Source: Octopus vulgaris
Taxonomy: Eukaryota
Length of the DNA: 64,000 nt
Assembly: GCA_951406725.2 (NCBI GenBank)
Contig: OX597842.1
Location: 22,072,001 to 22,136,000, forward strand
Direction of reading: 5' to 3'
Under the pieces are notes generated by a model. It did not search any database, was not told the DNA's origin, and saw nothing but the letters and a program-made list of their open reading frames with translations. The position numbers and the translations under genes were made by a program. Below, in pieces: positions 1 to 64,000 of this stretch (within the stretch, counting starts at the first letter, position 1; every line of letters starts with the position of its first letter).

Positions 1-260
1 CCCACCGATGTCAATTTTACCTTTCATTGATTTGGGATGAATAAAATAAAGACCCAGTCAAAACAAGAGGTCGGTGGTAGTTACTAACTCCCCCAAACCA
101 CCATCAGTAGGCCTTTTAATAAAAACTTTGCTCCTAGAAGATAACTGAAGAGATAATTATATCAAGGAGAATAACTTGTACGAGCGACTGACCAAACTCT
201 ACTTTACCACCTTCAGAAAGGAACAACCTATCTGCGCAAAGCATCTAAAGCATTTTGCAG

Positions 261-668
261 GGCGGCGAGCTGGCAGGATCGTTAGCACGCCGGACGAAAT
301 GCTAACCGCTATTTCGACCGTCGCGACGTTCGTAATGAATGCGGGAGATTAGAAGTAAGACACGTACCTTCTCTTCGTTGACCCATATCTGTCAGATGGT
401 AATGTACCCTTCCACGTGGCCCGTCCCGAAACGCTAAAAATAGCAGCTGCTATCCCTCACCTGGTCGAAGCACTGACACGTCCTGCACTCACAACTTCCC
501 CGATCGAAAAAGGCGCAATCGCCCCTACCCTATGCGCGCCCTTCCTCTTCCGGTCAGCTTCCTAGCCGCTGACGTCATCCCACAGTTCCCAGTTCAAATT
601 CCACCATGGTCGATTGTGCCTTTTATCGTTTCGGGGTCGATAAAATAAGTACCAGTTGACTAAACCCC
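261..668 (+). mobile_element. tRNA-derived SINE (GGCGGCGAGCTGGCAG family) split by a 253-bp insert; paralogs at 37227-37640 and 56563-56950
   Basis: Box A-like head and box B GTTCAAATTCC separated by insert 332-584. Unsplit relatives lie at 29191-29380 and 28385-28603. Confidence 0.75.
332..584. mobile_element. Candidate solo LTR (copies at 37300-37552 and 56636-56865)
   Basis: GC-rich insert flanked by a 4-bp GTTC duplication, with termini (T)GTA...CCACA. Confidence 0.45.
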
Positions 669-1223
669 ATCCTCAACAAGAAGGATATTTTTAGTAAGAG
701 GGATGGTTTAGTGTGAGAAAATGTTAGTAATTGTACATGGTTGGCATGGATAGCATGGCTCTAATAAGCATAATCCTTCAGTATGGGAGATTTAAGAAAG
801 TAAATAGAAATTAAAGGGGAAATAAGTAGGTTTCCATTCCTTACACCGAATCAATATTGGAGTAACTTTTGAATTTCACTAAATTAGCCAAATTATTAAA
901 CAAGATTCTTCAGTGTTTGGCAACGGCGTTGACTAATTATGAATTAACTTGCACTTCACAGAGTACTTGCTGGTGTACAAGACGCATCCTTACTTTACCA
1001 GAATATTTAGGGCAGAAACCAGATTAATACGTTTCGTCATTCAGCCATTGGAAAACGTTTTAAAGTAGTTTTGTAGAGAAAATGTGGCTGCATTTCGCTT
1101 TGACCCTTTAACATTTAACATTGTTCAATGTGATGAAGATGACAGGAATTGAACTCACGATTGAGCCATGCGCCTTCAAATATATATGAGAAGTAACATA
1201 ATAACTTCATATATATATATATA

Positions 1224-2388
1224 TCATCATCATCATCATCGTTTAACGTCCGCTTTCCATGCTAGCATGGGTTGGACGGTTCAACTGGGGTCTGGGGAGC
1301 CCGAAGGCTGCACCAGGCCAGTCAGATCTGGCAGTGTTTCTACAGCTGGATGCCCTTCCTAACGCCAACCACTCCGAGAGTATAGTGGGTGATTTTATGT
1401 GCCACCGACACAGATGCCAGACGAGGCTGGCAGACGGCCACGCTCGGATGGTGTTTTATGTGCCACCGACACAGGTGCCAGACGAGGCTGGCAGACGGCC
1501 ACGCTCGGATGGTGTTTTTTATGTGCCACCGACACAGGTGCCAGATGAGGCTGGCAGACGGCCACGCTCGGGTTGTGTTTTCAGTGTTTTCTTATGTGCC
1601 ACCGGCACTGGTGCCTCAAGGATACAAATTCCATTGATGTTCATCTATTTTGATTTGGTTTGATTTGATTTGATTTGATTTTCACTTGCCTCAACAGGTC
1701 TTCACAAGTGTCACAAGCAGGAAGGTATGCACAGGTGGACTGACTACGTCCCAGGTAGGGGCCACGGGTTATGGCTTCCCTAGTCTTGCCGGTTCTTCTC
1801 ATGCACAGCATACTTCCATAGGTCTCGGTCTCTAGTCATTTCCATGGTGAGACCTAACGTTCGAAGGTCGTTTTTCACCACCTCATCCCAGGTGTTCCTG
1901 GGTCTACCTCTTCCACGGGTTTCCTCAACTGCTAGGGATTGGCACTTTCTCACACACCTATCTTCATCCATTCTCACCACATGACCATACCAGCACAATC
2001 GTCTCTCTTGCACACCACAACTGATGCTTCTTAGGTACAACATTTCTCTCAAGGAACTAACGCTCTGTCGAGTAAGTACACTGACATTACACATCCATCG
2101 GAGCATACTGGCTTCATTCCTCATGAGCTTACGCATGTCCTCAGCAGTCACGGCCCATGTTTCACTGCCATGTAGCATGGCAGTTCGTTCACATGCATCA
2201 TACAATCTGCCTTTTACTCTGAGCGAGAGGCCTTTAGTCACCAGCAGAGGTAAGAGCTCCCTAAACTTTGCCCAGGCTATTCTTATTCTAGCAGTTACAC
2301 TCTCACTACTGACTTGGTCACCTAGATAACGGAAGCTATTAACTACTTCTAATTTTTCCCCCTGGAAGGTGACGGAAGTTGTTTTCTG
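1224..2388 (-). mobile_element. 5'-truncated RTE LINE, same subfamily as 17508-21265
   Basis: C-terminal ORF (SETW...RLxWYGHV...RGRGRP), ~60-bp 3' UTR repeats and a (GAT)n tail at 1224-1240. Confidence 0.92.
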
Positions 2389-2462
2389 GGACGTAGTCAG
2401 TCCACCTGTGCATACCTTCCTGCTTGTGACACTTGTGAAGACCCTATATATATATATATATC

Positions 2463-2863
2463 CTACAAGAATCGCCAAGTGTTGCTCGCATTTGTTTTCT
2501 TTTTGACCCTTTAGAATTGGAATTTTTGAAAAGTAAAAATTTTGCCTCATGTAGCTTGTTATCCTCTTTAAGTGAACATTTTTCTGGTTGAAATACACCA
2601 AAAAACGGTGACACAGCAGTCAAAGAATCGTAAAATTATAGGGATTTTCATAGAAAAAAAAGCACCTTTCTGATCTAAATAATTTTTGTTGTTGACATGG
2701 TGCGATTTGAATTTTTTTCTTCTATGGAAGGAAGAGCAATCCTTCAACAATCATCCTCTCAATTTTGGTCAACTTGCACCGCAGAGTCTTGGAGGAGATA
2801 GTGTTAGTTGAGGGCTACCAAACCAGCCACACACACAGACAACTTCAGCTTTATATATATAGA
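2463..2863 (-). mobile_element. Non-autonomous Helitron (~400 bp) downstream of the ZNF genes; paralogs at 13479-13871, 21266-21662, 37854-38205, 50476-50874 and 57469-57866
   Basis: 5' TCTATATATATAAAGCTGAAG; the best-preserved copies end in a CCCGAGCAACGC(C/T)GGG hairpin plus CTAG. Confidence 0.7.
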
Positions 2864-3499
2864 TATATCGTGCAATGCCACTCCCTGTAAGAAGCATTTG
2901 TGCTAGTTCATGTAAAAAGCACACATGCTGATCCATGTGGTTATTCAACTTACTCCTTCCCCTGAAATTGCTGGCCTTGTGCCAAAATAATGTCAGATAC
3001 AATAATGCCTTGATATATGAGTTAATTTCTTCCTGGAGATTGCTCCTAAAGTGAAAACTCATAAAGCAAAGCAATAATTTCCAATAGAAGCAATGTTATA
3101 AATTGTAATTCATTCCTAGAAAAATGTTTTACCAATAAAATTTATAATACTTGTAAATAAATGACAATAAAACAACAGTAGAATGTAAAGAATATTTTAT
3201 GTAAAGTCAAAGACAATGTCAAGATCATTTAGAATAGATAAAATATTATTATTACTATTGTTTTCTGAATCACTTTGAAAAGACTCAGGGACACCATCAT
3301 TTGTAGACGTGACAACTGATTCACAAGAAACAAGTCTAGAGTTGTTTACTGAGAAGCATTCTTTTGCGTTTTATAAACTTCTTGGTAAGACACAAATGCA
3401 TTTGTTATGGTAGTAGAAACTTTCAAAATTTGGATGTTGTGCTTGAAAAATAAAACTCATAAACAATGTCTGTACCTTGGGAAATGAATCTATTCCTCA

Positions 3500-4011
3500 T
3501 GAAATGTGTTCTCTGTCTGTATGAACATGCTTGTGCTTGGTTAAGTGATCGTTTCGAGAGAAAGATTTACCACATTTCACAATGATATGGCTTTTCTCCT
3601 GCATGAATGTGTTTAAATAAGGCACTCCATGTAGAGAATGATTTACCTCAGATTTCACAGTGATATGGCTCCTGTCTTGTATGAATGCGGATGTGAATAG
3701 TTACGCGACCATTTTGAGAGAAGGATTCACCACAGATTTCACACTTGAATGAATGTATTTGCGAACAGTTAACCTGGGTCCATCAGAGAATGACTTACCA
3801 CAGATACCGCAATGATATGACTTCTCTCCTGTGTGAATACGTATCTGATTAGTTAAGATTCTATTTTCATAAAATAATTTACCACAGATATGACATTGCT
3901 ACAGCTTCTCTCATGTATGAATGCGTCTGTGATTAGTCACGCCTTTATTTTGAAAGAATGATTTACCACAGATTTCGCAGTGATATGGTTTTTTGCCCCT
4001 GTATGAATGTA
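3500..4011 (-). pseudogene. Degenerate zinc-finger tail downstream of the gene A stop
   Basis: Finger-like 84-bp units with indels and stops, ending in the shared HTDREHIS* terminus. Confidence 0.75.
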
Positions 4012-5629
4012 TCAGTGATTAAGCAGCTGACTATTTTGAGAAAATGATTTACCAGAGATATCACAATGATATGGTTTTTCTCCTGTATGAACACGCCTGT
4101 GCTTGGTTAAGGTATCGTTTCGAGAGAAAGATTTACCACAGATTTCACAGTGATATGGTTTTTCTCCTGTATGAACACGACTGTGCATGGTTAATTGATC
4201 GTTTCGAGAGAAAGATTTGTCACAGATTTCACAGTGATATGGTACTTCCCCTGTATGAACACGCCTGTGCTTGGTTAAGGTATCGTTTCGAGAGAAAGAT
4301 TTACCACAGATTTCACAGTGATATGGTTTTTCTCCTGTATGAACACGACTGTGCATGGTTAATTGATCGTTTCGAGAGAAAGATTTGTCACAGATTTCAC
4401 AGTGATATGGTACTTCCCCTGTATGAACACGCCTGTGCTTGGCTAAGGTATCCTTTCGAGAGAAAGATTTACCACAGACTTCACAGTGATATGGTTTTTC
4501 TCCTGTGTGAATGCATTTATGAATAGTCAAGTGATTGTTTTGAGAGAATGATATACCACAGATATCACAGTGATATGGTTTCTCTTCTGTGTGAACAGTA
4601 CGCTTGTGCATTGTTAAGGTACTAGTTTCAGAGAAAGATTTACCACAGATATCACACTGATATGGCTTTTCACCTGTGTGAATACGTATGTGTCTAGTTA
4701 AGTAACTTTTATCAAAGAATGATTTACCACAAATATCACAGTGACATCGTTTTTTCTCCTGTATGAACACGCTTGTGAATAGTTACTTTACTAATTTCAG
4801 AGTAGGATTTACCACAGATATCACAGTGATATGCCTTTTCTCCTGTATGAATGGATTTGTGCCTAGTTAAGTTAGAACTTTGAGAGAATGACTTATCACA
4901 GATATCACAGCGATATGGCTTCTCACCTGTATGAATGCGTTTGTGGGTAGTTAAATGACCATTTTCAGAGAAAGATTTACCACAGATTTCACAGTGATAT
5001 GGTTTTTCACCTGTATGAGTACGTTCGTGAATGACTAACTTAGCTTTCTGAGAGAACGACTTGCCACAGATATCACAATCAAATGCTGTTTTGCCCTTTT
5101 CGTTCTGTTCCTCATCAGAAAAATCAATTTCTTCAGACTCTCTTTTACATTCAACTTCATTCCTACGTAATTCATTTTCCATAATTTTCATTTCTCTCGT
5201 CACAGTACACAAAGGTTTTCCTTCTTCTCGTATATTACTCTTAACAAATGATTTACCAGAGATATCACAATGATATGGCTTCTCTCCTGTATGAACACAC
5301 CTGTGCTTGGTTAAGTTATCAATTTGAGAGAAACATTTACCACAGATTTCACAGTGATATGGTTTTTCACCTGTGTGAACACCACTCTTGTGCCTAGTTA
5401 AGTTTTCATTTCGAGAGAAAGATTTACCACAGATTTCACAGTGATATGGTTTTTCTCCTGTATGAGTATGTTCGTGAATGACTAACTTAGCTTTCTGAGA
5501 GAACGACTTGCCACAGATATCACAATCAAATGCTGTTTTGCTCTTTTCGTTCTGTTCTTCATCAGAAAAATCAATTTCTTCAGACTCTCTTTTACATTCA
5601 ACTTCACTCCGATATAATTCATTTTCCAT
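4012..5629 (-). CDS. Poly-C2H2 ZNF gene A (~15 fingers, two fused modules), with a +1 frameshift at ~4750
   Basis: ORFs 4736-5659 and 4012-4770 carry CxxC-x12-HxxxH fingers with TGEKPY linkers. First ATG is MENEL at 5629. An extra base lies in the T-run at 4750-4755 relative to paralog D (~40645). Confidence 0.85.
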
Positions 5630-5773
5630 AATTTTCCTTTCTCTCGTCACAGTACACAAAGGTTTTCCTTCTTCTCGTATATTGCTCTTAACAAATATTT
5701 CTACTGATATATCTCCATCAATAGTGATCTTTGTTAATATCTGAAGATGCTGTAAACTGCCTTCTTAATTGCT

Positions 5774-6154
5774 TTAACTCATTAACATTCAGATTACTCT
5801 GTCAAATAGAATGTTTATTGAAATTCTTCTGAATTAATTATTCATTATGTTATCATGTTCAGATTTCAATGTTGTGATTGTTTATTTTTAGAATGACATT
5901 GTAGGGTGGGGGTGAGGGGTGGGATCTGGCTAGTATGAATATAAAACACACAAAAATATGGCCAGTTTAACCGTTTAGCATTGAGATTCCTTTGTGAAAT
6001 GTAATGCTTATTTATTCATATTGTTTTGAATTAATCATGGATTATCTCATAGCTTTGAGACTTCAGTGATTTGATTGTTTATGTTTAAATTGACACTGCA
6101 GGGTGAGTGTGAGAGGTCAGAATATTTGTGCTAGTTTAAATGCTAAATGATTAA
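5774..6154. mobile_element. Two tandem decayed TTAA MITEs in the ZNF 5' leader (two in A/C/E, second truncated in B; one in G/D/F)
   Basis: TTAACCGTTTAGCATT...AATGCTAAATGATTAA terminal inverted repeats. The two halves are homologous. Confidence 0.6.
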
Positions 6155-6929
6155 TTAATATGCAAATATAATTTTCTGTGTATTCCAGACAATAAAGAAC
6201 AGAAATTTTGTTACATATATGTCAGAGTTCAGAAGATATATTTTGCAGTAATTCAGTAAATATTCATAGAAACAGGGTTATACGTGTTTTGTATAACATC
6301 TTTGCTCAGTCTTCAAAAGACTTTCCATTCTAATGACGTTGCTTATGTCAAAATCCTGTGAAGCAGATGTCATCTGATAATCTGAAACGAAAGAGAAACA
6401 ACAGTGTAAAACATACAAGATAATTAGGAATTAGAGAGATTAAAGCAGTGAAAGTTTTACTACATTTTTATATAGACATGGCTATAGAAGTGCAGGAATG
6501 GTTGTGTGGTAAGAAGTTGGCTTCCCAAACACATGGTCCTGGGTTCAGTCCCAGAGTGGCCAATTAAAGATATGTTTGATGGAAACTGAAAGAAGCTTGA
6601 CATGTAACAAATACCAAAATGAATTCTAATCGAAATAAGCAAAACAGAAATTTAAATACGAGGAACCATTTGATAAGTCACCTGATGAGACATGTCTGCA
6701 TCAAAGGATGCCCCACAACTGTTCGTACAGAATCTCACCTGCGAGGCACAGATGCACGATGGGTTGAAACAATCATAGTGAATACTAGTCTTGGAAATTC
6801 TATTTTCTTTCTCTTTCTCTCATGTTTTAAACTCTACTGACATGAAGGAATTCCTCAAATAAATCCAGTGTCATTTATATCCATACTGTAGATGACAATA
6901 GCTAGCCAAATATAGTGAGAAGGCTATCT

Positions 6930-7190
6930 AAAATAATTGATTTATCTGATGATGTAGAGAATGAAGAGGGCAAGACATCATATGATTGTGATACCTGTGG
7001 TAAATTATTCTCTCGGAAAACTAACTTACTCACTCACCGACGTATTCATACAGGAGAGAAGCCATATCATTGTGATACCTGTGGTAGATCATTCTCTGAA
7101 AATCAAGGCTTGTCTAGGCACAGACGCGTCCATACAGGTGAGAAGCCATATCACTGTGATATCTGTGGCAAATCGTTCGCTCAGAAAGGC
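6930..7190 (+). pseudogene. Inverted ZNF coding fragment (acidic leader plus ~2.5 fingers) in the intron of gene A
   Basis: Translates [23 protein letters not shown]...HTGEKPY on +. No ATG. Absent from the paralogous intron site at ~42525 and ~60895. Confidence 0.9.
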
Positions 7191-8224
7191 AATGATATAC
7201 TATAAGGTGTATATATAAATTTAAAATTATTACTTCATCATCATTTAAATTCCATTTTACAAGCTGGCATGGGTTGAATGGTTTGAAAGGAGCTAACCAG
7301 CTGAAGGGCTGTTCAGGCCCCATCTCTATCTTAAAATAATTTCTATTGCTGGATGCCCTTTCTAACACAAATCCTTTACAGAATGTACTGGGTGCTTTTT
7401 ACATGGTATCAGCACCCATGAGCCTGCAGGATTAGGGATGCTCAGCTGGAGGGGGTCGCAAGGGACAAGCTTGTATGCAAGGGCACCCATGCTTTTACTT
7501 AGCTTGATGTGTCTTTTCAAACACAGCAAACTGCCAGGACTCTCGTTTCCTGATCCCCGTCATATAATGTCCACCTTCAATACCAGTATCTGTTGGATGG
7601 TTTGGTAGGAGGTGGTCAGTCAGAAGACTGCCCCACACTTGTGTGTCTGTTTTGGCTCAGCTTCTACAGCTAGATGCTCTTCCTAACACCAACCATACTA
7701 CAGAGTGTATTGAGTACATTTTAAGTGGCAAGATCACAGGCAAGGTCAGTTTTGGCACAGCTTTTTACATTTAATGTCCATTTACCATGCTTCGCTGGGT
7801 TGGTTGGTTTGACCTGTGCTGGCAAACAGGGGTGCTGCACCCAGTTCCTGCCTGATTTCGATTGCTTTCTAAAGCTGGACACTCTTCTTAACGCCAACCA
7901 CTTTAGAGACTGTATCGAGAACTTCTCACATGGTCCTTAAATGGGAGCTTTTTATGCAGAGCAGTATAGATGCCGTTTACATAGATCACCATGATATATA
8001 TATATAAATATATACATACATATAATAATTATTTGAGGGAATATAAATCCAAACTCAAGACGAAAAAAATTCAATTTAGAAATACTGAATCAAATTTCAC
8101 AATATAATATATAATGGCGGTGCCCCAGCGTGGCCACAGCTCATAAGCTGAAACTAGAATCAATCAATCAATCATATATATAATAAATTTCAAGAAAATA
8201 ACACCTATACATATATATATATAT

Positions 8225-8505
8225 ATTAGAAAAAAAACTACCTTTTATCAATTCAAAAGGAACAATTAAATTACACCATCTAGAAAATTACATATAATAG
8301 AATTATTAAAATTAAAATAACAATAAAATATCCATCATTAAGTAAATTGCAAAAAAAATAAAAACTTATATAATTGGTAGAATAACGACACGTCATTGAT
8401 ATTTTATTGTTATTTTAATTTAAATATTTCTATTATATGTAATTTTCTAGATGGTGTAATTTAATTGTTCATTTTGAATTGATAAAAACTGGTGTTTTTT
8501 CTAAT
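8225..8505. repeat. AT-rich foldback with ~108-bp arms and ~65-bp spacer; paralogs at ~43473-43751 and 61825-gap
   Basis: 8225-8332 is the reverse complement of 8398-8505. Confidence 0.85.
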
Positions 8506-9510
8506 ATATATATATATATATATACACATATGTATATACGTATATATATATATAATATAAAATCTGTTCTGTCTGTGTGTCTTCTCGGATCTCGGGCATC
8601 CTCAATCTGATTGCAGCCAAATTTGATATGTAGATGCCGATGGTATCAGGACGTGTATAAGTCTTGAAAATATTACAAAAATCGATTCCAGGTGAGAATA
8701 CGATCGATAAAGCCATGGGAACGTGCTTTTGTATGCGCAAGTACATCAGCTGTTGTGATCGATACTACACGTACGCAAGAAAAATGCACATGCAGTTTGT
8801 GCCGGCTGGCATGAAATAATGCCACAAAATGCAGTATATCTAAGAGACCAAAAAAGTAAGATGCAACAGAGATATTTTCTTCAAACTTGGCATGAAGGAA
8901 GGAAAGACTATTTCGTTTCTCAAGAAGTTTTTTTTTCTTTGCCTTAACTTTGTTTAACAAAACCAAAAGTTTTATTGAAATATAGGCATGCTTAATTATT
9001 TTTTAATGAAAAGAACTGTTTAAACCATGTTTGTGTTCTCCCAGTCAACAGCCTTATAATTACTGGTACTTTAAACTCTTCGGTTGCATATTTTTGTGAA
9101 TAAAATCGTTTTTCTTTGGAATAGAAAATAAGTCTATCTTTATTTCTTCTTTTGCTGGTGTCCCTAATTTAGGTTAAATCAGTGTTTCTCAAAGGGGAGG
9201 CCTATGGAGCGGTCGGAGAAGTTGCCTTGAGAAAATTTGGTTTAAATGTTTGACAACTCATCACCGTCCTTGGACGGGGAGGAGGGGCATTTTGCAACTG
9301 TGTGTGTGTATGTATATATAATTATAATTCTGCTTCTTATTATTACTATCTTTTACTTATTTCTGTCATTAGACTGCCATCATGCTGGGGCATCGCCTTG
9401 AAGAATCTGTAGTGAGACTGGATCGACCCCAGAACTTATTTGTTTTTTATGCCTGGAACTCATTTCATCAGTCTAATATAAAAACAAAATGAAATTATTA
9501 CTTTACTCAC

Positions 9511-9625
9511 CATTTAATATCACTCCTTATCCTCCGTAGAGTCTTTCCCCCCAGCAGTTTTGATACAAAAGTAGAAATTCATCGAGAAAAGTCGATAATT
9601 TTAGACGAGATCAAAGAATATCTGA
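9511..9625 (-). other. Putative short non-coding upstream exon of gene A (intron 6382-9510)
   Basis: Minus-strand donor AAATG|GTGAGT at 9510. Conserved acceptor TTTCTCTTTCGTTTCAG| at 6382. The block recurs upstream of C, G, D and E. Confidence 0.6.
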
Positions 9626-9944
9626 CCCTAAAAAGAACCGTTACAAAAATTGCGTAAACGGGGAATATATAAAACATGTAATGGTTTGCTTGAAATACCG
9701 AAACGAATTCGTAGCATTGTACCAAATTTAACAGCAACTATTTACACCATGCAGTATTTCTTGTGGTTTTTTATGTTCTGATCTCAAATCCCGCCGATGT
9801 CAATTTTACCTTTCATTGCTTCGGAATCAAAATAAAAATCCATCAAAAAGAGAGGTTGATACTAATCTCCCCCACACCCCCAATATTAAGTGTATTAATA
9901 AGAACTTTGCTTCTAGCAGGTAACTGAGGTAACAATTATATCCT

Positions 9945-10327
9945 TTTCTACTCTAGGCACAAGGCAAGATATTTTGGGTGAGAGGGGCAGTCGATTAGAT
10001 CGACCACAGTACGCAACTGGTACTTAATTTATCGACCCCGAAAGGATGAAAGGCAAAGTCTAGCTCGGTGGAATTTGAACTCAGAACGTTAAGACAGACG
10101 AAATACCTATTTCTTTATTGCCCAGAATGGGCTAAACACAGAGGGAACAAACAAGGACAGACAAACGGATTAAGTCGATTATATCGAAGCAGTGGTTATT
10201 TACTCGATCCCGCAAAGATAAAAGGCAAAATGGAACTGGGCGGAATTTGAACTCAGAACATAAAAAACAGACGAAATACGGCCAGGAATTTCGCCCGGCG
10301 TGCTAACGTTTCTGCCAGCTCGCCGCC
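9945..10327 (-). mobile_element. tRNA-derived SINE, partly duplicated; paralog at 45235-45445
   Basis: Reverse complement of GGCGGCGAGCTGGCAGAAACGTTAGC...GAGTTCAAATTCC. Confidence 0.8.
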
Positions 10328-11520
10328 TTAAGAAACAATTATATCAAAAGCAACTTCCAAAAATGACTGACCAATTAGTAATATGTCACCTATAGAAAAT
10401 GCGAACATTTGCTGTGCTTGCTAAAAAGACCCATGTGCGTGTGAGCGCACCGGGACCACTGTTCGCTAGTAGTACCTATAAAAAGTGCGTAGAAAACGAA
10501 AATGAAAAGAATACAGCTCCATATAATATTCAGAGGAAGATTGTTACCAAAAAAATGCCAGCATTGATTACAGGAAGGGATTAGATCTGAGAGAAATTTG
10601 TGTTGGTATTAATTCATTGAAAGACGATAAGGAAAATTAGTGAGTAAAGGGAGATAAGCAAGGGCATGAGCCTAATTACGGGAAAAAGAAGCATTCGATC
10701 TTTAGATGGCTTCATAGGCTTATAACGGTGGTGGATCTCCGTCGTTTCACAACGAGGAGTCAATCTTTTGGTCAACTGATTTACTTGCACTTCATTGAGT
10801 ATTTGCTGGTGTACAAGATGCATCCTTACTTTAGCAGAATATTTAGGACAGAAACCAGATTAATACGTTTCGTCATTCAGCCATTGGAAAACGTTTTAAA
10901 GTAGTTTTGTAGAGAAAACTTACAAGGAAAAAAATTCAATTTAGAATTACTAAATCAAATTTCACACAATATAATAAATATACAGAAAAAAACACCACCT
11001 TTTATTAATTCAAAATGAACAATTAAATTACACCATCTAGAAAATTACATATAATAGAAATATTAAAATTAAAATAACAATAAAAAGTCAAAAAAGTAAT
11101 AATAAAAACGTATATAATTAGTATATATATTTACGTACATATATATACGTATATGTGGGTGTATACGTTTTGTTTTAATTATATCTTTACATACGCACAT
11201 ACACACATAAAAAACTGATTCACCGTTGCTTACGACAATTACAATCATCCAAATTTAGAGAATGTGTTGAGATCTTCTCACAGGGTACATGTATGGGTGT
11301 CTTTTATGCAAAGCAGTATAGATGCCCTTTACATAGATCACCATGATATATATATATACATACATATAATAATTATTTGAGGGAATATAAATCCAAACTC
11401 ACAAGGAAAAAAATTCAATTTAGGAATACTAAATCAAATTTCACAATATAATATATATATATCTAAAAAATTAGAAAAAAAACACATTTTTATCAATTCA
11501 AAATGAACAATTAAATTACA

Positions 11521-11692
11521 TTGCTTGACAACCGATGCTGGTGTGTTTATGTCCCCATCACCTAGCGGTTCGGAAATAGCGACCGATAGAATAAGTACTG
11601 GGCTTACAAAGAATAAGTCCCGGGGTCGAGTTGCTCGATTAAAGGCGGTGCTCCAGCATGGCCGCAGTCAAATGACCGAAACAAGTAAAAGA
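11521..11692 (+). mobile_element. 3' half of the same SINE family, inverted relative to 11745-11912
   Basis: TTGCTTGACAACCGATGCTGG...GAAACAAGTAAAAGA. Confidence 0.8.
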
Positions 11693-11744
11693 TTACTTAG
11701 TTTAAAAATTTATTTACTTTGCGTTTTTTTCTCTTTTTCTTTTT

Positions 11745-11942
11745 TTAGTTATTTCAGTCATTTGACTGCGGCCATGCTGGAGCACCGCCTTTAATCGAGC
11801 AACTCGACACCAGGACTTATTCTTTGTAAGCCTGGTACTTATTCTATCGGTGACTTTTGCCGAACCGTTAGGTTACGGGGACATAAACACACCAGCATCA
11901 GTTGTCAAGCAATGCTAGGGGGACAAACACGGACACACAAAC

Positions 11943-12016
<74 letters not shown>

Positions 12017-12198
12017 ATATATATACATATATATTCGACGTGCTTCTTTCAGTTTCCGTCTACTAAATCCACTCACAAGGATTTGGTCGGCCCAAGGCTA
12101 TAGTATAAGACACTTGCCCAAGGTGCCACGCAGTGGGACTGAACCCGGAACCATGCAGTTGGTAAACAAGCTACTTACCACACAGTCACTCCTGCGCC
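11745..12198 (-). mobile_element. tRNA-derived SINE, second family, with an internal (TA)n microsatellite
   Basis: Head GGCGCAGGAGTG.CTGTGTGGTAAG...GGTTCAGTCCC on the minus strand. Confidence 0.85.
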
Positions 12199-12236
<38 letters not shown>

Positions 12237-12715
12237 ATTCAGTAGTTTTGTTTTTATAGCGTGCTTTCACTTCACTACCGAGCGCAGCTCTGTGTGCCTT
12301 GGCTATGTGCTGTGATTTGTTGTGAGGGTTACTATATTGAAAGTAAGGGGTATCAGCCATCTGAACGTGGCTAGCCACTGGGGTGGGGTGTTACTGATGA
12401 TTTTAGCCCCAGGCGATCAACGTCACCAAAAGGACTTTAGACACTATATCAGTGTCCTTGTGTTACTTGCAAAGGGAGGTCATCCTCCCTCGAAGACCCG
12501 AGTACTACATACGGACTATAGTTTCAAGGTAATTGCCTCTCGTCAACGCATGGTAAGCACTGGTCTTCGATGAAGGAGTCCCCTCGCAAGTAATATATAA
12601 TGTTTTTCACAGTAACCACTGTCACTGATGTAGAAAAACTGTCTGAAAACAATAATAAATCTCTGAACGAGATATAAACAGTAACCGCTCGACAACGTAA
12701 GGGGTATCAGCCATC

Positions 12716-12876
12716 AGAAGTATGTGATATACGAAGGAACGTTGTTACCACAATAATTATAACATTAATTAACAGAAGTAATTAGATCGGACAAAAGTAT
12801 GTGATATACGAAGGAACGTTGTTACCACAATAATTACAACATTAATGAGAAGAAGTAATTAGATCGGACAGAAGTA
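12716..12876. repeat. ~77-bp tandem duplication
   Basis: AAGTATGTGATATACGAAGGAACGTTGTTACCACAATAATT..., twice. Confidence 0.85.
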
Positions 12877-13006
12877 CGTGTTGCTTATTACAACAGTGGG
12901 AAAACAATAGGCTAATTAGACGAGTAAAGGGAAATAAGCAAGTACATAAACCGAAGTCCAGTAAAAATAAAAACCCTTTCGATTTTTTTATAGCTTTATA
13001 TGCTTA

Positions 13007-13475
13007 CTAGCAGTATCGCCCGGCGTTGCTCGGGTTTGTTTCGATCATTTAGAATTAGAATTTTGAGATCTTTTCGGTATGAACGGCAGTGTTATATGAA
13101 AAAGTCACCCATAATCATGACCCTTGTATCGATCTATTGCATTTCAATCTGTTTTAGGGTTAGGGTATCTTTTTTTCTTCAGAAATGTAAATAAACCCAA
13201 TCTGTTTCTTAAACGAGGGACATATTCATACGGCACAGAATGTTTTTTTTTTACCTCAATAGACGTCATTGATTGGTTGAAATTGCAGAAATCGAAGAAA
13301 AAAAACAACAAATATTTTACAAACCATAGAATTTTCTCAATAAAGCCAAGAGAAAAAGACATTTTATAAACATATTCTACCAGTATACGAAGTTTGAAAG
13401 TGTTTAGTTAGGTGGAAATTATTTTTAAAAACTGCCGTTCAAACCGGAAAGATCTCAATTTTATATATAGAGAGA
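13007..13475 (-). mobile_element. Second non-autonomous Helitron, head-to-tail with 13479-13871
   Basis: 5' TCTCTCTATATATAAA and 3' CCCGAGCAACGCCGGGCGATACTGCTAG. Confidence 0.7.
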
Positions 13476-14582
13476 TTACTAGCAATATCGCCCGGCGTTG
13501 CTTGAGTTTGTTTCGACCCTTTAGAATTGGAATGTTTGAAAAGTAATAATTTTGCATTATGTAGCTTGTTATTCTCTTTAAGTGAAGATTCTTCTGGTTG
13601 AAATACACAGAAAAGTGGCAACACAGAAGTCAAAAATTCGTAAAAAAATAGGGATTTTCATAGTAAAAAAGCACCTTTTCGATGTAAATAATTTTTGGGG
13701 TTAACATGGGCCGATTTGAATTTTTTCTTCTACGTAAGGAAGAGCAAGCCTTTATCTATGATACTCTCAAACTTGATCAACTTGCACAGCAGGGTCTCTT
13801 AGGAGATGGGGTTAGTTGAAGGCTACAAAACCTGCCACACACACAGACAACTTCAGCTTTATATATATAGATATATCGTGCAATGCCACTCCCTGTAAGA
13901 AGCATTTGTGCCAGTTCATGTAAAAAGCACACATGCTGATCCATGTGGTTATTCAACTTACTCCTTCCACTGAAATTGCTGGCCTTGTGCCAAAATAATG
14001 TCAGATACAATAATGCCTTGATATATGAGTTAATTTCTTACTGGAGATTGCTCCTAAAGTGAAAACTCATAAAGCAAAGCAATAATTTCCCATAGAAGCA
14101 ATGTTATAAATTGTAATTCAATCCCAGAAAAATATTTTACCAATAAAATTTATAATACTTGTAAATAAATGACAATAAAACAACAGTAGAATGTAAAGAA
14201 TATTTTATGTAAAGTCAAAAACAATGTCAAGATTATTTAGAATAGACAAAATATTATTATTATAATTGTTTTCTGAATCACTTTGAAAAGACTCAGGGAC
14301 ACCATCATTTGTAGACATGACCACTGATTCACAAGCAAAGAAACAAGTCTAGAGTTGTTTACTGAGAAGCATTCCTTTGCTCTTTATAAACTTCTTGGTA
14401 AGACACAGATGCATTTGTTATGGTAGTAGAAACTTTCAAAATTTGGATGTTGTGCTTGAAAAATAAAACTCATAAACAATGTCTGTAACTGGGGAAATGA
14501 ATCTATTCCTCATGAAATGTGTTCTCTGTCTGTATGAACATGCTTGTGCTTGGTTAAGTGATCGTTTCGAGAGAAAGATTTA

Positions 14583-14774
<192 letters not shown>

Positions 14775-14937
14775 TCACACTTGAATGAACGTATTTGCGA
14801 ACAGTTAAGCTGGGTCCATCAGAGAATGACTTACCACAGACACCGCAATGATATGACTTCTCATCTGTGTGAATATGTATCTGATTAGTTAAGATTCTAT
14901 TTTCATAAAATAATTTACCACAGATATGACGTTGCTA

Positions 14938-16892
<1,955 letters not shown>

Positions 16893-17473
16893 AATTTTCC
16901 TTTCTCTCGTCACAGTACACAAAGGTTTTCCTTCTTCTCGTATATTGCTCTGAATAAATATTTCTACTGATATATCTCCATCAAAAGTGATCTTTGTTAA
17001 TATCTGAAGATGCTGCAAACTGCCTTCTTAATTGCTTTAACTCATTAACATTCAGATTACTCTGTCAAATAGAATGTTTATTGAAATTCTTCTGAATTAA
17101 TTATTCATTATGTTATCATGTTCAGATTTCAATGTTGTGATTGCTTATTTTTAGAATGACCTTGTAGGGTGGGTGTGAGGGGTGGGATCTGGCTAGTATG
17201 AATATAAAACACACAAAAATATGGCCAGTTTAACCGTTTAGCATTGAGATTCCTTTGTGAAATGTAATGCTTATTTATTCATATTGTTTTGAATTAATCA
17301 TGGATTATCTCCATTCTAATGACGTTGCTTATGTAAAAATCCTGTGAAGCAGATGTCATCTGATAATCTGAAACGAAAGAGAAACAACAGTGTAAAACAT
17401 ACAAGATAATTAGGAATTAGAGAGTCATGCGCCTTCAAATATATATGAGAAGTAACATAATAACTTCATATAA

Positions 17474-17507
<34 letters not shown>

Positions 17508-20500
17508 GTACATGACACTGCTGTCCCTCGTCCCAGGGTCTCTGATGCCCACACCTCCCAAACCCTCAGAGTTGGCACGCTCAACGTTGGCACATTGAAA
17601 GGTAGGTCTGGAGAGATTGTAGAGCTGCTTGAACGGAGACGTGTGGATGTATGCTGTATCCAGGAAGTAAGGTGGAGAGGAGGTTCTGCTAGGCTCCTCA
17701 CGGGCAAGGAACACAGGTACAAGATTTTCTGGGCAGGGAACATTGACGGTGTCGGGGGCGTGGGTATACTTCTTGCGGAGAAATGGATAGGTAAGGTAAT
17801 CGAGGTAGTCAGAATAAGTGACAGAGTAATTAAAATTAGATTAGTTCTTCACCATAGGACAGCTACCATCATCTCGGCATATGCCCCTCAACCAGGGCTA
17901 CCGGAAGGACAAAAAGACCAATTCTATGACACCCTATTGCGGACTACCTCATTGACAAATGACAGTGACCTTCTCTTCGTGGCAGGTGATTTCAATGGAC
18001 ATGTTGGACGACATGTCAGGGGCTTCCATGGCATCCATGGAGGCCACGGTTTTGGCTCTCGAAATGAGGAGGGAACCAGGCTGCTGGAGTTCTGCGATGC
18101 AAATGACCTTATGGTCTGCAATACCCACTTCAGGAAACCCACCTCTCACCTAGTCACCTACCGTTCTGGCAGACACACCAGCCAGATTGACTACATCCTT
18201 GCCAGAAAAAGGGAAAGAGGGCTGATTATAAATGCCAAAACCTTCCCAGGCGAAGAATGTACTCCCCAACATAGATTAGTAGTTAGCGACTTCAGGATCA
18301 GAGCTAAATGGTCGCCCAGAAGAAGACCAGCTTGGAGGAGAAGGGTCTGGAAGCTTAAAGATCCTGCAAATGCACAGAGATTTAGAGACATACTACTCGA
18401 AGCCTCTGACGAAATAGAAGGGGATATAGCTTCACTTAATGTGGAAGACAACTGGAGATTCCTACGGGACAATCTGCTGACAGCCACTGACCAGATCTGT
18501 GGATGGAGCAAAGTACCATCTCGACCCAGAGTAACATGGTGGTGGAACACGGTGGTTGACGGGGCTATTAGACAAAAGAGACAGGCTTGGAAGGACTGGA
18601 AGAACGGTGGTAGCAGGGAATTGTATCAGACAGCCAAAAGGGAAGCTAGGAGACAGGTTTATATAGCCAGAGGGGAAGCGGATAAGAGAAAATTTGCCAA
18701 TGTTCTGAGCCGTGAGGATGAAAGACTTGAGGTATTTCGTGTTGCAAGACAGTGTGTGAGAGAGAATCGTGATGTGGTAGGAGAGAAGTGTGTTCGCATG
18801 GATGATGGTTCACTTGCGCTAAATGAGGATGCAAAGAGAGAGGTTTGGAGATGCCACTATGAAAGTTTGCTGAATAAAGAAAATGAATGGGATAAAGAGA
18901 GTCTGCCAAATGTTGACCCAACAGAGGGACCAGCTATCCGAGTTGATAGTTCCGTGGTAGCTAAGGCAATTAGAAGCATGAAGACAGGGAAAGCCCCAGG
19001 CCCATCAGGAATTACTGCAGAGATGCTCAAAATATCTGGCAGTGTCGGCTATAACCTAGTCACCCGTATAGTCAACCAGGTGATACACGAAGGAGTCATA
19101 CCCAATGACTGGTGTAGCAGCATACTAGTCAACTGCTACAAAGGTAAAGGTGATGCCCTGGATACAAATAATTACAGAGGTATCAAGCTGTTGGATCAGG
19201 TAATGAAGGTTACGGAGAGGGTCTTAGCCCAACTAATTAGAGAGAGAGTTAGTTTAGATGAGATGCAGTTTGGGTTTGTCCCAGGGAAAAGCACCACTGA
19301 TGCTATATTCCTGGTAAGGCAGCTGCAGGAGAAATACCTAGCCAAGGATAAGCCCCTGTACCTGGCTTTTGTTGACATGGAGAAAGCCTTTGATAGGGTC
19401 CCCCGATCCCTCATCTGGTGGTCAATGAGGAAACTAGGGATAGATGAATGGCTGGTGAGGGCTGTGCAAGCCATGTACAGAGATGCCGTAAGTAAGGTTA
19501 GAGTTGGCAACATGTACACAGAAGAATTCAAAGTAGAGGTTGGGGTCCACCAGGGTTCAGTACTCAGCCCCCTCCTATTTATCATAGTCCTCCAGGCAAT
19601 AACGGAGGAATTCAAGACAGGTTGCCCCTGGGAGCTCCTCTATGCTGACGACCTCGCTCTAATCGCTGAGTCACTATCAGAACTGGAGGAGAAGTTCCAG
19701 GTGTGGAAGGAGGGTTTAGAATCGAGGGGCCTTAGAGTCAACCTAGCTAAAACCAAAGTACTAATAAGTAGAAAGGTAGAAAACCCACAAATATCATCAG
19801 GAAGATGGCCCTGCTCGATCTGTAGAAAAGGTGTAGGTAGAAACTCTATAAGATGTACCCAGTGTAAGCTATGGACACATAAGAGGTGCAGCAATGTCAA
19901 AGGTAGGCTAACTGGGAAGATAGTTTTTGTATGTGGCAGGTGCTCTGGAGCACTGACCTCCGAAAATCTGCAGAAAACAACTTCTGTCACTTTCCGGGGG
20001 AAAAACTAGAAGTAGTTGATAGTTTCCGCTATCTAGGTGACCAAGTCAGTAGTGGGGGTGGGTGCGCTGAAAGTGTAACTGCTAGAATAAGAATAGCCTG
20101 GGCAAAGTTTAGGGAGCTCTTACCTCTGCTGGTGACTAAAGGCCTCTCGCTCAGAGTAAAAGGCAGACTGTATGATGCATGTGTACGAACAGCTATGCTA
20201 CATGGCAGTGAAACATGGGCCGTGACTGCTGAGGACATGCGTAAGCTCGTGAGGAACGAAGCCAGTATGCTCCGATGGATGTGTAATGTCAGTGTACTTA
20301 CTCGACAGAGCGTTAGTACCTTGAGAGAAATGTTGTACCTAAGAAGCATCAGTTGTTGTGTGCAAGAGAGACGATTGCGCTGGTATGGTCATGTGGCGAG
20401 AATGGATGAAGAGAGGTGTGTGAGAAAGTGCCAATCCCTAGCAGTTGAGGGAACCCGTGGAAGAGGTAGACCCAGGAAAACCTGGGACGAGGTGGTGAAG

Positions 20501-21265
20501 CACGACCTTCGGACGTTAGGTCTCACCATGGAAATGACTAGAGACCGAGACCTATGGAAGTATGCTGTGCATGAGAAGACCCGGCAAGACTAGTGAAGCC
20601 ATAATCCGTGGCCCCTACCTGGGACGTAGTCAGTCCACCTGTGCATACCTTCCTTCTTGTGACACTTGTGAAGACCTGTTGAGGCAAGTGAGAATCGAAT
20701 CGTATCAAATCAAATCGAACCAAATCAAAATAGATGAACATCAATGGAATTTGTATCCTTGTGGTACCAGTGCCGGTGGCACATAAGAAAACCATCCGAA
20801 CGTGACCGTAGCCAGTACCGCAATGACTGGCCTCCGTGCTGAGGGCACGTAACAAACACCATCCGAGCGTGGCCGTCCGCCAGCCTCGTCTAGCACCTGT
20901 GTCGGTGACACATAAGAAAACACCATCTGAGCGTGGCCGTCTGGCACCTGTGTCGGTGGCACATAAAAAACACCATCCGAGCGTGGCCGTCTGCCAGCCT
21001 CGTCTGGCACCTGTGTCGGTGGCACATAAAAAACACCATCCGAGCGTGGCCGTCTGCCAGCCTCGTCTGGCACCTGTGTCGGTGGCACATAAAATCACCC
21101 ACTACACTCTCGGAGTGGTTGGCGTTAGGAAGGGCATCCAGCTGTAGAAACACTGCCACATCTGACTGGCCTGGTGCAGCCTTCGGGCTTCCCAGACCCC
21201 AGTTGAACCGTCCAACCCATGCTAGCATGGAAAGCGGACGTTAAACGATGATGATGATGATGATG
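17508..21265 (+). mobile_element. Near full-length RTE-clade LINE (APE endonuclease plus RT) with a single frameshift
   Basis: GTLNVGTL/CIQEVRW/GDFN/SQIDYIL APE motifs and QGSVLSP/YADD RT motifs. 1-bp deletion at ~19995. 3' UTR with ~60-bp repeats and a (GAT)n tail. Confidence 0.95.
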
Positions 21266-22373
21266 AAGAATCGCCCAGTGTTGCTCGCATTTGTTTTCTT
21301 TTTTGACCCTTTAGAATTGGAATTTTTGAAAAGTAAAAATCTTGCATTATGTAGCTTGTTATTCTCTTAAAGTGAACATTTTTCTGGTTGAAATACACTG
21401 AAAAATGGCAACACAGGAGTCAAAGAATCGTAAAAATTTGGGATTTTCATAGAAAAAAAAGCACCTTTCTGATCTAAATAATTTTTGTTGTTGACATGGT
21501 GCGATTTGAATTTTTTTCTTCTATGGAAGGAAGAGCAATCCTTCAACAATCATCCTCTAGATTTTGGTCAACTTGCACCGCAGAGTCTCGGAGGAGATAG
21601 TGTTAGTTGAGGGCTACCAAACCAGCCACACACACAGACAACTTCAGCTTTATATATATAGATATATCGTGCAATGCCACTCCCTGTAAGAAGCATTTGT
21701 GCTAATTCATGTAAAAAGCACACATGCTGATCCATGTGGTTATTCAACTTACTCCTTCCACTGAAATTGCTGGCCTTGTGCCAAAATAATGTCAGATACA
21801 ATAATGCCTTGATATATGAGTTAATTTCTTCCTGGAGATTGCTCCTAAAGTGAAAACTCATAAAGCAAAGCAATAATTTCCCATAGAAGCAATGTTATAA
21901 ATTGTAATTCATTCCCAGAAAAATATTTTACCAATAAAATTTATAATACTTGTAAATAAATGACAATAAAACAACAGTAGAATGTAAAGAATATTTTATG
22001 TAAAGTCAAAAACAATGTCAAGATCATTTAGAATAGATAAAATATTATTATTATAATTGTTTTCTGAATCACTTTGAAAAGACTCAGGGACACCATCATT
22101 TGTAGACATGACCACTGATTCACAAGCAAAGAAACAAGTCTAGAGTTGTTTACTGAGAAGCATTCCTTTGCTTTTTATAAACTTCTTGGTAAGACACAGA
22201 TGCATTTGTTATGGTAGTAGAAACTTTCAAAATTTGGATGTTGTGCTTGAAAAATAAAACTCATAAACAATGTCTGTAACTTGGGAAATGAATCTATTCC
22301 TCATGAAATGTGTTCTCTGTCTGTATGAACATGCTTGTGCTTGGTTAAGTGATCGTTTTGAGAAAAGGATTTA

Positions 22374-22592
<219 letters not shown>

Positions 22593-22609
22593 TTAAGCAG
22601 CTGACTATT

Positions 22610-23677
22610 TTAAGAAAATGATTTACCAGAGATATCACAATGATATGGCTTCTCCCCTGTATGAACACACTTGTGCTTGGTTAAGTGATCGTTTCGAGAG
22701 AAAGATTTACCACAGATTTCACAGTGATATGGTTCTTCTCCTGTATGAACACGCTTGTGCTTGGTTAAGGTACCGTTTTCAGAGAAAAATTTACCACAGA
22801 TTTCACAGTGATATGGTTTTTCTCCTGTATGAACACGCCTGTGCCTAGTTAAGCTTTCGTTTCGAGAGAAAGATTTACCACAGATTTCACAGTGATATGG
22901 TTTTTCTCCTGTATGAACACGCCTGTGCATAGTGAAGTGATCGTTTTGAGAAAAAGATTTGTCACAGATTTCACAGTGATATGGTGCTTCTCCTGTGTGA
23001 ACACCACTCTTGTGCCTCGTTAAGCTTTCGTTTCGAGAGAAAGATTTACCACAGATTTCACAGTGATATGGTTTTTCTCCCGTATGAACACGCTTGTGAT
23101 TGGTTAAGTGATCGTTTTGAGAAAAGGATTCACCACAGATTTCACAGTGATATGGTTTCTCTCCTGTATGAACACAACTCTTGTGCCTAGTTAAGCTTTC
23201 GTTTCGAGAGAAAGATTTACCACAGATTTCACAGTGATATGGTTTTTCTCCTGTATGAACACGCCTGTGCATAGTGAAGTTTTCGCTTCGAGAGAAAGAC
23301 TTACCACAGATATCACAGTGATATGGTTTTCCTCCTGTATGAACACAACTCTTGTGCCTAGTTAAGTGTTCTCTTTGAGAGAAAGACTTACCACAGATTT
23401 CACAGTGATATGGTTTTTCTCCTGTATGAACATGCTTGTGCTTGGTTAAGGAATTGTTTTGAGAAAACGATTTGTCACAGATTTCACAGTGATATGGCTT
23501 CTCTCCTGTATGAGTACGTTCGTGAATGACTAACTTAGCTTTCCAAGAGAACGACTTGCCACAGATATCACAATCAAATGATGTTTTGCTCTTTTCATTC
23601 TTTTCCTCATCAGAAAAATCAATTTCTTCAGACTCTCTTTTACATTCAACTTCACTCCTACGTAATTCATTTTCCAT
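22610..23677 (-). CDS. Poly-C2H2 ZNF gene C (11 intact fingers)
   Basis: Open ORF 22610-23803 with ATG at MENEL (23677), acidic leader, then tandem fingers. Degenerate fingers continue to ~22320. Confidence 0.88.
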   Translation of the reverse strand: MENELRRSEVECKRESEEIDFSDEEKNEKSKTSFDCDICGKSFSWKAKLVIHERTHTGEKPYHCEICDKSFSQNNSLTKHKHVHTGEKPYHCEICGKSFSQREHLTRHKSCVHTGGKPYHCDICGKSFSRSENFTMHRRVHTGEKPYHCEICGKSFSRNESLTRHKSCVHTGEKPYHCEICGESFSQNDHLTNHKRVHTGEKPYHCEICGKSFSRNESLTRHKSGVHTGEAPYHCEICDKSFSQNDHFTMHRRVHTGEKPYHCEICGKSFSRNESLTRHRRVHTGEKPYHCEICGKFFSENGTLTKHKRVHTGEEPYHCEICGKSFSRNDHLTKHKCVHTGEKPYHCDISGKSFS

Positions 23678-24943
23678 AATTTTCCTTTCTCTTGTCACAG
23701 TACACAAAGGTTTTCCTTCTTCTCGTATATTGCTCTTAACAAATATTTCTACTGATATATCTCCATCAAAAGTGATCTTTGTTAATATCTGAAGATGCTG
23801 CAAACTGCCTTCTTAATTGCTTTAACTCATTAACATTCAGATTACTCTGTCAAATATAATGTTTATTGAAATTCTTCTGAATTAACCATTCAATATGTTA
23901 TCACGTTCAGATTTCAATGTTGTGATTGTTTATTTTTAGAATGACCTTGTACGGTGGGTGTGAGGGGTGGGATCTGGCTAGTATGAATATAAAACACACA
24001 AAAATATGGCCAGTTTAACCGTTTAGCATTGAGATTCCTTTGTGAAATGTAATGCTTATTTATTCATATTGTTTTGAATTAATCATGGATTATCTCATAG
24101 CTCTGAGACTTCAGTGATTTGATTGTTTATGTTTAAACTGACACTGCAGGGACAGTGTGAGAGGTCAGAATATTTGTGCTAGTTTAAATGCTAAATGATT
24201 AATTAATATGCAAATATAATTTTCTGTGTATTCCAGACAATAAAGAAGAGAAATTTTGCTACATATATGTCAGAGTTCAGAAGATATATTTTGCAGTAAT
24301 TCAGTAAATATTTATAGAAACAGGGTTATACGTGTTTTGTATAACATCTTTGCTCAGTCTTCAAAAGACTTTCCATTCTAATGACGTTGCTTATGTCAAA
24401 ATCCTGTGAAGCAGATGTCATCTGATAATCTGAAACGAAAGAGAAACAACAGTGTAAAACATACAAGATAATTAGGAATTAGAGAGATTAAAACAGTGAA
24501 AGTTTTACTACATTTTTATATAGACATGGCTATAGAAGTGCAGGAATGGTTGTGTGGTAAGAAGTTGGTTTCCCTATCACATGGTTCTGGGTTCAGTCCC
24601 AGAGTGGCCAATCAAAGCCTTGGGAGAGGATTTGGTAGATGGAAACTCAAAGAAGCTTGACATAAACCAAATACGAAAATGAATTCTAATTGGATTAAGC
24701 AAAACAGAAATTTTAAATATGAGGTACCTTTTGACAAGTCGCTAATGCATGATGTGTTGAAGCAATCATACTGAATGATAGTATTGTAAATTCTATTTCT
24801 CTTCTCTTTTTTCTCATATTCTTGTCTCGACTGAGATGAAAGAATGCCTCAAGTAAGTCCAGTGTCATTTGAATCCTTACTATTGATGACATCTGATAGC
24901 CAAATACAGTGACCAGGCTTTAAACAGCACACAATGTGTATAT

Positions 24944-25325
24944 ACTCTTTTACTTGTTTCAGTCATTTGACTGTGGCCATGCTGCAGCACTGCCTTTAAT
25001 CGAGCAACTCGACCCCGGGACTTATTCTTTGTAAGCCCAGTACTTATTCTATCGGTCTCTTTTGCCGAACTGCTAAGTGACGGGGACATAAACACACCAG
25101 CATCGGTTGTCAAGCAATGTTAGGGGGACAAACACAGACACACACACACATATACATATACATATATACAACGGTTTTCTTTTCAGTTTCCGTCTACCAA
25201 ATCCACTCACAAGGCATTGGTCGGCCCGAGGCTATAGCAGAAGACACTTGCTCAAGGTGCCACGCAGTGGGACTGAAACCGGAACCATGTGGTTGGTAAA
25301 CAAGCTACTTACCACACAGCCACTC
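24944..25325 (-). mobile_element. tRNA-derived SINE, second family
   Basis: Full-length homology to 11745-12198. Confidence 0.85.
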
Positions 25326-25926
25326 AGAATTATTACTTCATCATCATTTAAAGTCCATTTTACATACTGGCATGGCTTGGATGGTTAGAAAGGTGCTAAC
25401 CAGCTGAGGGCTGTTCAGGGTTCATTTCTGATTTGGTATAGTTTCTATGGCTGGATGCCCTTCATAATGCAACCACTTTACAGGGTGTGCTGGATGCTCT
25501 TATGCAGCCCCTATGAGCCTGGAAGATTAGGGATGCTCAGCTGGAGAAGGTTGCAAGGGACAAGCTTGTATGCAAGGGTATGACATCAGATAGCCAAATA
25601 CAGTGAGCAGGCTTTGAACAGCATACTACAAGATGTCTATACAAATTTAAAATTATTACTTCATCATCATTTAAATTCCATTTTACACACTGGCATGGGT
25701 TGGATGGTTTGAAAAGAGCTAACCAGCTGAAGGGCTGTTCAGGCTCCATCTCTATTTTAGCCTGGTTTTTGTGGCCGTATGCCCTTCCTGACACGACCAC
25801 TTTACACAGTTTACATTGGAGCTTTCCACATGGCACACCAGCAGCCATGAGCCTAAAAGGTTAGGGAAAGAGTTGCAAGAGATTAGCTTGCATGCAAGGG
25901 CAACCATACTTTTACTTAGCGTGATA

Positions 25927-26326
25927 CTCTCTCTTTTACTCTTTTACTTGTTTCAGTCATTTGACTGCGGCCATGCTGGAGCACCGCCTTTAGTCGAGCA
26001 AATCGACCCCGGGACTTATTCTTTGTAAGCCCAGTACTTATTCTATCGGTCTCTTTTGCCGAACCGCTAAGTGACAGGGACATAAACACACCAGCATCGG
26101 TTGTCAAGCAAAGCTAGTGGGACAAACACAAACACACAAACATATACACACACACATATATGTATACATATATACGACAGGCTTCTTTCAGTTTCCGTCT
26201 ACCAAATCCACTCACAAGGCATTGGTCGGCCCGTGGCTATAGCAGAAGACACTTGCCCAAGATGCCACACAGTGGGAGTGAACCCGGAACCATGTGGTTG
26301 GTTAGCAAGCTACTTACCACACAGCC
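25927..26326 (-). mobile_element. tRNA-derived SINE, second family
   Basis: Full-length homology to 11745-12198. Confidence 0.85.
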
Positions 26327-26489
26327 GTGTCTTTTCAAGCACAGCAAAATGCCAGGAGCCTTGTTTTTTGATCCTCATAATTTAATGTCTGTCTTCAATG
26401 CCAGTATGGGCTGGATACTTTGGCAGGGGGTGGCCAGTCAGAAGACTGCACCAGACTTCTCCCCACCTCTCTAGCAATGAAAAAAAAAA

Positions 26490-26680
26490 GAGGGGGGTGG
26501 AATTTGAATTAGTGATTCGTTGTTTAGCTTCTATTTCTAGCATGTGGAGAAGGGTGGGATAAAAATTTGAATTAGTGATTCGTTGTTTAGCTGCTGTTTC
26601 TAGCATGTCGAGAAGGGGGGGGTGGAATAAAAATTTGAATTAGTGATTCGTTGTTTAGCTGCTGTTTCTAGCATGTCGAG
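26490..26680. repeat. Three-copy ~62-bp minisatellite
   Basis: AATTTGAATTAGTGATTCGTTGTTTAGCT...TTTCTAGCATGT, three times. Confidence 0.85.
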
Positions 26681-27221
26681 TTTTCTCTTTAGATACGTTT
26701 ACTATTTTAGTAGGAGGGAAGGGTTCTTAATTTGTTTTATTTTTCTTTGTAAAATTGAAATTTTACAAATTTTTTTTTTCAGAATCACAATTTCTGTGTT
26801 TTACAACGTATTTAGCAAAAAAAAAAAAAAAAATCCAAAAAAAGTGAAAAAGAGGTGGGGGTGGGGGAGGAATTAAAATTCTGAAATGCCGATTTTTTTT
26901 TCGCAGATTCGGTATCTCCGCAGTCGAAAATGTGGGTAGAAAATACCCAAACAAAAAACGAAAATAATAACCGAAAGGCGGTGCGATCCGTCTTCTTTAC
27001 ATTCGCCGTCATCTATTCATTTTTCCCTTTCTGTCTGAAACTCATTCAATCTCCGTTTATTGCCAAAATGCTAAGTTACGGGAATGTAAATTAACCATCT
27101 CCATTTGTTAAGTGGGAATAGAAGAGGTGGAAACACTGAGACCAAACTGCACACAAGAATATACATTCTGACACAAACTAAGAATTCGCTTTAAAAAATT
27201 CCAACTTTTATTTTGTCGATA

Positions 27222-27641
27222 CATGTGGTTCTTGGTCTCAAGCATTTGTCTTATGAAGAAAGGCTGAAGACACTCGACCTTTATTCTCTAGAAAAAAGAC
27301 GACACCGTGGTGATCTCATTCTTGCTCACAACATCATAAGCGGAAAGTGTAACCTCTCGAAAGAGCTGTTCTTCACTCCTGCTCCAGAACGTAGGCTGTG
27401 GGGTCACTCCGAAAAGCTCTACCTGCGACGATTTCATCTCAATCGAAGGGGAGGGGCTTTCTCCGTCCGGGTTGCGGATCCGTGGATAGTGAAGATGCCG
27501 ACGACCGCTCGGTTCAAAGTATCTCTTGACCACAAATGGCCTGAACTCTTTGCAGGAACACCCTCCCTGTACATAACTCCATGTCCCCCTACATGGCCTT
27601 GCTTTTTGCTTTTTGAGCCAAAAAATTAACTTAACTTAACT
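27222..27641 (+). mobile_element. CR1-clade LINE 3' fragment
   Basis: LSYEERLKTLDLYSLEKRRHRGDLI motif and a (TTAAC)n tail. Confidence 0.85.
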
Positions 27642-27934
27642 ATATGTCAGTAATGAATGAGGACGAACCCAACAAATTTATATTTTCACATTAAATTCCG
27701 ATAGAATTGTAATATAAACATTCTGGATGGTATTTGTAGCAAATCTCATTAATACATATACATTTTTCTGTAAATAACTTAATCTTCATAATTTCAGCAG
27801 GTTTACAAATAGCATTTATGATCGGAAAATGTAAAGAAATCTTGAATATTGTTAAGATTTACCACTAAAACAGGTTTGTACAAAGAGAAAACGAAATTTC
27901 ATATAAAATAAGAAGAGATTATTACTTCACTCAC

Positions 27935-28048
27935 CATTTAATATCACTCGTTATCTTCCATAAAGTCCTTTCCCCTTCAGTTTAGATACAAAAGTAGAAA
28001 TTTATCGAGAAAAGTCGATAATTTTAGACGAAATCCAAGAATATCTGA
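27935..28048 (-). other. Putative upstream non-coding exon of gene C (intron 24430-27934)
   Basis: Homologous block with a GTGAGT donor. Confidence 0.55.
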
Positions 28049-28384
28049 CCCTAAAAAGAACCATGACAAAAATTGTGTAAACGGGGAATTTATAAAATAC
28101 GTAATGGTTTTCATTAAATCCCGAAACGAAATTAGGTAATGCAGTGTTACTTATGTTTCTTTTATGTTCTGAGGTCAACTCCTGCCGATGTCAAATTTTA
28201 CCTGTCATTGCTTCAGATGCTTCAGAATCAATAAAATAAAGATCTATCAAAAACAGAAATCGATGACAGACACTAATCACTCTACAACCCCAATATTAGG
28301 TCGATCGATTTTGCCCCTAGCGGATAACTAAAGAAACAATTATATCAAGGTGAATAACTGCCACGAACAAATATACCCATTTCT

Positions 28385-28603
28385 TTATAACCCACAGGGG
28401 GCTAAACGTAGAAGGGACAAACAAGGACAGACATAGGTATTAAGTCGATTACATCGACCCCAGTGCGTAACTGGTACTTAATTTATCGACCCCGAAAGGA
28501 TGAAAGGTAAAGTCGACCTCGGCGGAATTTGAACTCACAACATAACGGCAGACGAAATACCGCTAAGCATTTCGCCCGTCGTGCTAACGTTTCTGCCAGC
28601 TCG
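28385..28603 (-). mobile_element. tRNA-derived SINE
   Basis: Same family as 9945-10327. Confidence 0.8.
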
Positions 28604-28662
28604 ACACGAACTAATATACCACCTTTAGAAAATACGAAAAATGTTTTAAAACTGTTATGATT

Positions 28663-29055
28663 CATCATCATCATCATCGTTTAACGTCCGTTTTCCATGC
28701 TAGCATGGGTTAGACGATTCAATTGGGGTTGTGAAGCCAGAAGGCTGCGCCAGGCTCCAGTCTGATCTGACAGTGTTTCTACAGCTGGATGCCCTTTCTA
28801 ACGCCAACCACTCTGTGAGTGTAGTGGGTGCTTTTACGTGCCACCGGCACAGGTGCCAGACGAGGCGGGCAAACGGCCATGATCAGATGGAGCTTTTTAT
28901 GTGCCACCGGCACGGAGGCCAGACGAGGCTGGCAACGGCCACAATCGGATGGTGCTTTTTACGTGCCAGGCGAGGCTTGCAAACGGCCACGATTGGATGG
29001 TGCTTCTTACGTGCCACCGGCATGGAGGCCAGTCGGGGCGGCGCTGGCAACGGCC
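28663..29055 (-). mobile_element. RTE 3'-UTR-derived short element
   Basis: (CAT)n GTTTAACGTCCG...GCTAGCATGG tail and GC-rich hairpin repeats, as in the RTE 3' ends. Confidence 0.8.
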
Positions 29056-29056
29056 A

Positions 29057-29174
29057 TTAAAACCATATCAAGTAGAATGCACCAGTTTTCGTGCGATCAT
29101 CGAAGTTAAGCAATGTCGAGCCTACCAAGTACTTAGATGGGTGACCACTTGGGAAGCGTACATGATGAAAGCAT
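29057..29174 (+). pseudogene. 5S rRNA pseudogene
   Basis: CGATCATCGAAGTTAAGCAA...AGTACTTAGATGGGTGACCACTTGGGAA matches metazoan 5S box A/IE/box C. Many substitutions. Confidence 0.85.
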
Positions 29175-29190
29175 CTCACTCACATTTCTA

Positions 29191-29380
29191 AGGCAGTGAA
29201 CTGGCAGAATCGTTAGCGCACTGGACAAAATTTTTCGCGACGTTCTGAGTTCAAATTCTGTCAAGATCGACTTTGCTTTTTATATTTTCGGGGTTGATAA
29301 AATGGTTACCAGTTAAACACTGGACTCGATGTAATCGACTAGCCAACTCCCCACATTTCAGGCGTTGTGCCTTTAGAAGA
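29191..29380 (+). mobile_element. tRNA-derived SINE directly after the 5S pseudogene
   Basis: GGCAGTGAACTGGCAGAATCGTTAGC...GAGTTCAAATTC. Confidence 0.75.
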
Positions 29381-29400
29381 GATTTTTTAGTAAGAGAGAT

Positions 29401-30290
29401 AGTTAAGTTAAGTTAGGTTAAGTTAATTTTTTGGCTCAAAAAGCAAAAAGCAAGGCCATGTAGGGGGACATGGAGTTATGTACAGGGAGGGTGTTCATGC
29501 AAAGAGTTCAGGCCATTTCTGGTCAAGAGAGACTTTGAACAGAGTGGTCGTGGGCATCTTCACTATGTCTTCCGGCAGCTTATTCCACGGATCCACAACC
29601 CGGTCGGAGAAAGCCCCTCTCTTTCGATTGAGATGAAATCGTCATAGATAGAGCTTTTCGGAGTGACCCCACAGCCGACGCTCTGGAGCAGGAGTGAAGA
29701 ACAGCTCTTTCGAGAGGTTACACTTTCCACTTATGATGTGAGCGAGAATGAGATCACCATGGCAGCAGCGTTTTTCTAGAGAATAAAGGTTGAGCGTCTT
29801 CAGCCTTTCTTCATAAAACAAATGCTTGAGACCAAGAACCATGCGGGTAGCCAGCTTCTGGACTCTTTTGAAATGATGTATTTCTTTGAGGAGATAAGAA
29901 GAAAAGGCTTGAATCCCGCACTCTAATATGGGTCTCACCAGCGTGACATAGAGCGGTAGGAATATGGCTGCTGTGAGCATTCCGAATATCCGTCAAATCA
30001 AAAAGAGAACTCCACGTGCATTGTTGGCAGCATGGACGCACTGGGCTGAAGGTGAAAAGGAAGAATCCACCAAGATACCCAGGTCCTTTACCTGGTCGGT
30101 CCTCTCCAGCAGCAGACGACCCGGCTCGAAATCAAGTTGAGTTGCAGGAGAAGAGCCAACAGGCAGATGACAGCACTTTGACACGTTCAGACACAGGTCC
30201 CATTCGTTAGACCATCTCCAAACTTGGTGGAGGCATTGACGAAGATCATCTATATCACCGCGAGGAGCGACCAGTTTGACATCATTTACA
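29401..30290 (-). mobile_element. CR1-clade LINE 3' fragment, same family, inverted relative to 27222-27641
   Basis: VKDLGILVD and LYVTLVRPILE...YEERLKTL motifs, and a (TTAAC)n tail at 29401-29426. Confidence 0.88.
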
Positions 30291-31989
30291 TGTTAAATAA
30301 ATACATTATATCAGATTACAGTTTTTGGTAATATTATTGCTTTAAAACACATTTAAAGTAATAAAATGTACTAAAAATAGCTAAACCATGAAAAATACAG
30401 AACTGCACCATCAGATGGTTAAGATGTTTCATCATACAACCATTGGAAGACATTTTCAAGTAGTTTTTAACCCCTCATATCTTCTTTATTTTCAGGATTG
30501 CCTGGAAAAGTTTTGCGAATTTGTTTTTTCATTTGCAAATTGTATGATTATGATTATACAAGTAAAGAAACAAAATTGGTGCATGTTTTAAGGGCTATTT
30601 CGCTTACAGTAGTGTCCCCTTTTCCCTCTTTAGAAATTGAACCCACAGCAGTATACAGCATTGACTTCACAGATCTTGCAAACTTTGATCCCCCATTTGC
30701 TATTTTGCCAAGCATGTACTGTGGGAAACATACTCTGCCTTTGTACCTCACCCTACCCTCATAGATGGATAGGCATTTATGAGGGAATATCAGAATATGG
30801 TTTTTGGTAATAGTATTGCTTAAGAACACATAAAAAGTATAGAAAATAATGCCTAAAACTATTATATTAACATATAAACAAAAACAAATGAGTACTCTTT
30901 GAAAATGAAAGTGAAACTAGATAAAAGTATCTTTTGGTTAGAGACTCATTTATAAGCATTATGATGAAGGTCTTATTTTAAATAAGGGACCAGTTTGGTT
31001 CTCCACCTACTGGCCCACTACTAGTGTCTTCAGTGTAGGTATTGTGACAGTTTTTAAAATCCTGTCTCTATCTTGATACTGGAAACATGCAGGTCTCCAA
31101 AAGCTTCTTCACTGCTCCAATCGTTTGCTATTCTATGTAACTTGCTTATTCTCATTATTATATTTATAGCAGAAAATGCTTGGATTTCATCTAAGCATGT
31201 GGGAGGCCAATAACAGTTATTTCTATAGAATTGCTTATATTCTGGAAAAAACTCTGACTGGGTCCAGTCTCTTCAGAAAAACAGTATACAAGCTTTTGTT
31301 CCAGTTGGATAAAAATTTATTTTGTCACCATTAGAGTTATTGTGTGAATCACTTTCACTTTCAGAAACAGAAATATGCAATTCCTTGGCACAAACACTAT
31401 GTTGATTTTGCTTTTGCTGAATGTAGTGATTCTTTTTCTATGTCTTCGAGCAACAAATTCTGATTCACTACTCAACAACTTAAAACAGATATTCATCTCG
31501 CATCAGAATTAAAGATTTTCAAAACAATGAGGCACAAAAAAATGAAGCGGGGGAAAAAAAAATCTTGGAAAATTCACAGAGGTCAGATATCACATCAAAT
31601 AGTGGAACTTCATCTGTTTTTATATTCTGAGATCATATTCTGCCAAGGTTGAGATTGCCTTTCATCCTTTTGGGTGCCAACAAAATAAATACCTGTTGAA
31701 CAATAGCGTTCAATGGAATCGACTAACCTACTCTTCGGTAAAATTATAAACCTGCACCCATCTGCTAAGCCATGCTGAACCAGTGAGGTTCAGAAACTGA
31801 ACTCACGATTGTGGGCTTAACGCTCTAACCACTGAGCCATGTATGGCAGCTACAATAATGCCTTGATATTTGAGCTAATTTCTCCCTGGAGACTGCTCCT
31901 GAAGTGAAAACTCATAAAGCAAAGCAATCATTTCCCATAGAAGCAATGTTATAAATTGTAATTCATTCCTAGAAAAATATTTTACCTAT

Positions 31990-32359
31990 AGGCATAGGAG
32001 TGGCTGTGTGGTAAGTAGCTTGTTTATCAACGACATGGTTCCGGGTTCAGTCCCACTGCGTGGCACCTTGGGCAAGTGTCTTCTACTATAGCCCCAGATC
32101 GACCAAAGCCTTGTGAGTGGATTTTGTAGATGGAAACTGAAAGAAGCCCGTCGTATATATGTATATGTATGTGTGTGTATGTTTGTGTGTCTGTGTTTGT
32201 CCACCCAACATTGCTTGACAACCGATGCTGGTGTGTTTACGTCCCTGTAACCTAGCAGTTCGGCAAAGGGGACTGATACAATAAGTCCTAGGGTCGACTA
32301 AAGGCAGTGCTCCAGCATGGCCACAGTCAAATGACTAAAACAAGTCAAAGAGTAAAGAG
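31990..32359 (+). mobile_element. tRNA-derived SINE, second family, interrupting the shared ZNF 3' flank
   Basis: AGGAGTGGCTGTGTGGTAAG...GGTTCAGTCCC. The flanks rejoin sequence homologous to ~3000-3270. Confidence 0.85.
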
Positions 32360-32685
32360 TATGAAATTTATAATACTTGTAAATAAATGACAATAAAACA
32401 ACCGTAGAATGTAAAGAATATTTTATGTAAAGTCAAAAACAATGTCAAGATCATTTAGAATAGACAAAATATTATTATTATAATTGTTTTCTGAATCACT
32501 TTCATTCATGCTAGACTCACAACATCATTTGTAGAAGCAATAACCAATTCACAAGCACTCATAGATGGACTTTTAAGTTGTTTGCTTAGAAGAAGCTTTT
32601 ATTTTTGTCCTCTATAAATTTCTCAGTAACATGGAGAAGCATTTGTTAATGGTAGTAGAAACTTTTGCACTTCTGAATTATCAAA

Positions 32686-33458
32686 TTAACCTTTCATTAC
32701 TGTATTTCTGTTGAGATGCTCTGTGTTTCTTTCAATAACTTTAGATATAACAAAGAATTTACTAAAATAACTTAGTTATCATTCACCTAGTGTTAGGAAC
32801 GAACATAAATTGTGACTAAGGTTTGGTGGAAGATTTTAATTCAAAACTTTTGGAAACAAGACATTTGTTACTACAGAGCCAGAGGTGGTTTCAGCCAGGT
32901 TGGTATGAAAAGGGTTAAAAATATCATGGTGACTAAGAATTGTTTCTCTATTATATATTTTAACCCTTTTGTTACCATATTTCTGTTGAGATGCTCTGTG
33001 TTTCTTTCAATAACTTTAAATATAACAAAGAATTTAGTAAAATAACTTAGTTATCATTCAGCTAGTGTTAGGAACATAAATTGTGACTAATGTTTGGTGG
33101 AAGATTTAAATTCAAAACTTATGAAAACAAGACATTTGTTACTACAGAGCCAGAGCTGGTTTCAGCCAGGTTGGTAACAAAAGGGTTAAAAATATCATGG
33201 TGACTAAGAATTGTTTCTCTATTATATATTTTAACCCTTTTGTTACCATATTTCTGTTGAGATGCTCTGTGTTTCTTTCAATAACTTTAAATATAACAAA
33301 GAATCTAGTAAAATAACTTAGTTATCATTCAGCTAGTGTTAGGAACATAAATTGTGACTAATGTTTGGTGGAAGATTTTAATTCAAAACTTATGAAAACA
33401 AGGCATTTGTACTCAGAACCAGAGGTGGTTTCAGCCAGGTTGGTAACAAAAGGGTTAA
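32686..33458. mobile_element. Three tandem TTAA-flanked (piggyBac-type) MITEs, ~271-bp period
   Basis: TTAA-CCCTTTTGTTACCA...TGGTAACAAAAGGG-TTAA at 32960-33189 and 33231-33458, with a diverged copy at 32686-32918. Identical ~41-bp spacers. Confidence 0.8.
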
Positions 33459-33973
33459 AAGCTTCACAAGAACTGGGGCTGGTTTTATTCCCATCACAAT
33501 TCCACATCTTTGTCAGTAGGAAGTGGTACCAAATAAAAACTAACTGCTCTGAAGGATAAATTTTAAAGCTTCCATAACAAACTCCTGATTCACAAACTCT
33601 GGAAGTTCTTCTGGACAGTTTTCCAGCCAGAATTTAATTGCTTGTATTCCATATTTATATGGGATATTAGTGTCCAGGTTTATAACATTGAAGGAAGCCA
33701 TGACTGCCCCTTCATCGATTGTTTCTGGTAGGTGGTTTAGCATATCAAGGTAATCTGTAATGAAGCATTTACATTTTAAAAGGGGTTTCAGTAGGATGTT
33801 GATAAAATTGCTTAAGGAGTGGGTTTCACTTGCTGGTCCAGCTAGAAGTTTTCAATCATGGGGTACTTGGACATTAATGTATATGTCAGGTGATTGTTTG
33901 CAGGCTTTGTTAATTATCTGGATCTCATGGATTTTTGGTAATTCAAAGTTTACATTCAGAATTTGTGATATAA
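33459..33973 (-). mobile_element. Penelope-like retroelement RT fragment
   Basis: Degenerate PKIH...AGPA.ETH.LS.FI.ILLKP...SFNVINLDTNIP..YGIQAIKFWL...FIL, matching PLE RT motifs. Confidence 0.7.
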
Positions 33974-35377
33974 TCAATATGCCATTTCACCTGTGTGAGT
34001 ACGTTTGTGACGAGTTAAGTTATAAATTCGAGAGAAAGATTTACCACAGATTTCACAGTGATATGGCTTTTCTCCTGTATGAACACGCATATGCTTAGGT
34101 AACTGTTCATTTTGAGAGAATGATTTACCACAGATTTCACAGTGATATGGCTTCTCACCTGTATGAATGCGTTTGTGCTTAGTTAAGTGATTATCTTGAG
34201 AGAAGGATTTACCACAGATATCACAGTGATACGGCTTATCTCCTGTATGAACACGCTTATGGCTAGATAAGTAATCGTTTCGAGAGAAGGATTTACCACA
34301 GATTTCACAGTGATATGGCTTCACACTTGAATGAACATGTTTGTGAACAGCTAAATTGGGTCCGTGAGAGAATGATTTACCACAGATATCGCACTGATAT
34401 GGCTTCTCTCCTGTGTGAATACGTATGTGATTAGTTAAGTTTATATCTTCACAGAATGATTTACCACAAATATAACAGTGATATGGTTTCACTCCTGTAT
34501 GAATGCGTTTGTGATTAACCAAGTCATTATTTTGAGAGAATGATTTACCACAGAATTCACAGTTATATAGTTCTTCTCCTGTGTGAACAACACACTTGTG
34601 AATACTTAAGGGACTAGTTTCAGAGAATGATTTTCCACAGATATCACACTGATATGGCTTCTCTCCTGTATGAATGCGTCTGTGCCTAGTCAAACCATTA
34701 TTTTGAGTGAATGTTTTACCACAAATATCACAGTGATATGGCTTCTCTCCTGTATGAATACGTCTGTGCCTAGTCAAGCCATTATTTCGAGAGAATGATG
34801 TACCACAGATTTCACAGCGGTATGGTCTTTCTCCTGTGTGAACATTACGCTTGTGGATAGGCACAGAACTAGTCTGAGCGAAGGACTTACCACAGATATC
34901 ACAATGATATGGCTTCTCTCCTGTATGAATGCGTCTGTGCCTAGCCAAGACATGATTTCGAAAGAACGATCTACCACAGGTATCACAGTGATATGGCATT
35001 TCACCTGTATGAACGCATCTGTGCTTAGTCAGGTCATTACCTTGTGAGAATGATTTACCACAGATTTCACAGCAATATGGTTTTTCTCCTGTGTGAACAT
35101 TACGCTTGTGAATAATTATAGAACCAGTCTGGGAGAAGGACTTACCACAGATATCACAATGATATGGCTTCTCTCCTGTATGAATGCGTTTGTGAATGAG
35201 TAAGCTAGCTTTCCTAGAGAAGAATTTACCACAAATATCACAATCATATAATATTTTGCCCTTTTCATTGTTTACATCATCAGAAAAATCAGTTCTTTCA
35301 CAAAATTCCTTTTCCATGATTTTCCTTTCTCTCGTCACAGTACACAAATGTTTTCCTTCTTCTCGTATATTGCTCAT
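33974..35377 (-). CDS. Poly-C2H2 ZNF gene G (15 fingers, most divergent paralog)
   Basis: ORF 33974-35443 with ATG at MSNI (35377). Fingers are heterogeneous. The ORF ends HTGEMAY* against a Penelope-like fragment. Confidence 0.9.
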
Positions 35378-36644
35378 ATCAAATATTTCTACTGATATAT
35401 CTCCATCAAAAGTGATCTTTGTTAATATCTCAAGATGCTGCAAACTGCCTTCTTAATTACTTTAACTCATTAACACGCAGATTACTCTGTCAAATCTAAT
35501 GATTATTTATTCAAATTCTTCTGAATTAATCATTCATTATCTTATTGCTTTAAGATTTCAATGATGTGATTGTTTATGTTTAGAATGACATTGCAGGGTG
35601 AGTGGAAGAGGCCAGATGTGGGCAGTTTTAACGTAAAATAGCTTGAACGTTTGGGACTGATATGGCCAGGTTTAAGGCTAAACGATTAATTAATATGCAA
35701 ATATAATTTTCTGTGTATCCCAGACAATAAAGAAGAGGAATTTTGCTACATATGTCAGAGTTCAGAAGATATATTTTGCAGTAATTCAGTAAATATTTAT
35801 AGAAACAGGGTTATACGTGTTTTGTATAACATCTGTGCTCAGTCTTCAAAAGACTTTCCATTCTAATGACGTTTCTTATGTAAAAATCCTGTGAAGCAGA
35901 TGTCATCTGATAATCTGAAACGAAAGAGAAACAACAGTGTAAAACATACAAGATAATTAGGAATTAGAGAGATTAAAGCAGTGAAAGTTTTACTACATCT
36001 TTTTATAGGCGCAAGAGTGGTTGTGTGGTAAGTAGCTTGTTATAATTGATTTTTGTTAGCCCTTGTGGCCAATAAACGAATTAATTATTATTATTATTAT
36101 TATCATCTTTTAAGTGTTTCTGTCATTAGACTGCCACCACGCTGGGGAATCTCCTTGAAGAATCTGTAGTGAGATTGGATCGACCCGAGAAGTTGTTTTT
36201 GTTTTTTTATGCCTGGAACTCATTCTATCAGTCTACTGCCGAAAGTTCCAGGGATGTAAATATACCAACACCGTTTGTTAAGCGCGAATGGGAGGGGAAG
36301 AAACACTAACACAAAGATACACATACATACTGAGACAAATCTAGAATTTCTTTAAAAATTTTAACTTTCATGTGTACGAGCCCACCAAATTTATATTTTC
36401 ATATTAAATTCCGATAGAATTCTAATATACACATTCTGAATGGTATTTATAGCAAATTTCATAAAAACGTATTTTTCTATAAATAACTTAATTTTCATAA
36501 TTTCAGCAGGTTTACAAATAGCATTTATGATCGGGAAAATGTAAAGAAATCTTGAATATTGTTAAGATTTCCCACTAAAACAGGTTTGTACAAAGAGAAA
36601 ACCAAATTTAATATAAAATAAGAAGAAATTATTACTTCACTCAC

Positions 36645-36757
36645 AATTTAATCTCACTCGTTATCTTCGAAATAGTCCTTTCCCCTTCACTTATGATACA
36701 AAAGTAGAATTTCATCCAGAAAAATCATTAATTTCAGACGAGATCAAAGAATATCTG
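36645..36757 (-). other. Putative upstream non-coding exon of gene G (intron 35915-36644)
   Basis: Homologous block with a GTGAGT donor. Confidence 0.55.
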
Positions 36758-37092
36758 ACACCAGAAATATCACCGACAAAAACTTATAAAAAAGGGGAAT
36801 GTATAAAACATACATTGGTTTGCTTTAATTACCGAAACGAAATCCCACCGATGTCAATTTTACCTTTCATTGCTTTGGGATGAATAAAATAAAGACCCAG
36901 TCAAAACAAGAGGTCGATGGTAGATACTAAGTCCCCCAAACCACCATCAGTAGGCCTTTTAATAAAAACTTTGCTCCTAGAAGATAACTGAAGAAATAAT
37001 TATATCAAGGAGAATAGCTTGTACGAGCGACTGACCAAACTCTACTTTACCACCTTCAGAAAATGCGAATGTTTTGAAACTGTTAATATTGT

Positions 37093-37212
37093 TATTACAG
37101 CCGTATAATGCTGATTGCACATTGTCTCACCTGATCACCGAAGTGAAGCAATGTGGAGCCTGCAGGTTACTTAGATGGGTGACCGCTTGGACAACCTATG
37201 TGCCCAAAGCAT
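37093..37212 (+). pseudogene. 5S rRNA pseudogene
   Basis: ~120 nt; TGATCACCGAAGTGAAGCAA...TACTTAGATGGGTGACCGCTTGG. Confidence 0.85.
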
Positions 37213-38838
37213 CTAATGTATTTTGCAGGGCGGCGAGCTGGCAGGATCGTTAGCACGCCGGACGAAATGCTAACCGCTATTTCGACCGTCGCTACGTTCG
37301 TAGTGAATGCGGGAGATTAGAATTAAGACACGTACCTTCTCTTCGTTGACCCATATCTGTCCGATGGTAATGTACCCTTCCACGTGGCCCGTCACGAAAC
37401 GCTAAAAATAGCAGCTGCTATCCCTCACCTGGTCGAAGCACTGACACGTCCTGCACTCACAACTTCCCCGATCGAAAAGGGCGCAATCGCCCCAACCCTG
37501 TACGCACCCATCCTCTTCCGGTCATCTTCCTAGCCGCTGACGTCATCCCACAGTTCCCAGTTCAAATTCCACCACGGTCGATTGTGCCTTTCATCGTTTC
37601 AGGGTCGATAAAATAAGTACCAGTTGACTAAACCCCATCCCCTAGAAGAAGGATATTTTTAGTAAGAGGGATGGTTTAGTGTGAGAAAATGTTAGTAATT
37701 GTAGAAAATGTTAGTAATTGTAGAAAATGTGGCTGCATTTCACTTTCACCCTTTAACATTGTTCAATGTAATGAAGATGAATGGAAATTGAACTCACGAT
37801 TGAGCCATGCACCTTCAAATATATATGAGAAGTTACACAGCTTCATATATATACTAGAAGTATCGCCCAGCGTTGCTCGGCTTTATTTTCTTTTCGACCC
37901 TTTAGAATTGGAATTTTCGAAAAGTAAAAATCTTGCATTATGTAGCTTGCTATTCTCTTTAAGTCAAAGAATCGTAAAAATTAGGGATTCTCATAGTAAA
38001 AAAAGCACCATTCTGATCTAAATAATTTTTGGTGTTGTCATGGTGCGATTTGAATTTTTTCTTCTACGGAAGGAAGGGCAAGCTTTCTTTTATCATACTC
38101 TCAATTTTGGTCAACATACGCCACAGTATCTCGGTAGAGATAGTGTTAGTTGAAGGCTGCAAAACCTGACACACACACAGACAACTTCAGCTTTATATAT
38201 ATAGATATATCGTGCAATGCCACTCCCTGTAAGAAGCATTTGTGCTAGTTCATGTAAAAAGCACACATGCTGATCCATGTGGTTATTCAACTTACTCCTT
38301 CCCCTGAAATTGCTGGCCTTGTGCCAAAATAATGTCAGATACAATAATGCCTTCATATATGAGTTAATTTCTTCCTGGAGATTGCTCCTAAAGTGAAAAC
38401 TCATAAAGCAAAGCAATAATTTCCCATAGAAGCAATGTTATAAATTGTAATTCAATCCCAGAAAAATATTTTACCAATAAAATTTATAATACTTGTAAAT
38501 AAATGACAATAAAACAACAGTAGAATGTAAAGAATATTTTATGTAAAGTCAAAAACAATGTCAAGATCATTTAGAATAGATAAAATATTATTATTATAAT
38601 TGTTTTCTGAATCGCTTTGAAAAGACTCAGGGACACCATCATTTGTAGACGTGACAACTGATTCACAAGAAACAAGTCTAGAGTTGTTTACTGAGAAGAA
38701 TTCCTTTGCTTTTTATAAACTTCTTGGTAAGACACAGATGCATTTGTTATGGTAGTAGAAACTTTCAAAATTTGGATGTTGTGCTTGAAAAATAAAACTC
38801 ATAAACGAAGTCTGTACCTTGGGAAATGAATCTATTCC

Positions 38839-41415
38839 TCATGAAATGTGTTCTCTGTCTGTATGAACATGCCTGTGCATGGTTAAGTGATCGTTTCGAG
38901 AGAAAGACTTACCACAGATTTCACAGTGATATGGCTTTTCTCCTGTATGAACATGCTTGTGCTTGGTTAAGGTATCGATTCGAGAGAAAGACTTACCACA
39001 GATTTCACAGTGATATGGTTTTTCTCCTGTATGAACATGCTTGTGCTTGGTTAAGTGATCGTTTAGAGAAAAGGATTTACCACAGATTTCACAGTGATAT
39101 GGTTTTTCTCCTGTATGAACATGCTTGTGCTTGGTTAAGGTATCGTTTCGAGAGAAAGACTTACCACAGATTTCACAGTGATACGGTTTTTCTCCTGTAT
39201 GAACACGCCTGTGCATAGTTAAGTGATCGTTTTGAGAAAAGGATTTACCACAGATTTCACAGTGATATGGTCCCTCTCCTGTATGAAGATGCTTGTGCTT
39301 GGTTAAGGTACCGTTTTGAGGGAAAGATTTACCACAGATTTCACAGTGATATGGTTTTTCTCCTGTATGAACACGCCTGTGCATAGTTAAGGTATCGTTT
39401 TGAGAAAAAGATTTACCACAGATTTCACAGTGATATGGTTTTTCTCCTGTATGAACACGCTTGTGCTTGGTTAAGTGATCGTTTAGAGAAAAGGATTTAC
39501 CACAGATTTCACAGTGATATGGTTTTTCTCCTGTATGAACATGCTTGTGCTTGGATAAGGTATCGTTTCGAGAGAAAGATTTACCACAGATTTCACATTG
39601 ATTTGGTTTTTCTCCTGTATGAACACGCCTATGCATAGTTAAGTGATCGTTTTGAGAAAAAGATTTGTCACAGATATCACAGTGATATGGTGCTTCTCCA
39701 GTGTGAACACCACTCTTGTGCCTAGTTAAGTTTTCGTTTCGAGAGAAAGACTTACCACAGATATCACAGTGATATGGTTTTTCTCCTGTATGAGTACGTT
39801 CGTGAATGACTAACTTAGCTTTCTGAGAGAACGACTTGCCACAGATATCACAATCATATGATGTTTTGCCCTTTTCATTCTTCTCCTCATCAGAAAAATC
39901 AATCTCTTCAGACTCTCTTATACATTCAACTTCACTCCTACGTAATTCATTTTCCATAATTTTCCTTTCGCTCCTCACAGTACACAAAGGTTTTCCTTCT
40001 TCTCGTATATTACTCTTAACAAATGATTTACCAGAGATATCACAATGATATGGCTTCTCTCCCATATGAACATGCCTGTGCTTGGTTAAGTTATCATTTA
40101 GAGAGAAAGATTTACAACAGATTTCACAGTGATATGGTTTTTCTCCTGTATGAACATGCTTGTGCCTGGTTAAGCAATTTTTTCGAGAGAAAGATTTACC
40201 ACAGATTTCACAGTGATATGGTTTTTCTCCTGTATGAACACGCTTGTGCATGGTTAAGTGATCGTTTCGAGAGAAAGATTTGTCACAGATTTCACAGTGA
40301 TATGGTTTTTCTCCCATATGAACACGCCTGTGCATGGTTAAGTGATTGTTTCGAGAAAAGGATTTACCACAGACTTCACAGTGATATGGTTTCTCTCCTG
40401 TGTGAATGCATTTATGAATAGTCAAGTGATCGTTTTGAGAGAATGATATACCACAGATATCACAGTGATATGGTTTCTCTCCTGTGTGAACAGTACGCTT
40501 GTGCATTGTTAAGGTACTAGTTTCAGAGAAAGATTTACCACAGATATCACACTGATATGGCTTTTCACCTGTGTGAATACGTATGTGTCTAGTTAAGTGA
40601 CTTTTATCAAAGAAGGATTTACCACAGATATCACATTGACATGGTTTTTCTCCTGTATGAACACGCTTGTGAATAGTTACTTTACTAATTTCACAGAAGG
40701 ATTTACCACAGATATCACAGTGATATGGTTTTTCTCCTGTATGAATGTATTTGTGCCTAGTTAAGTTATACCTTTGAGAGAATGATTTATCACAGATTTC
40801 ACAGCGATATGGCTTCTCTCCTGTATGAATGCGTTTGTGAATAGTTAAATGATGAATATCAAGAAATGATTTACTACAAACGTCACAGTGATATGGTTTT
40901 CCTCCTGTATGAATACGTTGGTGAGTGACTAAGCTACCTTTCTGAGATAATATTTTACCACAGATATCACAGTGATATGGTTTTTCTCCTGTATGAATAC
41001 GCTTGTGCTTGGTTAAGGTATCATTTCGAGAGAAAGATTTACCACAGATTTCACAGTGATATGGTTTTTCTCCTGTATGAATACGCCTGTGCATAGTTAA
41101 GTGATCGTTTTGAGAAAAAGATTTGTCACAGATATCACAGTGATATGGTGCTTCTCCTGTGTGAACACCACTCTTGTGCCTAGTTAAGTTTTCGTTTCGA
41201 GAGAAAGATTTACCACAGATTTCACAGTGATATGGTTTTTCTCCTGTATGAGTACGTTCGTGAATGACTAACTTAGCTTTCCGAGAGAACGACTTGCCAC
41301 AGATATCACAATCAAATGCTGTTTTGCCCTTTTCATTCTTTTCCTCATCAGAAAAATCAATTTCTTCAGACTCTCTTTTACATTCAACTTCACTCCGATA
41401 TAATTCATTTTCCAT
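38839..41415 (-). CDS. Poly-C2H2 ZNF gene D (~27 fingers, two fused modules)
   Basis: Uninterrupted 900-aa ORF with ATG at MENEL (41415). The acidic leader recurs internally at ~39860-40020. Ends HTDREHIS*. Confidence 0.92.
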
Positions 41416-43432
41416 AATTTTCCTTTCCCTCGTCACAGTACACAAAGGTTTTCCTTCTTCTCGTATATTGCTCTGAACAAATATTTCTACTGATATATCT
41501 CCATCAATAGTGATCTTTGTTAATATCTGAAGATGCTGCAAACTGCCTTCTTAATTACTTCTCATTAACACGCAGATTACTCTGTCGAATGTAATGATTA
41601 TTTATTCAAATTCTTCTGAATTAATCATTCATTATCTTATTGCTTTAAGATTTCAACGATGTGATTCTTTATGTTTATATGACATTGCCAGGTGAGTATA
41701 AGAGGCCAGATGTGGGCAGTTTTAACATAAAATAGCTTGAACGTTTGGGACTGATACGGCCAGTACAAATGCTAAAGGATTAATTCAAATACAAATATAA
41801 TTTTCTGTGTACTCCAGACAATAAAGAAGAGAAATTTCATAACATATGTCAGTTCAGAAGATATATTTTGCAGTAATTCAGTAAATATTTATAGAAACAG
41901 GGTTATACGTGTTTTGTATAACATCTTTGCTCAGTCTTCAAAAGACTTTCCATTCTAATGACGTTGCTTATATAAAACTCTTGTGAAGCAGATGTCATCT
42001 GATAATCTGAAACGAAAGAGAAACAACAGTGTAAAACATACAAGATAATTCGGAATTAGAGAGATTAAAACAGTGAGAGTTTTACTACATTTTTATATAG
42101 ACATGGCTATAGAAGTGCAGGGATGGTTGTGTGGTAAGATGTTGGCTTCCCAACCACATGGTCCTGGGTTCGGTCCCAGAGTGGCCAAACAAAGCCTTGT
42201 GAGAGGATGTGGTAGATGGGAACTGAAAAATGCTTGACAAATTCGAACTACCCGAAAGAATTCTAATCCAAAAAAGGAAAACAGAAATTAAATTATGTGG
42301 TACCTTTTGACAAGTCACCTGACAAAGCACACCTGACAAGACACCTGCAAGGCAATGATGCATGATGGGTTGAAATGATCACAGAGTATCATAGACTTGT
42401 AAATTCTATTTCCTTTCCTTTCATTGTTTAAACTCTATGGACATGAAGGAATTCCTACAGTAAATCCATTGTCATTTAAATCCATATTGTTGATGACATC
42501 AGATAGCCAAATACAGTGAGCAGGCTTTAAATGACATACTGCAATGTCTATATACAAATTTAAAATTATTACTTCATCATCATTTAAATTCCATTTTACA
42601 CACTGGCATGGGTTGAATGGTTTGAAAGGAGCTAACCAGCTGAAGGGCTGATCAGGCCCCATCTCTATCTTAAAATAGTTTCTATTGCTGAATGCCCTTT
42701 CTAACACAAACCCTTTACACAATGTACTGGGTGTTTTTTTACGTGGTATCAGCACCCATGAGCCTGCAAGATTAGGGATGTTCAGCTGGAGGGGGTTGCA
42801 AGGGACAAGCTTGTATGCAAGGGCAACCATGCTTTTACTTAGCTTGATGTGTCTTTTCAAACACAGCAAACTGCCAGGATTCTCGTTTCCTGATCCCCTT
42901 CATTTAATGTCCACCTTCAATACCAGTATCTGTTGGATGGTTTGGTAGGAAGTGGTCAGTCAGAAGACTGCCCCAGACTTGTGTGTCTGTTTTGGCTCAG
43001 CTTTTAAGCTGGATGCTCTTCCTAACACCAACCATACTACAGAGTGTATTGACTACATTTTAAGTGGCAAGATCACAGGCAAGGTCAGTTTTGGCACAGC
43101 TTTTTACATTTAATGTCCATTTACCATGCTTCCCTGGGTTGGTTGGTTTGACCTGGGCTGGCAAACAGGGGTGCTGCCCCCAGTTCCTGCCTGATTTAGA
43201 TTGCTTTCTACAGCTGGACACTCTTCTTAACGCCAACCACTTTAGAGACTGTGTTGAGATCTTCTCACATGGTACATGTATGGGTGTCTTTTATGCAAAG
43301 CAGTATAGATGCCCCTTATACAGATCACCATGATATATATATATACATACATATAAAAATTATTTGAGGGAATATAAATCCAAACTCACAAGGAAAAAAA
43401 TTCAATTTAGAAATACTAAATCAAATTTCACA

Positions 43433-43471
<39 letters not shown>

Positions 43472-44481
43472 AATTAGAAAAAAACCACCTTTTATCAATT
43501 CAAAATGAACAATTAAATTACACCATCTAGAAAATTACATATAATAGAATTATTAAAATTAAAATAACAATAAAATATCAATGACGTGTCGTTACTCTAC
43601 CCATTATATATGTTCTTATTATTTTTTTGCAATTTACTTAATCATGGATATTTTATGGTTATTTTAATTTTAATATTTCTATTATATGTAATTTTCTAGA
43701 TGGTGTAATTTAATTGTTCATTTTGAATTGATAAAAGGTAGTTTTTCTAATATATATATATATATACATACGTATATACGTATATATATTTATAATATAA
43801 AATCTGTTCTGTCTGTCTGTGTGTCCTCTAGGATCTCGGGCATCCTCAATCTGATTGCAGCCTAATTCGATATGTAGATGCCGAAGGTATCAGGATAAAG
43901 CCATGGGAACGTGCATTTATATGCGCAAGTACATCATCTGTTGTGATCGATACTACACATACGCAAGAAAAATGCACATGCAGTTTGTGCCGGCTGGCTT
44001 GAAATAATGCCACAAAATGCAGTATATTTAAGAGACCAAAAAAGTAAGATGCAAAAGAGATATTTTCTTCAAACTTGGCATGAAGGAAGGAAAGACTATT
44101 TCGTTTCTCAAGAAGTTTTTTTTTCTTTGCCTTAACTTTGTTTAACAAAACCAAAAGTTTTATTGAAATATAGGCATGCTTAATTATTTTTTAATGAAAA
44201 GAACTGTTTAAACCATGTTTGTGTTCTCCCAGTCAACAGCCTTATAATTACTGGTACTTTAAACTCTTCGGTTGCATATTTTTGTGAATAAAATCGTTTT
44301 TCTTTGGAATAGAAAATAAGTCTATCTTTATTTCTTCTTTTGCTGGTGTCCCTAATTTAGGTTAAATCAGTGTTTCTCAAAGGGGAGGCATATGGAGCGG
44401 TCGGACAAGTTGTCTTGAGAAAATTTGGTTTAAATGTTTGACATCACCGTCCTTGGACGGGGAGGAGGGGCACTTTGCAAC

Positions 44482-44513
<32 letters not shown>

Positions 44514-44801
44514 CTTTGATATTTTGATAGGTTTCGGCCATTATTGGCCCAGGCCATGTCTAACTTAATAGCACCACCTGGTAATAGCACCACCTGGTAT
44601 ATATATATATAATTATAATTCTGCTCCTTATTATTACTATCTTTTACTTATTTCTGTCATTAGACTGCCATCATGCTGGGGCATCGCCTTGAAGAATCTG
44701 TAGTGAGACTGGATCGACCCCAGAACTTATTTGTTTTTTATGCCTGGAACTCATTTCATCAGTCTAATATAAAAACAAAATGAAATTATTACTTTACTCA
44801 C

Positions 44802-44915
44802 CATTTAATATCACTCCTTATCCTCCGTAGAGTCTTTCCCCCAGCAGTTTTGATACAAAAGTAGAAATTCATCGAGAAAAGTCGATAATCTTAGACGAGA
44901 TCAAAGAATATCTGA
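44802..44915 (-). other. Putative upstream non-coding exon of gene D (intron 42007-44801)
   Basis: Near-identical to 9511-9625, with a GTGAGT donor. Confidence 0.6.
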
Positions 44916-46184
44916 CCCTAAAAAGAACCATGACAAAAATTGTGTAAACGGGGAATAAATAAAACATGTAATGGTTTGCTTGAAATACCGAAACGAAATC
45001 TTAGCGTTGTACCAAAATTAACAGCAACTATTTACACCATGCAGTATTTCCTGTGGTTTTTTATGTTCCGATCTCAAATCCCGCCGATGTCAATTTTACC
45101 TTTCATTGCTTCGGAATCAAAATAAAAATCCATCGAAAAGAGAGGTTGATACTAATCTCCCCCACACCCCCAATATTAAGTGTATTAATAAGAACTTTGC
45201 TTCTAGCAGGTAACTGAGGTAACAATTATATCTTTTTCTACTCTAGGCACATGGCCAGAAATTTGGGGTAAGAGGGGCAGTCGATTAAATCGACCACAGT
45301 ACACAACTGGTACTTAAATTATCGACCCCGCAAGGATGAAAGGCAAAGTCGACCTCGGCGGAATTTGAACTCAGAACATAAAAAACAGACGAAATACGGC
45401 CAGGTATTCCGCCCGGCGTGCTAACGTTTCTGCCAGCTCACCGCCTTAAGAAACAATTATATCAAAAGCAACTTCCACGAATGAATGACCAATTAGTAAT
45501 ATGTCACCTTTGGAAAATGCGAACGTTTGCTGCGCTTGCAAAAAAGACCCATGTGCGTGTGAGCGCACCGGGACCACTGTTCGCTAGTAGTACCTATAAA
45601 AAGTGCGTAGAAAACGAAATGAAAAGAATACAGCTCCATATAATATTCAGAGGAAGATTGTTACCAAAAAAAATTCCAGCATTGATTAGAGGAAGGGATT
45701 AGATGTGATAGAAATTTGTGTTGGTATTAATTCATTGAAAGACGATAAGGAAAATTAGTGAGTAAAGGGAGATAAGCAAGGGCATGAGCCTAATTACGGG
45801 AAAAAGAAGCATTCGATCTTTAGATGGCTTCATAGGCTTATAACGGTGGTGGATCTCCGTCGTTTCACAACGAGGAGTCAATCTTTTGGCCAACTGATTT
45901 ACTTGCACTTCACTGAGTATTTGCTGGTGTACAAGATGCATCCTTACTTTAGCAGAATATTTAGGGCAGAAACCAGATTAATACGTTTTGTCATTCAGCC
46001 ATTGGAAAACGTTTTAAAGTAGTTTTGTAGAGAAAATGTGGCTGCATTTCGCTTTGACCCTTTAACCTTTAACATTGTTCAATGTGATGAAGATGACGGG
46101 AATTGAACTCACGATTGAGCCATGCACCTTCAAATATATATGAGAAGTTACGTAATAGCTTCATATATATATTTGTTACTTTCT

Positions 46185-46503
46185 GTTGCTTCCTTTCAGC
46201 ACGTAAAAAGCACCATCCGAACGTGGCGCATTGTCGCGCCGCCTTGACTAGCTTCTGTGCCGGTGGCACGAAAAAAGCACCAACCGACTGTTGCCGCAGC
46301 GAGCCCCCCTGGCACCTGTGCTGGCGGCACGAAAAAAGCACTCACCACATTCACAGAGTGATTGGCGTTAGGAAGATCATCCACCAGAAGAAACACTGCC
46401 AGATCAGACTGGAGCCTGGTGCAGCCTCCTGGCTTCCTAGACCCCGGGCAAACTGTCCAACCCGTGCTAGCACGGAAAACGGACGTTAAACGATGATGAT
46501 GAT
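46185..46503 (+). mobile_element. RTE 3'-UTR-derived short element
   Basis: Ends GGACGTTAAACGATGATGATGAT. Confidence 0.8.
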
Positions 46504-47367
46504 TCTCCCTCTTTGTTTCTCTCTCATTTTCCCACTCTCTTACATTTCTTTTCTCTTGACTCTCCCTCGCTTTCTCTTACTCTCTATCTATCTCTCTCCC
46601 ATTTATAAACAACAAAAGATCTTGAGTAAGTTGAGAAATAAAATATTTAGAAAGATCAATCATAAATCTCAGGCAGTGGCAACGGAAAGGTCTGCTTCAA
46701 GGCAGACAGCAAAACACTAACATTTAAAAGGGACAGACGAACTTGCGAGCTGAATAAAAATAATAAAATATTGGAAACCAAAGTTTGAAGGGATAGAATC
46801 TGAGGATAGTAGAGTCACCATGGCTGGCATTTCTTAACGACGGACAGCAACATATTGACAGTTTAAAGGCTGGCGTAAAATTTTGGACTTGATGCAAAAG
46901 AAGATTGGTAAACACCAATTTTTTAAGTGATTCTTTCTCATGACAGTAGACTCACCATGGCAAGCATTCAAAACTTCTTCATCGTGGACGGCAACACATT
47001 GACGATTAAAAGGCTGGCACAAATTTTTTAGCTTGATGTAACAGAGAATTCCTAAACACCCGCTCCTTTAAATTTTAATCCCTTTCAGCCCCATTTAGAC
47101 CCCTTTTCACATTTTGGTTAATATAACCTGATTTCATTCGGGTCTACTGGGGCCACATTTTATAAGATGAGAAATTTTGTCCTAGAGGTCACGCCTTTCA
47201 TTTGAGGAAAAGAATATTTGTCATGCAAACTTGCCAGCACTTTTAACATAGGTGTGCATATTTTCAGCTCAACCGACCGACCACATAATGCACACATTAT
47301 ATATATATATATATATGTATATATATGTGTGTGTGCATGCATTATATATACAAATTATATATATATA

Positions 47368-49831
47368 AGGCTTGGAAGGACTGGAAGAACGGTGGTAGCA
47401 GGGAAGTGTATCAGACTGCCAGAAGGGAAGCTAGGAGGCAGGTGTATTTAGCCAGAGGGGAAGCAGATAAGAAAAAATTTGCCAATGTCCTGCGCCGGGA
47501 GTATGAAAGACTTGAGGTATTTCGTGTTGCAAGACAGTGTGTGAGAGAGAATCGTGACGTGGTAGGAGAGAAATGCGTTCGCAAGGATGACGGTTCACTT
47601 GCGCTAAATGGGGATGCAAAGAGAGAGGTTTGGAGACGCCACTATGAAAGATTGCTGAATGAGGAAAATGAATGGGATAAAGAGAGTCTGCCGAATGTCG
47701 ACCCAACAGAGGGACTAGCAATCCGAGTTGACAGTTCCTTAGTAGTTTTGGCAATTACAAGCATGAGAACAGAGAAAGCCCCAGGCCCATCAGGTATTAC
47801 TGCAGAGATGCTCAAAATATCTGGTAGTGTCGGCTATAGCCTACTCACCTGTATAGTTAACCAGGTGATACACGAAGGAGTCATACCCAATGACTGGTGT
47901 AGCAGCATACTAGTCAACTACTACAAAGGTAAAGGTGACGCCCTAGATACAAATAACTACAAGGGTATCAAGCTGCTGGATCAGGTAATGAAGGTTACGG
48001 AGAGGGTTATAGCCCAACTAATTAGAGAGAGAATTAGCTTAGATGAGATGCAGTTTGGGTTTGTGCCAGGGAGAAGTACTACTGATGCTATATTCTTGGT
48101 AAGACAGCTGCAGGAGAAATACCTAGCCAAAGATAAGCCCCTGTACCTGGCTTTTGTTGACATGGAGAAAGCCTTTGACAGGGTCCCCCGATCCCTTATC
48201 TGGTGGTCAATGAGGAAAGTAGGGATAGATGAATGGTTAGTTAGAGCTGTACAGAGACGCTGCTAGTAAGGTAAGGGTTGGCAACGAGTACAGTGAAGAA
48301 TTCCGGGTAGAGGTTGGGGTCCACCAAGGTTCAGTCCTCAGTCCCCTCCTATTTATCATAGTCCTCCAGGCAATAAAGGAGGAATTCAAGACAGGATACC
48401 CCTGGGAGCTCCTCTATGCTGATGACCTTGCTCTAATTGCTGAGTCACTATCAGAACTGGAGGAGAAGTTTCAGGTGTGGAAGCAAGGTCTAGAATCAAA
48501 GGGCCTCAGAATCAATCTAGCCAAAACCAAAGTCCTAATAAGTAGGAAAGTAGACAAGTCACAAACGCCTTCAGGTAGATGGCCCTGCTCGATCTGTAAA
48601 AAAGGTGTAGGTAGAAACTCTATAAGGTGCACCAAGTGCAAGCTATGGACACATAAGAGGTGTAGCAATGTCAAAGGAAGGCTAACTAGGTAAATAGTTT
48701 TTGTCTGTGGCAGATGCTCAGGAGCAATAAACACTGAAAATGTGCAGAGACCAAGGTCTACCTAGTTCCAGGGAGAAAAACTAGAAGTAGTTGATAGCTT
48801 CCGCTACCTAAGTGACCAAGTCAGTAGCGGGGGTGGGTGTGCTGAAAGTGTAACTGCTAGAGTAAGAATAGCCTGGGCAAAGTTTAGAGAGCTCTTACCC
48901 CTGCTGGTGACAAAAGGCCTCTCGCTCAGAGTTAAAGGCAGACTGTATGATGCATGTGTATGTACAGCCATGCTACATGGTAGTGAAACATGGGCTGTGA
49001 CTGCTGAGGATATGCGTAAGCTCGCAAGAAATGAAGCCAGTATGCTCCGATGGATGTGTAATGTCAGTGTTCATAATCGACAGAGTGTAAGTACCTTGAG
49101 AGAAAAGTTGGACCTAAGAAGCATCAGTTGTGGTGTGCAAGAGAGATGTCTGCGCTGGTATGGGCATGTGACGAGTATGGGTGAAGATAGTTGTGTGCAA
49201 ATGTGCCACACTCTAGCATTTGAGGGAACCTGTGGAAGAGGTAGACCCAGGAAAACCTGGGACGAGGTGGTGAAGCACAACCTTTGAACTTTAGGTCTCA
49301 CCAAGGAAATGTCTAGAGACCGAGACCTATGGAAGTATGCTGTGCATGAGAAGACCCGGCAAGACCAGTGAGGACAGTCAAAATCAAACCAAATTAACAT
49401 CAGTGGAAATTGCAGCTGTGGTTAAGCGAACCATCCAATCGTTTGTCCATTGCCAGCCTCACCTGGCCCCCATGCCGTTGGCACGTAAAAGCACCATCCG
49501 CTCGTGTCCGTTGCCAGCTTCGCCTGGACCCCTGCACGTAAAAGCACCATCCGTTCGTGTCCGTTGCCAGCCTCGCTGGGCCCCCGTGCCGGTGGCACGT
49601 AAAAACACCATCCGTTCGTGGTCGTTTGCCAGCTCTGTCTGGCACCTGTGCAGGTGGCACGTAAAAAGCACCCACAACACTCACGGAGTGGTTGGCGTCA
49701 GGAAGGGCATCCAGCCGTAGAAACACTGCCAAATCTGACTGGGCCTGATGAAGCCTTCCGGCTTCACAGGCCCCAGTTAAACCGTCCAACCCATGCTAGC
49801 ATGGAAAACGGACGCTAAATGATGATGATGA
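47368..49831 (+). mobile_element. 5'-truncated, decayed RTE LINE
   Basis: Fragmented ORFs homologous to 18585-20593, with stops and frameshifts and a (GAT)n tail. Confidence 0.92.
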
Positions 49832-51514
49832 TATATATAAATTAAATTAGATAAAAAACCACTAATAGGCAAATGAAACAGTGAAAAACCCAAAACAAAA
49901 ACATAAAAATAAAAATATAATATAGAAAATATAGAAAATATAAAATTTAAACTATTAAAATTTAAAATAAAAATTATTAAATTATATTTATAATTTGTTT
50001 AAAAATATAACTATCAAAAAGTATTAAAAAGTTTAATATACATAAATACAGATATATACATTATATATACATATTTATATATCGAACACACACATATATA
50101 AATGAACACAATAAATATCTGATTCATATTTGTTCTCATGATTGTGTTGGTGGTGGCGATGATAATTCTCTCTATGAGTGCAGACATAGTTATAAAGGGT
50201 ATGTGAAGGGGAGTTAGACAGGAAAGGGAGGAAATAGCGTGAGTGAGAAAGACAGATACGTAAAAGAATGGGAGTAGACTTGTCAAAGTGGGTTTTTGGT
50301 CCTAGCAACGACACCTTTTAAGATAGGGATTTCTAACGTAACCCACGGGCATCGTCACTTCATTTTATATGTCCCTGTAATTTTTGGAGTCAATCTGACG
50401 GGTTGTAGTGGCCTTGAAAGTGATCCAAGCGGTCGAGTCAAACAAACTTTTTTTCAGTTTTATAAATAGAGATATACGAGAAGTATCACCCAGTATTGCT
50501 CGAGTTTGTTTTCTTTTCGACCCTTTAGAATTGGAATTTTAGAAAAGTAAATGTTTTGCATTATGTAGCTTGTTATTCTCTTTAAGTGAACAGTTTTCTG
50601 GTTGAAATACACTGAAAGATGACGAGACAGCAGTCAAAGAATCGTAAAAAGTAGGGATTTTCGTAGATAAAAAGCATCTGATTGATATAAATAATTTTTG
50701 GTGATGACAAGGTGCGATTTCAATTTTTTCTTCTACGGAAGGAAGAGCAAGCCTTCTTTTATCATACTCTCAATTTTGGTCAACATACGCTAAAGTGTCT
50801 CGGTAGAGATAGTGTTAGTTGAAGGCTGCAAAACCTGCCACACACACAGACAACTTCAGCTTTATATATATAGATATATCGTGCAATGCCACTCCCTGTA
50901 AGAAGCATTTGTGCCAGTTCATGTAAAAAGCACACATGCTGATCCATGTGGTTATTCAACTTACTCCTTCCCCTGAAATTGCTGGCCTTGTGCCAAAATA
51001 ATGTCAGATACAATAATGCCTTGATATATGAGTTAATTTCTTCCTGGAGATTGCTCCTAAAGGGAAAACTCATAAAGCAAAGCAATAATTTCCCATAGAA
51101 GCAATGTTATAAATTGTAATTCAATCCCAGAAAAATATTTTACCAATAAAATTTATAATACTTGTAAATAAATGACAATAAAACAACAGTAGAATGTAAA
51201 GAATATTTTATGTAAAGTCAAAAACAATGTCAAGATTATTTAGAATAGGCAAAATATTATTATTATAATTGTTTTCTGAATCACTTTGAAAAGACTCAGG
51301 GACACCATCATTTGTAGACGTGGACACTGATTCACAAGCAAAGAAACAAGTCTAGAGTTGTTTACTGAGAAGCATTCCTTTGCTCTTTATAAACTTCTTG
51401 GTAAGACACAGGTGCATTTGTTATGGTAGTAGAAACTTTCAAAATTTGGATGTTGTGCTTGAAAAATAAAACTCATAAACAACGTCTGTAACTTGGGAAA
51501 TGAATCTATTCCTC

Positions 51515-52304
<790 letters not shown>

Positions 52305-53054
52305 TCAGTGATTAAGCAGCTGACTATTTTGAGAAAATGATTTACCAGAGATATCACAATGATATGGTTTTTCTCCTGTATGAACACGCTTGTGCTTGGT
52401 TAAGGTATCGTTTTTAGAATAGGATTTGCCACAGATTTCACAGTGATATGGTTTTTCTCCTGTATGAACACGCCTGTGCATAGTTAAGTGATCGTTTTGA
52501 GAAAAAGATTTACCACAGATTTCACAGTGATATGGTTTTTCTCCTGTATGAACACGCTTGTGCTTGGTTAAGTGATCGTTTCGAGAAAAGGATTTACCAC
52601 AGATTTCACAGTGATGTGGTTTTTCTCCTGTATGAACACGCTTGTGCTTGATTAAGTTATTGTTTCGAGAGAAAGATTTACCACAGATTTCACAGTGATA
52701 TGGTTTTTCTCCTGTATGAGCACGCTTGTGCATGGTTAAGTGATCGTTTTGAGAAAAAGATTTGTCACAGATTTCACAGTGATATGGTTTTTCTCCTGTA
52801 TGAACACAACACTTGTGCCTAGTTAAGTGATTGCTTTGAGAAAAGGATTTACCACAGATTTCACAGTGATATGGTTTTTCTCCTGTATGAGTACGTTCGT
52901 GAATGACTAACTTAGCTTTCCGAGAGAACGACTTGCCACAGATATCACAATCAAATGATGTTTTGCCCTTTTCATTCTTTTCCTCATCAGAAAAATCAAT
53001 TTCTTCAGACTCTCTTTTACATTCAACTTCACTCCTAACTAATTCATTTTCCAT
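52305..53054 (-). CDS. Poly-C2H2 ZNF gene E (7 intact fingers)
   Basis: ORF 52305-53075 with ATG at MENEL (53054). Ends [17 protein letters not shown], like gene A. Confidence 0.85.
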   Translation of the reverse strand: MENELVRSEVECKRESEEIDFSDEEKNEKGKTSFDCDICGKSFSRKAKLVIHERTHTGEKPYHCEICGKSFSQSNHLTRHKCCVHTGEKPYHCEICDKSFSQNDHLTMHKRAHTGEKPYHCEICGKSFSRNNNLIKHKRVHTGEKPHHCEICGKSFSRNDHLTKHKRVHTGEKPYHCEICGKSFSQNDHLTMHRRVHTGEKPYHCEICGKSYSKNDTLTKHKRVHTGEKPYHCDISGKSFSQNSQLLNH

Positions 53055-54352
53055 AATGTTCCTTTCTCTTGTCACAGTTCACAAAGGTTTTCCTTCTTCT
53101 CGTATATTGCTCTGAACAAATATTTCTACTGATATATCTCCATGAAAAGTGATCTTTGTTAATATCTGAAGATGCTGCAAACTGCCTTCTTAATTGCTTT
53201 AACTCATTAACATTCAGATTAATCAGTCAAATAGAATGTTTATTGAAATTCTTCTGAATTAATCATTCATTATGTTATCATGTTCAGATTTCAATGTTGT
53301 GATTGTTTATTTTTAGAATGACCTTGTAGGGTGGGTGTGAGGGGTGGGATCTGGCTAGTATGAATATAAAACACACAAAAATATGGCCAGTTTAACCGTT
53401 TAGCATTGAGATTCCTTTGTGAAATGTAATGCTTATTTATTCATATTGTTTTGAATTAATCATGGATTATCTCATAGCTTTGAGACTTCAGTGATTTGAT
53501 TGTTTATGTTTAAATTGACACTGCAGGGTGAGTGTGAGAGGTCAGAATATTTGTGCTAGTTTAAATGCTAAATGATTAATTAATATGCAAATATAATTTT
53601 CTGTGTATTCCAGACAATAAAGAAGAGAAATTTTGTTACATATATGTCAGAGTTCAGAAGATATATTTTGCAGTAATTCAGTAAATATTCATAGAAACAG
53701 GGTTATACGTGTTTTGTATAACATCTTTGCTCAGTCTTCAATAGACTTTCCATTCTAATGACGTTGCTTATGTCAAAATCCTGTGAAGCAGATGTCATCT
53801 GATAATCTGAAACGAAAGAGAAACAACAGTGTAAAACATACAAGATAATTAGGAATTAGAGGGATTAAAGCAGTGAAAGTTTTACTACATTTTTATATAG
53901 ACATGGCTGTAGAAGTGCAGGGATGGTCGTGTGGTAAGAAGTTGGCTTCCCAACCACATGGTCCTGGGTTCAGTCCCAGAGTGGCCAATCAAAGACATGT
54001 TTGATGGAAACTGAAAGAAGCTTGACTTGTCCCAAATACCAAAATGAATTCTAATCGAAATAAGCAAAACAGAAATTTAAATACGAGGAACCATTTGATA
54101 AGTCACCTGATGAGACATGTCTGCATCAAAGGATGCCCCACAACTGTTCGTACAGAATCTCACCTGCGAGGCACAGATGCACGATGGGTTGAAACAATCA
54201 TAGTGAATACTAGTCTTGGAAATTCTATTTTCTTTCTCTTTCTCTCATTTTAAACTCTACTGACATGAAGGAATTCCTCAAGTAAATCCAGTATCATTTA
54301 TATCCATACTGTAGATGACATCAGATAGCCAAATACAGTGGGAAGGCTATCT

Positions 54353-54613
54353 AAAATAATTGATTTATCTGATGATGTAGAGAATGAAGAGGGCAAAACA
54401 TCATATGATTGTGATACCTGTGGTAAATTATTCTCTCGGAAAACTAACTTACTCACTCACCGACGTATTCATATAGGAGAGAAGCCATATCATTGTGATA
54501 CCTGTGGTAGATCATTCTCTCGAAATCAAGGCTTGACTAGGCACAGACGCGTCCATACAGGTGAGAAGCCATATCACTGTGATATCTGTGGCAAATCGTT
54601 CACTCAGAAAGGC
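54353..54613 (+). pseudogene. Inverted ZNF coding fragment in the intron of gene E
   Basis: Near-identical to 6930-7190, at the same insertion point. Confidence 0.9.
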
Positions 54614-55980
54614 AATGGTATACTATAAGGTGTATATATAAATTTAAAATTATTACTTCATCATCATTTAAATTCCATTTTACACACTGGCATGGGTTGG
54701 ATGATTTGAAAAGAGCTAACCAGCTGAAGGGCTCATCAGGCCCCATCTCTATATTAAAATAGTTTCTATGGCTGGATGCCCTTTCTAACACAAACCCTTT
54801 ACAGAATGTACTGGGTGATATTACGCAGTACCACTGGGTGCTTTTTATGTGGTATCAGCACCCATGAGCGTGCAAGATTAGGGATGCTCAGCTGGAAGGG
54901 GGTTGGAAGGGACAAGCTTGTATGCAAGGGCAACCATGCTTTTACTTAGCTTGATGTGTCTTTTCAAACACAGCAAACTGCCAGGATTCTCGTTTCCTGA
55001 TCCCCTTCATTTAATGTCTGCCTTCAATACCAGTATCTGGTGTAATTTAAACAAAATTTTAATATTTTTACCTTTTGCTCAATTTACCTGTAATTAAAGT
55101 CAATTTGAGACAAAAGTTATGCAATAGAATTGATTAAGAACCCATTCTTTAATTATGTTCCAAATATCACATTTATGTTGATAAGTAAAAAAGTTACAGT
55201 TATTTAATGAAACAAGCCTAGATTCATGATTATTTTAGAATTTAATTGAAACTCATGAGGGGTGTATTTTAGTCAGAAATATAGTAAGGAAAGGGTTAAT
55301 GTCCATTTACTATGCTTCGCTGGGTTGGTTGGTTTGACCTGTGCTGGCAAACAGGGGTGCTGCCCCCAGTTCCTGTCTGATTTAGATTGCTTTCTACAGC
55401 TGGACACTCTTCTTAATGCCCACCACTTTAGAGATAGTATTGAGATCTTCACACATGGTCCTTGTATGGGTGTTTTTTATGCAGAGCAGTATAGATGCCC
55501 TTTACACAGATCACCATGATATATATATATATGTATTTTTTTTATGCCTGGCACTCATTTTATCAGACTACTGCCGAAAGTTCCAGGGATGTAAATATAC
55601 CAACACCGTTCGTTAAGCGGGAATGGGAGGGGAAGAAACACTAACACAAAGATACACATACATACTGAGACAAATCCAGAATTTGTTTACAAAATTTTAA
55701 CTTTCATGTGTACGAGCCCACCAAATTCATATTTTCATATTAAATTCCGATAGAATTCTAATATACACATTCTGAATGGTATTTATAGCAAATTTCATAA
55801 AAACGTATTTTTCTGTAAATAACTTAATTTTCATAATTTCAGCAGGTTTACAAATAGCATTTATGATCGGGAAAATGTAAAGAAATCTTGAATATTGTTA
55901 AGATTTCCCACCAAAACAGGTTTGTACAAAGAGAAAACCAAATTTAATATAAAATAAGAAGAAATTATTACTTCACTCGC

Positions 55981-56093
55981 AATTTAATCTCACTCGTTAT
56001 CTTCGAAATAGTCCTTTCCCCTTCACTTTTGATACAAAAGTGGAAATTCATCAAGAAAAATCATTAATTTCAGACGAGATCAAAGAATATCTG
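55981..56093 (-). other. Putative upstream non-coding exon of gene E (donor is GCGAGT)
   Basis: Near-identical to 36645-36757, but with a GT>GC change at the donor. Confidence 0.5.
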
Positions 56094-56428
56094 ACACCAG
56101 AAATATCACCGACAAAAACTTATAAAAAAGGGGAATGTATAAAACATACATTGGTTTGCTTTAATTACCGAAACGAAATCCCAACGATGTCAATTTTACC
56201 TTTCATTGCTTTGGGATGAATAAAATAAAGACCCAGTCAATAGAAGAGGTCGATGGTAGAGACTAAGTCCCACAAACCACCATCAGTAGGCCTTTTAATA
56301 AAAACCTTGCTTCTAGCAGATAACTGAAGAAATAATTATATCAAGGAGAATAACTTCTACGAGCGACTGACCAAACTCTACTTTACCACCTTCAGAAAAT
56401 GCGAATGTTTTGAAACTGTTAATATTGT

Positions 56429-56548
56429 TATTACAGCCATATAATGCTGATTGCACCTTGTCTCGCCTGATCACCGAAGTGAAGCAATGTCCAGCCTGTA
56501 GGGTACTTAGATGGGTGACCGCTTGGACAACCTATGTGCCCAAAGCAT
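56429..56548 (+). pseudogene. 5S rRNA pseudogene
   Basis: Paralog of 37093-37212. Confidence 0.85.
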
Positions 56549-58569
56549 CTAACGTATTTTGCAGGGCGGCGAGCTGGCAGGATCGTTAGCACGCCGGACG
56601 AAATGCTAACCGCTATTTCGACCGTCGCTACGTTCGTAGTGAATGCGGGAGATTAGAAGTAAGACACGTACCTTCACTTCGTTGACCCTTATCTGTCCGA
56701 TAGTAATGTACCCTTCCACGTGGCCCATCCCGAAACGCTAAAAATAGCAGATGCTATCCCTCATCTGGTCGAAGCACTGACACGTCCTGCACTCACAACT
56801 TCCCCGATCGAAAAGGGCACCCTTCCTCTTCCGGTCAGCTTCCTAACCGCTGACGTCATCCCACAGTTCTCAGTTCAAATTCCACCATGGTCGATTGGGT
56901 CTTTCATCGTTTACGTGTCGATAAAATAAGTACCCGTTGACTAAACCCCATCCTCTAGAAGAAGGATATTTTTAGTAAGAGGGATGGTTTAGTGTGAGAA
57001 AATGTTAGTAATTGTACACGGTTGGCATGGATAGCATGGCTCTAATAAGCATAATCCTTCAGTATGGGAGATTTAAGAAAGTAAATAGAAATTAAAGGGG
57101 AAATAAGTAGGTTTCCATTCCTTACACCGAATCAGTATTGGAGTAACTTTTGACTTTCACTAAATTAGCCAAATTATTAAACAAGATTCTTCAGTGTTTG
57201 GCAACGGCGTTGACTAATTATGAATTAACTTGCACTTCACTGAGTATTTGCTGGTGTACAAGACGCATCCTTACTTTACCAGATTAATACGTTTCGTCAT
57301 TCAGCCATTGGAAAACGTTTTAAAGTAGTTTTGTAGAGAAAATGTGGCTGCATTTCACTTTGACCCTTTAACATTGTTCAATGTAATGAAGATGAATGGA
57401 AATTGAACTCACGATTGAGCCATGCACCTTCAAATATATATGAGAAGTTACACAGCTTCATATATATACTAGAAGTATCGCCCAGCGTTGCTCGGGTTTA
57501 TTTTCTTTTCGACCCTTTAGAATTGGAATTTTCGAAAAGTAAAAATCTTGCATTATGTAGCTTGTTATTCTCTAAAAGTGAACAGTTTTCTGGTTGAAAT
57601 ACACCGAAAAACGGCGACACAGCAGTCAAAGAATCGTAAAAATTGGGGATTCTCATAGTAAAAAAAGCACCATTTTGATCTAAATAATTTTTGGTGTTGA
57701 CATGGTGCGATTTGAATTTCTCTTCTACGGAAGGAAGGGCAAGCTTTCTTTTATCATACTCTCAATTTTGGTCAACATACGCCACAGTGTCTCGGTAGAG
57801 ATAGTGTTAGTTGAAGGCTGCAAAACCTGCCACACACACAGACAACTTCAGCTTTATATATATAGATATATCATGCAATGCCACTCCCTGTAAGAAGCAT
57901 TTGTGCTAGTTCATGTAAAAAGCACACATGCTGATCCATGTGGTTATTCAACTTACTCCTTCCCCTGAAATTGCTGGCCTTGTGCCAAAATATGGTCAGA
58001 TACAATAATGCCTTGATATATGAGTTAATTTCTTCCTGGAGATTGCTCCTAAAGTGAAAACTCATAAAGCAAAGCAATAATTTCCCATAGAAGCAATGTT
58101 ATAAATTGTAATTCATTCCCAGAAAAATATTTCACCAATAAAATTTATAATACTTGTAAATAAATGACAATAAAACAACAGTAGAATGTAAAGAATATTT
58201 TATGTAAAGTCAAGAACAATGTCAAGATCATTTAGAATACATAAAATATTATTATTATAATTGTTTTCTGAATCACTATGAAAAGACTCAGGGACACCAT
58301 CATTTGTAGACGTGACCACTGATTCACAAGAAACAAGTCTAGAGCATTTTACTGAGAAGCATTCCTTTGCTCTTTATAAACTTCTTGGTAAGACACAGAT
58401 GCATTTGTTATGGTAGTAGAGTCTTTCAAAATTTGGATGTTGTGCTTGAAAAATAAAACTCATAAACGAAGTCTGTACTTTGGGAAATGAATCTATTCCT
58501 CATGAAATGTGTTCTCTGTCTGTATGAACATGCTTGTGCTTGGTTAAGGTATCGTTTCGAGAGAAAGAT

Positions 58570-59844
58570 TTACCACATTTCACAGTGATATGGTTTTTCT
58601 CCTGTATGAACCTGCTTGTGCTTGGTTAAGGTATCGTTTCGAGAGAAAGACTTACCACAGATTTCACAGTGATATGGTTTTTCTCCTGTATGAACATGCT
58701 TGTGCTTGGTTAAGGTATCGTTTCGAGAGAAAGACTTACCACAGATTTCACAGTGATATGGTTTTTCTCCTGTATGAACACGCCTGTGCATAGTTAAGTG
58801 ATCGTTTTGAGAAAAGGATTTACCACAGATTTCACAGTGATATGGTCCCTCTCCTGTATGAAGATGCTTGTGCTTGGTTAAGGTACCGTTTTGAGAGAAA
58901 GATTTACCACAGATTTCACAGTGATATGGTTTTTCTCCTGTATGAACACGCCTGTGCTTGGTTAAGGTATCGTTTTGAGAAAAAGATTTACCACAGATTT
59001 CACAGTGATATGGTTTTTCTCCTGTATGAACACGCTTGTGCTTGGTTAAGTGATCGTTTAGAGAAAAGGATTTACCACAGATATCACAGTGATATGGTTT
59101 TTCTCCTGTATGAATGTATTTGTGCCTAGTTAAGTTATACCTTTGAGAGAATGATATATCACAGATATCACAGCGATATGGCTTCTCACCTGTATGAATG
59201 CGTTTGTGAGTAGTTAAATGATGAATATCAAAAAATGATTTACCACAAACATCACAGTGATATGACTTCTCTCCTGTATGAATACGTCGGTGAGTGACTA
59301 AGCTACCTTTCTGAGATAATATTTTACCACAGATATCACAGTGATATGGTTTTTCTCCTGTATGAACACGCTTGTGCTTGGTTAAGGTATCATTTCGAGA
59401 GAAAGATTTACCACAGAGTTCACAGTGATATGGTTTTTCTCCTGTATGAACACGCCTGTGCATAGTTAAGTGATCGTTTTGAGAAAACGATTTGTCACAG
59501 ATTTCACAGTGATATGTTGCTTCTCCAGTGTGAACACCACTCTTGTGCCTAGTTAAGTTTTCGTTTCGAGAGAAAGATTTACCACAGATTTCACAGTGAT
59601 ATGGTTTTTCTCCTGTATGAGTACGTTCGTGAATGACTAACTTAGCTTTCCGAGAGAACGACTTGCCACAGATATCACAATCAAATGCTGTTTTGCCCTT
59701 TTCATTCTTCTCCTCATCAGAAAAATCAATTTCTTCAGACTCTCTTTTACATTCAACTTCACTCCGATATAATTCATTTTCCATAATTTTCCTTTCTCTC
59801 GTCACAGTACACAAAGGTTTTCCTTCTTCTTGTATATTGCTCAT
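58570..59844 (-). CDS. Poly-C2H2 ZNF gene F (13 fingers), close paralog of D
   Basis: ORF 58570-59910 with ATG at MSNI (59844) or MENEL (59784). The intron at 60376-62020 is near-identical to that of D. Confidence 0.9.
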
Positions 59845-61784
59845 ATCAAATATTTCTACTGATATATCTCCATCAAAAGTGATCTTTGTTAATATCTGAA
59901 GATGCTGCAAACTGCCTTCTTAATTACTTCTCATTAACACGCAGATTACTCTGTCGAATGTAATGATTATTTATTCAAATTCTTCTGAATTAATCATTCA
60001 TTATCTTATTGCTTTAAGATTTCAACGATGTGATTCTTTATGTTTATATGACATTGCCAGGTGAGTATAAGAGGCCAGATGTGGGCAGTTTTAACATAAA
60101 ATAGCTTGAACGTTTGGGACTGATACGGCCAGTACAAATGCTAAAGGATTAATTCAAATACAAATATAATTTTCTGTGTACTCCAGACAATAAAGAAGAG
60201 AAATTTCATAACATATGTCAGTTCAGAAGATATATTTTGCAGTAATTCAGTAAATATTTATAGAAACAGGGTTATATGTGTTTTGTATAATATCTTTGCT
60301 CAGTCTTCAAAAGACTTTCCATTCTAATGACGTTGCTTATATAAAACTCTTGTGAAGCAGATGTCATCTGATAATCTGAAATGAAAGAGAAACAACAGTG
60401 TAAAACATACAAGATAATTCGGAATTAGAGAGATTAAAACAGTGAGAGTTTTACTACATTTTTATATAGACATGGCTATAGAAGTGCAGGGATGGTTGTG
60501 TGGTAAGATGTTGGCTTCCCAACCACATGGTCCTGGGTTCAGTCCCAGAGTGGCCAAACAAAGCCTTGTGAGAGGATGTGGTAGATGGGAACTGAAAAAT
60601 GCTTGACACATTCGAACTACCCGAAAGAATTCTAATCCAAAAAAGGAAAACAGAAATTAAATTATGTGGTACCTTTTGACAAGTCACCTGACAAAGCACA
60701 CCTGACAAGACACACCTGCAAGGCAATGATGCATGATGGGTTGAAATGATCACAGAGTATCATAGACTTGTAAATTCTATTTCCTTTCCTTTCATTGTTT
60801 AAACTCTATGGACATGAAGGAATTCCTACAGTAAATCCATTGTCATTTAAATCCATATTGTTGATGACATCAGATAGCCAAATACAGTGAGCAGGCTTTA
60901 AATGGCATACTGCAATGTCTATATACAAATTTAAAATTATTACTTCATCATCATTTAAATTCCATTTTAGACACTGGCATGGGTTGAATGGTTTGAAAGG
61001 AGCTAACCAGCTGAAGGGTTGATCAGGCCCCATTTCTATCTTAAAATAGTTTCTATTGCTGGATGCCCTTTCTAACACAAACCCTTTACACAATGTACTG
61101 GGTGTTTTTTTACGTGGTATCAGCACCCATGAGCCTGCAAGATTAGGGATGTTCAGCTGGAGGGGGTTGCAAGGGCAACCATGCTTTTACTTAGCTTGAT
61201 GTGTCTTTTCAAACACAGCAAGCTGCCAGGATTCTCGTTCCCTGATCCCCTTCATTTAATGTCCACCTTCAATACCAGTATCTGTTGGATGGTTTGGTAG
61301 GAAGTGGTCAGTCAGAAGACTGCCCCAGACTTGTGTGTCTGTTTTGGCTCAGCTTTTCAGCTGGATGCTCTTCCTAACACCAACCATACTACAGAGTGTA
61401 TTGAGTACATTTTAAGTGGCAAGATCACAGGCAAGGTCAGTTTTGGCACAGCTTTTTACATTTAATGTCCATTTACCATGCTTCCCTGGGTTGGTTGGTT
61501 TGACCTGTGCTGGCAAACAGGGGTGCTGCCCCCAGTTCCTGCTTGATTTAGATTGCTTTCTACAGCTGGACACTCTTCTTAACGCCAACCACTTCAGAGA
61601 CTGTGTTGAGATCTTCTCACATGGTATATGTATGGGTGTCTTTTATGCAAAGCAGTATAGATGCCCCTTATACAGATCACCATGATATATATATATACAT
61701 ACATATAAAAATTATTTGAGGGAATATAAATCCAAACTCACAAGGAAAAAAATTCAATTTAGAAATACTAAATCAAATTTCACA

Positions 61785-61823
<39 letters not shown>

Positions 61824-62020
61824 AATTAGAAAAAACCCACCTTTTATCAATTCAAAATGAATAATTAAATTACACCATCTAGAAAATTACATATAATAGA
61901 ATTATTAAAATTAAAATAACAATAAAATATCAATGACGTGTCGTTATTCTACCCATTATATATGTTCTTATTATTTTTTTGCAATTTACTTAATCATGGA
62001 TATTTTATGGTTATTTTAAT

Positions 62021-62120
62021 NNNNNNNNNNNNNNNNNNNNNNNNNNNNNNNNNNNNNNNNNNNNNNNNNNNNNNNNNNNNNNNNNNNNNNNNNNNNNNNN
62101 NNNNNNNNNNNNNNNNNNNN
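62021..62120. other. Assembly gap (100 N)
   Basis: The N run falls inside the foldback of the gene F intron. Confidence 1.
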
Positions 62121-62778
62121 AGCACTGTATACAATAATTTCATTATTATTATTATTTGAAAACTCCACCTATTTAACACTCGTGGACATATTTACAAAGT
62201 CAGAAAACAGCACAGCTCCTTCCATGACTTCAGGAAACATTTTTTTCACGCTGAGAATTGCTGAAGCATGGAACAAACTGCCAGCATCAGTTGTTAGTTG
62301 TCGGAGCACTGCATCCTTCAAAACTTCCATGCTTCCTGAGATTCACCAACACTACACCTGATCTTTCTCCCCTCATACACACGCAAGCATGTATCTGACT
62401 CATACATTGTTCGCTTCCCAGACATTTGTACATTACTGTATATGCTTTATACGCACTTTTGACAAATTGTGGTGCATCTGAGCACTGTATACAATAATTT
62501 CATTATTATTATTATTTGAAAACTCCACCTGTTTAACACTCGTGGACATATTTACAAAGTCAGAAAACAGCACAGCTCCCATGACTTTCGGAAACATTTT
62601 TTTCACGCTGAGAATTGCTGAAGCATGGAACAAACTGCCAGCATCAGTTGTTAGTTGTCGGAGCACTGCATCCTTCAAAACTTCCATGCTTCCTGAGATT
62701 CGCCAACACTACACCTGATCTTTCTCCCCTCCATACACACGCAAGCATGTATCTGACTCATACACTGTTCGCTTCCCG
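62121..62778 (+). repeat. Tandem ~360-bp copies of a CR1-like 3' end, next to the gap
   Basis: 62121 and 62481 begin identically. The unit encodes TRGH...HFFTLRIAEAWNKLPASVV and has an (ATT)n tail. Confidence 0.75.
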
Positions 62779-63119
62779 TATGTTCTGGTGCATGACAAAT
62801 TTGGCCCACCCTGTAATATCAGTAGTACCTTTTCTTATAAATGGTAATATCTGAGATGGGAAATAATATTCTGAAGGAATGGCTTTTTTTTTTTTTTTTC
62901 CATTAAAAAAAAAAACCCAGAATAGTAAGCAATGTCGCCAAAGTATTGGGTTGGCAACTAAATTCCCACCATTTTTTTAAATTTTGAAATTTATTGTGTT
63001 TTTAAATTCTGGAATCTATTTTTTGGAAGAATTCTATTTTTGAATCATTTTGGAATCTATTTTGTTTTCTTTTCCAGATTAATCTTAGTTAATTTTTGTT
63101 TATTTTCAAATCATTAAAA

Positions 63120-63720
63120 TGAAATTCAAATCGGACCATGTTAACACCAAAAATTATTTACATCAAAAAGGTGCTTTTTTTCTATGAAAATCCCTATTTT
63201 TTATGATTTTTTTAATGCTGTGTCGCCACTTTTCGGTGTATTTCAACCAGAAAAATGTTCACTTAAAGAGTATAACAAGCTACATAATGCAAAAATTTTT
63301 ACTTTTCCAAAATTCCAATTCTAAGGGGTCAAAACAAACCCGGGCACTACTGCTAGTAATCTCTCTATATATAAAGCTGAAGTTGTCTGTGTGTGGCAGG
63401 TTTGGTAGCCTTCAACTAACACAATCTCCTCCGAGACCCTGCGGTGCAAGTTGACCAAAATTGAGAGTATGATAGAAGAAGGCTTGCTCTTCCTTCCATC
63501 AAATTCAAATCAGACCATGTTAACACCAAAAATTATTTACATCAAAAAGGTGCTTTTTTTCTATGAAAATCCCTGTTTTTTACGATTTTTTGACTGCTTT
63601 GTCGCCATTTTTCGGTGTATTTCGACCAGAAAACTGTTCACTTAAAGAGAACAACAAGCTACATGATGCAAAATTTTTACTTTTCAAAAATTCCAATTCT
63701 AAAGGGTCGAAACAAACCCG
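63120..63720 (+). mobile_element. Two head-to-tail non-autonomous Helitron copies
   Basis: Junction CTAG-TAA-TCTCTCTATATATAAAG at 63353-63377. Reverse complement of the 2463-2863 family. Confidence 0.7.
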
Positions 63721-64000
63721 ATGATCTAGCTGTATCTGAGACCGTGGGGAGCTTGTCCTCCTTGTCAACTCGTTAAGATAGTGCTTTTGTTGGCTATTGA
63801 GTTGTTTTGACTCTTATTTCTAGCAATACTGGTACTGATTAGTGCCTTATATATATACATATATACTTCGAAACGGAGTAGATGAAACAAAGGCGACTGA
63901 AGAAGGGGAATTTTCCTTGTTTTCTACTCTATTTTTTCGTTGTTTAAGAAAAATGTCCATTTCCTTGATTTTATGCTTATGTTTTAGTTTCTCATCGTGT

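Follow-up and report, generated by a model that had tools for sequence, protein, structure and literature searches.

An inverted zinc-finger fragment in intron 1 of octopus C2H2 genes, probably a neutral passenger of gene duplication

The window, that is the whole 64,000-nt stretch of DNA that was analyzed, corresponds to C29:22072001-22136000 and is part of a 2.8-Gb genome. It hosts seven tandem C2H2 zinc-finger (ZNF) arrays, all lying on the minus strand and here labelled genes A to G, and only two pairs of fingers lie on the plus strand (6987-7133 and 54410-54556). Gene A is composed of a predicted short first exon, a GT-AG intron and a second exon that bears the ZNF frame (Table 1). This frame likely starts at ATG 5629 and encodes a duplicated leader and 8 fingers, followed by a frameshift near 4750. 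As transcript evidence we used contigs assembled from 4 of 24 runs (X1, X5, X12 and X15), three of them guessed to be RNA and one of DNA size, with a resolution at the level of the gene family. Probable-RNA contigs tile most of 5563-6382, within the leader of exon 2. A second short intron considered near 5760-6280 is unsupported, most of that region being tiled by contigs.

Table 1. Coordinates of the fragment, its empty sites, its host gene and its predicted pairing partners in the window
Feature	Position	Strand	Basis or remark
Inserted ZNF fragment, 262 bp	6928..7189	+ (antisense to gene A)	Alignment against empty sites; open frame 6906-7205
Second copy of the insertion, gene E intron	54351..54612	+	97.7% identical
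Empty site, gene D intron	42528..42529	.	Pairwise alignment
Empty site, gene F intron	60899..60900	.	Pairwise alignment
Predicted short first exon, gene A	9511..9700	-	ATG-ending before donor; paralogous in other units; 5' end not fixed
Intron 1 of gene A	6382..9510	-	GT-AG: GTGAGT at 9510, TTTCAG at 6382; X1 contig stops at 6382
Exon 2 of gene A	4736..6381	-	Leader of ~750 nt, then ZNF frame; open frames and contig tiling
Pairing register 1	5325..5584	-	78.5% identity with a 3-nt gap; predicted duplex -279 kcal/mol
Pairing register 2 (best)	4881..5137	-	Ungapped over 257 nt, 79.8% identity; ~210 expected pairs
A of CAG (Gln, finger position -1), register 1	5496	-	Alignment; outside MFE pairing
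A of CAG (Gln, finger position -1), register 2	5049	-	Predicted A:C mismatch; CpG codon, inferred ancestral

Several other features of these units are worth recording. The break in the gene A frame is caused by one extra homopolymer base near 4750 (within 4736-4782), which is missing from one X1 contig (depth 37 of 111) and may reflect a paralog-derived contig or an assembly error. The long 5' leader of gene A (5630-6381) contains 15 upstream ATGs and is highly alike among the paralogs that bear the insertion described below (mean difference 0.019-0.025); the ATG of exon 1 would start a short upstream frame of ~35 codons. The acidic leader and the first finger are duplicated inside the coding frame of gene A (4736-5764) and gene D (38839-41550), and the same in-frame duplication occurs at C29:22047k, 21881k and 19073k, which points to leader modules having undergone unequal crossing-over. 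Gene B (14500-17000) is pseudogene-like: in-frame stops interrupt its array, and its intron has suffered a large deletion (17311). Two plus-strand stretches between the ZNF genes, a long non-ZNF open frame of 841 amino acids (17484-20009) and a broken series of non-ZNF open frames (47289-49720), are probably transposon-derived. A run of 100 N upstream of the intron homology of gene F (62021-62120) may be an assembly gap or a withheld stretch. A block of ~20 kb hosting genes C, D and E is found in near-identical form at C29:22016000-22036000 and 22106000-22126000, ~90 kb apart; the two versions share 100% identity over 431 nt around the empty site, and represent a duplication that is either very recent or an artefact of the assembly. 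On C27, related ZNF genes are arranged in close divergent pairs (22753000-22768000 and 23482000-23491000), and their first finger is of another type (GYRY).

Intron 1 of gene A hosts, 546 nt from its 3' splice site, a piece of ZNF coding DNA composed of the acidic leader, finger 1, finger 2 and half of finger 3 (2.5 C2H2 fingers), with an intact frame on the plus strand. The preliminary description had reported an antisense ZNF piece of ~260 bp in this intron, and empty sites in the paralogous introns of genes D and F. Alignment bears out both points: the piece is a clean insertion of 262 bp in a GT-AG intron, and genes D and F lack it. Because the outgroup paralogs on C27, C23, C11 and at C29:23.9 Mb align straight across the empty site, the filled state is derived, and the difference reflects an insertion rather than a loss in genes D and F. 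Junction alignments show neither a target-site duplication nor a poly(A) tail at the ends of the fragment. At its right end the fragment reads Lys-Gly and runs into AAT, where a donor finger would continue AAT/AAC, and the letters at this junction suggest a possible microhomology of 2-3 nt (1-3 nt overall).

Overall, we identified 21 copies of the insertion in four regions of C29, with an identical intron position throughout, and two sequence patterns specific to the fragment match only these known copies (19 and 20 matches). In the C29 DNA examined, the 21 filled units compare with 8 empty ones; this excess could count against a neutral fragment, but the regions had been chosen around filled matches. 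The left flanks of the filled introns form a single clade (support 96/97, stem 0.049, median end branch 0.0067) in a tree whose bootstrap was not fully converged and from which two C27 units were left out. The fragment is inverted relative to the adjoining array in 20 of the 21 copies. The exception is a rearranged and decayed unit (C29:21890600-21892700), in which the fragment is co-oriented with the adjacent array, carries two stop codons and has lost finger 2. Two copies (C29:19464903-19465067 and 21890826-21890996) lack approximately one finger, as is expected from recombination or slippage between 84-nt units. We found no independent second inverted small ZNF piece in 576 kb of clusters, which were also chosen around filled matches.

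No donor of the fragment was found among the candidates scored. By DNA search of the same genome, the best match outside the copies reaches 88% identity over 200 nt (best 40 of 1,909 candidates scored), and by protein search the best reaches 65-68% (best 150 of 10,857 scored). At the level of single fingers, the nearest ones in the 576 kb are 10, 8 and 2 differences away. A search of the protein database was swamped by unrelated long ZNF proteins. The frame of the fragment consensus is intact, though no donor above 88% identity was found, a point that counts against neutrality.

The preliminary description proposed that the fragment could fold back on its host exon and guide RNA editing, and gave an ungapped alignment with gene A of ~80% identity over 160 nt. 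This identity was reproduced (80.0% in register 1 and 80.6% in register 2). In the unspliced pre-mRNA, register 2 yields a predicted duplex of 257 nt with 205 Watson-Crick pairs, 14 G:U pairs and 38 mismatches, including paired runs of 39 and 18 bases. Its predicted energy is -299 kcal/mol, compared with -279 kcal/mol for register 1, -219 kcal/mol for the inner fingers and -59 kcal/mol for a UTR control. When the minus-strand pre-mRNA is folded, 213 of the 262 fragment bases are predicted to pair with register 2 in the MFE structure (~210 by partition function). There A5049 lies opposite a C, as the preliminary description anticipated, and A5496 is unpaired with the fragment. Along the gene A array the fragment has 28 inverted alignments, and in the MFE structure of gene E it is divided among several registers. 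The gene A fragment obtains similar pairing scores with filled hosts (147.2) and with empty ones (145.6). Register 2 contains 13 A:C mismatches, 8 of them non-synonymous if edited, including Gln>Arg at position -1 (5049) and His>Arg at position +3 (4956); mismatch calls in register 1 were used only up to its 3-nt gap. The stable fold-back is thus upheld as a prediction (-299 versus -59 kcal/mol), whereas the functional claim built on it is not supported, the fragment showing no constraint on its sequence.

We examined the mismatches between gene and fragment for a signature of editing. An excess of ~9:3 of positions with A in the gene and G in the fragment over the reverse had been reported. 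Our recount over 160 nt does not reproduce it, returning 8:5 among 32 differences in register 1 and 6:5 among 31 in register 2, with 13:8 over the 257 nt (P-value = 0.58, 1.0 and 0.38, respectively, binomial test). No asymmetry is detectable against 42 unique gene segments composed of leader and finger 1 (137 nt; mean 5.1 versus 5.3). In 620 gene-gene pairs the standard deviation is 2.5 and the probability of an excess of 3 or more is 0.17. A:C enrichment as an editing signature was therefore rejected, being within chance. Along the full length, the excess is consistent among hosts (~13:7, in copies that are non-independent) because of one G-rich finger: finger 2 of the fragment lies at the 99th percentile for this excess among 656 unique finger units, and finger 1 at the 67th.

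A similar conclusion applies to the codon that had been singled out. As described before, two CAG codons, with their A at 5496 and 5049, face CGG in the fragment, and genes D, E and F encode CGG. Among the 21 filled hosts, the -1 codon of the first finger is CGG in 7, CAG in 6, TGG in 6 and unread in 2; among the 8 empty hosts it is CGG in 5, TGG in 2 and CAG in 1. An editable CAG is therefore present in only 6 of the 21 hosts with the fragment, and 13 of the 19 readable ones have nothing to edit at this position. CAG and TGG are both deamination products of a CGG CpG, and CGG was probably the ancestral state; one copy of the fragment has itself changed to CGA. Since this CpG codon varies between Gln, Arg and Trp regardless of the fragment, the mismatch requires no explanation by editing. 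Editing of the -1 codon may still occur, as restorative editing of such sites is described as common in coleoids (PMC8382921).

Transcript evidence was gathered from the acceptor side of intron 1, exon 1 being left out of the contig alignment. One X1 contig (depth 113) aligns over 6260-6382 and continues with 139 unaligned upstream letters, which fits splicing at 6382, and another crosses the acceptor unspliced at depth 12. Contigs also span both junctions between intron and fragment. Together with the GT-AG intron, they indicate that fragment and target exon share one transcription unit, in runs that are only guessed to be RNA. No majority-level T>C inside the fragment is listed in the contigs of the three probable RNA runs. 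The X5 contig over 6903-7059 differs at a single site, which lies outside the fragment and corresponds to a paralog allele. The X1 contig over 6870-7059 has 5 differences, equal to the family-consensus count, of which the 3 listed are all paralog alleles. Across 6927-7059, with 39 candidate positions, the contigs match genomic alleles and display no majority-level editing. This is a weak negative, because contigs, here from unspecified tissues, drop heterogeneous edited reads. In the exon, T>C at 5049 is present in X5 and X12, and not in X1 or X15. Since it is inseparable from CGG paralogs (15 leader-adjacent gene fingers carry CGG in the genome), it is uninformative on editing. No T>C at 5496 is found among the differences listed. 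The counts of T>C and A>G (9:9, 12:8 and 10:4 in the probable RNA runs, 7:10 in a run of DNA size) are no evidence of editing, as every T>C listed in 5560-7600 is a paralog allele.

If the fragment were retained as an editing guide, it might be expected to be more conserved than its surroundings and to change in ways that preserve pairing. It contains 48 polymorphic sites out of 262, compared with 159 out of 957 in the flanking intron (P-value = 0.52, odds ratio 1.13, interval 0.79-1.61; P-value = 0.92 without CpG), and 50 variants compared with the 46.6 expected at flank rates. Its mean pairwise difference (0.038) falls within the range of the intron flanks (0.023-0.043). The synonymous share of its variants is neutral (17 out of 50, 0.257 expected, P-value = 0.19; singletons 8 out of 32, P-value = 1.0). 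There are 3 stop alleles, and stops, frameshifts or deletions leave 6 of the 21 copies disabled as coding sequence or partly missing. Paired non-CpG positions vary like the flanks (27 out of 201 and 150 out of 941, respectively, P-value = 0.45), and wobble-preserving changes show no excess (8 versus 11.1 expected). The proposal that the fragment is maintained as an editing guide thus failed both tests, which compare paralogs only and have limited power.

Some weak signals point in the other direction. Variability is higher at mismatched than at paired positions, both with respect to gene A (15 out of 52 and 32 out of 205, respectively, P-value = 0.043; 0.35 without CpG) and to the host majority (14 out of 45 and 33 out of 212, respectively, P-value = 0.020; 0.09 without CpG). 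Of 15 variants at mismatched positions, 7 move to the host base. However, G>A and C>T, which are also the most frequent changes in the flanks, make up 5 of these 7, so that the drift would be accounted for by a bias in mutation or by exons converting the fragment now and then. We measured covariation with the own host in 19 of the 21 copies, after dropping the two with a deleted finger. The copies match their own host slightly better than other hosts, by ~0.4 nt (P-value = 0.067, 0.015 and 0.039 in three versions of the test; median 0.017 with one copy per cluster, and 0.15 when gene A and its sister are removed). In 5 copies a CG>GA double change restores a motif of the paired finger of gene A, but this motif is absent from 2 of the 5 hosts. 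Copies recombine, with 1,170 of 3,321 informative site pairs failing the four-gamete test. As the copies recombine and are only 3-4% different, and as a duplex tolerates many changes, the data would be compatible with weak constraint.

The ECS of GluA2 is an intronic element that pairs with the exon at the Q/R site. Like such intronic editing-complementary sequences (GluA2 Q/R; Drosophila Syt1), the fragment is predicted to pair, as part of an intron, with an exon of the unspliced transcript and to leave an A:C mismatch where the codon is Gln/Arg. That it is a functional ECS, retained for directing ADAR recoding of the DNA-contact codons of the host fingers, would be in line with the predicted duplex of ~210 pairs, the potentially recoding A:C mismatches of register 2, the slight own-host covariation, the drift toward host bases and the heavy recoding described in coleoids (PMC9068888). 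However, known ECSs are described as site-selective and recognized by their conservation, with coleoid sites lying in conserved surroundings (PMC5705066), whereas the duplex of the fragment is 257 nt long, unconstrained and upstream of its target, the codon is genomically variable and editing is only hypothetical. Only 6 of the 21 hosts offer an editable key site, the A:C bias is not significant, and the contigs match genomic alleles. In addition, the fragment lies in an upstream intron, and intron removal is described as limiting the availability of an ECS (PMC5991522). We consider a retained guide unlikely. In being a recent, lineage-specific inverted repeat of ~260-300 nt with ~80% identity within 1-2 kb, the fragment is closer to Alu-type ADAR substrates and editing inducer elements, which can recruit ADAR without conservation and whose primate targets are described as enriched in ZNF genes (PMC4053975). 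Unlike those, one arm is here a coding exon and its partner was derived from a paralogous exon rather than from a transposon, and any editing is hypothetical. At most, the fragment would act like an inverted-repeat ADAR substrate of this type.

The long predicted fold-back, with its runs of 39 and 18 paired bases, could also be a source of hairpin RNA, cut by Dicer into endo-siRNAs that would lower the expression of the entire ZNF cluster in trans. The fragment is 70-80% similar to fingers throughout the cluster, and it resembles the Drosophila hairpin RNAs and pseudogene-derived endo-siRNAs, which silence young paralog families, in that it is inverted, derives from a gene and is homologous to a family that is young and expanding (PMC10317233, PMC10292708). 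Unlike the Drosophila loci, it is no separate non-coding locus, has no sign of selection, and is known from DNA and a predicted fold. The fold-back exists only in unspliced RNA and carries 38 mismatches in 257 nt. The intronic form is ~10 times shallower than the spliced one in X1 (15 and 7 versus 113, contig depth being a poor measure of expression), and the word 'siRNA' is absent from the main text of the octopus small-RNA paper (PMC9699675), all of which makes this origin of small RNAs quite improbable. We give even less credit to a retro-copy of an ADAR-edited ZNF mRNA whose G-for-A differences would be fossil edits. The extreme A/G excess of finger 2 is what it predicts, but finger 1 has no such excess, and each such G is also present in genomic fingers (1-45%). 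The nearest fingers, used as relatives in place of the true donor, differ by only 1-3 A>G out of 8-9 changes, adenine is undepleted (49 of 137 versus 48-52), and the ends lack the marks of retroposition. The least probable of all is that the fragment serves as an exon in an antisense transcript of the plus strand, or encodes a micro-protein. The 99-codon stop-free frame is open in many copies and is followed just downstream by a possible AAG/GTGTAT donor, but the synonymous fraction is neutral, stops and frameshifts occur, and contigs pass from the intron into the fragment without any joint on either side.

The repair of double-strand breaks can leave templated insertions, and tandem arrays can carry pseudogene fragments as passengers. 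The fragment resembles both in being a short copy of a related sequence, with no target-site duplication or poly(A), little homology at the junctions and spread by duplication; it is unlike them in that the searches did not reveal its exact donor, and locally the best match is the 88% one reported above. Since the fragment changes as fast as the intron around it, we regard a chance insertion that was duplicated together with the genes as likelier than a selected editing guide. Its state is derived with respect to the empty site, it has one origin, and it decays at a neutral rate with disabling changes. It is therefore probably a neutral passenger of gene duplication, maybe edited incidentally. 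Zinc-finger exon DNA would have inserted once, in inverted orientation, into intron 1 of one ancestral gene. The absence of target-site duplication and poly(A), and the possible junction microhomology of 1-3 nt, suggest that a DNA break was repaired with a related ZNF exon as template, and that this exon has since disappeared or been overwritten. The fragment would then have spread through tandem and segmental duplication with recombination. While the intron remains unspliced, it is predicted to form the duplex of ~257 nt with the host exon. Given its position in an upstream intron and the reported effect of intron removal (PMC5991522), pairing would compete with splicing. Long duplexes are generally edited promiscuously rather than selectively. 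Any ADAR editing here would likewise be promiscuous, low-level and unselected, for which repeat-directed editing provides a comparison (PMC9068888).

No paper describing this insertion was found in the literature searched, which comprised main texts. A neutral fragment would be an ordinary insertion, useful for tracing lineages within the cluster. It also provides a natural experiment, in which 21 near-identical genes bear a long duplex between exon and intron and 8 or more lack it, in a group of animals that edits heavily. The comparison of filled and empty genes could address whether an upstream intronic inverted repeat is enough for recoding, and how new editing sites are born. There is a small chance that the fragment is a newborn, still unconserved ECS derived from the family's own exon. 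In that case 21 genes would share a fold-back guide sliding along 84-nt registers, ADAR would measurably recode DNA-contact residues, and paralogs would differ heritably in editability. Were such recoding of finger contact residues true, it would tie RNA editing to the expansion of C2H2 genes in coleoids.
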